A stretch of 64,000 nucleotides of DNA from Octopus sinensis (lineage: Eukaryota). Shown here in pieces: positions 1 to 64,000 of the stretch (position 1 is the stretch's first letter; the number at the start of each line of letters is the position of its first letter). Below the pieces are notes generated by a model. The model saw nothing but the letters and a program-made list of their open reading frames with translations, made no database searches and was not told the DNA's origin. Made by a program: the position numbers and the translations under genes. The stretch covers positions 27,652,001 through 27,716,000 of the forward strand of contig NC_043014.1 of assembly GCF_006345805.1 (NCBI RefSeq). Reading direction: 5' to 3'.

Positions 1-141
1 GAATTGTATCATGGTGCTGTTTTTCTCACAGGTGGTGCCCAACTGATCCAACTATACTAAGTAGTCGACAAAATCAAAAACAAACAATGTGCATGTGGGA
101 AATTTAAAATATACAATGGCAACAATTTACCCATTGCACCC
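1..141 (-). mobile_element. 5' end of a Tc1/mariner-superfamily (maT/DD37D-like) element, cut by the window edge
   Basis: The reverse complement (GGGTGCAATGGGTAAATTGTTGCCATT...CAGTTGGGCACC...TGTGAGAAA) matches the start of the element at ~23757-23890. It abuts (TA)n. Confidence 0.75.
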
Positions 142-185
<44 letters not shown>

Positions 186-234
186 GCAATGGGTAAATTG
201 TTATGATAAATTGTAAATGATAAAAGGTGTTTTT

Positions 235-340
235 TTTCTAATTTATTTATACATATTATAATTTGTGAAATTTGATTTAGTATTTCTAAATTGAATTTTT
301 CCCTGTAAGTTTGGAATAATATTCCCTCACATTATATATA
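235..340 (-). repeat. Fragment of an AT-rich dispersed repeat, probably Penelope-associated
   Basis: AATTGAATTTTTCCCTGTAAGTTTGGAATAATATTCCCT is a close reverse-complement match to 40390-40435. Confidence 0.5.
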
Positions 341-355
341 TATATATATATATAT

Positions 356-650
356 ACATGAGCAGAATTTAGAATTTAGGTTAGTTGAAATATGTTTGTC
401 AGATATTTCAAGTGCTATAAGACAAATACACTACAGTTATTGTGGAGAAAAAATCTGTATGGTAAAAAGGTGTGAAAACACCCAATTCGTGCAGTGTTGC
501 TCTCTTTTAGGAATCCCAGATATTTATGTTTTGAGTTTTTGAGACAACTCTGAATGAACTTGATAAAGCTGTAGCATTATATATAATACATTATATATAT
601 AACACATTGACTGATGTGCACTAGCAGATTGCCCTGATCGAGGTAAATAA
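356..650. mobile_element. Partial, inverted copy of the MITE at 1174-1590
   Basis: Colinear with the reverse complement of ~1255-1560 (e.g. GGTAAAAAGGTGTGAAA.CACCCAATTCGT and TTAGGAATCCCAGA), with indels. Confidence 0.75.
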
Positions 651-679
651 CGGACCATTGATGCAAAGCAGTGTTTCTT

Positions 680-796
680 CAGTTTTTCTAAACCCTGTCA
701 AAGAACTTGGAAGGCTGGACCTCCAACCAGGCCTTTCACAATGCTCTTAAAGCTAGGAACTTTTCAGCACCCCTTGTATATCTTGGCCACATAATG

Positions 797-800
<4 letters not shown>
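680..800 (-). mobile_element. Mariner-type terminal fragment
   Basis: Reverse complement TACAAGGGGTGCTGAAAAGTTCCT... matches 1667-1770. Confidence 0.6.
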
Positions 801-847
<47 letters not shown>

Positions 848-850
848 CGT

Positions 851-903
<53 letters not shown>

Positions 904-1122
904 TTTGATAGTTATATATATTTAATAAAAAAAATTAAAATTTAAAATTTAAAAAAATTATAAATATAAATTAATAATTTTAATTTTAAATTTGAATAAT
1001 TTAAATTTTTAAATTTTATATCTTATATATTTTGTATATTATATTAATTATTTTTATTTTTATGTTTTGGTTTATGGTTTTCACTGTTTGATTTGCCTAA
1101 TAGTGGTTTTATCTCTAATTTA

Positions 1123-1162
<40 letters not shown>

Positions 1163-1173
1163 GCTATATATGT

Positions 1174-1590
1174 CAGAGCATTGGTGCAAAGCAGTGTTTT
1201 AGGTATGAGAAGGTTAGTTGAAATATGTTTTAGCAGTTAAAATATGTGACAAACATATTTACCTGGATTGGGCAATCTACTAGTGCAAATCAGTCAACAT
1301 GTTGACTGAATTATATATAGAGCTACAGCTTTATTAGTTCGTTCAGAGTTGCCTCTCTTAGGTACATATCATTGACAAGTGTCAAAAAACTCAAAACATT
1401 GATGTCTGGGATTCCTAAGAGAGGGTGACACTAAACGAATTGGGTGCTTTCACACCTTTTTACCATAAGAGAGATTTTTTTCTCCATGGTAACTACAGTG
1501 TATTTGTCTTTTAACAGTTGAAATATGTGACATATTTCAAATAACCTAAATTCTGCTCATACCTAAACACTGCTTTGTACCAATGCTCTG
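1174..1590. mobile_element. MITE (~417 bp) with ~55-60-bp imperfect terminal inverted repeats
   Basis: Left end CAGAGCATTGGTGCAAAGCAGTGTTTTAGGTATGAG..GGTTAGTTGAAATATGT; right end (rc) CAGAGCATTGGTACAAAGCAGTGTTTAGGTATGAG..GGTTATTTGAAATATGT. No ORF. Superfamily not resolved. Confidence 0.8.
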
Positions 1591-1668
1591 ATATACATGT
1601 GTGTGTGTCTGTGTCTGTCTGTCTGTGTGTTTTATATATATACTTATACATTATGTGGCCAAGATATA

Positions 1669-1830
1669 CAAGGGATTGCTGAAAAGTTCTTGGCTTTGAA
1701 GTATTGCGAAAGGCCTGGCTGGAGGTCCAACCTTTCAAGTTCTTTTACAGGGTTTAGAATAATTGAAGGAGTGCTACAGTAAGTGTATGGATCTAGGAGG
1801 GGAATATGTTGAATACAATCATAATCTACT
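1669..1830 (+). mobile_element. Short mariner-derived remnant (TIR joined to the transposase C-terminal codons)
   Basis: TA followed by CAAGGGATTGCTGAAAAGTTC. It then encodes KCMDLGGEYVE, which resembles the mariner C-terminus KC(I/V)xxxGxY(V/F)E. Confidence 0.6.
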
Positions 1831-1885
1831 GATCCTCCTGTATTTTATTTTACTCAAAGCCAGGAACTGTTCAAACCCCCACATA

Positions 1886-2279
<394 letters not shown>

Positions 2280-3067
2280 AAAATAGTAAAGAGTGAAAAA
2301 ACGACAGAAGGCTTAAATGTTAAAAAATATATATTTGCGTCAAAATGTCTGGAGAATATACATATATATATATGTATGTATGTATGTATGAATGCATTTC
2401 CATATATGTATAATAAGATAATAGATATAATTATTATTTTTATTTTGGTTACTTTTTATTCAACATTTTATTCAGTTTTGATAAACTATTATGATCTGTT
2501 TAATTAACTTTCTGACCCCATATTGTTTTGAAACAGGCCTAACGGATACGATTAAAGGAATTAGCCAATTGGAAATAGATCAACAGTTTACGTGACCGCT
2601 CCCTGAACCTTGATATATTTTAAATATTTAATATGCATAGCCAATATCTTAAATGACTGCTCCCTGGCCCCCATTATAATTTTAAATATCGTTATATATT
2701 TAATACCCATACTTCAATGCAAACCTTGGACTTAATTTAAGTAGGACACAGAGTTTAGTTGCTACTAATTTTTTAAAAACTAAATTCATTTGATTTTGCG
2801 GATATATACTTTAATATCCATACAACAGGAATGTAAACACTGTGAAATCTAATATGCATATAACGGGGCTTATATTTTGTGGAATGGACCTTACCTGGAT
2901 CTGTAATTTGGACTGAATGTTTTGGATACTTGAATTTAGCCTTTTCGTGTTGGCGGATGCACTAAGTACTATTTAGATTTTGTTTGTATAATATATTCAT
3001 ACACAAATATCTTGTTTGTGCATATGTTTATATATATATATATGTGCAAGTGTGAACTTTTATACTT

Positions 3068-3862
<795 letters not shown>

Positions 3863-3892
3863 CAGATAGATAGATAGATAGATATAGATATA

Positions 3893-4176
3893 GATATACA
3901 CACACACATACAAAGATAAATTGATAGATACAACTGAGTGGGTAAACAAAAATATGAGACACTGCCTAGTGCTTTTTTTATGTTGATAAGCCTGGTACTT
4001 ATTCTATTAGTTTATTCTTGTCAAACAAGTAAGTTATGTGGATGTAAGTAAATGAACAGCAGTTGTGAAGCAGTGATGAGGGAGAAACACAAAGACACAC
4101 ACATAGACTTACATATATACATACATATATATACGATTGATTTGTTTCAGTTCCTGTCTACGAAATCCATATATAT
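3893..4176 (-). repeat. SINE 3' portion; first unit of a local tandem duplication (second unit ~6926-7205)
   Basis: About 280 bp nearly identical to 6926-7205, including the non-SINE flank CATACAAAGATAAATT.ATAGATACAACTGAGTGGG. Confidence 0.75.
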
Positions 4177-6872
4177 TGTTGTTGGCATCCTTTTTATCTC
4201 AGAAAACAATGGAGTTGCGCATAAAATAGTCTAGTCTGGCTTTTACATTTCATGTCCTAATACATCTCCTGCTGTGGTTATGTAGTCCTATCCTGGACAA
4301 ACACTCCCTCTGGCAGGTGCCGCAAATGTAGCGAAGACTTTGCCTGGCTGGTTGTAATGTCATAGTTTTTTTTTGACGTCTTTTCTTGTCTTTCCTTTCT
4401 CCTCTCTCTCTCTGTCACTCCTTTCCTCTTTTACGGTATGTCGTCAATCTCCACGGTTGCTGGCAACTGCTTCCCAGTTGGTAATATTGATGTTGCAGGC
4501 ATTCATGTCCCTTTTGCAAACATCCTTGTATCGTAAGAACGGTCTTCCCACAGACCTAGTGCCCCTAGCAAGCTCTTCGTTGAGTATGTCCTTGGGGATT
4601 CTGCCATCTTCCATACAGCTAACATGTCCAAACTATCTCATACGTCTATGTGTGAGGAGTGCAAACATGCTTGGTATTCCTGCTTGCTTGAGGACATCTT
4701 TGTTGGGGACATGATTCTGCCATTTGATGCAAAGGATTTTCCGGAGGCAGCGCAGGTGAAAGATGTTTAGGCGATGCTCATGGTGTGTGTATGGCGTCCA
4801 AGTCTCACTTCCATACAGTTGAGTGCTAAGTACACATGCCTGGTAAATCTTCAATTTTGTGGTCTTGGTCAGCTTATTGTTGTCCCATGCTCATTTGGCG
4901 AGTTGGGCCATCACAGCAGCTGCCTTGCCAATGCGTATATTGAGCTCAGCAACAAGGGATAGGTTGTAGGTGACGGTAGAGCCGAGATAGGTAAACTTCT
5001 CCACCTCCTGTAGTCTGTGGTCTCCAATATGTATGTTTGGGATGTCTGATGTAGCCTGACCCATGATGTTGGTCTTCTTGAGGCTGATAACTAAGCCAAA
5101 GTTGCCACATGCTTGCTCAAACAGTTGATGAGCCTTTGTAGGGCTTCTTCTGTGTGTGATACCAGAGCGGCATAATCAGCAAATAGCATCTCCTTGATCA
5201 GGACGCTTCTGATTTTGGTCTTAGCACACAGACGTGAGAGATTGAACAGTTTCCTGTCACTTCTACTGTGCAGAAACACTCCATCATCTGATGTCTCAAA
5301 GGCATGTGACAGCAGCAGTGAGAAGAAGATGCCAAATAATGTAGGAGCAAAGACACAACCTTGCTTTACCCCATTTTTTATTTGGAAGGCGGCTGATATT
5401 GAACCATTGTGCTGTATGTTGCCTTGCATATCATCATGGAAAGATTTGATGATCCTCAGCAGCTTTGGTGGACATCCGATTTTTTGAAGCAGGATGAAGA
5501 GCCTTTTCTATTTACCAAGTCAAAGGCCTTTGTCAGATCAATGAAGGCCATATATAATGGTATTTTCTGCTCTCTGGACTTCTCCTGAAGTTGACGTATG
5601 GAGAATATCATCTCAATAATTGTTCTAAAGCCACACTGCGATTCTGGATAAATTCGAGAAGCAAACAGTTGCAGCCTGGACAGGATAATGCGAGCAAAGG
5701 CCTTTCCAACAGTGCTCAGAAGAGATATTCCATGGTAATTGTTACAATCACCATGGTCACCTTTGTTTTTGTAAAGCGTAATGATGTTAGCATCCTGCAT
5801 ATCCTGAGGGACTGTACCCTCTTCCCAGTGCTGACACAGAAGCTCATGAAGGTGTCGAAGCAGGATAGTGTTTTTGCCGGTTTTGATGATCTCTAAGGGG
5901 ATGCTGTCTTTTTCCGGAGCCTTGTTACTTGCTAGGGAGTCAATAGCCTTGGTGAGCTCTGTTATAGATGGCAGATTGTCAAGTTCACATATGACTGGCA
6001 AGATTTTGACACCCTCGATTGCAGCCTCAGTTACCATGGTCTCCCGTGAGTAGAGATCCTGGTAGTACTCCACCCATCTATCCATTTGCTTGCTTTGGTC
6101 CTTGATGAGATCTCCAGTAGTTGATTTCAGAGGGGCTGACTTGGTTGTGGATGGACCGAGGGCTTTCTTCAAACCGGCATACATCCCACGGGTGTCACCA
6201 CTGTCAGCAGCTGACTGGATACTCTGACAAATTTCCTGCCAATACCTATTTGCACAGCGTCTGGCAGTCAGTTGGGTTTTATTTCTTGCCTTTCTGAGTT
6301 CTTTGAGTGACTTTGTAGAAGAATCACTCTTGTATTGCATCAGAGCTGCACGCTTTGCTTCGATAACTGTTTCCAGCTCTGAGAGCCCAGCACTGAACCA
6401 ATCTGGGTTTTGCCTTTCTCTCATGCCAAAAGTATTTATTGATGTGTTATACAAAGCTTCCCTGATATAATTCCATCTACTTTCAGCAGAAGAGGTTGGG
6501 TAGCTACTGAGGGCAACCTTGATAGAAACAGCAAAACATTGTCGCAGTGTAGGGTCCGAGGTTCTGGCAGTGTTAATGCATGGTCAGCCCATTTAGGCAG
6601 AATCCTCACCCTGCTTCTTATTAGTGAATGATCTGTGTCACAATCCATGCTGTGGTAACTACGGGTCAGTTGAACAGAATTCAGAAAGGATCTTCATGTA
6701 ATGATGAGATCCAGCTGATGCCAGTGGTGAGATCTTGGATGTCTCCAAGATATTTTGTGGGATGTCTTGTTGGCAAAGAATGTGTTAGTGATGCACAGGT
6801 TATGGCATGTGCAAAATTCAAGTAGTCTCTGACCATTGTCATTCATGTTGCCAATATCAAAACACATACACT
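4177..6872 (-). mobile_element. 5'-truncated RTE (BovB-like) LINE with a 45-bp target-site duplication
   Basis: Endonuclease remnant (NDNGQRLLEFC...SWRHPRSHHWHQLDLIIT). 332-aa ORF 5456-6454 has RT motifs (YHGISLLSTVGK, PESQCGFR, FIDLTKAFDLVNR). ORF 5091-5429 has GVKQGCV and MLFADY; ORF 4633-4854 has LYGSETW. The 3' tail is GGATGCCAACAACA. Frameshifted. Confidence 0.92.
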
Positions 6873-6925
6873 TACGATTGATTTGTTTCAGTTCTTGTCT
6901 ATGAAATCCATATATATGTATACAC

Positions 6926-7335
6926 ACACACACAACACACACACATACAAAGATAAATTCATAGATACAACTGAGTGGGCAAACAAAAATAAGAGACACT
7001 GGGTAGTACTTTTTTTATATTTTGATAAGCCTGGTACTTATTCTATCAGTTTCTTCTTGTGAAACCAGTAAGTTATGGGGATGTAAATAAACGAACACTA
7101 GTTGTGAAGCAGTGATGAGGGAGAAACACAAAGACACACATAGACTTACATATATACATACATATACATACAATTGATTTCTTTCAGTTTCTGTCTACAA
7201 AATCCACTGACAAGGCTTTGGTTGGTCTGAGGCTATAGCAGAAGGCACATGCCAAGTTACCACAGAGTGGGACTGAACTGAGAACCATGTGTTTTGGAAC
7301 CAAGTTTGTTACCACACAGCCACACCTGTACCTAT
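6926..7335 (-). mobile_element. tRNA-derived SINE with head at ~7335
   Basis: Reverse complement begins GGTGTGGCTGTGTGGTAA...GGTTCTCAGTTCAGTCCCACT (A/B-box-like). Same family as 41956-42364. Confidence 0.75.
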
Positions 7336-7629
7336 GTATGTGTGTGTGTGGATGGGGGGCTGTATGTGTGTATGGGTGTATATATGTATGCATATACATG
7401 TATGGCTAGATGTATATATATATAGATGTACATGTAATATGTACACATATATATACACATATATGTGTATATATATGTGTACATATTTGTATATATATAC
7501 ATCTAGCCATACATGTATATCTATAGAAATACATGTATACATATACAGCTATACATATACATGTATACATATACAGCTATATAGATACATGTATGTGTAT
7601 ATATATATATATACATCCATATACATACA

Positions 7630-7870
7630 ATAGAGAGATGTTTTTCTTTCACTTTTAACACATAAGATTGAAATAGTGGAGAAGATATGATATTGCTGTG
7701 GGCTCGTCCTAGGCGAGAGGTTAAACATTTTTTTGCTCATGACACTCCATGGACCCTAAGTAAGGCATGCGTAAAATTTGAATGAAATTGGTTGTGTAGT
7801 TCTCAAGTTTTAGGGATTCACACAGACAGACAGACATACACACACACATTCTCAGTTTTATATATATATA
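7630..7870 (-). mobile_element. 5' part of a non-autonomous Helitron-like element
   Basis: Reverse complement TATATAAAACTGAGAATGTGTG...TCCCTAAAACTTGAGAACTACACAACCAATTTC matches 38431-38830. Confidence 0.65.
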
Positions 7871-8049
7871 TTTCACATCCACTTTTCCATGCTTGCATGG
7901 ATCAGACAGATTACATCATGTCCATACTTGTTTACATGGCTGATTGAAAAAATGAAGAACACCTCATGCATGGCAGTAGCACTTACTTAATATCATTGCC
8001 CAATGTCAAGGCTAGAAGACAATAAAACAAACACTCATACACATGCATA

Positions 8050-8375
8050 AAGGAGCACTCCGTCGGTTACGACGACGAGAGTCCCAGCTGATATGATCAA
8101 CAGAACAGCTTGCTCATGAAATTAACGTGCAAGTGGCTGAGCACTCCACAAACACGTGTACCCTTAATGTAGTTCTCGGGGAGATTCAGCGTGACACTGT
8201 GTGACAAGGCTGGCCCTTTGAAATACAGGTACTACTCATTTTTGCCAGCTTGGTTGGACTGGAGCAACATAAAATAAAGTGTCTTGCTCAAGGACACAAG
8301 GTGCCGCCGGGAATTGAACTCACGACCTTACGATCATGAGCCGAATGCCCCTAACCACTAAGCCATGCGCCTTCA
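8050..8375 (-). mobile_element. tRNA-derived SINE (second family)
   Basis: Reverse complement GGCGCATGGCTTAGTGGTTAGGG...GTGAGTTCAATTCCCGG (A and B boxes) followed by TGTGTCCTTGAGCAAGACACTTT. Another head lies at 15520-15705. Confidence 0.8.
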
Positions 8376-8763
8376 CACATGCATATATACATACATATAT
8401 ATATATATGTATATAAGCATGTGTAGAAGTTATATATACATACATACCTATGTATACATGCATGCATACATCCATCCATACATTTATCCATTCATATATA
8501 CATACATATATAAATACATAGGGTGGTCTTCTTTTAGTTTCTGTCTACCAAATCTACTCACAAGGTGTTGATCTGCCCTAGGATATAGTAGAAATACTTG
8601 CCTAAGGTGCCTATCCATGCCAATATGTACGTGTGTGTGTGTGTGCGTGTGCGTGTCTGTGTCTGTGTGTGTGTGTGTGTAGATTGTTTGAAGTGGTGTA
8701 CAAATTTTATATATTAAGAAAAATTTTGTATAATTCTTTATTAGTGCTTTCATCTCATTTATG

Positions 8764-9076
8764 GACACTCCTCAGATATAAGTTTTATAGAAAATTTCTT
8801 ACCTTTTATGCAAATCCTGATGAGAATGTTTTTTGTTTTGTTTTGTTATCTATGTGTATGTGTGTGAATAGAAAGCAAGAAAGAGAAAATTCTTTTCTGT
8901 CCTTCTTTCTATCTTCCTCTCTTTCTTTCTCTCCTCCATTCTTTCCTCTATTATCTTTCTTTGTTTTCTATATATACACACATATAGATAACCAAACAAA
9001 ACAAAAAAAAAAACATCTTCCAGATTTGCATAAAAGGCAAAGAAATTTTCTGCAAAACCTATATTTGAGGAGTCTC
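8764..9076. mobile_element. Foldback/MITE-like element with ~95-bp imperfect inverted arms
   Basis: 8764-8860 (GACACTCCTCAGATATAAGTTTTATAGAAAATTTCTT.CCTTTTATGCAAATC) is inverted at 8982-9076 (GATTTGCATAAAAGGCAAAGAAATTTTCTGCAAAACCTATATTTGAGGAGTCTC). Confidence 0.7.
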
Positions 9077-10509
9077 AATGAATGTACTGCTATATGTACA
9101 TCTATGTGTGTATATATGTGTACATGTATGTATGTGTAGATGTATGTACGTGTATGTATAAATATATGTGGATGTGTGTATGGGTGTGTATATATGTGTG
9201 CATATATGAATATGTATGAACATGTGTGTATGGATATGCATGTGTCTGTGCACATCGACATATGTGCATATATGTGAGAGATGGTACAAGCATATGTATA
9301 TGTGTGTGTTTATATATTTTTATAACTTTCCCATACTATTATTCTATATTCCATATTCCATACTTTCAGCTATTGTCATTTAACGTTTTTTACAGTTCAT
9401 AAATATAAAATACCAGCATCCTATTACATCACTGATATTATACTTCACTTTTTGCTGACCTTAATTAGATTAATTGCAGCTAATTCTTAAAACTCATTCT
9501 TTAACTGTTTAAATGGATTATTGTTACCCCAGCCATTCATTTTTCATATTATTTCACTTCTCAAACAATATATTTCTATAATTTTTATAATTTATAATTT
9601 ATTACATTTCACTTGTTTCTTTATGATTTTTTAATTAGTTAAAAATTTTTTTTTTATATATTCAAACCTAATCCCTTTTTACCCCCATGCCTTATCTACT
9701 CCTTCACTTATAAAGATTTGGCAAGTTACTGCATAACTAATATCAGTATACTTCTGCTAATTCTAGACTCTAATTCTTAATTAATTTAAAAATTTTTAAA
9801 TGTAATGCATTATATATCTAACCCTAATCACTTTTACCCTTAGTCTCCTTTATAGGGCTGTTATATATGTATTACTAGCTAAGTTTTAATTTTCAAATTT
9901 TACCTCTTATTTGTTTATTGTTTCTATATTTGATTTTTCTATATTTTCTCTATTTTCCCAAATTTTTCATATATTTTCAATTCACCTCAACCATGTTCAT
10001 TCAAAACTAATATAGTTTATAAATTTCTTGACCACTTAATTATACTCTATATTCTTAATTTCTGCTTTAACTCTTTAGGACACACCTTCCTCTACTAGGT
10101 TTCCCCTTCTTTCTTCATTTTTTGCATCTCTTTTCACCTGCTTACATACTCTAAAGTCACTTCATCTTATTCTTCGTCTTCTTCATCCTTCCCACATGAT
10201 CTCTAAACTAATTATTCATTCCCTAACCATACTTTTATTTACTTTTTGTGTCCTCCAAATATAAGCAAAAAAAAAAAACAATGTCTGGAGGACGTGCAAT
10301 GTGAAAGCACACCATTGATGCAAGTTTGCTGAAGTGCCACTCGAATGTCTAAACCCACAAATATTACATAAATTTTCACTTCGAATTTTTGTGTAAAGTA
10401 GCATTGCATGCAGAAATGGTACAGAAGCAAATGTAACAAATCATTAAGGATGGGTTAAAGAATTTCTTTGTCTTATTATTTGGATTATATATATATATAT
10501 ATATATATA

Positions 10510-10830
10510 TCATCATCATCATTTAGCATCCATGTTACTTGCTGGCATAGGCTGGATGGTTTTATAGGAGCTGCTAAATTAGGGGATTGCACCAAACTCC
10601 ACTGTCTGTTTTTGGTATGACTTTTGGGGCTGGATCCCAACGCCAACCACTTTATGGAGTGAACTGAGTCCTTATTACATGGAACCAACACTCGTCAGGT
10701 CTGCTTTGGTATGATTTTTATGACTGATACCCTTCCAAATGTCAACCACTTTACAAAGTGGACTGGGTGCTTTTTATGTGACATCAGAACTGGCTAGGTC
10801 ACCAAGTAACTTACAAAACAAAGATCCTTT
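10510..10830 (-). mobile_element. RTE-LINE 3'-UTR/tail fragment
   Basis: (CAT)n tail and CATGTTACTTGCTGGCATAGG, related to the 1886, 25190 and 53443 copies. Confidence 0.6.
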
Positions 10831-10999
10831 AAGAGGTGGGTGGTATTGAAGTGGGTGGCTTTGTGCAAGGTAATGAGAGGTTAGAGTATGATAGAGGTGT
10901 CTTGCTGTAGAAGAAATACATAGTTACTCCAGTCAAAGTGAGAGAGAGAGAGAGTAAACAAGGAAGAAAGAATAAGAATGAAAAGGAGGAGTGAGAGAG

Positions 11000-12360
11000 A
11001 ACAAGGGATGTAGTGTTGAAAGCTATCTGTACTTTTGTCAAAACTTCCTTTATGTTAGCCACACTGCCAACAGCACTCACATGCTAAAAGGTGGTACTAT
11101 TGTGGTTACATAACCAATGTTTGACCTTGATCTCTCCATTATTCTTTTTTTTTTTTGTTACAAAGCTATTCTATTGGCAATGTGCACCAAGGAAAAACAG
11201 AGATCAATGATCAGATTTCTTAGGTCTGAAGGTGCGTCAGGAGCTGAAATTCACTGCAGGCTTTCAGAACAATACGAAGATAGTGCTCTATCATGTAGAA
11301 GTGTGTATGGGTGGACTATGAAGTTTTAAAAGGCCTGGACAAGCATAAAGCATGAATAGGAAACAGGACACCCACCAGCCTATGCCACTGACACGAAGAT
11401 TCAACAAGCTGAGAGATGGTTCTGGTGAACTGACAAGTAACCATTGATAAGGTGGCATGTTCTCTGCAAATTAGTCATGGTTCTGCATATGAAATCGTTC
11501 GTGACAAGCTTTGATTCCATAAAGTCTGTGCAAAGTGGGTGCTAAAAAAGATTACAATTATGTGTAAGCACAATTATGTGGAGATCTGTCTACACTTACT
11601 TGATCACAACAATGAAAGTGAAGATGTTTTGGAGAGAATAGTCACAGGAGATGAGACCTGGATCCATCAATCTGAGCTGGGATCTAAAAATGAGAGTATA
11701 GAATGGAAGCACCTGGAATCTCCAGTGAAAAAGGAATTCAAAACTCAGCCTTCTACAGAAAAAGTGATATTAACTGTTTTCTGGGATGCAAAAGAGTCTA
11801 TACTGGAAAATTACTTGGAAAAGGGGCATACTGTCACCAATGTAGGCCACAGTGAAATGCTGACTGACAAATTGAAACCAGCAATTCACACCAAATGCCA
11901 AGGTCAACTTGAAACCCAATGCCAACTTATTGTGCAACAATAACACTTGCTTTAACAAATTGTTAAAGTAAGTATTATTGTTGCATAATAATGTCATTGT
12001 TGCATAATATGGCCACCCATTGAAACCACTAAAAAATTGGGTTTCAAGTTGCCGAAAAACCCTGCACACAGTCCAAGTCTCACTCCTTTTGACTATCATC
12101 TTTTTGGACCACTTAAACGTTCTTTACAAGGTCGTCAACTTGCTACGGACAAAGTAGCGCAGGAAACAGTACATAAATGGCTGTGTAACCACCTGAAGAC
12201 CTTCTTTAATGGCATAAGGAAGCTTGTGGACTACTGGAAGAAGTGCTTCAAAAAGCAAGGTGACTATTTTGAAAAATGATGTAATTGTACAACCCCTGTT
12301 TTTGTTTTAATAAATTACAGAAACAAGATTGTGTACAATTCTTGATGTATTTTATCAACT
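11000..12360 (+). mobile_element. Decayed mariner (DD34D) transposon
   Basis: Broken frames give EKQRSMIRFLRSEG, RIVTGDETWIH, KVILTVFWD and SPSLTPFDYHLFGPLK...KCFKKQGDYFEK. Ends poorly preserved. Confidence 0.88.
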
Positions 12361-12369
12361 CCAGAAGAA

Positions 12370-12720
12370 TGAAAAGCAAAGAAGTTGCCCATGGTGAAAT
12401 TTGACCTGAGAACATAAAGACAGACAAAATGCAACTGAGCATTTTGCCTGGCTTGCTAATGGTTCTGCTAGCTTGCCACCTTAATCATTATGAAATATTG
12501 GTTTCAAATTGTGGTACAAGGCTAGCAAGTTTGGGGGAGAGGGAAGTTGATTACATTGAACCCAGTACTCAACTGGTATGTATTTCATCAACCCAAAAAG
12601 GGTGAAAGGCAAAGTCAACCTTGGCAGAATTTGAACTCAGAATGTGTAAAGACAGACAAAATGCCACTAAGCATTTTGTCTAGTGTGCTAACAGTTCTAC
12701 CAGCCTGCCACCCTAATCAT
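12370..12720 (-). mobile_element. SINE with a duplicated tRNA-like head
   Basis: AAAGACAGACAAAATGC...AGCATTTTG...GCTTGCCACC occurs twice (~12410 and ~12650). The internal CCCCAGTACTCAACTGGTA...GGCAAAGTCAACCTTGGCAGAATTTGAACTC is related to 63400-63720. Confidence 0.65.
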
Positions 12721-13104
12721 GTTGAAATATTACTATATAATTTGTTATTTATTGGTTATCTTATGTTTTTCATAAAATTTCTGAATATCAATAAATCACG
12801 TGACTCATTTATACTTTGCAGTCTCTGTACAACATTACTGACTTACATCATAGTCAGTAGGTCAGTAACATGGTGCAATTACTGTAAATAGGTTGTGGCT
12901 GTTGTATTAACATTGGTTGAAGGTTTTTTTTTCAATTCAAAATTTTAATTAGCTTATTATCACCAATCATTACTTCTACAGAATCAGAATATATTTTTTC
13001 AAGTATAGAATGTATACCTTTTCTTTCTTTGTGGAAGTAAGCTATAGTTAACCACACACACACTCACAAATGAGTGTGTGTTTCCATATATATATATATA
13101 TATA

Positions 13105-14313
13105 TTGGGTCATCCCATAAATAATGTGGATCTTTTTATACTTCTTTTATTTTTCTACAATGGTCTGGTAGACTTGTAAGACCCCTCTTCCAAAATTCAC
13201 TTGTCCAAGACAAAAAATACTCCTCCAGTACTGTTCTGACTTCATCTACAGATTTCATATTTTCCAACCAAATGATTTTGAAGACTGCGGAATAAATTAT
13301 AATTAGATGGGGCAATGTCTGGCAAATATGGTGGGTGGGGCATCATTTCTCATTAAAACTGTTCCAGCCTTTGGAATGTCATCCTCACTGCATGTGGCCA
13401 AGCATTATCCTGATGGAAGAACACTTTTCGTTTTAAAACTAAGGATGGTTATTTTCCTTCTAGCGCTGACTTAAGCCACTCAAGCTGCTTGCAGTAGATA
13501 TCCTTTGTTATTGTTTGGTTTGGGTTTAACAGTTCAAAGTGGACTAAACTTTTCATATCCCACCAAACAGATAACAACACCTTATGTGGGCGAAGATCTT
13601 CTTTAACCTGGGATGCCACTGTTTCTCTTTTCCCTGCCCACTGCCTTTGGTGCTTGACATTTTTACAGAGAATCCATTTCTCATCACCAGTCGCTATTCG
13701 GTCCAAAAAAGTTTCATTCATGAGATATGACAGCAAAGAAGATGACACATTCACTCTCTGCACATGATTACACTTGGAAAGTTTATGAGGAACCCATTGA
13801 CCCAATTTACTGACTTTTCTGATGGCATGCAGGTGTCGATGAATGATTGAATGACCAAATCAAAGCTTCTCTGCTAGTTCCTCAACAGTTACAATGGGAT
13901 TTTGTTCCAGCAGGGTTTGCAGGACATCCTCATTGAGCTCTACAGATCTTCCATGATGTGGCTCATCTTCTAGGCTGTAGATTCTGGCTCGGAATTTCTA
14001 GAACCACTGTTGACATTGGCATATGCTTATTGTCTGATCCCCATATACTGCATTAATATATCTTGCACTTTCCATTGCAATGTTGCTTTTATGGGAAAAT
14101 ATGCTGAATATGCTCCTTTGTCACTTCCATTATAGGTTTGAAGAAATAACTGTTAAAAGTGAACTGCGCTCTTCAAGACATGCACTAAGAATAAAAACAA
14201 GGTGAAATTACTACCTGCTTTTATAACAAGTTGATGCAGGTAGTTTATCCTATCATCCTCTGACTTTTAGTTCCTGCAATTGAAAAAACTGCATTATTTA
14301 TGGGATGACCCTA

Positions 14314-14314
<1 letters not shown>
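13105..14314 (-). mobile_element. Decayed full-length mariner with TIRs
   Basis: TIRs TTGGGTCATCCCATAAATAATG and CATTATTTATGGGATGACCCTAA sit in TA context. ORF 13449-13805 has WVPHKL, FLDRIATGDEKW and KVLLSVWWD. Same family as 32603-33858. Confidence 0.92.
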
Positions 14315-14345
<31 letters not shown>

Positions 14346-15519
14346 TATATATATATACAGAACTGGACATTAATCCATTAATCATTAATTAATGAAGTTA
14401 ACATTTTTGTTACCAATTTAAATTTTAAGCTAACTTTGAAAATCATTATCGGACTAATTAACTTACGTTACATTTAGCTTCCATTAACTCAGGTCCAGTA
14501 ACCCCAAAATTTCATAAAAACTGGTAAGCACTTTAATGTTTCTATTGTTTTCAGATTGTCTTAGCATATTTAATATTGTACATATCATTCTTTCAACTTC
14601 AATATAATGCCACTCATTATTATAAATAACTTGTAGGACCACATTTGGCCCTGCCTGGTATTAGATATTTACCAAAAAGAATAAAATCTTGCACTGATTA
14701 TACCTGTATTTTAATTAATTTAAATTAATGTACCTCATCTTGAAAAGTGGCAAAATTTTTGTTGGTTGCTGTCTGGAATGATTTTAGTAATAAATCAAAC
14801 AGGTAAGATGCGTTAAGAATTTCAATTTTAATGTTTATCCATGATGTTATTGCTTTTACACCTGTTAATTTAATTTACCTGCTCATAATAGTCAAATTTA
14901 CCCAGCAAGATCAGCTAAAATTACATAACTATAAATAGTGGGATATGAAGCACCCACTGACAAAATTTCAAATCTGTATGTAAAAATTTACAACGTTACA
15001 AGTAGATGTTGTGGATAACCTCTTGAACCTGAATAATTCAAAATAATGTGAAAAAATAAGCATTACATTCGACAGATTAGTATAAACACTAAAGATGTTT
15101 TTAGGTGTTTTTTTTTCTCACACACACTCATAACACGGCCTTGCTCAGTTGGGACTACATGTGTGTTACTCTGACATCATAATTCCATGAAATTTGTCTA
15201 TGAGGAGCAAAATATCAATAGATGTGTGAGTGAGAAAGGAATGAGGAGGGCAGTTTTGGGAAGTGCTAGAAACAACAGCCAGATCTCCCTTAAATCACAC
15301 ATTTTCCTTTGAAATTATTAGCAATATTTTTTTAAAACCAAAAATATTTCTATCACAGGTTTTAAGCACATAGTGAAAAAAAAGAAAAGGTCTAAATCGT
15401 TTCAGTCAGAGGTGATGAGGGGGTGGCAGGAGTGAAAACAAATTTTCAAAATTTTATTGTTTTTTCTGTGAAAAGATGCCTCCCATCATTTTGAAGACTT
15501 TGGAAAAAATTCCCAATAA

Positions 15520-15705
15520 GTGTGACACAGAATGTGACAAAGCTGGCCTCTTGAGATACAGGTATTTCTCATTTTTGCCAGCTGACTTGACTGGAGCTAC
15601 ATGAAATAAAGTGTCTCACTCAAAAACACAATGCACTGCCAGGTATCGAACTCTTTACCTTACGATCATGAGCCAAATACTTCTAACCACTAAGTCATGT
15701 ACTTT
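15520..15705 (-). mobile_element. tRNA-derived SINE 5' portion
   Basis: Homologous to 8190-8370 (GTGTGACAA.GCTGGCC...CATTTTTGCCAGCT...ACGATCATGAGCC.AAT...AACCACTAAG). Confidence 0.7.
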
Positions 15706-16599
15706 CACAGTTGCTATAACAACTAGATTATTCATTGCTGGAAATGACAAAATATTCATTTACTTTACTGACTTTTTAAAGTTTCTGAATTCATCCTGTA
15801 AAGAAGGTTCTTGTTCCAAAATTGGAGTGCCTACAAAACTAATGGTTTTAGCCCCTTATTTGAAGCAAAATATATAAATAAGAGTTGAAACGAATCATTC
15901 CCATTAGAATATAGATAGAAATGACTTTATAGAATCTTATGCCTTTTCACTCTTCCACTGACAAATGGATTTGTGTTATATACATTACAACAGCAGTTCC
16001 CAACCCACTAATTTTGAAAGAATTGCAAAGATGTTCATAAATATGTTATACAATAAACCATTGGTCAGCATAAGAGCTACATCACAAAACTTAGTCTAAA
16101 AAAAAATTGAAGAATATTTCCCCATGAAAAATAATTTTTAATTCAGATGTTAATTTTTTGAAAATTGCTTTTATTTAAGTATTAAAAAATAGGTCACAGT
16201 TGATTATCTTTTTGCCACAGTCAGTTGCACTGGTTTAAATTTGAGAACCAACATGTTATATGGTAATTTTCTTTGCCTGAAACTTTGCAAATATTTCATA
16301 TTTATAGTATTTAGTATTGAAACAATTAAATATTTAGTAAAATAATTAAGTGCACCAATGATTACAGATATGAATGTTCATTTGCAATTAAAATATAAAA
16401 GTAGCAGGTTTTCTTTCTTGATAGTATTGAGTGGAATATTTTAATGGCTTGGCAGCAGACTAACTCCCACAACAACTTATGGATGGTAGTTTTGAAAAAT
16501 TGACAGGAGTGGGAAAAGCCATCTAGTTGGTTGAGAAAGTGAAGTTTTTTCCCCAAGCATTATAGGCAATATTCTTTACCTGCAATACAGGTATATATA

Positions 16600-17310
16600 A
16601 ATTGTTTGAGAGCTTTGAGGTTATGAGTCTGGTTATGTGAGGAATATGAAGGAACATGCTTCAGAGAACAGTTTCAGCTTAGTTATCTAAGATGTGTCTA
16701 ATTGATAGACATATTCTGTCTGTGACAGAATAAAACTATAGGAGCTTCAACCATTTAACTGACTTGAAATGTCTTAGAGCCTAGGAAGTAATGGAATGGC
16801 AAAGTATGTGTATGTGTGTTAAGTGAAAATGTTGTGCCCATGACCTTCATAAGTCTGCTGAGATTGATGAAATCAAACAGTTTATGTTCAGCTTGTACAG
16901 TACTAAGTTGAAATCTACAGGATGTTGGAGTGGATAGGAATTCTAGAGTCTGAGAAGGAAGGATTAGGTATAATCTTCAGTGCAGGATACTGAGAAATAA
17001 GATGAGGACAAAACAGGAGGAGAAGTAGAATCCAATGTAGAATAGATAGTTAGAAGGAAGAGACCTGTTTGTAGACCAAAAGTTGTTGTATGTTGGTGAT
17101 TCTTTCGTAATCAGTTAGATGCAATCCAAAATATTTGTGTGCACAGCAGTAGCACTGAGCTAGATTTTGTAGAGGGTCAGTAATTGATAAGAACTGGGAT
17201 AAGAACTTTAAACTGAGTGCCCTACACTTTATCCATTTGGTTATTGCAGTATCTCAAACATAGTAAACAGCTTGGTACAAAAGTTGTTCTGGAATAGCTG
17301 TTCTTAGAAA
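16600..17310 (-). mobile_element. Probable very old LINE (CR1/L2-like) relic
   Basis: Composition and strand bias resemble a decayed endonuclease region. No intact motif could be read. Confidence 0.3.
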
Positions 17311-17688
17311 TTCTGCTTCTCATGGGAAAGGGAAAGGGAAGGGGAAAATGTATAAAAAAAGTTTTGAAGAAAAAATATTTATTAATGGAATTTCCATTAT
17401 ATAAAATACAAAATTACATTAAAAAATGAAAGTAAACAACTACAGGATTTTGAGAGACAGCTATTCGGAAATCCCATAATTATTCTTTTGGCTCACATAA
17501 ATTATTACCTTAAACATAATACCCAGTTGTCCATATTTTGATTTCTGAAAGTAATAATGCCACGTCAGTTTTAAGTAGTCTTGTAGAGCAATTTATGGAC
17601 AAAAAAGTGTTATCTTTAGAGAATAAGATCAATTGAGGAAAATAATAACTTCTCGAAGGAAGGTGGGGTGAATCTTGTTCATAATAGT

Positions 17689-17967
17689 GGTACTACTTAA
17701 GAACAGTGGTCCCGGTGCGCGCACTCGCGTAGTCGCGTTAGCTGGTCGTGACTAGTCGATCCTACAACGACTACCTAGCAAAGTAAATAAAACACAAAAT
17801 AAATAATTTTTGTTAAACAAAGTAAATAAAACACAAAAACACAAAGTAAATAATTTTTAAACAAAGTACATAACACACAAAAACACTAAGTAACGATCGA
17901 CTAGTCATGACTAGCTAGCGCGGATGCGCGAGTGCGCGCACCGGGACCACTGTTCTCAAATAGTACT
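17689..17967. mobile_element. CpG-rich foldback element (~279 bp) with ~72-bp TIRs and a 9-10-bp TSD (Mutator-like MITE)
   Basis: Left GTACTACTTAAGAACAGTGGTCCCGGTGCGCGCACTCGCG...GACTAGTCGATC; right (rc) GTACTATTTGAGAACAGTGGTCCCGGTGCGCGCACTCGCG...GACTAGTCGATC. The flanking direct repeat TCATAATAGT is at 17679-17688 and 17967-17976. Confidence 0.88.
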
Positions 17968-18402
17968 CATAATAGTCTAATTAGTGATTTTGGATAGGCT
18001 CAAAACCTCGAATTAGAGGGATTAACTGGATCCTAGTTCAAGACCTGTTTTGTAGAACTTGAAAGAATGCAAAGCATGTCGGACACGGAATATAAAGGGA
18101 CGTAACTAAATACCGCAAGTCTTCCACTGATCCACTATCATGATGATTGCTAAACAGACTTTAATTAATGTTGAGGCAAACTTAATTGTATACACTATAG
18201 AGATTTAATTAGATAATGCTGACAACAAACTTAATATACTGTCACTATTCTTTCTTAAAAAGTTTCCTTTTCAGAAGCCCATAAAAAAAATCTTTGCCTT
18301 CCAATTATTCCCCTTCTTTGGAATCGCTTATGGATAACGTCTAATAACGAAAGATAGAAATGAGACCGTCTTGCTGCTCTTGGTGGAGGAAGAGTTACTT
18401 AC

Positions 18403-18530
18403 CCTTGAATAACTCTTCCATGTGGAAAAAACATTTCACTAAATGTTATTGACCCGCCAGAAAAAATTATTTTTTTTTTGCTCTTCGGGATATTCCTTAT
18501 TCTACGGCAGCTGAAATATCTAAGGAAAAT
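18403..18530 (-). other. Candidate exon (128 nt)
   Basis: Acceptor TTACTTACAG| and donor AAGG|GTAAGTAA. It ends in ATG GAA GAG TTA TTC AAG G (MEELFK). No transcript evidence. Confidence 0.3.
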
Positions 18531-19032
18531 CTGTAAGTAATAATTGGATGGTTAATGTGTTGCTAATATAATTGCACAAGTCCCGATCATTTAGAAGCTG
18601 CTGTTTGTATAAAAATTTGTTTTTCCTCCAACACGCTCCGAAACAATCGACGACCGGAGTAATAATTGTAATTAAATATGCGTCCATGTGTAAAAGAGTA
18701 AACACCATCTCCACTGCTTTAGATATCTTCACTTACCATTAGATATTTCAATCACGTACAATTCATACACTGAGAGTATGTGTGTTTATGTTTATGTAGT
18801 ATTGTGCAAACTCCAATCAATGCAATATTTCCCTCCAACGTTTTGCTATGTTTAGGGCTAATATATGAGGAAGAAACCTCAGAAGAGCACCACCACCCAG
18901 CGCAGGCAACTTTGACATCCACCTTTTCACAGAACGCCAACACAGCCTGGTGTTAGGTGGTGGTGGGGGGCAGTGGATTGGAATACAAAACTCTCTTCCT
19001 TTCTCATTCTCTCTTTTTCACTGTCTCTCCAG

Positions 19033-19063
19033 ATCTTCCAACATGATCGTTTTTTTTTAAACT
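19033..19063 (+). other. Candidate non-coding mini-exon (31 nt)
   Basis: Long pyrimidine tract ending CTGTCTCTCCAG| and donor CT|GTAAGT. Confidence 0.3.
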
Positions 19064-19239
19064 GTAAGTAATAAAAAGCATGGAAAAACAAACAGTCAAC
19101 AATAAACTGACGTCTATCTTTTAATCATGTTTTTAGGGCATGAGGGATATTTTCTTCCAGTTTCTGTCGATTTCTTTTTCACTCTGGCGAATTTGTGCTG
19201 GGTTTTTCTTTTCCTTTTTTGTTTATTATATTTTCATAG

Positions 19240-19275
19240 ATCCATTGTGTTATCGAAATAAGAACTTATTTGAAG
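19240..19275 (+). other. Candidate non-coding mini-exon (36 nt)
   Basis: T-rich tract ending TTTTCATAG| and donor GAAG|GTAATA. Confidence 0.3.
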
Positions 19276-19419
19276 GTAATAATCATAATGTTTTTTTTTT
19301 TTACAATATTTTGCACAATAATAGTTATACTATATCGATCGTTTTAAACGTCTATAACCCCGAAAAGGGTGTGTGTATGTATATATCTATCCGTATGTGC
19401 TCCGATCAACTCTCTTTCT

Positions 19420-19423
19420 ACCT

Positions 19424-19490
<67 letters not shown>

Positions 19491-19748
19491 AGTATATATA
19501 TATATGTATATATATATACATATATATATATACATATATATATGTATATATATATTTGTATATATATGCATATACATGTGCTTATATATGTATATATATG
19601 TATGTTTGTATATATATATATGTATGTATATATATATATGTATGTATATATATGTATATATATGTATGTATATATATATATGGATGTATATATACATACA
19701 TATGTGCATGTATATATGTCTATGTGTGTGTATATATATATATATGCT

Positions 19749-19787
<39 letters not shown>

Positions 19788-19891
19788 TTGTATATATATT
19801 TGTATATAATGTTTATATGTATATATGTGCTTGTATATATAAATATTTGTATGTACATTGTGTATATGAATATATGTTTGTATATGTATAT

Positions 19892-19938
<47 letters not shown>

Positions 19939-19993
19939 AGTATGTATACATATGTATATCTCTTGTATGTATATATATTGTGTTGTATGTATG

Positions 19994-20050
<57 letters not shown>
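19420..20050. repeat. Compound (TA)n/(TATG)n microsatellite
   Basis: Seen directly. It explains the I/Y-rich ORFs in the track. Confidence 0.97.
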
Positions 20051-20051
<1 letters not shown>

Positions 20052-20362
20052 GTTTGATTGCATCTCTTTGTATTTTATACATATTTGGCAGGTAACCATA
20101 TACGTATGTGTATAGTATTACTTCCCAGGTGTATGTATATTAGCATATTTATTATGTATTTGTAAATTGTATCTCAAATATATTCTATCTATATTGTTTG
20201 AGTGAGTGTATATATGCAACCTGAGTTTACTTTAGGGATCTAAAGCGTTTTGACCAGAAACTCTTGGTCCTGAAATAACTCAATAATTGAGCTTTTTCTT
20301 CCGTTTGTAAAATTGTTTCTACCAAAGTGTACTTAGACGTTAGTGTGTGTGTATACACACAC

Positions 20363-20408
<46 letters not shown>

Positions 20409-21295
20409 CTTGTCTTGTGTTTCTATACGCTCATGATATATGTATACTTACCAGCGTGAGTATGTGTGTATGTATACATATATACACACACACATACACA
20501 GACACAATTTCGCCATTACTTTGCAACTTGTGGTCTGTCTATTTGATATTCCCTGCCAAGCTGCTGTTTTGTTGTGATTTATCGTGATATTGCTCCTATT
20601 TCTGTTAGTTTCTCCATTAACTACACTTTCACCACCACTATTACGTTATAGTCGTCTACCCGATATAATATAACCACTCCTCTTACAGTCACGGCTTCAT
20701 TAATTCCACCCGTCTCCTCGTAAACATTTCTTATACATTTCTTACTGTTTTTTTTTTTTTTACATTCTCTCTTATAATAAAACTTCATCTATAATTGCAT
20801 TCCACTGGCAGTGTAACACATGTTTGGGAATTTTAAAATATAATCATTTGTGTGCGATTGTATCCGGAGCGGACTATATTTAATTAGTTTAATATCTCTT
20901 TTTTTATTATTATTATGAACGATTTCAGCAATATCCATTATTGGCAGTGTGCACCCCTACTAAATTATAGTTGTTTAGCTTCAAGTCAGCCCTGAATGAG
21001 CTTATATAATATCAAAACCGTTCCAGCCATGACTATCCCCTCTTTTTAGAGGTATCTAACATGATATGATTTAGCTCTTATTTCTAGCATGTTGGGCTTT
21101 CTCGTTATCGCATACAAATCCAGAGCTACTCAGTAATAATGTACTGTCATTAAACTAGCCTTTTACATTCTCCTCCAGTTGTTGGCTTGCTGTTATTATC
21201 TATCTAGATATTTATCTATAAGGATAGCAATCCGTATAGATTCACACTCACGGAACTAGTTTGTTTCCCTATGATTATGTATGTATGTATGTGTA

Positions 21296-21343
<48 letters not shown>

Positions 21344-22689
21344 CATGGGGTGGGCAGCTTTTCTTTAAACACGTTATTTTGAAGACGAGTCCGTTCTAGT
21401 TTAATCTATAATTAATAAGTGATATTTCATATTTCTGCATTTTTTGAAGTCTCTTCTATTTAGTTTGGAACAATAACGAATCGACTAATTTGATAAGGCA
21501 AACTTAGTCTCAGGATAATTCGAACTTACGACGGATAGGGACTACATGAAGTAACTGAGTTGCTTTTGGTTGGTCGCTCTGCCTCAGCCATCTCCGTTAT
21601 TGCTTTTTATACAATGGTTAGTGGTAATAAATATAGCACTAACTAGTAGTAATAGTGATGGTTGTTTGTATTTGAGGTTTTTAGAAGTGAATACGAGTTG
21701 TGTTGTTCGAACATACTCCGTTATTTGTTTATTTACTTTTATTGCTTATTTTTTTCGTAGTCGTTTTTCTTTATGTCAACTTAAGGCCTTAGAGTTAGTG
21801 TTGAGGCGGAAATATAAAACTATTGAAGATTGGCAAAATGAAACGGAGAAACTAGTCAAGCTTCTGCTTACATACACTACACCCACACCTCTCATATATC
21901 TCCATCTTTCAGTCTCTCTCTCTCTATCTAGATAGATAGAGAGATAGATAGATAGGCAGATAGTTGAAAGCAGTTTGAACTCCAGCCTCTCCTGTTGTCA
22001 GCGTGGTTCCTGGTGTCCACTTGCAATCCGAAATATTTGTGTTAGTGTGTGTTTGCCTCCGTCATTCTTTTATTTGGTCAAATAAAGCGGCTTATTCACG
22101 CCGTAAAATATCAAAGGGTGGATCAATCTCCTTTCTATGGAGACCTTACGCATACACTCACCTGTATTTGCTTGTATGGATATTTGCTTATAAATCTGCC
22201 GATTTGTTACTTATTTCAGAATTATTAATAATTCGTTAATATAAGGAAAGAAGTTTTTCTCTTCTTACACATACTGTACCTTGTTTTTAGTATTGTTATG
22301 ACATCTACACACACATACAAACACACGTCTCCCTCCGATCAAATAAGTTATAAGATTACCAGTCACACAAAGTTATCCCAAAGCCCGAAAGTAGTTAAGT
22401 GCCAACAATAAAAATGAGACTACTTGATTTTGGGAGTGTTTGTTCAACATCATAATTTTCCCCGCTTCTCTATACCTCTCCTAACAAATGAGCAGAAATG
22501 AAACGTATTCATTTTTCTTTCTTTTGAATAATACCAATTTATTACGAACACACTCGCTCACTCTTCCCACACACTCACTCATTCACTCACATATTCGCAG
22601 GCGCAAACACATAACCTGTCTCAAGCTTAAAAGCTCAATTGGCTGGAGCATATTCAAAATCTGAAACAGATAAGGATCTGGGAATATAT

Positions 22690-23110
22690 ATCATCATCAT
22701 CTGTCTATTTTTCCATGCTTACATGGATTAAACATGTTTTATTTAGCGCAATGTCTCATCACACTTTGGCAGTCCTTTGTCATTGCATTCCTGTTGTTTA
22801 GCCTCAAGAGATCTGCTTCCATCATCTCGTCCCATATTTTCTTTGATCTTCCTCTGCTACTGGTTCCTTCCGCTTGAATTGCTTGGCACTTCTTTACCGA
22901 ACCTATAATACTGTATATGCATCACATGTCCGTATCATCTTAAACTTTCATCTGCCACATTACATCTGATTTCTCTTGCACCTACCTTTTATTTAAACTT
23001 GTTTCTGCCCCATTGTTTACATATAGCATTACACATCAAGCAGAGCATACCCACTCAAATTCAGTGGCCCATTTTTCACTACTATGCAATCTGCCCTTCA
23101 TTTTTGGAGT
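22690..23110 (-). mobile_element. Decayed RTE-LINE 3' end
   Basis: (CAT)n tail followed by sequence similar to 25720-25900 (CATCACAT..GACCATA..., TTCAAATTCAGTGG). Confidence 0.55.
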
Positions 23111-23756
23111 GTTAATAACATCTGAATGTTTACTACCCCATTCTTATTCTGTTTGTGTTTTTAGAATATTCTTTCCAGTATTAATTAGGACACCTAGGTA
23201 TCAGAAGTAATCAACTAATTATACACAGCCCTCCAAACATTTGGAAGCATTTAATTTGAGTTTATGAGCTCTTATAATTACTCCAAGATATCTGCAATAT
23301 ATGAAGTCTTCATTGTCAGCCTGCTTGTGATCTCAGTGCATTCTTTTTGCTAACAATATACATTAAATAGACCACATGTCATTAGTACCAACTCTTTTTC
23401 TGTACTTTGGGCATAACCACTTGCTAGATTGTGGAAAAACCATGTCTTTCTTCTATATTATTATTTTATGGTTGTTTTTCCATGTAGGCATGAGTTGAGC
23501 TGATTATCATGGTCTGTGTCATTTTGCACACTCAGCAACAGGGAAAACTGACCCAATTTGGTATTGTGCATGTCTTTACACATATATGGTATATACCATT
23601 ATTGTGCTATCAGAATAGGCGAGGTTGTCTTATGCCAGAAGAACTAAAGAGTTTTCTCTATTATCTCTTATTGATTGGTAGCTTAAGATGCAGGTTGCAG
23701 TGTCTATATCTCATATTTATATCAGTGTATGTATATATGAGTGTGTGTCTGTCTGT

Positions 23757-24430
23757 GTGCAATGGGTAAATTGTTGCCATTTCATATTTTTAATTTTATG
23801 CATGTGCATTGTTTGTTTTGGATTTTGTTGACTACACAGGATAGTATGGTCAGTTGGGCACCGTCTGTGAGAAACAATACCATCACACAATTCACTCTGC
23901 CAGAAATTTGGAAATGACATGCTGTACCGCTTGGCATTTATAGCAGAAGCTCCAGTATAAACATTTCAGAGTGTTTGGGTGTCAATCCAAGGACAGTGCA
24001 ATCTGAGGACATGTACCGAGAGTGATGAAAATCAAACATCTAGTCAGCATCACGGTGTTTGGAGTGATCATTAGTGATGGTGACGTTATGTCTCCAGTCA
24101 TCTTCCCACACGACCTCAGACTTGACATGGAGGCCTACATCAAGTGCCTGGAGGAGGTAGTGCTGCCCTGGGTCAAAAGGGTGGCTGCTGGAAGACCCTA
24201 TGTCTGGTAATAGGACACTGCACCATGCCACACAAGCAGGAGAACCCAGTCATGGCTGTCAGACAATTTCTGAAACGACATCACCCCTAACATCTGGCCA
24301 CCTAGCTCCCCACACTGCCAACCCCCTTGATTATGTGTGGGGCGCAGTTGAATGGGAGACCAACAAAACTCTTTGTAACACCAAAGATGAACTGAAGGTA
24401 AGGATTATGGCAGCAATCTCCAACTTAAAC
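23757..24430 (+). mobile_element. Internally deleted maT (DD37D) transposon
   Basis: TIR-like GCAATGGGTAAATTGTTGCC. The decayed frame reads QDTAPCHTSRRTQSWL...WPPSSP(D)CNPLDYVW, with 37 residues between the second and third catalytic D after correcting one frameshift. Confidence 0.85.
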
Positions 24431-25189
24431 AGAAGGGCTGCAGGTAATCCAAATTGGTGAAATTTCAACTGAATATCTGAAAAAGTTTTATATAAGGTTA
24501 AATCCTATATAAGGTTTAATATAATAAATAAATAGGTATTTATTTGTAATTTTTATTCTTTAGTTATCCAGCAAAGTCATAAGTAATTGTATATATTATT
24601 GATTATAATAATTTTTCAATTATTATAAGGTTAATTCCTATAAAATGTTTTAATATATTAAATAAATATGTAATTTAATCATTGCAACATAAAGTATCTA
24701 AGTTTCTATTAAGCATAACATAGAAATATTATCTGTAGTTTTTATTCTTTAGTTACTCAGTGACATCATCAATAATTGTATGTATAAAAATACTCATTTT
24801 TTAGGTTATTTTTTAGATTATGTTCCTATGTAGATTTCAAATTGTTCAAAAATATAGAATTAGTATGGTATTTTTATCTTTCATTTGGATTTCATCATTT
24901 GTGACTTCACTGAAGTCTCCAATAATTGAATGTATTTTCTTAAATACATTTATTTTTATTTCTGGTTTTATTATTATTATTATTATAAAGTAAATTAAAT
25001 GACGTTGATATTGGTTGAATGAATGTCTTAGGTTGAATTTGATAAGGGCGTTTCTTTTTGTTAGCACTTATTAACTGCTAAAATTTTTTCTGATGTTCAG
25101 TTGGAATTTCACCAATTTGGATTACTTTGATAATGTGTTGACATATATTTTCGAAGATATCATTATTAATTTTAATAATATTGATATAT

Positions 25190-28100
25190 ATATCATCATC
25201 ATCATTATTTAATGTCTGTTGTTTATGCTGGCATGGGTTGGACAGTTTGACCAGGTTGGCACACTGGAAGGCTACACCAGACTCCAGTCTGATTTCGCAT
25301 GATTTTCTATGGCTGTATGCCCTTCCTAATGCCATCCACTCCAAGAGTGTAATGGTGCTTTTATGTTCCACTGGCGTGGGTGTCATATACATGACAGTGG
25401 GGTGCTTTTATGTACCACCAGCACAGGTGCCACTTTGCATATCACCAGTATCTGCCACAACTGTGATTTTGCTTGGCTTGATGGGTCTTCTTCTCAATGC
25501 CAAAGGTCTTGGTCATTGCCTCCGTGAGGCCTAATACTTGAAAGGAACTCAGCCACTTTGCCTATGTGTAGCCTAATGCTGGAAGGTGTTTTTGCATGCC
25601 ACCAGCTCAGATGCACTTAGCTTGATGGGTCTTCTCAAGTACAACACCTCGCCAAAGGTCTTGGTCACTAGTCATTGCCTCTGTGAAGCGCAAAGTTTGA
25701 AGATCATGCTTCACCATGTCTTCTTGAGTTTACGTCTACCACAGGTTCCTTCCACAGTTAGAGAGTGGAACTTCTTTACACAACTGTCCTCATCCATATG
25801 CATCACATAAGACCATACCAGCACAGCTGTCTCTTATGCCTAACTTTTCTCTCAAGATGCTTACATTCTGATGTACATGCACACTGACATTGCACATCCA
25901 GCAAAGCATATCGGCTTCATTTCTTTCAAGCCTACGCATGCCCTCAACTGTCACAGCCCATGTTCCACTGCCATGCAGCATAGCTGTTCGTACACAGGCA
26001 TCAAACAATCTGACTTACACTCTAAGAGTGCTTTTTGTGGCCAGCTGGGGTAGGAGCTTTCTGAACTTTGCCCAACCTAATCTTATTTTCACAGATACGC
26101 ATTCAGAGCATCCGCCTCCGCAACTTACTTGGTCACCTAGATAATGGAAGCTATCTGCTACTTCTAGCTTCTCCCCCCCCCCCCCGCCACCCTGCCATTT
26201 GATGGAGTCTATTTTCTGTACATTTTCAGTGTTTATTGCACCTGTGTATCTTCCACATGCAAAAGCTATTTTCCCTGTTAACCTTTCTCTGATATTGCTG
26301 CACCTTTTATGTGCACAAAGCCCACACTAGGTGCATCTTATGGAATTTCTACCTACACCTTTTCTACAGATTGAGCAGAGCCATCTACTTGAAGGGATTT
26401 GTGATTTGTCTGCCTTCTTACTTATTATGACTTTGGTTTTTGCTAGGTTAACTCTAAGGCCCTTTGATTCTAGACCTTGCTTCCATACCTGAAGCATCTC
26501 TGGTTCAGGTAGTGATTCAGCAATAAGAGCAAGGTCATCAGTATACAGGAGCTCCTAAGGGCAGCCGGTCTTGAGTTCCTTTGTTATTACCTGGAGATCT
26601 ATAATGAACAAAAGGGGGCTGAACACCAATTCTTGGTGAACTCCTACTTGTACCCAGAATTTTTTACTATACTCGTTGCCAACCCTCACCTTACTAGTAG
26701 CATCCCTGTACATAGCTTGTATAGCTCACACCAATCATTCGTCTATCCCTAGTTTCCACATTGACCACCAGATAACGGATTGGGGGACCCTGTCAAATGC
26801 TTTCTCCAAATCAACAAAGGCCATGTACAGAGGTTTGTCTTTGGCTATGTATTTCTCCTGCAGCTGCCTTACCAGAAATGTAGCATCAGTGGTGCTTCTC
26901 CCTGGCACAAAATCAAACTGCTTCTCATCTAAGCTAACTCTCTCCCTAATTAGTTGGGTTATGACCCTCTCCGTGACTTTCATAACCTGATACAGCAATT
27001 TGATACCTCTGTAATTATTTCAATCTAATGCATCACCTTTACCTTTGTAGCAGTTGACTATGGCATTCTACACCAGTCATTGGGTATGACTCATTTGTGA
27101 ACCACCTGATTTACAATATGGGTGACTAGAACATAACCCACACTACCAGGTATTTTAAGTATCTCAGCAGTGATTCCTGATGGGCTGGGGGGCTTTTCCT
27201 GTCTTCATATCCTTAATTGTTTTATCTACCAAGGAACTGTTGATTCGGGTAGCCGGTCCTTCAATTGGGTCAACATAAACAGACTTTCCTCCTCCTACTC
27301 ATTCTCTACATTCAGCAGTCTTTTATAATGGCATTTCCAAGCCTCTTTCTTTGCAGAATCATTACATGCAAGTGCACCATCATCTGTATGGACACATTTC
27401 TCTGCTATGACATCATGATTTTCTCTCACACACTATCTTGCAATCTGAAACACTTCAGTTCTTTGGTCCTCACATTGCTGAATATAGGCAAACTTCTTTT
27501 CTGCTTCTCCCTTGGCGAGATAGAGGTGTCTCCTAGCATCCCTTCTGGCAATCTGATACAGTTCCCTGCTATTCCCATTCTTCCAGGCCTGTTTCTTAGC
27601 TCTAATGTCCCTGTCTACTGCATCATTCCATCACCATGTTACCCTAAGTCTGGTTGGGACTTTGCACCAGCCATATATTTGATCTGTGGCACTCAGCAAG
27701 CTGTCCCTCAGGAATTCCCAGTTACCCTCTGTGTCTCTAGCTCCTCCTCTTTCATTGAATTTCTCAATTAGAATGTACCTAAATCTCTGACCATATGAAG
27801 GGTCCTTAATCTTCCAAATCCTTCTTTTCCGGATTGGTTTACTTCTTGGCATCCTTCTGGCTTGGAGTCTAAAGTCAGTAATGACTAGTCTTTGCTGGGG
27901 AGTACATTCTTCACCAGGAAGTGTGTTGCATTTAGGAGCAACCATGCATCCTGCTGTCTGGTGGGAATATAATTGATCTGGCTAGCACAGGCACCTGATT
28001 TATAGGTTATCTGGTGGCTGGCTGGCTTCCTAAAGTTCATGTTGCAGATCAAAGGGATAATTGTATAACAGAACTCTAGTAGCCTTGTGCCCTCTTCATT

Positions 28101-28610
28101 TCAGGAGCCAAATCTTTGGCCTCCATGCACACCATAGAAAACATACTCATTGAAATCCCTAACCACGAAGACGAGGTTATTGTCACTTGTCTTTGAGGTA
28201 ACCTGCAGAAGAATATTATAATAGTGTTCCTTCAATTCATTTGGTAGGCAGAGATAATTGTCACTATACTGTTCTGTAAGACTAGCCTAAGCTTAAGCAC
28301 TCTATTGCCCAATCTGACTACCTCTATAACTTTATCTTCCCATTTCTCTGCAAGAAGTATGCCCATGACACCTCCCCTGTCACTGTTACCATCCCAGAAG
28401 ATTTTATACCTATGTGTCTTGCCTGTGAGGAACCTGACTGAAGCTCCTCTCCACCTACCTCTTGAATTTAACCTACATCTTCACGCCTCCGTTCAAGCAT
28501 CTCAACAATCTTGTTAGGCCTACCTTTCAATGTGCCTACATTGATAGTGCCAACTCTGAAAACTGGGAAAGAGACGGGGGAGGTGTGATATCATTCAGTA
28601 CCTGAAAAAA
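25190..28610 (-). mobile_element. Near full-length decayed RTE LINE
   Basis: Endonuclease remnants (~27950-28600; CNTLPGEECTPQQRLVITDF), RT (FVPGRSTTDATFLVRQLQEK...AFVDLEKAFDRVP), C-terminus (TAMLHGSGTWAVT) and (GAT)n tail at 25190. Many stops and frameshifts. Confidence 0.9.
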
Positions 28611-28761
28611 AGGTTTCCATGATTGATATATAAATAAATAAATGTATATATGTGTGTGTGTGTATGTATATGTTAATGCAATTGGAACAATTGTTGGATT
28701 TTTAAGATATGACTTTCTTTGTACATATTATTTGTTATATATATTTATGTAAATATGTATG

Positions 28762-28802
<41 letters not shown>

Positions 28803-28914
28803 GGCATACAATGAATGTGCCAAGACATGAATGCTAAAATCTTGAGGAGAATAAGAGCAAGATGGGAAGTGTTTACCTCAGTAAAGAATGTGTACAATGC
28901 AAAACTGGACAAGA

Positions 28915-30497
28915 CTTTTTGGGGATGAAAAATTGAATATGTTTATTGACTACCTTCAAAAAGGCCACACCATTAACCCTTTCGTTACTATATTTCTGAC
29001 CAAATTACACCCCTTATGTGTTTCAATTAATTTCTAACGTAATCATAAATTTAGTCTGGTTTCATTAAACAACTATAACTTTTTTATTTATCGATATATT
29101 AATCTGATTTTTGGAAGATAATTTAATGAAATGTTCTCAACCAATTCTATACTATAATTTTTGTCACAAAGTGACTCTAATTGCAGGTAGATACAGGTAA
29201 ATTCCACAAAATATAAAATTATTAAAATTTTGTTCAAACATCGCTATAGAAAATGGGTTATTAGCTAATATTCAATTGGGTATACAACAAAATTTTACGA
29301 TAGAATTTGTTATTCTGGGTAACTTTCTGATACCCATAATAATATTTATGGCAAAATAGTCTTAATTTCATTTAAGGTTGTGGGAAACCACAAACTATCC
29401 TTTCTTTCGCTTTGTTTACGTTTAGCGTAACGGTTTGTTTCTGCCGTAATGATTTCAAATAGGCTCATTCGAAAAAGTAAATAGAAATAGTCTAAGGCTT
29501 TACCCTTCTGGGAAAGTCTGTGGCTTGGTCCAGTTTCTTCAGAAAAATCACCGAAAGAAACAGTTTTTAAATTTTCACTCCATTCAGGTGCCAATTCGTT
29601 TTCTTTATCGCTATCGGAGATCTCAGATTCACTGTTTTCACTTTCGGAAAATGAAACATCAGATTCATTATCAAATACCACATGCTTTTTTTTTTCAGTC
29701 ATAGAGTTAGATTTATGAAGGTCTTCAGTAGAAAATCCTTCGAATTCTGACTCACTGCTTGATATAATGAAATTCGTATCCATTTTTTGTCAGAATTACA
29801 AATTTTGAAAACACAATAGGAACAAATTTCGGAAAAAAATCTCCCAAAATTCACGGAATTAAAATTACACTTCGATTATTGTACAAAACTGTAGTTGAAC
29901 TGTTTACGAAGTATAATACGTGTTTTCACGAATGTACTGAAGAGATTTGCTCTGATATTCTCATTTAAATATGAATAGGTAAATTCGGGCGGCTTTGGGC
30001 GGTTTGGTCTCATAAACCAAAATTTTTTTCGGGCAGCTTTGGGCGGTTTGGTAACGAAAGGGTTAATGGAGAGTATTATGCCAACTTGCTGAGGCAGTTA
30101 TAAAAGGCTATCAAGACCAGATGCTCAGGAAAACTGACAAAAGGGGTCTTGTTTCATCAGGATAATGCTCCAGCACACAAGTTTCAATGGCAACTGTGCA
30201 TGACTTGCTTTAAACTGGTTGATCATTCTCCTTATTCTCCTGATTTGACCCCATTTGACTATCACATGAAAAGCCACTTGGCTGGGAATCAGTATTACAG
30301 TGATGATGACATCATATCTGCTGTTGACTTTTTTGACCAACAGGATGAAAGCTTCACCAATGGGATTCAAGCACTGCAACACAGGTGGAAGGGGTGTGTG
30401 GACCACAAGGCAAACTATGTTGAAACATCAACCTCGTTTAGTCATATTCCATGAGAGTATTTTGGTCAACCTATGAAATTTTTAACCAGCCCTCATA
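28915..30497 (+). mobile_element. Mariner 3' half interrupted by a piggyBac insertion
   Basis: Removing 28977-30066 restores FIDYLQKGHTINGEYYANLLRQL. This is followed by FHQDNAPAH, HSPYSPDLTPFDY and GIQALQHRWKGCV, and a TIR-like end at ~30480-30497. Confidence 0.88.
28977..30062 (-). mobile_element. Non-autonomous piggyBac (1086 bp) retaining the transposase N-terminus
   Basis: TTAA at 28973-28976 and 30063-30066; TIRs CCCTTTCGTTAC / GTAACGAAAGGG; subterminal repeat GGGC(G/A)GCTTTGGGCGGTTTGGT twice. ORF 29346-29783 has an acidic N-terminus and YFYLLF...EIITAETNRYA...WFPTTLNEIK (piggyBac DDE_Tnp_1_7 start). Confidence 0.93.
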
Positions 30498-31139
30498 TAT
30501 GTGTGTGTGTGTGTGTGTGTGTATGTTTATGTCTCCTTGTCTTGATATTGCATGATAGCTATAAATGATTGTCACTGTCATACAAGCTGTGCCATTCCTC
30601 ATATACTTTGAGAACATGTCTGACCATGGGGGAAATATTACCTTGCTTGGAAGCCATGAGGGTTGGCAACAGGTAGGGCATTTGACCATAGAAAATTTGC
30701 CTCAATAAACTCTGTCTAACCCATGGGAAAGTGGACATTAAATGATGATGATGACATATATTTATATATCGAAATGAACAAATGATATAAAGTAGCCCTC
30801 AACACATTTGGTAGGAGTTATGTGTATTTTTAATAACAGTTTGACTCATTTCCACTTGACTTAAAGTTTCATCAGTGTCTAGGACATGTCCATTAGCAGA
30901 TGCCAAGAGCAAAGTGAGAAGTTTGAGAAAAATTCAAGATGGCTTGTAGCTGTTTGATATCTACTAGTCAGCTCATGTCATGTTGTATTAATGCTTTTAA
31001 AGTAATCCCAGCTATTTTCTTTATTTTTAGTCCCTCATGTTTTGACAGGATGTTGGCAGGCTGCAGCATAGTGTTTTCAACAACATCAGTTCTTTTTATT
31101 GGGTTCTATTGGAAGGGTGGGATGTTGGTATGAATCAAT

Positions 31140-31400
31140 CACTCGGTGATGGTTCAGTGGAGTATGAACACATTGTTCTTGTGCATTACAGTTCTGATAG
31201 TCCACTCTGATGTCTGAAGTTCTTTTGCAATGTCCCTCATTGATTTTCTAGGATCATAATTGATAGTGTTTTGAACCCACTGGATAATTTGCTGCATCGT
31301 TACAGTTTTAAACTTTTAGAATGTTTTTTTCACTATGATACAGTTGAAACATTTCTGACTGGAGTTTCCAATTTCATCTGAATTTTATGCATAAAAGAAC
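31140..31400 (-). mobile_element. maT-like transposase N-terminal fragment
   Basis: NVASSFMHKIQMKLETPVRNVSTVS...DPRKSMRDIAKELQTSE parallels the N-terminus at 35242-35574. Confidence 0.75.
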
Positions 31401-31525
31401 TTGCAACATTTAGAAAGTAGCAATATCTAGCGACTAGCATCTGATGAAATGGACATGTCCTATCTATGCATCCACAAAACTTTATGTCATGTGAAGCTGA
31501 GGCAAACTTATTAAAAGTGTGTGTA

Positions 31526-33999
31526 TTAGGTTGTTCAGAAAGTTCTGCACGTTTTTTAATATGGAGAAAGGATGTAAATAATTGACCTTTCAATAAATTT
31601 CATTCAATGAAATAATTTCCATTATTATGAATGTCCTTTGTCCAGCTATCAGACAATTTAAATATTCCATCAGCATAAAATTTTACTGGTTTTGAAGAAA
31701 AAAAGTTATCTAGATGCATTTTGACTCCATCTAAATCTTTAAGTGTTTTTCCTTGCAATGAATTCTGTAGAGACAAAAACAAGTGATAGTTGGATGGTGC
31801 AATATCAAAAGATCCCAGCCAAGTTCATGTAACTTTGTTCAGGTAAACAAAGACACATGGCTGGGCATTGTCTTGTTAGAACACTACTCCTTTCCTGTTG
31901 GCAATCCCTGGCCTCAATTCTTTGCTTGTTTTGGCTCAACTGTCTGGTTTTGTGGGAGAAGTTCATAATAAATAATGCCTTTATGATCCCACCAAGCACA
32001 AAGTATAGCTTTTTTGGTATGGATATTCGTCTTTGGTTACTGTTTTTGGGGGAGGGGTCCTTATGATCTTTTGTGCACTGTTTTCCTACACAATCCATTT
32101 TTCATCTCCAGTTACAAGTTGTTTAAAAAAAAGTATGCTCTCATTCTGTTTCAAAAGCATATCACGAATGGAATACCAGTCCAAGCAATTTTTTTCTGAG
32201 AGTTTGTAAGGGACTCATACATTATAGTGAGAAATGTATCCTAGTTTCACTAGGTGTTCATGAGCCATACTTTTAGAAACTTCCAATTCCTCTGTAAGTT
32301 CTCGAGACATGGTAGAGTTTTCTTCAGTTTTTGCCATCAAAACATCTTTATCCGATTTTGAAGGTTTTCCACTGCGACTGTCATCTTCCAAGCTAAACTC
32401 TTCCGCTTCAAATTTTTCAAATCACCTTCAAACAGTTGATTCACCTACAGCATCATCACCATAAACTTCACAAATGTTTTTGCAAGTCTTTGCAGTATTT
32501 TCTCCTTTTTTAAAAAAGAAAAGCATTACAATGCAAATATGAACTTTTTGGTTATACATTTCAAATATCAATAAAGGGTAGCCGGAATGAAAGATAAATC
32601 CATTGGGTCATCTCATAAATCATATGGTTTTTCCAATTGCATGAACTAAAAGTCGGAGGGGGATGGGATAAACTACCTTCATCAACTTGCTATAAAAGCA
32701 GGTAGTAGTTTTACCATGACATTATTCTTAGTGCATGTTTTGAAGAGCGCAGTTTGATTTTAACAGTTATTTTTTCAAAGCTATTACAGAAGTGACAAAG
32801 GAGCATATTCGGCTTATTTTGCTTTATGAGTTCAATAAAGGCAACAATGCAATGGAAAGTGTGAGGAATATTAATGCAGTATATGGCGATTGGACAATAG
32901 GCATAAGCAAGTGTTAACAATGGTTCCAGAAATTCCATGCTGGAAACTACAACCTAGAAGACAAGCTTTGTCCTGGAAGATCTGTAGAGCTCGACAAGGA
33001 TGTCCTGCAAACCTTGGTGGAACAAAAATCCCAATGTAACTGTTGAGGAACTAGCAGAGAAGCTTGGATTTGGTCATTCAACCATTCATCCACGCCTGCA
33101 TGTCATCAGGAAAGTCAGAAAATTGGGTCAATGGGTTCTTCACAAACTTTCCGAGTCTAATTGCATGCAGAGAGTGAATGTGTGCTCTTCTTTACTGTCA
33201 CGTCTCACAAATGAACCTTTTTTGGACTGAGTAGTGACTAGTGACAAGAAATGGATTCTCTATAAAAATGTCAAGTGCTGAAGAGAGTGGGTAGGGAAAG
33301 GAGAAACGCCAACAAATTAGGCTAAAGAAGATCTTCGCTCACGTAAAGTGTTGTTATCTGTTTGGTGGGATATGAAAAGTTTAGTCCACTTTGAACTTTT
33401 AAACCCAAACCAAATGATAACAAAGGAGATCTGCTCAAGCAGCTTGAGTGGCTTAAGTCAGCACTAGAAGAAAAATGACCATCTTTGGTTTTAAGACAAA
33501 AGGTGTTCTTCCATCAGGATAATGCTTGGCCATTTGAAAGGATGGAAACTGATGTGCTGCCCATCATATTCGCCAGCCATTACCCCATCTGATTATCATT
33601 TATTTCGCAGTCTTCAAAATCATTTGGATAGCAAAAATACGAATTCTGTAGATGAGGTCAGAACAGTGCTGGAGGAGTGTTTTACATCACGGACAAATGA
33701 ATTTCCAAAGAGGGGCCTTGCAAGTCTACCAGATAGATGGTAGAGCACTGTAGAAAATGAAGAAGAGTATATTTTAAATTAATAAAGAACTTTGTTTATC
33801 TTAATTTTGAAAAATAAAAGAAGTATAAAAAAACCGCATTATTTATGGGATGACCTAATATTTTTAGTCAGGAACAAAGAAGGGATGCACTACCACTTCA
33901 AGCAATGCCAAAATTTTAACTGTGTTACATTTCCAGTGTATTTAATGAAGCGTGAAAGGATTTTGCATAACAACGCTCAGAACTTTCTAGACAACCTAA
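31526..33999 (-). mobile_element. Mariner (outer), host of a second mariner
   Basis: TIRs TTAGGTTGTTCAGAAAGTTC (31526) and GAACTTTCTAGACAACCTAA (ends 33999), both flanked by TA. Frames include KGENTAKTCKNICEVYGDDAV and LSLQNSLQGK...NNGNYFIE. About 1.2 kb after removing the insert. Confidence 0.88.
32603..33858 (+). mobile_element. Mariner (inner), opposite orientation
   Basis: TIRs TTGGGTCATCTCATAAAT and ATTTATGGGATGACCTAA; frames LGQWVLHKL, PFLD*VVTSDKKW and YSPAITPSDYHLFRSLQNHL. Confidence 0.9.
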
Positions 34000-34014
34000 T
34001 ATATATATATATAT

Positions 34015-34425
34015 ATATATAGGACATGGCTTTGTGATAAGATGTTTGCTTCCCAACCACATGATTTTTGGTTCTGTCCCACTGTGTTGCACCTTGCTCA
34101 AGTATCTTCTAGCCAAAGCTTTGAGAATGGGTTTGGTAAACTTGAAAATAGCTCATCATATTTGTGTATATATGTATATTACATGTGTGTGTACAGGTGT
34201 ATGTATGTAGGTGTGTTTGTCATACTGTCTCTGTCCCTTGATATTGTATGATAGTTGTAAGTGGGTGTCACCATCATGCAAATAATGTCTTTCGTCTACA
34301 AATTTCTATATCATGTCTGGTCTTGGGGAAATATTAACTTACTTGGCATCTGGCCAAGAAAATCCTCTTCAACAAACTCCATCTCACCCATGTAAATATA
34401 GACATTAAAATGATAAAGATGATAT
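34015..34425 (+). mobile_element. Decayed tRNA-derived SINE
   Basis: GGACATGGCTTTGTGATAAGATGTTTGCTTCCCAACCACATG...GGTTCTGTCCCACTG head; tail GACATTAAAATGATAAAGATG. Confidence 0.65.
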
Positions 34426-34463
34426 ATATATATATATCATCTTTATCATTTTAATGTCTATAT
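34396..34463. repeat. Perfect 68-bp palindrome centred on (TA)8
   Basis: ATATAGACATTAAAATGATAAAGATG-(AT)8-CATCTTTATCATTTTAATGTCTATAT. Confidence 0.95.
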
Positions 34464-34491
34464 ATATATATATATATATATTACACACATA

Positions 34492-35660
34492 TACACCGAA
34501 TGTATTTTAATAATGAGGACTAATAAGCTCTCTTATAAGATTATTTAATGAATCTGCAATCGGCTTTGATCACTGCTTCAATGCAAGATTAGAATCTTTG
34601 ACATGCTTGCACTAACTGGTCCATATTCATTTCAGATATCACTTGAACAATGATAGCCTTTAGTGAAGCTATAGTATTGTGAGGATGTTGATTAGTCTCC
34701 TTTTCAAGAACGCTCCAAACGTAATAGTCTGTGAGATTTAAATCTGGCAAGTTCAGAGGCCACAAATTTGATGTGACATTGTCCGACACTCATTCTTGGG
34801 TTATATGGATGTTGTAAGAAGATGCTGAGTCTTGTTGAAGCATTGCATACTTCATCCATTGAGGGCTTAGCAACTATCTCCAGCACTTCAATGTATCCAG
34901 CAGTATAAATTCTAAGACCCTGTGGAGAGATGTGAGGTGGCGTAACATGGCCTTTTGCTACTCACTATTCCTAAAACCATCATAGCTGCTGGAAACCTAT
35001 GATATATCACTCTGGGGACATCTGATGGATCTGCACATAAAATCTGTAATTTCTCCTGTCAGACTTTTGGTCTTGGTTAAAGTTTTTCTCATGAGAAAAG
35101 AATCAAAGCCTGCCATGTTCGTGAGGATTTTTAACCTTGTTAAGTAACCACTTGACACTGATCAAGCAGCTTTCCTGTGTCTTCGCAGACATGAGCTAGC
35201 CTCTCCTCGAACATATCACTTGTATCAAATGTTCTCATGTACTATTTCTGGAAGGCTATTCTGACAGCTGGAGTTCTTTCGTGATGTCCCCCTCCCCTTG
35301 ATTTTCTGGGATCATCATTTTTAATATTTTGAACCTGTTGGATGATTTGCAGTGTCCTTAGAATGTCCAAATATTTAGAATGTTTTTTCTCTTTGATTCT
35401 GTTTGATACAGTTGACATATTCCTACCAGAGGCTTCCAATTCCATTTGAATTTTATGCACAAAAGATCTTGCAACATTTAGAATGTTGACGGTTTCTAAA
35501 TCACTGAGTTCTGCACATATGGTAACAATGACTGCATGTCTTTTCATTTTTTGTGTCAGCATTTTGTTTTTCAAAGGAGATCTGAAATAAATAAAAACCT
35601 TTTAATTGGTTCAAAAGAGTAATTTAATGAAAATAGTCCTCAAATACCTTTGCACCCTGT
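34492..35660 (-). mobile_element. Decayed maT-like (DD37D) transposon
   Basis: 5' end TACAGGGTGCAAAGG. N-terminus MLTQKMKRHAVIVTICAELS... (35242-35574); C-terminus NLWPLNLPDLNLTDYYVWSVLEKETNQHPH (34589-34789). Confidence 0.85.
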
Positions 35661-36419
35661 ACACAAACACACACACACACACACACAATGATTGTCCCAC
35701 CATATATAGTATAGTAGAAGACATTTAACCAAGGTACCATTTATAGCCATTTTTTATAGTCTATTAAAATTATATTGAAATGGTGTCATATCTCTAAATC
35801 TCAGGATTTATTTAATCTTATGCCTTCTATAAATGTACCAAAACTCAAGGCCCATTGGCTTACACTTGGATTTAGCTAGGTTTGAAAACACCACAAAATT
35901 GACTGTTTGTTACATGTAACAAAATTGACTTTACATAAATATTTTTTTAAATTGTTAAAAATATGTTTTCTTTCCAAGAACCTGAAAAAAAAATATATAT
36001 ATAGGCCACTACTATGCCATTGTCACTGTTCATTTGTGCACTTTAAGATGATTGTCACCTCAATTTCAAAGATATATAATCACAAATATGGCTAATTATT
36101 CATTTAGGCAAATCAGGCAAGGTTTTGACCAATTCACTGACCATTCAAATTGTTATATTTCCTAAAATGTTTATCCTAATTTTATAAATGAAGTATCAAA
36201 ATGTTTCTTTTTGGATGCCCTCCAAGAAAAAGTACAGTGGCAGTTAGATTTAAATATTTTCAAAAATTCAGTGATACCTAATCTCAGTTCTAATGTCTGA
36301 TGATCCAATGGCCATTTCTATGGCTGGTCCCTTCTATGTCTCTTTCCTTACAAAATCATTATGTGCAAGTGTACCATTATCCATCTGTACACACTTCTCT
36401 CCTACAGCATCCTTTTATT

Positions 36420-36640
36420 GTTTTACTTGTTTCATTCATATGACTGCAGCCATGCTGGAGCACTGCCTTAAAGGGATTTAGTCAAAGAAATTGACCCCAG
36501 GACTTATTCTTTGTAAGCCTAGTACTGATTCTATTGGTCTCTTTTGTTGAACTGGTGTTACAGGGACATAAACACATCAACATTAGTTGTCAGGTAATGG
36601 TGGGGGACAGACACAAAGACATGTACACACACAAACAAAT
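36420..36640 (-). mobile_element. SINE 3' portion
   Basis: TGACTGCAGCCATGCTGGAGCACTGCC...GACCCCAGGACTTATTCTTTGTAAGCCTAGTAC is the reverse complement of 42180-42340. Confidence 0.8.
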
Positions 36641-36658
36641 ATATAATATATATATGTG

Positions 36659-36714
<56 letters not shown>

Positions 36715-36718
<4 letters not shown>

Positions 36719-36930
36719 ACTTTCAGTCTGGCTGGAATATTCCACCAGCCACAGATTTGATCAGTAACCCTCAGTAGATTTACCCATAGGAACTTCCAGT
36801 TATCCTCCATGTTAAACATTTGTACTGCCTCTTCCTTGTCAAATGCTTCATCTAGAAACTCTCTAAACCTCTGACTGTTCAATGGCTCTTTAAGCTTCCA
36901 CATCTTCATTTCTCAGACTGGTTTGTCTCT
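36715..36930 (-). mobile_element. RTE LINE fragment
   Basis: KMWKLKEPLNSQRFREFL...NWKFLWVNLLRVTDQICGW, homologous to 27631-27945 and 41531-41900. Confidence 0.75.
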
Positions 36931-36959
36931 GAGTCTCAGTTCTAAGTCTTAAGTCATTA

Positions 36960-37750
36960 ACCACTAACTTATGTTTGGTTATACAGTTTCCATTAGGAAA
37001 AGTCTTTACATTTACAACTATCTGCCTACCTTGTTCTCTCATCAGAGTGATAGATGATCAGGTGACTGGCTAATTATCTGAAGTTAGTGTTTCAGGTCAT
37101 TGGGTCATTTAAATCACAGAACTTCAAGACCCTTGTAAACTCCTCATTTCTATTTGGGATTGTAGGAGGAATTGCATAGTAGGACTTTCAATTCTGATAT
37201 ATTTCTTTGTTTTGTTTGTCTTAGTTCCTGGATATTGAATTTCTTGGTTCATTATATTCCATCATCAATTAAGAATGGCAGATAATTCTTGTCAAGGAGT
37301 GTATCCTTCAGTTCTTGAAGTCTTATGTCATGAATGTTTGTTGCACATACCATTGTATCAATTCTTTTAGGTAGGTAATAAAGGACATTTATTCTGGTGT
37401 GTCTTGGATAGCATGAATTGAATGGGTGTTGACTGCATATTTCTGCATGAGATTGAACCCAAGGTCTCATTGTTGCACTTCTTAACTACTCAATCCAATT
37501 TTTTTGCATCACTCAATGTCATTTACAAACATTTCTGCATAGTAAGCCCATTACTATAGGACCAATGGGGAATAGGGTGGTTGAGGCACAATAACAGTAT
37601 TTCAAAGTGAGAAATTTTTCTTGATTGATTTTTGAAATATGCATTCGGATATTATGATGCAAAGCAAGACTAGTGCAGACCCCAAACAAGCCAACTTTTA
37701 TCCAACAAAGGGCTTTACTTGAAGCATCATTAGTTTTGATTTACCACAGC
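36960..37750 (-). mobile_element. Penelope-like element RT relic
   Basis: PFNSCYPRHTRINVLYYLPKRIDTMV...IRLQELKDTLLDKNY resembles the PLE RT C-terminal/thumb region. Confidence 0.75.
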
Positions 37751-37756
37751 TTTTAA

Positions 37757-37977
37757 CCTTTTAGCATGCAAACTGGCCATATCCGGCCCAAATATTCTAC
37801 TTGTTTTATGTTTAAACTGGCCATATCAGACCTCTCACATTTAGCTTGCAATGTAATTTCAAAAAATAAACAATCTCATCATCAAGATCTCAAAGCTACA
37901 ACACAATGCCTGATAAATTCAAAACAATGTGGATAAATGAGCATTACATTTAACAGAGTAATTTTAATGCTAAAGGT
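37757..37977. mobile_element. piggyBac-type MITE (~221 bp)
   Basis: TTAA-CCTTTTAGCAT ... ATGCTAAAGGT-TTAA. Confidence 0.8.
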
Positions 37978-38128
37978 TTAAATAGATCCAAATTTCAAAA
38001 CTTTACCAATGATTTTTGCCAATACAGTACCCACCATTTTTTTAACTCTGGATTATATTTAATGTATTTCACATAAGTTATTGAGTTACTTTTCATGACT
38101 GCGCTTCCTTTCCACTGATTTTAATGTG

Positions 38129-38176
<48 letters not shown>

Positions 38177-38284
38177 CTATCTCTGTCTATCTATATCTAT
38201 CTAGCTATCCATCCATCCATCCATCCATGCATGCATCCCTCCATCCGTACGCATGCACACACACACACACATACATACAGGTTT

Positions 38285-38830
38285 TTTTTCCTATGACACT
38301 CCCTGGACCCTAAGTAAGGCATGTGTAAAATTTGAATGAAATTGGTTGTGTAGTTCTCAAGTTTTAGGGAAACACAGACAGACAGACAGACACACATTCT
38401 CAGTTTTATATATATAAAGATATATATATCTCTATATATATATATATAAAACTAAGAATGCGTGTCTGTCTGTCTGTCTGTGTGTTTCCCTAAAACTTGA
38501 GAACTACTCAATCAATTTCATTCAAATTTTACACATGCCTTACTTGAACTTTTTGCCTAGGGCGAGCCCATAGCAATATCATATCTTCTCCACTACGATT
38601 CCCTAAAACTTGAGAACTACACAACCAATTCCATTCAAATTTTACTCATGCTTTACTTAGAGTCCATGTGGTTTCATGGGCAAAAAAACTGTTCAACTTC
38701 TTGCCTAGAGCAAGCCCATAGCAATATCATGCCTTCTCCACTATTTCAGTATTACGTGTTAAAAGTGAAACAAAAATGTTTCTCTATTTTATGTCAGATA
38801 TTTTCACTTGAACAATAAAAATAATAATAA
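38285..38830. mobile_element. Head-to-head pair of Helitron-like 5' ends; the plus copy has an internal ~115-bp duplication
   Basis: 38285-38418 (-) and 38431-38830 (+) both begin TC(T)..TATATATAAAACT(G/A)AGAATG. CCCTAAAACTTGAGAACTAC...GCCCATAGCAATATCAT occurs twice in the plus copy. Confidence 0.7.
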
Positions 38831-39509
38831 CAATTGAATTATATGTAGTAAGTAATAATTAAAATCAAACTAAAGTATAATATAATCGTAACATAACAAA
38901 AGTAAAAATAGCAATTGGTATAAAATTGCATCAATGACTTGAACTTGAATAAGTGGTTTCACATGAATGGGAATAAATTAAAAATAAAATTAGCGTGCAG
39001 AAATGGAATAGTCCAGATGAATCATAAAAAATTAAATTAAAGAAAAGACTAATGTCTATAAAGTATACAATGTAGAGAAAAAAGATTTGAACACCTGGAG
39101 GAAAGCACCATCGAAAAGTGTCTTGGTGCGACCACAATAGAAGCATGGTTCCAGTTAACGGAGCGTGCAAGCGAGTACTCGACTCGAACTTGCAAAGTGG
39201 AAATATTTTATTTTTACCTTTATATCTGGGACATAGGACGTACCGGATAAAAATTTAAAATGCTTCCCCCCCCCCCAGCAGTAGAGGTAGGCTGGATTGT
39301 AGCCGCACTTCTATACAAGAGGGAGGACAAGATACAATTGATCGAAATTGCAAGAGACGGGCTTACAATTCCAGTCTGTTATATATTTTGAGTATTGTTA
39401 TCACTAGCGATATCAAGATATAACTTTGTATTTTGTATTTTATGTGTAGATGTATATATATAGATGTACATGTAACATGTACACATATATATACACATAT
39501 ATACATGCA

Positions 39510-39548
39510 CTAGCACTATGACCGGGCAACGACGGGTCATAATGCTAG
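39510..39548 (+). mobile_element. Helitron-type 3' terminus (GC hairpin + CTAG|T)
   Basis: CTAGCACTATGACCGGGCAACGACGGGTCATAATGCTAG|T, similar to the end at 50044-50075. Confidence 0.6.
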
Positions 39549-39559
39549 TATATATATGT

Positions 39560-41210
<1,651 letters not shown>

Positions 41211-41299
41211 GGTCCAACCCATGCTAGCATAGAAAGCGGACATTAAGCAATGATGATATATATAATCACATATATATACAATGCAATACTAACTTCAGC

Positions 41300-41900
41300 A
41301 CTTCTGCTAGTTACCTAGTCACCTACCGATCTGGTAGACAGACTGGCCAAATTGACTACATCCTTGCCAGAAAAAGGGAAAATGGCTGCTTATAAATGCC
41401 AAAACCATCCCAGGTGAAAAAAAGTACCCCACAAAATAGGCTAGTAGTTAGCAACTTTAGGATCAGGGTTAAATGGATGACCAGAAGACAACCAGCATGG
41501 AGGAGATGGGTCTAGAAGCTTAAAGATCCTGTGAATGGACAGAGATTTAGTGACGTATTACTCAAAGCCTTTGACGAAATAGAGGGGGATATAGCATCAT
41601 GTGATATGGAAGACAACTGGAGGTTTCTACGGGACAACCTACTGAGGGCCACTGACCAGATCTGTGAATGGTGCAAAGTCCTCTCTCGACCCAAGGTAAC
41701 ATGGAGCTGGAACAATGTTGTTGACTGGGCCATTAGGGAAAAGAAACAAGCTTGGAAGGACTGGAAGAACAGTGGTAGCAAGGAATTGTATCAGACTGCC
41801 AGAACGGAAGCTAGGAGACAGATTTATTTAGCCAGAGGAAAAGCAGATAAGAAAAAATTTGCCAATGTTCTTTGCTGTGAGAACCAAAGACTTGAGGTGT
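41300..41900 (+). mobile_element. RTE LINE internal fragment
   Basis: QIDYILARKR..., NWRFLRDNLLRATDQICEWC...WSWNNVVDWAIREKKQAWKDWKN. Confidence 0.85.
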
Positions 41901-41955
41901 ATGTGTGTATATATATGTGTGTATATATACATATATATACACACACATATATATA

Positions 41956-42364
41956 GGCGTAGGAGTGGCTGTGTGGTAAGTAGCTTGCTAACCAACCACA
42001 TGGTTCCGGGTTCAGTCCCACTGCGTGGCATCTTGGGCAAGTGTCTTCTGCTATAGCCCCGGGCCGACCAATGCCTTGTGAGTGGATTTGGTAGACGGAA
42101 ACTGAAAGAAGCCTGTCGTATATATGTATATATATGTATATATGTGTATGTGTGTTTGTCCCGTAGCATTGCTTGACAACCGATGCTGGTGTGTTTACGT
42201 CCCCGTCACTTAGCGGTTCAGCAAAAGAGACCGATAGAATAAGTACTGGGCTTACAAAGAATAAGTCCCGGGGTCGATTTGCTCGACTAAAAAGGCGGTG
42301 CTCCAGCATGGCTGCAGTCAAATGACTGAAACAAGTAAAAGAGTAAAGAGTAAGAGTAAAAGAG
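41956..42364 (+). mobile_element. Young full-length tRNA-derived SINE
   Basis: A box TGGCTGTGTGGTAAG, B box GGTTCAGTCCC, internal (TA/TG)n, tail (AAGAGT)n. CpGs largely intact. Confidence 0.9.
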
Positions 42365-42939
42365 TATATATACAATCAAAATAAGCAACAAGGATATCCA
42401 AAGGTAATGCAGTATGATCATTTCGTGCAACTCCATTTAATTGAACAATGCAATCATTACATCAATTTAAAATGCAGAGCAATCTTCAGCTGCACAAAGA
42501 CAGAATTTAATTAAATTAGAACAGATGAACACATTAGTATAATTATACCTAAAATTTCCAAGAAGTTAAGGAGATAGACAAAGAACATGCTGTCTCACTC
42601 CAGTTTAGAAGTCACTGAATTTTCAAGAAGATATACATTGTTACAGACTCTGCCTGTCACTGATTTTTTGTTTTTATGGGGTCAGTTTTAATTTATAGAC
42701 TAGTTTATCAAATCCCTTGTATATCTAAGGCTGAAAGAACAGAGGGCAGTATCTGTTAGGGCTGAGGGAGCAGACATACATCATAGTTGGTATAGTCATA
42801 AAAATCAAGATTTATTAGAAGCAATATCATGAGGTTTGGTAAAGGAAAACTTAAAGCAAGATGTTAGCTGATAATTAAGGGGGTCTCTCACTAGCAGACC
42901 ATTGATAATGAAACTTGGGAAGTCTTATGTGGTACTATA

Positions 42940-45900
42940 GTTAAATATTTTAAACAATGTTGCTATATTGTATACAGTTAAAGTTTAGGGTTATTCAACG
43001 ATTTATCAAGAAGAATATTATAACAAAAGGATAGAAATTTATGAATACTTTTGAGTATATACCAAACTTTACCACAGTAGAGGGAGGAAAAGAAATTATC
43101 CAGAAATAGTTTAATATTTATACATATTGTACACTTAAATACTAACTCATCAGATGGTATCGGATTGATTAATTAAAGGAGTATTGAGGTAAAGGAACAT
43201 GCTAATTATATATTAATAAAATTATAATCTAAGCAGTGAATATACCAGTATAGTTTTATACACGCTAAGTATGAATTTATAGATACACAAATTAGATTAA
43301 TTTTATATATAAATATAGAGATAAAGGCTAATTATAAAATAATAAAGAAATAAAATAAAATAATCAAGTAGGGCAGAACACTATAGAAAAAGAAATAAAA
43401 TGGCTTAATTACTAATACTATGGTAAAGTATATGTAGCTTATTAACACCAATAGAGAAGATTTTTAGGAAAAGTATAATAATTCAAAATATATTAGACTA
43501 AAAATTATATATTTACTTATTTAGCTAATATCAATAAAAGACTGATGTCTGGTATAGGCTAAAGGAATATTTAAGTAATGGAACAATCATATTTTACACT
43601 AATCTTTTTTTAAAACTAGGGGTTATATTATAGGTTTAAGAAGTTATTATTATTACTCCCTACATAATATACTTTCTTAGTGGTACTCTTTTAGAAGGGT
43701 TATTTATATAAAGGCCCATATAAATACTAAGATCAGGAGGGTAGAGCCATTTAAGAAAGAGATAAATCAAGTAATTTCTAAAGATCATTTCAAACAATAT
43801 TGTCTTATTGTATAAAGTTAAAATTTAAGGTAATGAAGAAGATTATTAAGAATAAAATTTTATCAAAAGGATAAAACTTCTTTGAATATATTGAGTATAT
43901 ACCAAATTTTTACCACAATAAAGGGAGGAAAAGAAAATTGCAAAGAAATAGTTAAATATTTATTTACTTATTACTTATCTAAATATTAACTTACGAGGGG
44001 CGTTCAATAAGTAATGCCTCTGACCCACTTGCAGTTGTTTGATCTAGCTGAAATTTTGCATGTGCAATTACCTATATCTCTATAGATTAAGTGGCAAATT
44101 ACAGCTCTGAACTAATTGTGGTTTCTGATTTACAGGTGTTTGAACTGAGTCAAGTGTGAAACAGAGCCTGTTGAGTGTCGAGCAGTGATGCGGTTTTTGT
44201 ATTTGAAAGGATGCACACCACGGGAGACTTTTGATGAAATAAAAGTAACTTATGGTGATGATGCCCCATCATATGACTTTGTAAAACGCTGGCATCGTGA
44301 ATTCAAACATGGTCGGAACTTTGTGGAAACAGCTCCCAGATCTGGTCGCCCCCTTCTGCCATTGATGAGGCATCTGTCCGTCAAGTTGAGGCTGCCATTT
44401 TGGAAGATCGACGCATAACTATTCGCCAAATAGCCCATGAGGTCAAGATTAGTACCGGGTCTGTAGAAACTATCATTCATGACCATTTGCATATGCAAAA
44501 GGTGTCTGCCAGATGGATTCCCAGGCTGCTCACACCTTTCCAGAAGCAAGAACGTGTCAATAGCGCAAGGATGAATTTGAAGATTTGCCAAGAAGATGAG
44601 TCAAAATTTTTCAAAAGACTGATTACACAGGATGAAACCTGGGTCCATCACTATGATCCAGAGACCAAAGCCCAGTCAATGCAGTGGAAGTACCGTGACT
44701 CACCTCCTCCAAAGAAGGCAAGAGTGCAGCCCTCCGCTGGCAAGGTCATGCTCACAGTCTTCTGGGACCAGGACGGAGTAGTGATGACAGATTTCTTGGC
44801 AAAGGGTGCCACAATTACAGGAGTCTATTATGCTTCACTTTTGAGGAAATTAAGAGAAGCTATCAAAATCAAGAGGTGGGGCAAGATCAGCAAAGGCATC
44901 CTCCTCCTGCAGGACAACGCTCCGGTCCACAACTAGCGTGTCGCCAGATCAGAAGCACAGGCGTGCGGCTATGAACTCATCCCCCATCTCCTGACCTGCA
45001 CCCTCTGATTTTCACCTCTTCCCAGCTATGAAGTTGTTTTTGAAAGGAAAGCGTTTCCCAGATGATGCAGCCTTGATTTCTGAAGTCACGTCGTGGTTGG
45101 AGGACCAAGCTGGGGTCTTCTACAAAAACGGTCTTCAGAGCTGCATCAAACGATGGGAGAAATGCGTAACTCTGGGTGGTTCCTATGTAGAAAAAGTCTA
45201 ATAACTGTGCCAAGTTTCGTTGCTCTACTGCTATGGGAAGTGGGTCAGGGGCATTACTTATTGAACGCCCCTCGTATTATATGGTTTCTATGGAGATTGA
45301 TCAATTGGATTTAACTGGTATTTAATAAGCAACTGAGGTTAAAGAACATGTCAACTATATACTGATTTAATTAAATTGAAATATTTTAAGTTGTCAAGAT
45401 ACTGGTATTACCTTATATAAGCTGAGTACGAATTAATAGGGTTACAAGATTAAGATTTATTTAAGGCTACTATAAAATAATAACAATAACGATAATAAAA
45501 TGATTAGTTAGGGTAGAGCATCATAGAAAAGGAATAAAAACAGCCTAATCACTAAAAACTATAATAAAATATCTATACCTCATTAACTTCAATAGCAAGT
45601 ATTTATAGAAAATGTATAATAATTTAAGTATTATGAGCTAAAAATTGTTAATTAACTTATTTAGCTTATTATAATCAGGACTTAAACCCGGTATTGGTTA
45701 AAAGAATAATTGTTGTTAAAAGGACATACTAATTTTAAATTAAGAGGTTTTAATATAGATTTCAAAAGTTGTGTTAATCCATAAATGATATTACAGTTTC
45801 TTAGGGGTACTTAATTAGAAGGGTTGTTTAAAGCCAATATAAATACCAAAATTAAGAGGACAGAACACTTTAAGAAAGGGATAAAAAACTTAGTTACTAA

Positions 45901-46320
45901 AACTATTTTAAACAATATGTCATTATTGTATAAAGTTAAAATTTAGGGTTATCAGGAAGATTTATCATTGAGATGAGAGAACAGAATTACTATAAATTAG
46001 TTAAATTATAATTTAGGCAGTTTCATTTAAGTTGTGAAGATACCCATATTGTTTTTTATAAGCTAAGTATGGATTTATAGGGGTACAAAAATTTAGGTTT
46101 GTCTAAAGGCAATTATAAAGTATTAAAATGACCGGGTGGGGTAGAAACACCATAGAAAAGGATATAAGATAGCTTAATCACTAAAATCATGATGAAGTAT
46201 ATATACAACTTAGTAACTTTAATAGAGAAGATTTATAGAAAATATGTAATAATTCAAGTATTTAAAACGACAACTTGTTTGTTTACTTAATTAGCTTGTG
46301 TTTATAATCACTGATACCCA
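42940..46320. repeat. Diverged ~840-bp tandem array (three units), second unit interrupted by a mariner
   Basis: Anchor AAACAAT..G..T.ATTGTATA.AGTTAAA.TTT at 42953, 43793 and 45911; GAGTATATACCAAA at 43053 and 43893; GGG.AGA.CA..ATAGAAAA at 43371, 45511 and 46139. Confidence 0.85.
43994..45274 (+). mobile_element. Young full-length mariner (DD34D, 1281 bp), transposase inactivated
   Basis: 37-bp TIRs with 1 mismatch (CGAGGGGCGTTCAATAAGTAATGCC(T/C)CTGACCCACTT) and TA on both sides. Motifs WIPRLL, TQDETW, QDNAP, SPDL(A)PSDF. One frameshift near 44355, a stop at 44934-44936 and a small deletion near 44985. Confidence 0.97.
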
Positions 46321-46534
46321 GTATCAACTAAAGGAATCTAAATATATATACATATATACATATATATACATACACACATATACATATATATAATTTATGA
46401 AATTGGTGATTTGTGTTGTTTGGTTCTTCACCATTAAATATTATGTTCATTGACAAAATACCATTATTATTATTTATAGGATTGTGAAATATGGCGCTGT
46501 ATAACAAAACCATTCGCACCAAAAGCATATATAT

Positions 46535-49500
46535 CTAGATCATTCCTCAGCATGCCCCAAGACAGTTTCCACACGTTTTCCCCACTCATCTTGGTCTTCC
46601 ATAATGGTTCTCAGCTCCTGTATCCCTTCCATACCAGTATCCTCCAGCAAGCTGTCGATATAGGTTGTCTTCCTCTTTCCTCTCCTGGTTCTTCCTTCTG
46701 TTGGTTGCCAGAGTACTAGCTTGTTAGCAATTTAATCAGTTTATCTGACACAGTGCCCATGTAACCTCATCTTTCAATGCTATATCTTCAATGTTACTTT
46801 TGGTAGTCCCTGGTATAAGTCAGCATTTGTTATATGACTTTTCCAGGAGACATTAAGTGCCATTTTAAGCATCTTTTTTATAACAACTGTCCGACTGCTT
46901 CTTCAACGCCATAAACAACCTCACTTTCAATTTCCTTGCTAACTTCGAACCCCATACCTTTCTCAATTTATGGCAAGCACTCCAGGCAAGAGCTTTTCTT
47001 GCTATGATGTCTTTTCCAGTACTTTGTGTCCTTGCACCAAGGTATTTGAAATTTTCAAATACCTTGAGCAACTTACTGTCTCTCACTTTCACTGATGCAG
47101 GCGTTTCATGGTTGGATACTTGCAACTCTGTTTTCCTACCTTCCCTGATTCCTGCTATAATCCGCTCAGCACCTCTTGTGCCTGATCTGTCCTCTCTGTT
47201 AGTAATGCCAGGTCATCAGTGTAGTCCAGATCAGTTACTGCTACTGCTTGATGCCATCTACTTCTTTGCCTATGCAGTTTGAATCCCAGTTCTTCTTCTT
47301 TGCCCTCGTACATTCAACACATTACATAGTCCAGAATGATGGCAAAGAGATAAGGTGCTAGCATGTTGTCTTGTAATACTCCAGCTTTGACTTCAAAGTA
47401 TTCCGTCTCTCTATCAGGAGTGATCACCTTCGCTATGGTGTTCTCATATAGCTTACTTATTGCTCTCAGAATTCTTGGTGAAATATATGCTTTAAGTATC
47501 TTCATTATCATCATTCCTCTACATTCCTCTCATTAAAGTCTACATAGATAATGACAGCCTTTCTATTACGGCTCTTTACTCCTCATATCAGTCTTCTAAG
47601 TGCGACAGTGTAAGATGTTGTTGACCGTCCTGATCTGAATCCATTTTGATTTGGTTGCAATTGTTTGTCTATCTTAGGTCATACTTGGTTAAGTATCATC
47701 TTGTTGACCATTTTTGCAACAATGGATGACAGACTTATCCCTCTGTAATTCTCAGTATCACTTAGGTCTCCAGTTTTGGGCAGCAGTAGCAAGGCTGTCT
47801 CAGACCATTGTTCTGGCTTCACATTGTCATTCAGTAGTTTGTTTGTAAATTCAAGGATGATGTCATCTAAATCACATCTTTTTAGTACTTCTGGCAGGAT
47901 GTTGTCAGAAACCAGTTTGTTTTCCCTCTTTCAGGTTACTTGTAGCTCTTTCTATTTCCTGTTTTGCTTTGTGAAGTCTCCATCCTCGATTTGCAAACCG
48001 TTGAGTATCTTTGCTAATTCTTCATTTTCTGTTTCACTGTCAACTTCTGGATCCTTCCCAAGTGAGTTGTAGAAATGGGTGTACCACTTCTTGATTCTCT
48101 CATCCTTTGATTTCCCTTTGATGATTTCATGTTTTGCAGCTTTGCAACCAGTGATGGAGTTAATCAGCATCCAGCTTTCTCCGTGCTTACTCTTTGCATC
48201 TGCATTTTCGACCTGGGAGATCATTTCATCCAGTTCCTCTTCTTGAATCTCTTGGTACACCTGTTTTAGACCCTCTTTCGTTCTTTGTAAAGTTTGTTTA
48301 GTATTGTTGTTGGCAGCGTTTTGGTAGTTGCTGAATGCCTTTTGTACTTCACTGCATGCTTTCTCTACCCTAGGATCATCAGCTAACTTTCTCCATTTCA
48401 TCCTCTCCTTTATTGGTATCAGTTTTGCTGCCACTTCTTCATTTGATTGCACAAACTTGCCATATTGCTCTGTAACAGTATCCCTGTTGTTGGATACTTC
48501 AGCAAATCTGTTGTATTTCGCGATGTAGACTAATCGTAGCATTTTTTTCTTGCAGGAGTTTTGCTTGTATTTAGACTAAGACGTAGTCTAGATGTCACTA
48601 AGCGATGGTCACTCCCTAAACTGCTAAAGTTGTTATATGCTTCTACATTGTGTATTGAATTCTTCCATTTCTTATTAATCAGTATGTAGTCAATTTGGGA
48701 CTTGCTACCATTCATGTCGGAGATAAATGTCCATTGTTTACCTTTCTTTTTCTTGAATAGAGTGTTAGTGATGTGAAGATGACATTCTGCCTCATGATCC
48801 AGGAGAAGCTGGCCATTCTTGTTGGTCTCCTTATGGAATGTGTAGTGGACTGCATCCTCATCCAAATGAGCATTAAAATCACCGCATTCTGTGGTAATAT
48901 AATGTTTTGGTATTTCATTGATGACACTTGTCAGTGTTTTGTAGTGCTCCTCTGCATCCTTGCTTCCTACAGTGGTTAATAACTACTGTGATGGGATGGG
49001 TTTCCATTGAACGTGGCTGTGACTATTCTGTCATTTACTGGTATTACTTAGGCCAATGCTTTCTCTGCCAAACCATTCATTACTAATCCTTCCCCTTCTG
49101 CTGCAGCACCATTAGTACTTCTCCATCCACTTGTTATTAGTGTACAGCCTTCAAGTTGTTCAATGAGAGTAGGGTCTTCTTCATGCACTATCTTGTGTTC
49201 ACCTACTCCAAGGATGTTTAGTTTCCATTTGTTAAAGTTGTGAGCCATCTCCAGATGTTTCTCTTTTTCCCTAAGTGTTCTTACATTGAGTGTTCCAATT
49301 TGCTGGTACTTTTTACTAATCATAAGTTCAATTCTTCTGTTCTTGCCATCAGCTACTTCTCTTCCAGTTGGATTTAAAGAAGTATCTTCATCTGTCATTA
49401 TGCAACTTGCTTGAACATCCAGAATGTCTGCGTCAAGGGCTCTAGCCCTGGTGCCATTAACATGTAGATTCATAGGGGTTTCGGTTGCACATAAAATAGG

Positions 49501-50035
49501 AGTCATAGTGCGCTGCCCCATGTGGTCCCGCAGTTTCCATCTAACTAGGAATATTAGGGTCTCATCCATTGTCTTTTATTCAAGATCCTCTGTATCACAT
49601 CCTGTTAGTTCAAAGCCATGAATCTGATCTGTTAGGTCCTGCTGATAACTAAATCCATGCCCTGCTGTCGACACTTTGGTTTATTGTCATTGAGGTTTAC
49701 TCCTCTAATAGTTAAGGTTTTGTCTGTTTCTTACCCATTGACTTGTCTGGCCTGGTAAGACTATCTGAAGATTTCTCTCCCTCCAGCTTGGCTCTCCAGG
49801 TCAATGGAGCACACAGGCACTTCACTGTATCAAGGTACTGGTTGAATTGGCCATTGACTACTCGGTAATTCTCCTGCCCTTTGACGGGTATTATTTTCCA
49901 TCCTGCAGGGTGTCCAACAATCATCCTCCTCACCAAGCAAGCTTGATAGGGTTGCAAGTTTAGTTGCTGACAACCCTGTCATGTGACAGGTTGTACTGGA
50001 TTACATGTTACCAGTAGTGCTAAAGAGTTGCCTGA
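46535..50035 (-). mobile_element. Full-length decayed RTE-clade LINE including its 5' UTR
   Basis: Endonuclease (IGTLNVRTL; NKNGQLLLD...WTFISDMNGSKSQIDYILI...GSDHRLV), linker 47952-48542, RT (NYRGISL; GVLQDNMLAPYLFAIILDY) and C-terminus (FKYLGA...ALAWSACHKLRKVW). About 450 bp of 5' UTR. Confidence 0.92.
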
Positions 50036-50043
50036 CATATATA

Positions 50044-51583
50044 CTAGCAGAGATACCCGGCGTTGCCCGTGTCACATGACATTGAAGAATTAAACATTTC
50101 TTTTATATTTTCTCTAATAAACTGGAATTCCCATGATTTGAATTTCATCAAAATTGCAGATGAGGGATTTTAATGAAGGTTCTTTCCCTCTTTACACACC
50201 CTAGCAAAAATTCTAATCATGATACATTTATCTCACACTACTCATCTTTACGCCCAGATTCCAAAATCCAAATTTTATGGAACCTATTCAAAGGTTTCTG
50301 CTCTTGAAAAATGGAGGTCATGGAGCTCTGAAATGTGGGAGTTAAGGCCCCTATAGGCGGGAGGGGTGTTTTAAGTCAACCAGAGAAGTTGAATTGAGAA
50401 TCTTTTTAACTTGGGTCTTATATGTAGTGTTCAAATTTCTTTGAAATCGGAAATATATGTATGTTATCTGGGTTTGTAAAAGAGAGCAAAGCTACAGGAA
50501 ACTAAAAGACGAATGATCACAATAATCAGTCTACTACCTTACCCTAGTCGTTATCACTCCCCAATGTAGGATTCCTCACCATACAGGTGACAGGCACAGC
50601 TGTAAGATGCATTATAGATCTATAGCAATTGGAAAGGCGTGGGGAAACAAAAGTGTCACCTCTGGAGTTTACCAATGATCACTATACTGATAGGTAACTG
50701 GACAGAATAAATTTGCAATCTATGAATCTCTTTGAATAACCAGTTACTTATCTTGGAAGGCCTTGAAATCAATGTTACCATCTGGGGACTATCTCTGACC
50801 CAGAGATAATAAAAAGACTCAAAGGAGATCTGCAGCCAAATAACTTTATTCAACACTTTGCAACTGAATCAGTGGAGGCAAAGATGCCTCTCCTTTACTT
50901 GATAATTTATGCACCACATTGCAGAAATCACAATCTAAGTATATTTCAAAGCAAAGTCTTACACTGTTGTACCACTGAATTACAAATAACGCTCATCTTT
51001 TATGCTTGGGTGACCCTACAGCTTCCAAGAGTACAACTGTATTCGTCTTGGCTTAGAAAAAAGGACTAAATTGTGGGTGTTAATTTGAAATTTTAGAATA
51101 TAACTTCCAAATTTCATAAAGATCAATTCAGTAATTTTGAGGTAGTTTTGGATCATAAAAAAAATGACTAAAATTTGGAGTTAAGGCCCCCATTAGGGGG
51201 TTTTAGAATCCTCATGAGAAGTGGAACTTTGGGAATACTTCTTGATGTGTGTCAATTACCTATGGTTGAAATTTCATCAACATCGGAAATTTATGAAATT
51301 TAATTGGGGTGGGGGTGGGGGTTCTGTCCTCTTTTTAAGCCACCTCAAATTCAAACCAAACATACTGCATTATACCTGCCCCTATGCATTGAATCTAAGT
51401 TCCAAATATCATAAGGATCCATTCATTAATTTTGGTCCATGAAATTGTATGAAACACACAGCATTACCTTTCTCCCTCGGCTTGGATTTTGTGTTCCAAA
51501 TGTCATTAGGATTGGTGCAGTAGTTTTCGAGTCTATAAGTAACACACGAACAAATATAAAGACATTGGGTTTTATATAATAGA
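50044..51583 (-). mobile_element. Complete non-autonomous Helitron (1540 bp)
   Basis: Reverse complement starts A|TCTATTATATAAAACCC and ends CACGGGCAACGCCGGGTATCTCTGCTAG|T: canonical 5' TC, 3' hairpin + CTAG, A|T target. Internal subrepeats GTTAAGGCCCC.ATAGG. Confidence 0.88.
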
Positions 51584-51634
51584 TATGAATATGCACATAT
51601 ACATACATGTATATGTGTGTGTGTGTGTATTATA

Positions 51635-51860
51635 TAATATTGATAGATGCAATTGAGTGGGCAAACAAAAATATGAGACACAGCCTTGAAGAATTTTTGT
51701 TGAATGAATCGACCCCAGAGCTTTTTTTTATTTTGATAAGCCTAGTGCTTATTCTATCAGTCTCTTTTTGTCAAACCAGTAAGTTATGGGGATGTAAATA
51801 AACTAACAGCAGTTGTCAAGCAGTGATGAGGGAGAAACAGACACAAAGACACGCATATAC
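51635..51860 (-). mobile_element. SINE 3' portion
   Basis: Matches 3920-4100 and 6960-7140, including the flank GATAGAT.CAA.TGAGTGGG.AAACAAAAATATGAGACAC. Confidence 0.75.
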
Positions 51861-51919
51861 ACTTACATATATACACATATATATATGTACATATATACAC
51901 TTACATATATACACCCACC

Positions 51920-51956
<37 letters not shown>

Positions 51957-52162
51957 TATACAAATAAGAAAATGGAGAAACAAATTCATCTCGTTCATCA
52001 ACTTATGGATATTACAATTTTACATTACTTATTAATTATACAAATGAGAACATCAAAAGCAGACAAAACATTATATAAATCAATAGATAATATAATAATA
52101 AAAATAATACAAATACATATTTTAAAAGTTATATTATAAATTATTGAAATTCATAAACTACT

Positions 52163-52292
52163 TCTTACAGCTGTTTCAGCCTATGGTCAAAAGTCAATCC
52201 AACTTATATTGCCTATAGATGTCAGTATATTATGGTTGTAGGCATTAAAAATTATACTTATGTTAAAAGAACCATAGGCCTCGTCAGAGGTT
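52163..52292 (-). ncRNA. Type I hammerhead ribozyme motif (Penelope/retrozyme-like), probably partly decayed
   Basis: Minus strand: CCT-CTGACGA-GGCCTATGGT-(83 nt)-ACCATAGGCT-GAAAC-AGCT-GTA-AG. Complete core, 10-bp stem II, palindromic stem III ACAGCTGT, only 2 bp of stem I. Confidence 0.7.
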
Positions 52293-52392
52293 ATAATTAA
52301 CTTGAAAAGTATAATAATAATAATATTGATATACAAAACATGCTGCACTTCATATCTAATATACACAAATAAATAATAAATAAATATCCAAA

Positions 52393-52435
<43 letters not shown>

Positions 52436-52789
52436 TACATACATGTATATATACATAAGCAAACCGTAAATACTATTCACATGCGCAAAATACATTAAAG
52501 AACATCATTGAACAATATATTACATTACATTGGGTATATCATGCGTTGTATAGTCAAGTAAATACATTCTAATGTATATACACTACTATGTTTAACAGTA
52601 CCAACAGTATTATTGCTTCAACGGTAATCCTCAACAGATCATACATACTATATTCATGTTTACTAATATAACAAGGTTCGAAATATAAATATTCACACAT
52701 ATACATGCACAAACAAAATATTTGCGTATAAGTATATTAATCAGACAAACATAATCTAGATATTACTTAATGCATCCACGTAACGTAGG

Positions 52790-53396
52790 GGCCAATTCTG
52801 TAGGTTTTTACTCCACTCTAAATGCTTTGCAATGTTTGTTTTTGAAAGTAGTGGTTTTCTGATTGCAGCCCTCCAATAAAATCAGGCTTTGTGCAGCTCC
52901 TGGCAAACAGTTTTTGTGGAAACTGGTTTCTCAAGGTGGTCATTAAGCTCTGTCGTAATTTTGGGAGCTGTATTTTTATGATCCTTTCTAACAATTCATG
53001 TAAGAGTCCAACGGTCCCTATCTGAAAGTTCTGGTTTCCTTCTCGAGTTTTATTTCAACAAGGAGGTTTTTCTCTCTTTCTCAAAGGCTGTCATTACTTT
53101 ATAGACAGTACTTCTTGATACACCAAATATTTCGGTTGTTTTCGCTATGCTAGTACCTACCATACAAGCACCAATAATTTGACCTCTTTGAAAGTCTGAC
53201 AGATCTGTCATTTTAATGAATTTTAATTATCTTTTTCTGATGATATCTGAAAAGAAACAGCAATTTTAGCAAAACATATTAAGTAATACTAATAATAAAT
53301 CAAAAAACATAAAATAAACAAGCATTTGATGGTTTTATAGATATTTCAAAATTATGATGTTATGATGCTAGGTGTTTCCATTATTTTGTCCAACCC

Positions 53397-53402
<6 letters not shown>
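52790..53402 (-). mobile_element. Tc1-like transposon 5' half
   Basis: TIR TACAGGGGTTGGACAAAATAATGGAAAC. From the ATG at 53211: MTDLSDFQRGQIIGACMVGTSIAKTTEIFGVSRSTVYKVM...PVSTKTVCQELHK...AAIRKPLLSKTN. Confidence 0.88.
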
Positions 53403-53442
<40 letters not shown>

Positions 53443-53444
<2 letters not shown>

Positions 53445-54880
53445 TCATCATCATCATCATCATCGTTTAGCGTCCGTTTTCCATGCTAGCATGGGTTGGA
53501 CGGTTCTACTGGGGTCTGTGAAGCCAGAAGGCTTCATCAGGCCCAGTCAAATCTGGCAGTGTTTCTACGGCTGGATGCCCTTCCTAACGCCAACCACTCC
53601 GAGAGTGTAGTGGGTGCTTTTTACGTGCTACCCGCACAGGTGCCAGACAGAGCTGGCAAACGGCCACGAACGGATGGTGCTTTTTATGTGCCACCGGCAC
53701 GAGGGCCAGGCGAGGCTGGCAACGGACACGAAACGGAAGGTTCTCTTACATGCCACCGGCACTGGTAACACATCTGCAATTTCCATTGATCGATTTCCAT
53801 TGATCGATTTCGATTCTGATCCTCACTTGCCTCAACGGGTCTTCACAAGTAGAGTTTCGACATGCCACCGGCACTGGTAACACATCTGCAATTTCCATTG
53901 ATCGATTTCGATTCTGATCCTCACTTGCCTCAACAGGTCTTCACAAGTAGAGTTTTGTGTCCCAAGAAGGGAAGGTATGCATACGTAGGCTGGCTCCATC
54001 CCATGTAGAAGGCCACGGGTTATGGACTCACTTGTCCTGCCGGGTCTTCTCGCACACAGCACACTTCCAGAGGACTCGGTCTCTAGTTATTTCCTCAGTG
54101 AGACCTAAAGTTCGAAGGTCGTGCTTCACCACCTCATCCCAGGTTTTCCTGGGTCTGCCTCTTCCACAGGTTCCCTCAACCGCTAGGGTGTGGCACTTTT
54201 TCACACAACTATCTTCATCCATTCTCGCCACATGACCATACCAGCGCAAACGTCTTTCTTGCACACCACAACTGATGCTTCTTAGGTCCAGCTTTTCTCT
54301 CAAGGTACTTACACTCTGCCGAGTATGAGTACTGACATTACACATCCATCGGAGCATACTGGCTTCATTTCTTGCGAGCTTACGCATATCCTCAGCAGTC
54401 ACGGCCCATGTTTCACTGCCATGTAGCATGGCTGTTCGTACACACGCATCATACAGTCTGCCTTTCACTCTGTGCGAGAGACTTTTTGTCACCAGCAGAG
54501 GTAAGAGCTCTCTGAACTTTGCCCAAGCTATTCTTACTCTAGCAGTTACACTTTCAGCACACCCGCCCCCGCTGCTGACTTAGTCACCTAGGTAACGGAA
54601 ACTATCAACTATTTCTAGTTTTTCTCCCTGGAAAGTGACGGAAGTTGGTCTCAGAGCATTTTCAGTGTTTATTGTTCCTGAGCATCTGCCACATACAAAA
54701 ACCATCTTCCTAGTTAGCCTTCCTTTGACATTGCTGCACCTCTTATGTGTCCATAGCTTACACTTGGTGCATCTTATAGAGTTTCTACCTACACCTTTTC
54801 TACAGATCGAGCAGGGCCATCTACCTGAAGGTGTTTGTGATTTTTCTACCTTCCTACTGATTACGACTTTGGTTTTAGCT
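53443..54880 (-). mobile_element. Relatively young 5'-truncated RTE LINE
   Basis: Open C-terminal frame 54028-54492 (TAMLHGSETW, RRLRWYGHVARM, GRGRPRKTW), 3' UTR and (GAT)n tail at 53443. CpGs retained. Confidence 0.92.
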
Positions 54881-55184
54881 AGATTATATATATATATATA
54901 TATATAGGAAATAATATAATGCGAACCAGAAATGATTCTGGAATCCGTTCCCTGTATACTAGAGAAAGGTAGTACATATCACAGAAAACATACACCTATT
55001 CAACAAGAGGAATGAATATCTTCAATAATTGGTCTGAACTTTAGGCAGGATAAGACAACCATCAAGCCTCTTCCCCCACTTCTACACATGCAAATGTATG
55101 AAACAAGAATTGAACCACAAACAGTCAATCCAAATGTGGTTGGTAAGTAAGCTACTTACCACACAGCCACTCCTGCGCCTCTCA

Positions 55185-55900
55185 ACCACCCAACCAGGCT
55201 CATTCCTCTGCTCCCACCCATGCTGCCGCACTTGCCCTTACTTCTCCAACACCACCCTCCTCACAGACACCCATCATCGACACCCATCACTGACTCCTTC
55301 ACCTACACTTCTAGCAACGTCATCTACTGCATCTCTTGCTCTCTCTGTCCTTCTCTATACATTGGTCAAATGGGATGCTGCTTGGCTGACCAGTTTGCGG
55401 AATACCTCCGAGACATCAGACAATGACACTCCAGTCTCACACCATTTCCATTCTACCGGTCATTTTTTACAACACCTGTCTGTTTGGATTGTCATTGCAC
55501 ATAGGCCATCTTCGCTGTGAACAGGGATTAATCTCTCTTTGCTTCTTTGCATCACATGGGCTTAACTCTCCTCCCTTCTCCTCTCTTACCTACTTCCTCC
55601 CACCCACCTCTCCTCTCTTGCTGACACCTACTTTCCTCTTCACTCCTACCCTTCTTCCTTCATCATCACCTCCTCCCTCGCTACCCCACCCCTACACATT
55701 CCAACCCCACCATCCCTATACATCACATCCCCACCCCAACACCACCACACATGTCAAGGTCACCAGCCTCCCTCCACACCCACATACATGCTCTCACATA
55801 CGCACGTGCAACCCCGTTTTGGGATCACCACTACTTTATTATCTTCGCTTCTTCCAAGCTCTCCTATGTGATCCCTCTGTTCGGCATTTACCATGATAGA
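55185..55900 (+). mobile_element. Penelope-like element 3' part (GIY-YIG endonuclease relic)
   Basis: DSFTYTSSNVIYCISCSLCPSLYIGQMG..LADQFAEYLRDIR (VIY...YIG) followed by a pyrimidine-rich tail. Confidence 0.85.
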
Positions 55901-56084
55901 TCACTAGCCACTAAACCTTTTTTATTTTCTCTCCCTGTTTATTTCTGTATTCCTTTCTGTCAAAGAGTGTGTGTTTGTATAAAATATATGTATGCATGTA
56001 TATATCTGTACATATATACACATGCATACATATATTTATACATACATATATGCACGCACATACACACACACATTCATATATATA

Positions 56085-56250
56085 GGAGCAGGTGTAGCTG
56101 TGTGGTAAGAAATTTGATTCCAAAACACATGGTCCAGGGTTCAGTCCCACTGTGTGGTAACTTGGCATGTATCATCTGCTATAGCCTCAGAACAACCAAA
56201 GCCCTGTGAGTGGATTTTGTAGACAGAAACGGACAGAAACCAATCATATA
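56085..56250 (+). mobile_element. tRNA-derived SINE head
   Basis: GGAGCAGGTGTAGCTGTGTGGTAAG...GGTTCAGTCCCACTG. Confidence 0.75.
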
Positions 56251-56903
56251 TATATATATCTGATTCTTCTTATACTGTCAGTGATGAAGAATTCTCAGTT
56301 TGATGTTGATATGAGCACCAAATTGTCAGGTAGAATCAGTGTGACTCAAGTGTGACAAGGCTGGATCTTTATGAATTACAGGTACAGTTTATCCAACAGG
56401 CTTCTGTACAATTTCCATATTCACAAATTCACTTACAAATCTTAGGTCATCCTGAAGCAACAGTGATGTCACTTGCTAAAGTTATGGTGATTAAGATAAA
56501 ATATTAAGGAGTAGCCAATGTTTTTCTCTGGCTAAACAAGCAAAGCAGACAACTTTGCACATTTCTGGTCTCTTCACTTTTTTTAACAGAAGAATAACAT
56601 TTGCCATTGTTCATTGACCTTGTAGCAACTACCTTACTGAAAAAAAATATTTTTAAAAGAGTATTGCATGGTGCTGGGAAATTAGATTGATAATTTAATT
56701 ATAAAGAGGTTCCAATGGAGAGCAATGTCGAAGGTGTTACTGTTGTTAACAACAGCTAAGACATGTATGGAGTTGTCTCTCTTGTTTGCTGGATCAAAGA
56801 ATGCCTAGCTATTCTAATATTTTCCTTATTTTTTAAAATCCATTTTGTGGTAAAATAAAGAGCTTCAATTTCCAACATTGATTTAATATATATTTTTTTC
56901 TTA

Positions 56904-57012
56904 TACAAGAATGTTGTTGACAGTGACTTCAAAGTTTCAGTCAGCTGAGCCATTGTTGGCCAATAGCATAGCTGGTCAAAACTTCAAAGTCACTGTCAAC
57001 AACATTTTTGTA
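56904..57012. repeat. 109-bp inverted repeat/hairpin
   Basis: Arms TACAAGAATGTTGTTGACAGTGACTTCAAAGTTT and AAACTTCAAAGTCACTGTCAACAACATTTTTGTA (34 bp, 3 differences). The interior pairs further. Confidence 0.9.
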
Positions 57013-57139
57013 TTAGGATAATATATTTGTACTCAACAAAAGTATAGAGTAACCCATCAGATTAATGTAAAAAATTTTTCTCCTATAACTGAATATATAA
57101 AAATGAACATTTGTATATATGGCATATATTTGTTTTAAA

Positions 57140-57168
57140 ATTAATTATTTTTTTCTTCTGTCTTTCAG
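57140..57168 (+). other. Candidate splice acceptor for the exon carrying the zinc-finger ORF
   Basis: TTAATTATTTTTTTCTTCTGTCTTTCAG|AT: strong pyrimidine tract plus CAG, 625 bp upstream of the ATG. Confidence 0.5.
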
Positions 57169-57792
57169 ATGTGAGCTATTACCGTGTTCTATCAACTGTT
57201 CACCCTGGACCAATGTTCAGTTGACTGTGATAGAAGAGGGTCAAAAAGATACAATGACTTCCCTGACTCAGTCAAGACACAATCTGCCGATGATGGTATT
57301 GCATAATGTGTAGTTGTTGCATGCAAGTGCAACAGAATTGAAGATATTTGTTGCCAGAGAAGCTGTGCAAATGAATGTCAACAAATATCTTAGTAATACA
57401 TTGGTCTTTGTTGAAATGGAATTTGAGAGTGACTTAACTGACAACCATACAAAATGAGTAATGAGCTACAATCCAAGAGAATGACCCAACTCGGACCATG
57501 TTGCTAAGAAACATAGGTTTGTGTTGACACTTCACAAATATAACAATTAACAAATGTAATCAACAGAACCACAGCAAAAAACAATAATAAGTGTTAATAA
57601 TTATGGTAATGATTGCCTCCATAAAATCAATATTCATTTATTACATATAAGTAATAAAAAATTTATCCTTTTTGAAACACTAAATTGACCAATAGATAGC
57701 TAGAATCTGCTAATTTAGTGTTTGGAACTGAAAAATTATTGCTTATTAAAACTTTATAAAATAAAACAAAACAAAACAAAAATTGTCAAAAA

Positions 57793-60700
57793 ATGGGTGC
57801 AACTCATATTGAAGATGCTAGTGCTCAACCAGGAAAACTTTATACATGTGAGCACTGTCAAATGACATTTTCTCGTCCTGTACACCTGGAGAGGCATATG
57901 AGAAATGTTCATTCTCAAGAGAGAGAGTCAGAATGTAATATTTGTCATAAATTGTTTCAAAACAAACACTATTTATCCGTCCACATGCTGACTCACAATG
58001 TCAACAAAGAGCTGCAGTGTCCACTTTGCAAGATGACATTTAATAACTTGGCTACTTTAAACAAACACAAAGATGCTCACTTAGGTATTGGTGTGACACA
58101 GGCACAGAAAGACAATCTTAGTAATTTCCGGCAACCACGAACTATTGCCAATCTGTTGGCCAGCAACCAGTCCAGTCGAGGTAACTCATCGAATGTGCCC
58201 TTAATTAGTGTGGCTCCTGGCATTAACAATGCAAACACTTTGAACTGTGATTTACGTTCTACAGATTTGAGGTCAATGAACAAAAACAAGAGGAATTTGT
58301 TGCCTAATCAAATTTCTCTCCAAAATGCGATGAGACTTGCATCAAATGACACAACTGTTAACTGTGATCTAACATCCAGAGACATCAACTCCCTGAACAC
58401 AAACCAAACTGTGAGATTGGCTCAAAAACGCCCCAGTAACAGTGATAATGATGTCATAGTCACTGGGGTCAGTTCACTGAAGCGACCGTTTCGATTTCAA
58501 AACTTATCTAATTCCACAACACCTCAGAATCGACAGCCCAGTGCAAATCAACTATCAAAAGCAGCTGCTATTTCTCTTTTGTCTCAACAGTTGGCATCTC
58601 AGAAGAACTCCCAGAATTCCCTGTTACAAAATCAAATTCAGGTTCAAAGTTCATCTACACGCCAGAACTCTACACACAATCCCTCCGGTAGAAATATTAC
58701 TGATCGAATCTATTTGATGCCTGAAAATGGCAACAGCAGAAACGTAGTAAGAATGCAACAGCCATCAAATTTTAGGTACAGTCAAAGAAAGCAGTTAGCA
58801 CAACAGCCAATTCCAAATCAGCGCTATTCCACTAACAGTCTTTATTCCAATCCTTTAAATCAACAGAGTCAAAGAAATGTTGTTAATTGCGATTTAACTC
58901 GTTCTGATCTTGCTACAATCAGTCAGCGATCAGGGGCTGCTGCATCAAATGTGACATCACAGTTCTCCAATGGTAGCAAATCAAACAGTACAGTGAATTG
59001 TGACCTGACAATTTCTAATATCAGTTCATTGAACCGTAACTACAGACCTAGCAACAACTTGCTTGCATCAAGATCAAGAAACTCTGTTTCTCAAAATAAT
59101 CTCCCTTCAAACCGAGTGAGAAGTGCCGTGAATTTTGATCTCACTACAGCAGACATAAATTTCCTCAGAAGAAACCGGCGTATACGTCAAGTAGAAAGAT
59201 TAACTGATGTTGGTGCACCAACAGTGGGTCAAACATCAAATACTTTGAACTGTGATCTGTCTGTTGTTAATTTGGGTGCCATGGAACGAAACAAAATGCC
59301 ACCAAGCAATAATAGTCGAATTAATCGGATAAATTTAAATCAGATCCCAAAACAGGTGCAGAATACACTCAACTCTGGTCTTAGAGCAAATAATTTGAAT
59401 GACTGGAACAAACGCAACACAATAGTATACCAGCAAAAGAACAACCAAGTCTTACAAAGCCCTACTAGTCACCCAGTGAATACCCTTAATTGTGATCTTA
59501 CCAGTGTCAATCTTGGCACTTTGAACCAGCAGCAAGCTGCCAACAATAGTAATATTGTTAACCAAGAGGTTCGTCCAGTTCAGATTTATGCAAACAGCAA
59601 TGTCCCTCTTAGTTCACTGGTTCGTAAAGACATAAGTCCAAGAGAAAATAGTATGACTGGTACTCCAACTAGCAGCAATAGTTACCCTGTACAGATTGTA
59701 AGAAACCGAAGTCATCAGAAACGTGCTGTAAACGTCAACCCAGGAGTATCTACTTTAAACAGTCCAAATGCCATGCTAATCTCACGACTGAATCGCCAAA
59801 GGAAGATGCTAGCTACTCCTAACAACATCCCTGTTATAGATCTTGTGGCTGAGGAAGAGAAAACTTCGAATGTGCCTTCAGGATCAACTGATGTTGTTCA
59901 GTTTGATTTGACCAATCCTGACATCAACATTATTAGTTACGAGAATGGTACCAGCTTGTCTAGTAGTAAGTCGACTTCCAAAAATGTTGTTGATATTGTA
60001 GACTTGGAATCACATGACAGCTCTGGAAGACCTCCAGTGTTGAATAATCAGGCATCTGTTGTAGAATTTGATCTTTCCAACAATAACATCAGAGCATTTA
60101 ATACAAATCAGAATCGTATTCCAAACACAAGTACAATCAATTTGAACAGCAATCTCTGGGCGTCATCTAACTCCACTAGAAACAACAGCCTAAATGTTCA
60201 GTCTGCTACTGTAGCCAATGAAAGTAGCTCGTCATTGTCAGACATTACTCTCGTTGACATCAGATCTTTAAAGCCATCGGAGGAAGTAACTGAAACTGTA
60301 AGCAGACATGTTGATGAAGTCGGTGACAAATCTTCTGTCTCTGGCATTACTCTTGTAGATATCCGTTCACTGAGTAGTGCTGAGATTGAAGCCAACTTCC
60401 AAACATCCAACAAAGAACCCTTAACAGTAACAAATTCTGAAACATCCCAGATGTCACATTCTTCTACAAGAACTGGGAATGTTTCTGACAATTATCAAGT
60501 TGGAGACAGCTCTCTTACAGCTTCTAAAGTTCCGACATTAAATCCATTAATTCGACCACCATCTACAAAAGCGATAATTACTGTTGATCTTAGTTCCATT
60601 GATTTTGAAGACATTGATGAGGCTAAACGTACAACACCACAGGCAAGTAAATCAATTTCTGAACAATACGAAGATGAGAACTTTACTTGCAAATATTGTT

Positions 60701-61503
60701 CAGTGAAAGTCCGTTATCTTTATAACTATATATTTCACCTTAAATCTCATTTGGAAATAGGGTTTTGCATCTGCTATTATTGCAGTTCTGTGTTTGAAGA
60801 CTTCCGCAAACTTGTGGTGCATTTGGTATCACATGTAAGCAACCTAAAGAACCAGTGTGTGTTTTGCCGCAATATCTTAGTATCTACCACAAATCCCATC
60901 CAACACATGACAGAGTGTGGTGAATTGCAGTGTGTAATGTTTGAAGCTGGATCTTGTGTCAAAACAGAAAAATCCGAGGAAAAAAATAACAGCAAGGTGA
61001 AGACAAAGACAGAGAGTGCAGCAGAAAAGTCTGAGAAAGAAGTGGGTAATTTGGAAGAAAGACTTTTGGAGGAAGTGGAAAAACAAGCACTTGTAATACT
61101 AGAAAAGGAAGATGATGAGAATGTAAGGGAAGCAAAGGATGAAAAAAATACAAAAGGGGAAAGAGAAGAAACATGTATTGACTCAGAATCAAACAAATTG
61201 AACAAAGGGAATGCAAATAAGGAGGTGGAAATGAAAGTTGATAGGGTCAGTGCTGGTTCAAATAAAGATAATGGCCAAAAAGAAAAAAGTAGATTAATAG
61301 AAGAGGAGAAAGAAAAAACAATGATGAAAGAGGTAAAGGCAGAAGTAGAGAAACAGGGAACAGGAGCTGAAGAGCAAGAAGAGGAGAGTAAGGAAAATGT
61401 AAAAGAAGAAAAGCTAGATGAAGATAGTATTGAATGGAAGGTGAAAGAGGATTTTAACAGAACTGACCAATTGATTTCAGAACTTAATCAAGATACACTA
61501 TAG
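57793..61503 (+). CDS. C2H2 zinc-finger protein, 1236 aa, uninterrupted ORF
   Basis: Three canonical fingers at aa 17-96 (CEHC..HMRNVH, CNIC..HMLTH, CPLC..HKDAH). Three more at aa 964-1042 (CKYC..HLKSH, CYYC..HLVSH, CVFC..HMTEC). Between them lies a ~870-aa N/S/Q-rich region, and after them an E/K-rich tail. Start context AAAATGG; AATAAA at 61635. An unseen upstream coding exon cannot be excluded. Confidence 0.95.
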   Translation: MGATHIEDASAQPGKLYTCEHCQMTFSRPVHLERHMRNVHSQERESECNICHKLFQNKHYLSVHMLTHNVNKELQCPLCKMTFNNLATLNKHKDAHLGIGVTQAQKDNLSNFRQPRTIANLLASNQSSRGNSSNVPLISVAPGINNANTLNCDLRSTDLRSMNKNKRNLLPNQISLQNAMRLASNDTTVNCDLTSRDINSLNTNQTVRLAQKRPSNSDNDVIVTGVSSLKRPFRFQNLSNSTTPQNRQPSANQLSKAAAISLLSQQLASQKNSQNSLLQNQIQVQSSSTRQNSTHNPSGRNITDRIYLMPENGNSRNVVRMQQPSNFRYSQRKQLAQQPIPNQRYSTNSLYSNPLNQQSQRNVVNCDLTRSDLATISQRSGAAASNVTSQFSNGSKSNSTVNCDLTISNISSLNRNYRPSNNLLASRSRNSVSQNNLPSNRVRSAVNFDLTTADINFLRRNRRIRQVERLTDVGAPTVGQTSNTLNCDLSVVNLGAMERNKMPPSNNSRINRINLNQIPKQVQNTLNSGLRANNLNDWNKRNTIVYQQKNNQVLQSPTSHPVNTLNCDLTSVNLGTLNQQQAANNSNIVNQEVRPVQIYANSNVPLSSLVRKDISPRENSMTGTPTSSNSYPVQIVRNRSHQKRAVNVNPGVSTLNSPNAMLISRLNRQRKMLATPNNIPVIDLVAEEEKTSNVPSGSTDVVQFDLTNPDINIISYENGTSLSSSKSTSKNVVDIVDLESHDSSGRPPVLNNQASVVEFDLSNNNIRAFNTNQNRIPNTSTINLNSNLWASSNSTRNNSLNVQSATVANESSSSLSDITLVDIRSLKPSEEVTETVSRHVDEVGDKSSVSGITLVDIRSLSSAEIEANFQTSNKEPLTVTNSETSQMSHSSTRTGNVSDNYQVGDSSLTASKVPTLNPLIRPPSTKAIITVDLSSIDFEDIDEAKRTTPQASKSISEQYEDENFTCKYCSVKVRYLYNYIFHLKSHLEIGFCICYYCSSVFEDFRKLVVHLVSHVSNLKNQCVFCRNILVSTTNPIQHMTECGELQCVMFEAGSCVKTEKSEEKNNSKVKTKTESAAEKSEKEVGNLEERLLEEVEKQALVILEKEDDENVREAKDEKNTKGEREETCIDSESNKLNKGNANKEVEMKVDRVSAGSNKDNGQKEKSRLIEEEKEKTMMKEVKAEVEKQGTGAEEQEEESKENVKEEKLDEDSIEWKVKEDFNRTDQLISELNQDTL

Positions 61504-62203
61504 GGATATATCAAGAGACTGAAAACTTACATGGGAATATGTATATGTGTGTACATATAATATAGGTGTGTGTGTGTGTGTGTACAAACATGCGTGTATG
61601 CATACAGGCGTATGTGTTGGCGTGCACAAAAGAGAATAAACAAATCCTCAGTAGCTAAGATATATGTATCTGTGTGTATACAAGTACATTCACAGACATC
61701 ACAATTCTTACACATTCATTATGTTTCATTAAATATGTCTTAGATTATGCTGATATATGTGATAATGTAACTGTATGTTATTGCACATATGCATGCAAGT
61801 GTACTAGTGTCACATTTGTATGTGTATGTATCTGGATACTGACACACACACACATGTATACACATGCATATATATTTACATATACAGGTTGGTTCAAAAG
61901 TTCCTGTAGCACACACACACACCATCATACATGTTGATTTTGGGCAAGATACTACCGGGTTGTACATTTAATTCATAGACTGGACTACATTTTGTCCAAC
62001 TTCTGAATCTTGAAGAAGATATTTTCTTACATGTTACTCCAGTCTACCCAACTGAAATGGATAGCAGTCAAGTGCTTGTGTAGCCCTCTCCTACTCCAGA
62101 CATCACATCATGAATGTCCTGATGGGTCAGTGGAGGGTTGAGAAGGCATCTTTGGTTTGCTCATGATAGCATGTTAAAGAATTACATACATATGTATGTA
62201 TGT

Positions 62204-62290
<87 letters not shown>

Positions 62291-62410
62291 TATGCATACA
62301 TATATATTTATATATCATTTAAATGCTAAAGGGACTTCTGAATCACTCAGTCTGAACATAATATACATACACATAACCATTATAATAATATGTATTTGTG
62401 TATATAAGTG

Positions 62411-62466
<56 letters not shown>

Positions 62467-62824
62467 AGAGTTCACTTATCCAACAATTACATGCATGCAC
62501 ACACACAATTAGATGTGCATTCTTACCCAGATAAATACATACACATGTGCACTTAGTATGCACATGCTTGCAAAAGTGTGTGTTGGGCATACACTCACAG
62601 GTCTGTCACTCTTTATTCTTGTATGTGTATGTCTTTTAATCTTTTGTGTGTGTATATAATATATTTTTGCTAGTAACTGATACATCTGGTGCTGGGTTTG
62701 AATGAAATTTTAATTTTTTTTTTGTTTTGTAATGAAGCATCATGTTAGTTTTGTTAATAGATAAATTCCACTCATTTCTTATTTATTGAATGCCTGTGTA
62801 TACACACACACACACATATACACA

Positions 62825-62945
<121 letters not shown>

Positions 62946-63399
62946 TCACATACATGTGCAAACATACATTCTTACATTCAAAAATTTATATATATATATT
63001 ATATACATTTTAATTTATTGTAATTATCTTATAACTTTCTGACAAGTCTTAAAAGCTACATACACACACACACATATGTACGTATGTATATATACATATA
63101 TAAAGAGTAATGTCTCCTGTGATACAAGAGACAACAATGTACAAAGGAAGTTGGTTACAGTAAAGGGACACTTGTTTTAACTATTGTTATAGAACTTGTG
63201 CATAAGATATGATTTCATGAAATATATTTTAAATGCTATTTTTTTTTTAAAGTTAAAAATATTTTTTACTTATGATTGTAATTCAGTAACACCCCACCCC
63301 ATTTTTTCCCCCTGAAAATCTGTCTACTTTTACATACAATCATACAGTCACATATACACACTAACATATGTACATACATATTTGAATTCGTAGAGTTGA

Positions 63400-63720
63400 A
63401 ATAGCTGGTTAGGATGTTATACTTGGATTGTGCTTCATTTAGGTTTGGAGTTCATATTCCACAGTTGAAAATACTTTTTATTGATTTTATTCCTTCAAAA
63501 GGTGGTAGAATTGTTAGCATGCTGGACAAAGTGCTTGGCAGCATTTCAACCATCTTTTTGAATTCAAATTTTGCTGAGGCTGACTTTGCCTTTTTTTTTT
63601 TTTTTTTGAATCAGTAAAATAAGTACCAGTTGAGTATTAACCGTTCCTTCAAAATTTCAGGCACAAAGCATGAAATTTTGAAGGAAGGGTTAGTTGAATT
63701 TTGTAGTTGAAAAGACTAAT
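63400..63720 (+). mobile_element. SINE fragments
   Basis: TTGAATTCAAATTTTGCTGAGGCTGACTTTGCCTTT...AAATAAGTACCAGTTGAGTA, the same family as 12500-12660. Confidence 0.6.
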
Positions 63721-64000
63721 TTTATTTCTTCAGTTGTTGATGCTGTTGTTACTGCTATCTTCAGTTACCATTGCTCAATATAATGAATTATGCCATGAAT
63801 AGATGTAACTGAGTTAAAGTGAAAAAACAACTTCCCAAACATTCAGTTTCTAGAATCAACCCACCTTTTTATATGTAGATATAACTCATCTAGTGTGCTG
63901 GTCTGGAACACATAAATCATTTTAAAGTCATTATAAAGGCAGATAATTGGCAGAATCAGTAGAATATTGGACCAAATACATTGTGGCACCTGGCTACATC

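What the first reader, a model, noticed from the sequence alone, without database searches (positions are those of the whole stretch)
58234..60618. About ten copies of an unrecognised 16-aa motif, roughly every 40 aa, inside the zinc-finger protein
The disordered linker repeats a motif close to x-[TV]-[VL]-N-[CF]-D-L-[TS]-x-x-[DN]-[IL]-x-x-[LMI]-N. Copies: aa148 NTLNCDLRSTDLRSMN, 187 TTVNCDLTSRDINSLN, 362 NVVNCDLTRSDLATIS, 399 STVNCDLTISNISSLN, 444 SAVNFDLTTADINFLR, 483 NTLNCDLSVVNLGAME, 524 NTLNSGLRANNLNDWN (degenerate), 563 NTLNCDLTSVNLGTLN, 700 DVVQFDLTNPDINIIS, 755 SVVEFDLSNNNIRAFN, and weakly 928 IITVDLSSIDFEDID. Six spacings are 37-45 aa. The spacers have diverged while the motif has not, which suggests selection on a multivalent docking array. 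I recognise no family with this motif. Its core partly resembles the [VI][VI]DLT SUMO-interacting motif and the CtBP-binding PxDLS. The architecture (fingers plus a long SLiM array) parallels ASCIZ/ATMIN, whose repeats bind LC8. The partner is unknown.
Basis: partly seen in the sequence, partly recalled or inferred. Interest (0 to 1): 0.8.

Follow-up and report, generated by a model that had tools for sequence, protein, structure and literature searches.

The report
Conserved ten-copy peptide motif array
An uncharacterised octopus zinc-finger protein carries ten copies of a 16-18-residue peptide motif in its disordered middle; the motif has been kept intact while the sequence between copies drifted, so it is most likely a multi-site docking platform, but its binding partner is still unproven.

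Summary
The single ORF 57793-61503 (+) encodes a 1236-aa protein: three N-terminal C2H2 fingers, a disordered middle of about 860 aa, three C-terminal fingers and an acidic tail. The strict core occurs 9 times, against 0.0006 expected by shuffling. There is no DNA-level tandem repeat. In Argonauta and in a more distant cephalopod contig, every copy sits at the orthologous position. Motif identity is 0.90 and 0.73, against 0.65 and 0.375 for the spacers. Motif dN/dS is about 0.04, as low as in the fingers, against about 0.22 for the spacers. The motifs contain no indels.

Pfam, PDB and full-text searches find nothing like it. A motif HMM run against 1.84 billion proteins finds only this orthogroup.

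The unit reads as a short strand (V-N-C-D-L) followed by a capped helical turn. Its [CF]-D-L-[TS] core matches the RNF4-type psi-D-L-T SUMO-interacting motif, and canonical SIM-like sites lie just downstream. However, most copies fail the strict SIM definition, and none meets the CtBP (no Pro) or LC8 (no TQT) definition.

Best reading: a multivalent docking array, with SUMO the leading candidate partner (about 0.4). A new motif class with its own partner remains plausible (about 0.3).

The parts
57793..61503 (+). Uninterrupted ORF of 1236 aa plus stop; an uncharacterised C2H2 zinc-finger protein of Octopus
   Evidence: ORF list. The exact sequence is in NCBI/UniRef and clusters with O. bimaculoides XP_014784504.1 and O. 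vulgaris CAI9737619.1. dN/dS is far below 1.
57841..58080 (+). Three classical C2H2 zinc fingers (aa 17-96)
   Evidence: Pfam zf-C2H2 E=1.5e-10, 3 stretches. Nearly invariant in all orthologues. dN/dS 0.02.
58234..58281 (+). Motif copy 1, NTLNCDLRSTDLRSMN (aa 148-163)
   Evidence: (37 bits)
58351..58398 (+). Motif copy 2, TTVNCDLTSRDINSLN (aa 187-202)
58423..58497 (+). Most conserved non-motif island, QKRPSNSDNDVIVTGVSSLKRPFRF (aa 211-235). Its KRP...KRP layout looks like a bipartite nuclear localisation signal (inference).
   Evidence: Conserved-island scan; alignment
58876..58923 (+). Motif copy 3, NVVNCDLTRSDLATIS (aa 362-377)
58987..59034 (+). Motif copy 4, STVNCDLTISNISSLN (aa 399-414); identical in all three lineages
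59122..59169 (+). Motif copy 5, SAVNFDLTTADINFLR (aa 444-459); Phe variant, Phe kept in all lineages
59239..59286 (+). Motif copy 6, NTLNCDLSVVNLGAME (aa 483-498)
59362..59409 (+). Motif copy 7, NTLNSGLRANNLNDWN (aa 524-539). Its core is degenerate in octopods, but the orthologous copy in the distant contig is canonical (NTVNCDLT).
59479..59526 (+). Motif copy 8, NTLNCDLTSVNLGTLN (aa 563-578); canonical here, degenerate in the distant contig
59827..59859 (+). Canonical SIM-like site IPVIDLVAEEE (aa 679-689): hydrophobic core followed by an acidic run
   Evidence: VIL-only SIM core hits IPVI/VIDL/IDLV. IPVIDL is invariant in three lineages.
59890..59937 (+). Motif copy 9, DVVQFDLTNPDINIIS (aa 700-715); meets psi-psi-x-psi followed by D if Phe is counted as hydrophobic
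59986..60024 (+). Canonical SIM-like site VVDIVDLESHDSS (aa 732-744)
   Evidence: Matches the ELM-style parallel SIM pattern. Conserved in the orthologue alignment.
60055..60102 (+). Motif copy 10, SVVEFDLSNNNIRAFN (aa 755-770)
60241..60270 (+). DITLVDIRSL (aa 817-826), first of two copies of a second conserved peptide
60343..60402 (+). GITLVDIRSLSSAEIEANFQ (aa 851-870), second copy; invariant in three lineages
60574..60621 (+). Weak 11th copy / canonical SIM-like site IITVDLSSIDFEDIDE (aa 928-943). It is in register with the whole motif pattern but carries an acidic tail.
   Evidence: ELM-style SIM match. Net charge -6. No motif-HMM score.
60682..60918 (+). Three C-terminal fingers (two C2H2, one C2HC; aa 964-1042)
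   Evidence: Profile against PDB sequences hits ZNF568, CTCF and PRDM9 finger arrays, E down to 1e-11. Conserved in Argonauta and in the L001 contig.
60973..61500 (+). Acidic/lysine-rich tail (aa 1061-1236, net charge -19) ending in the conserved FNRTDQLISELNQDTL

Best explanation
The ten units form a multivalent docking array in the disordered middle of a DNA-binding (six-finger) nuclear protein. The protein is found only in cephalopods in the libraries searched.

Each unit, [TV]-[VL]-N-[CF]-D-L-[TS]-x-x-[DN]-[IL]-x-x-[LMI]-N-[KR]-N, reads in two parts. The first is a short extended strand with one hydrophobic face (V3, C/F5, L7). The second is a helix N-cap: L7 as N', T/S8 as N-cap, D/N11 as N3 and I/L12 as N4, i.e. 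a capping box with a hydrophobic staple. One or two helical turns follow, presenting I/L12 and L/M15.

The copies arose by old duplication of a unit of about 40 aa. Since then they have been held by purifying selection as strong as that on the zinc fingers, while the spacers drift and change length.

The partner I commit to as most likely is SUMO. In the register N4-[CF]5-D6-L7, the invariant Leu would fill the HS1 pocket and C/F would fill HS3. This is the same psi-D-L-T core as RNF4 SIM2/SIM3. T/S8 and D11 would supply the phosphorylatable/acidic side. Each site would be weak, and ten of them plus the four or five canonical SIM-like sites downstream would give avidity for poly- or multi-SUMOylated chromatin proteins at the loci bound by the fingers.

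Shown: the array, its conservation, its disorder and its uniqueness. Inferred: docking and the strand-cap-helix shape. Speculative: SUMO as the ligand.

Confidence that it is a selected multivalent docking array is about 0.8. Confidence that SUMO is the ligand is about 0.4, and that is the figure given for this explanation.
For: Array and selection:
- 9 strict cores against 0.0006 expected.
- Every copy lies at the orthologous position in Argonauta and in contig L001.
- Motif versus spacer identity is 0.90 vs 0.65 (p=2e-11) and 0.73 vs 0.375 (p=5e-16).
- dN is 0.056 for motifs, 0.227 for spacers and 0.038 for fingers, with dS above 1 everywhere, so the constraint is on the protein and not on the RNA.
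- 0 of 160 motif columns carry a gap, against 114 of 684 spacer columns. Each lineage keeps 9 strict cores.

Disorder and local shape:
- AF2 on aa 136-600 gives mean pLDDT 31.5. The only secondary structure is short helices that fall on motif positions 9-20 in 6 of 8 copies.
- The single-unit model from 30 instances has pLDDT 66, with a helix at motif positions 12-15.

SUMO:
- The core [CF]-D-L-[TS] occurs in 8 of the ten array copies; the ninth psi-D-L-[ST] hit is VDLS in the 11th copy. It equals the psi-D-L-T of RNF4 SIM2 (TVGDEIVDLTCES) and SIM3 (SLEPVVVDLTHND) (PMC4083429).
- Conserved canonical SIM-like sites sit in the same disordered region (IPVIDLVAEEE, VVDIVDLESHDSS, IITVDLSSIDFEDIDE). 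The last is in register with the full 16-aa pattern, which links the two kinds of site.
Against: - Seven of ten copies have only two hydrophobic residues in any four-residue window, whereas the SIM definition asks for at least three (PMC12751080). None of the ten is hit at the motif core by an ELM-style SIM pattern with a V/I/L-only core; the one overlapping hit (DLSVVN in copy 6) starts at D6, in a different register.
- Copies 1-8 lie in a strongly basic segment (aa 100-600, net +33), with +2 to +4 charge in the ten residues after most copies. Parallel SIMs are normally followed by acidic residues.
- N4 (8 of 10 copies; identical across the three lineages in 9 of 10 orthologous sets) and the downstream half (D/N11, I/L12, L/M15, N16) have no role in a minimal SIM.
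- C/F at position 5 was never replaced by V/I/L in three lineages.
- Generic SIM patterns are not enriched in this region over shuffles (7 vs 5.2), so those hits are weak evidence on their own.
Confidence: 0.4

Rival explanations
1. A new class of short linear motif with its own partner. The 16-18-residue strand-cap-helix unit would be read as a whole by a folded domain that is not SUMO, CtBP or LC8. That domain could be lineage-specific, or a conserved hub whose motif has not been described. The array would load many copies of it onto a DNA-bound protein.
For: Conservation covers about 12 informative positions, including polar ones (N4, D6, T8, D/N11, N16) and a C/F-specific pocket position. 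No known motif definition is met. There is no hit in Pfam, in PDB sequences or in 1.84 billion proteins outside the orthogroup, and the core strings appear in no paper as a motif. The basic flanks suggest a partner with an acidic surface.
Against: No candidate partner can be named. The psi-D-L-T core and the neighbouring canonical SIM-like sites are then coincidence. A single-copy use of the motif in other proteins, expected for a hub-binding motif, could not be searched for.
Confidence: 0.3
2. CtBP-recruiting array. The units would be degenerate PxDLS motifs that recruit the CtBP co-repressor, as in ZEB, Kruppel, Knirps and HIC1.
For: D-L-[ST] is present in 8 of the ten array copies. The protein is a C2H2 finger protein, like many CtBP clients. 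One Pro-less variant, GLDLSKK of HIC1, is reported (Deltour 2002, as cited in PMC3671672).
Against: No copy in any of the three lineages has Pro at position 1, and the ELM-style pattern gives 0 hits. The position before [CF] is a conserved Asn. The conserved downstream half is unexplained. Ten copies would be unprecedented for a CtBP client (own knowledge).
Confidence: 0.08
3. ASCIZ-like LC8 ladder. The units would be non-canonical LC8 (DYNLL) sites anchored on V-N-C, so that LC8 dimers zip two chains together.
For: The architecture is the same: N-terminal fingers followed by a long disordered region with about ten evenly spaced sites, compared with 11 sites in human ASCIZ and 7 in fly (PMC5963919). 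[VL]-N-C-D resembles gephyrin's validated G-V-Q-C-E, and Asn anchors have been seen (PMC12057147). Copy 9 has Q at the anchor position (VVQFD).
Against: The protein has no TQT, and only one loose [TVI]Q[TVC] match, which lies outside the motifs. LC8 motifs extend 5-7 residues N-terminal of the anchor and only 2 residues C-terminal (dASCIZ peptides). Here positions -3 to 0 are poorly conserved, and conservation runs 12 residues C-terminal. Phe at +1 is unprecedented (own knowledge).
Confidence: 0.04
4. Homotypic 'stickers'. The hydrophobic islands in an Asn/Gln/Ser-rich, prion-like spacer would associate with each other and drive condensation of the protein on chromatin, with no external partner.
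For: The middle region is 40-46% N+Q+S+T, with regularly spaced hydrophobic units. This is a stickers-and-spacers layout.
Against: Self-association rarely demands position-specific conservation of polar residues, or C/F identity per copy, over this depth of divergence. AF2 shows no inter-unit packing.
Confidence: 0.08
5. No present function. The repeat would be the neutral remnant of a tandem duplication, or decayed zinc fingers, or an RNA-level constraint.
For: The spacing of about 40 aa points to an origin by tandem duplication. The pattern psi-x-C-x-x-[TS]-x-x-x-psi superficially recalls the first half of a C2H2 finger.
Against: Motif dN/dS is about 0.04 with saturated dS, so the constraint is on the protein. 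There is no DNA repeat. hhalign of the motif profile against the protein's own six fingers gives probability 0.06%. The motifs carry no indels although the spacers carry many.
Confidence: 0.03

Closest known systems
psi-psi-D-L-T SUMO-interacting motifs and poly-SIM proteins (RNF4 SIM2/3 IVDLT and VVDLT; PIAS-type VIDLT; repeated SIMs of SLX4 and ZNF451)
   Same: The core is psi-D-L-[TS], with an invariant Leu and a tolerated Cys. The motif lies in a disordered region and occurs in multiple copies in one chain. Canonical SIM-like sites with acidic tails sit in the same protein (PMC12751080).
   Different: Position 4 is a conserved Asn where SIMs have a hydrophobic residue. Most copies have only two hydrophobic core residues. 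The flanks are basic, not acidic. A conserved 8-10-residue downstream extension (cap plus helical turn) is present. C/F is preferred over V/I/L. SUMO binding is untested.
ASCIZ/ATMIN (ZNF822) with its LC8-binding TQT array
   Same: N-terminal C2H2 fingers are followed by a long disordered region with about ten regularly spaced copies of one beta-strand-type motif. The spacers diverge and the motif count is conserved (PMC5963919).
   Different: There is no TQT. The conserved residues lie on the opposite (C-terminal) side of the putative anchor. Three extra C-terminal fingers are present. Orthology with ASCIZ was not tested, and nothing in the searches suggests it.
CtBP-binding PxDLS motifs of zinc-finger repressors (ZEB1/2, Kruppel, Knirps, HIC1)
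   Same: A D-L-[ST] core in a zinc-finger transcription-factor-like protein, with several copies per protein in some clients.
   Different: Pro at position 1 is absent from all copies and lineages. The unit is much longer and there are many more copies.
CHAMP1/ZNF828 (recalled from my own knowledge, not tested)
   Same: Fingers at both ends, with a long disordered middle carrying families of repeated short motifs.
   Different: The motifs are different (SPE, WK, FPE). No sequence relationship was looked for or found.

Membership tests
SUMO-interacting motif (SIM) | Four-residue core with at least three hydrophobic residues (V/I/L; Cys accepted), in the form psi-psi-x-psi or psi-x-psi-psi (PMC12751080) | tested here: not met
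   With V/I/L only, none of the ten copies is hit at the motif core; LSVV/VVNL in copy 6 lie downstream of the core. With C/F counted, only copies 3, 9 and 10 (VVNC, VVQF, VVEF) qualify at the core, so the other seven have two hydrophobic residues.
SUMO-interacting motif (SIM) | An invariably hydrophobic residue (L/I/V) for the HS1 pocket | tested here: met
   L7 is present in 10 of 10 window copies and is identical across three lineages in 9 of 10 orthologous sets.
SUMO-interacting motif (SIM) | Acidic and/or phosphorylatable residues flanking the core | tested here: inconclusive
   D6 is present in 9 of 10 copies, T/S8 in 8 of 10 and D11 in 5 of 10. However, the ten residues after the motif are net basic (+2 to +4) in copies 1-7. 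Only copy 9 and the 11th copy are acidic overall.
SUMO-interacting motif (SIM) | Lies in an intrinsically disordered region | tested here: met
   AF2 on aa 136-600: all residues have pLDDT below 50 and pTM is 0.14. Spacers vary in length between species.
SUMO-interacting motif (SIM) | Binds the beta2/alpha1 groove of SUMO | not testable with these tools
CtBP-binding PxDLS motif | Pro at position 1 of P-x-D-L-S | tested here: not met
   0 hits of P[LVIPME][DENS][LM][VASTRG] in any of the three lineages. The position is Asn, Gln or Glu. The pattern was recalled from memory of ELM.
CtBP-binding PxDLS motif | D-L-[ST] core | tested here: met
   8 of the ten array copies, plus VDLS in the 11th copy.
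LC8 (DYNLL) recognition motif / ASCIZ | TQT anchor or a close variant | tested here: not met
   The protein has 0 TQT. One IQV lies outside the motifs. The putative anchor triad would be [VL]-N-[CF].
LC8 (DYNLL) recognition motif / ASCIZ | Motif extends 5-7 residues N-terminal and only 2 residues C-terminal of the anchor (PMC12057147) | tested here: not met
   Positions -3 to 0 are identical across lineages in only 0-5 of 10 copies. Conservation runs from +1 to +12 after the putative anchor.
LC8 (DYNLL) recognition motif / ASCIZ | Orthology of the finger domain with ASCIZ | not tested
   No ASCIZ sequence was compared. The searches returned no ASCIZ-named protein.
C2H2 zinc-finger protein | C-x2-C-x12-H-x3-5-H fingers recognised by the family profile | tested here: met
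   Pfam zf-C2H2 scores 41.4 bits against a cut-off of 25.2 for the three N-terminal fingers. The C-terminal three fingers match PDB finger arrays at E=1e-11.
Any described protein repeat or domain (Pfam-A, PDB) | A significant profile match over aa 100-960 | tested here: not met
   No Pfam family below E=0.1 in that region. The motif profile against PDB sequences gives 0 hits at E<=10.

The most novel reading that the evidence does not exclude
The unit is a previously undescribed class of linear motif: a strand plus a capped helical turn, with a C/F-specific pocket residue and a conserved Asn. It would be read by a partner other than SUMO, CtBP or LC8. This cephalopod-restricted zinc-finger protein would use ten copies of it to build a large, DNA-tethered multivalent assembly. 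In other words, it would be an independent, ASCIZ-like invention of a 'finger domain plus motif ladder' regulator with a new hub.
Probability: 0.3. Interest if true: 0.65.

Novelty: new variant of a known kind. Interest (0 to 1): 0.45.

Why it matters
Multivalent motif arrays in disordered regions are a recognised way to sense the concentration of a hub protein or to build assemblies by avidity. ASCIZ-LC8, RNF4-polySUMO and Nup159-LC8 are examples. Few such arrays are known, and almost none outside model organisms.

Here the array is clean. It has ten units, is as constrained as the zinc fingers, and sits in a gene found only in cephalopods in the libraries searched. Its motif fits no catalogued class. 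The partner can be identified with simple experiments such as peptide pull-down, NMR or ITC.

If the partner is SUMO, the array extends the accepted sequence space of SIMs: an Asn at HS4, C/F at HS3 and a helical extension. If it is not, the array defines a new motif-hub pair. Either way, it gives a functional handle on an otherwise anonymous lineage-specific regulator.

Tried and rejected
- DNA tandem repeat or recent duplication: TRF finds nothing, third codon positions have diverged, and every copy is orthologously placed.
- RNA-level constraint, such as editing-site structure: dS in the motifs is at least as high as in the spacers and is saturated.
- Decayed zinc fingers: hhalign of the motif profile against the protein's own fingers gives probability 0.06%.
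- Folded repeat domain: AF2 gives pLDDT 31.5 and no packing. Fold search was therefore not run, because matches to such a model would be meaningless.
- Neuropeptide-precursor-like processing (conserved peptides with basic flanks): rejected by reading the sequence. The N-terminus runs straight into zinc fingers without a hydrophobic signal segment, dibasic sites do not flank both sides, and there is no amidation Gly. This was not formally tested.
- Other strand-type motif classes were considered by eye (calcineurin PxIxIT, HP1 PxVxL, clathrin box, Rb LxCxE, PP1 RVxF, FHA pTxxD, LIR, NES). Each lacks its key residue in most copies (Pro, central Val, first Leu, Glu, Phe/Trp, invariant Thr, aromatic, spacing).
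- More distant homologues: full-length search, profile of the middle plus C-terminal region and profile of the C-terminal fingers all returned only the same three clusters or nothing. One search failed to return even the proteins that contain the query, so it is uninformative.
- Literature: no paper contains the core strings as a motif. Nothing was found under the NCBI product name or under the SRA run of the distant contig. The cephalopod C2H2 paper does not mention SUMO, disorder or linear motifs.
- The taxon of the distant contig (SRR27666071) could not be established.
Full report
**What is there**

The finding lies inside one uninterrupted ORF, window 57793-61503 (+), 1236 aa. Pfam recognises three classical C2H2 fingers at aa 17-96 and nothing else above noise. 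A profile of the Cys/His cluster at aa 964-1042 matches tandem finger arrays in the PDB (ZNF568, CTCF, PRDM9; E down to 1e-11). The protein therefore has three more fingers at the C-terminal end. Between the two finger sets lie about 860 residues rich in Ser, Asn, Gln and Thr. After the second set comes an acidic/lysine-rich tail.

The exact protein is already in NCBI/UniRef. It clusters with Octopus bimaculoides XP_014784504.1 ('putative uncharacterized protein DDB_G0282133', 97% identical) and with O. vulgaris CAI9737619.1. The window is therefore Octopus, and the gene is annotated but uncharacterised.

**Check of the observation**

All ten copies read exactly as listed, and the coordinates are exact (aa 148 = nt 58234; aa 942 = nt 60618). 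The spacings are 39, 175, 37, 45, 39, 41, 39, 137 and 55 aa, so six lie within 37-45 aa.

The strict core [VL][NQE][CF]DL[TSR] occurs 9 times in aa 100-960. In 20,000 shuffles the mean was 0.00055 and the maximum 1. Tandem Repeats Finder sees no DNA repeat in the ORF. Among the copies, codon positions 1, 2 and 3 are 52%, 65% and 40% identical, so the similarity is held at the protein level.

Relative-entropy profiling against the composition of the region puts the informative positions at 2-8, 11-12 and 15-18. The unit is [TV]-[VL]-N-[CF]-D-L-[TS]-x-x-[DN]-[IL]-x-x-[LMI]-N-[KR]-N. A six-frame scan of the whole window with a motif HMM finds the motif nowhere else.

**Conservation between species**

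The protein searches returned only three relatives:
- O. bimaculoides, 97% identical.
- Argonauta hians, 68% identical.
- An 880-aa product of a 4.1-kb Logan contig from run SRR27666071, 47% identical, taxon unknown.

All ten copies are present at orthologous positions in all three.

| Measure | Motif | Spacer | Fingers | Call |
|---|---|---|---|---|
| Identity to window, Argonauta | 0.90 | 0.65 | – | 19 (Fisher p=2e-11) |
| Identity to window, distant contig | 0.73 | 0.375 | – | 19 (p=5e-16) |
| dN, window vs Argonauta (Nei-Gojobori) | 0.056 | 0.227 | 0.038 | 20 |
| dN/dS (approximate) | 0.04 | 0.22 | 0.02 | 20 |
| Alignment columns with a gap | 0 of 160 | 114 of 684 | – | 60 |

dS is 1.0-1.7 in all three classes, so it is saturated and the dN/dS ratios are approximate. 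The high dS in the motifs rules out an RNA-level constraint.

Each lineage keeps nine strict cores, but the decayed copy differs. It is copy 7 in the octopods and copy 8 in the distant contig. Both were therefore canonical in the common ancestor. Copy-specific residues are kept too: the three Phe copies are Phe in all lineages, and five of the six window Cys copies are Cys in all three. The exception is copy 8, where the distant contig has Ser.

**Is it an already described repeat?**

No.
- Pfam has nothing in aa 100-960.
- A profile of 30 motif instances (alignment A3) finds nothing in PDB sequences even at E<=10.
- The same profile, run exhaustively with HMMER against 1.84 billion representative proteins, finds only the two clusters of this orthogroup, with ten stretches each. 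No other protein reaches E<=0.001.
- The core strings occur in no paper of the full-text library as a motif.

One caveat applies. A protein with a single copy would not reach significance in the HMM search, and cephalopod coverage of the library is thin.

**Anatomy and likely mode of action**

AF2 on aa 136-600 with the orthologue alignment gives mean pLDDT 31.5, with no residue above 50. The region is disordered and the units do not pack into a repeat fold. The only secondary structure in that model is short helices, and in six of eight copies they fall on motif positions 9-20. A single-unit model built from the 30 instances reaches pLDDT 66 (75 over the core), with a helical turn at motif positions 12-15.

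This agrees with what the sequence shows. Hydrophobic residues alternate at positions 3, 5 and 7, giving a strand with one apolar face. Then comes L7-[TS]8-x-x-[DN]11-[IL]12. From established knowledge of helix capping, this is a capping box (N-cap Ser/Thr, N3 Asp/Glu) with a hydrophobic staple (N' and N4). A further apolar residue follows at position 15.

The units therefore look like peptide ligands that add a strand to a partner and then lay one or two helical turns on it. That they dock something is inferred from the pattern of selection, not shown.

The region is also charge-segregated. aa 100-600 (copies 1-8) is net +33, with basic residues immediately after most units. aa 676-960 (copies 9-11) is net -18.

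**Which partner? SUMO**

The [CF]-D-L-[TS] core equals the psi-D-L-T of RNF4 SIM2 and SIM3 (TVGDEIVDLTCES, SLEPVVVDLTHND; PMC4083429).

A recent review gives the relevant rules (PMC12751080):
- The residue in the HS1 pocket is invariably hydrophobic (Leu/Ile/Val, once Cys).
- HS3 is the next most selective pocket.
- HS2 tolerates polar residues.
- The strand can extend without a consensus.
- Ser/Thr/acidic residues follow a parallel core.
- SIMs are often repeated and sometimes 'extended'.

In the register N4-[CF]5-D6-L7, the two most selective pockets receive the two most conserved apolar residues.

The same disordered region contains conserved sites that are textbook SIM-like: IPVIDLVAEEE, VVDIVDLESHDSS and IITVDLSSIDFEDIDE. 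The last is in register with the entire 16-aa pattern, which suggests the two kinds of site are variants of one ancestral unit.

The evidence against SUMO is substantial:
- Seven of ten units have only two hydrophobic residues in any four-residue window, and none matches a V/I/L-only SIM pattern at the motif core.
- The flanks of copies 1-8 are basic.
- The conserved Asn at position 4, the C/F preference and the whole downstream half are unexplained.
- Generic SIM patterns are not enriched in the region over shuffles.

**Which partner? CtBP and LC8**

CtBP: D-L-[ST] is present, but no copy in any lineage has the proline, and the pattern gives zero hits. The only Pro-less precedent I could document is HIC1's GLDLSKK, cited in PMC3671672.

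LC8: the ASCIZ-like architecture is striking, and [VL]-N-C-D recalls gephyrin's G-V-Q-C-E. Asn anchors are on record (PMC12057147). But the protein has no TQT. LC8 motifs are specified on the N-terminal side of the anchor and end two residues after it. Here conservation starts two residues before the putative anchor and runs twelve residues after it.

**Verdict on mechanism**

I commit to a multivalent docking array, tethered to DNA by the fingers, that works by avidity (about 0.8). SUMO is the single most likely ligand (about 0.4).

| Alternative | Probability |
|---|---|
| A new motif class with its own partner | about 0.3 |
| Homotypic stickers | 0.08 |
| CtBP | 0.08 |
| LC8 | 0.04 |
| No function | 0.03 |

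**Novelty and interest**

The kind of thing is known: a motif ladder in the disordered region of a finger protein. This particular motif is uncatalogued, and in the libraries searched it is confined to one cephalopod orthogroup. I rate it a new variant of a known kind.

The finding is solid and cheaply testable. It neither overturns expectations nor opens a long-standing question, so the interest score is 0.45.

**Limits**

- Only three independent lineages were available.
- dS is saturated.
- The ELM-style patterns were written from memory.
- No complex prediction or binding assay could be run.
- The taxon of the most distant orthologue is unknown.

Noticed in passing
L001 nt 2778-2780 (Logan contig from SRR27666071; orthologue P0003): An in-frame TAG ends the called 880-aa product. 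The same frame then continues for more than 450 codons and encodes the conserved three C-terminal fingers. This could be read-through, A-to-I recoding (TAG to TGG), a polymorphism or an assembly error.
   Followed up: partly
window 59362-59409 and 59479-59526 (copies 7 and 8): Reciprocal decay. Copy 7 is degenerate in Octopus and Argonauta but canonical in the distant contig, and copy 8 is the reverse. Each lineage ends up with nine strict cores, which hints at selection on copy number.
   Followed up: yes
window 58423-58497 (aa 211-235): QKRPSNSDNDVIVTGVSSLKRPFRF is the most conserved stretch of the disordered region and is not a motif copy. The two KRP triplets 17 residues apart look like a bipartite nuclear localisation signal, with a V-I-V hydrophobic patch between them.
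   Followed up: no
window 60241-60270 and 60343-60402 (aa 817-826, 851-870): A second repeated peptide, [DG]ITLVDIRSL, occurs twice. The second copy extends to SSAEIEANFQ and is invariant in three lineages. The motif HMM does not detect it.
   Followed up: partly
window 58090-60672 (aa 100-960): The disordered region is charge-segregated. aa 100-600 is net +33 and carries copies 1-8. aa 676-960 is net -18 and carries copies 9-11 and the canonical SIM-like sites.
   Followed up: partly
window 61453-61500 (aa 1221-1236): The extreme C-terminus, FNRTDQLISELNQD[TS]L, is conserved between Octopus and Argonauta, although the tail before it is highly divergent.
   Followed up: no
window 44301-44933 (+), 5459-6583 (-), 48533-48982 (-): Transposable-element debris elsewhere in the window: a mariner-type transposase fragment (Pfam Transposase_1, E=3e-24), a reverse-transcriptase fragment (RVT_1, E=3e-10) and an endonuclease-RT fragment below the Pfam cut-off. 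The window also has many microsatellite-derived pseudo-ORFs.
   Followed up: partly
window 57758-57781: An (AAAAC)n microsatellite of 4.8 copies ends 12 bases upstream of the start codon.
   Followed up: no
window 60777-61205 (-): A 142-aa antisense ORF lies opposite the acidic/lysine-rich tail. It is serine/phenylalanine-rich and is most likely a compositional artefact of the GA-rich coding strand.
   Followed up: no
L001 nt ~3700-4136: In the distant orthologue, the acidic tail contains its own short tandem peptide repeat (…DSETMEAHLEDSEMMEAHLE…), which is absent from Octopus.
   Followed up: no
tool behaviour: The word-indexed protein search with the C-terminal finger alignment returned no hit at all, not even the proteins from which the alignment was made. 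That negative result says nothing about distribution.
   Followed up: no
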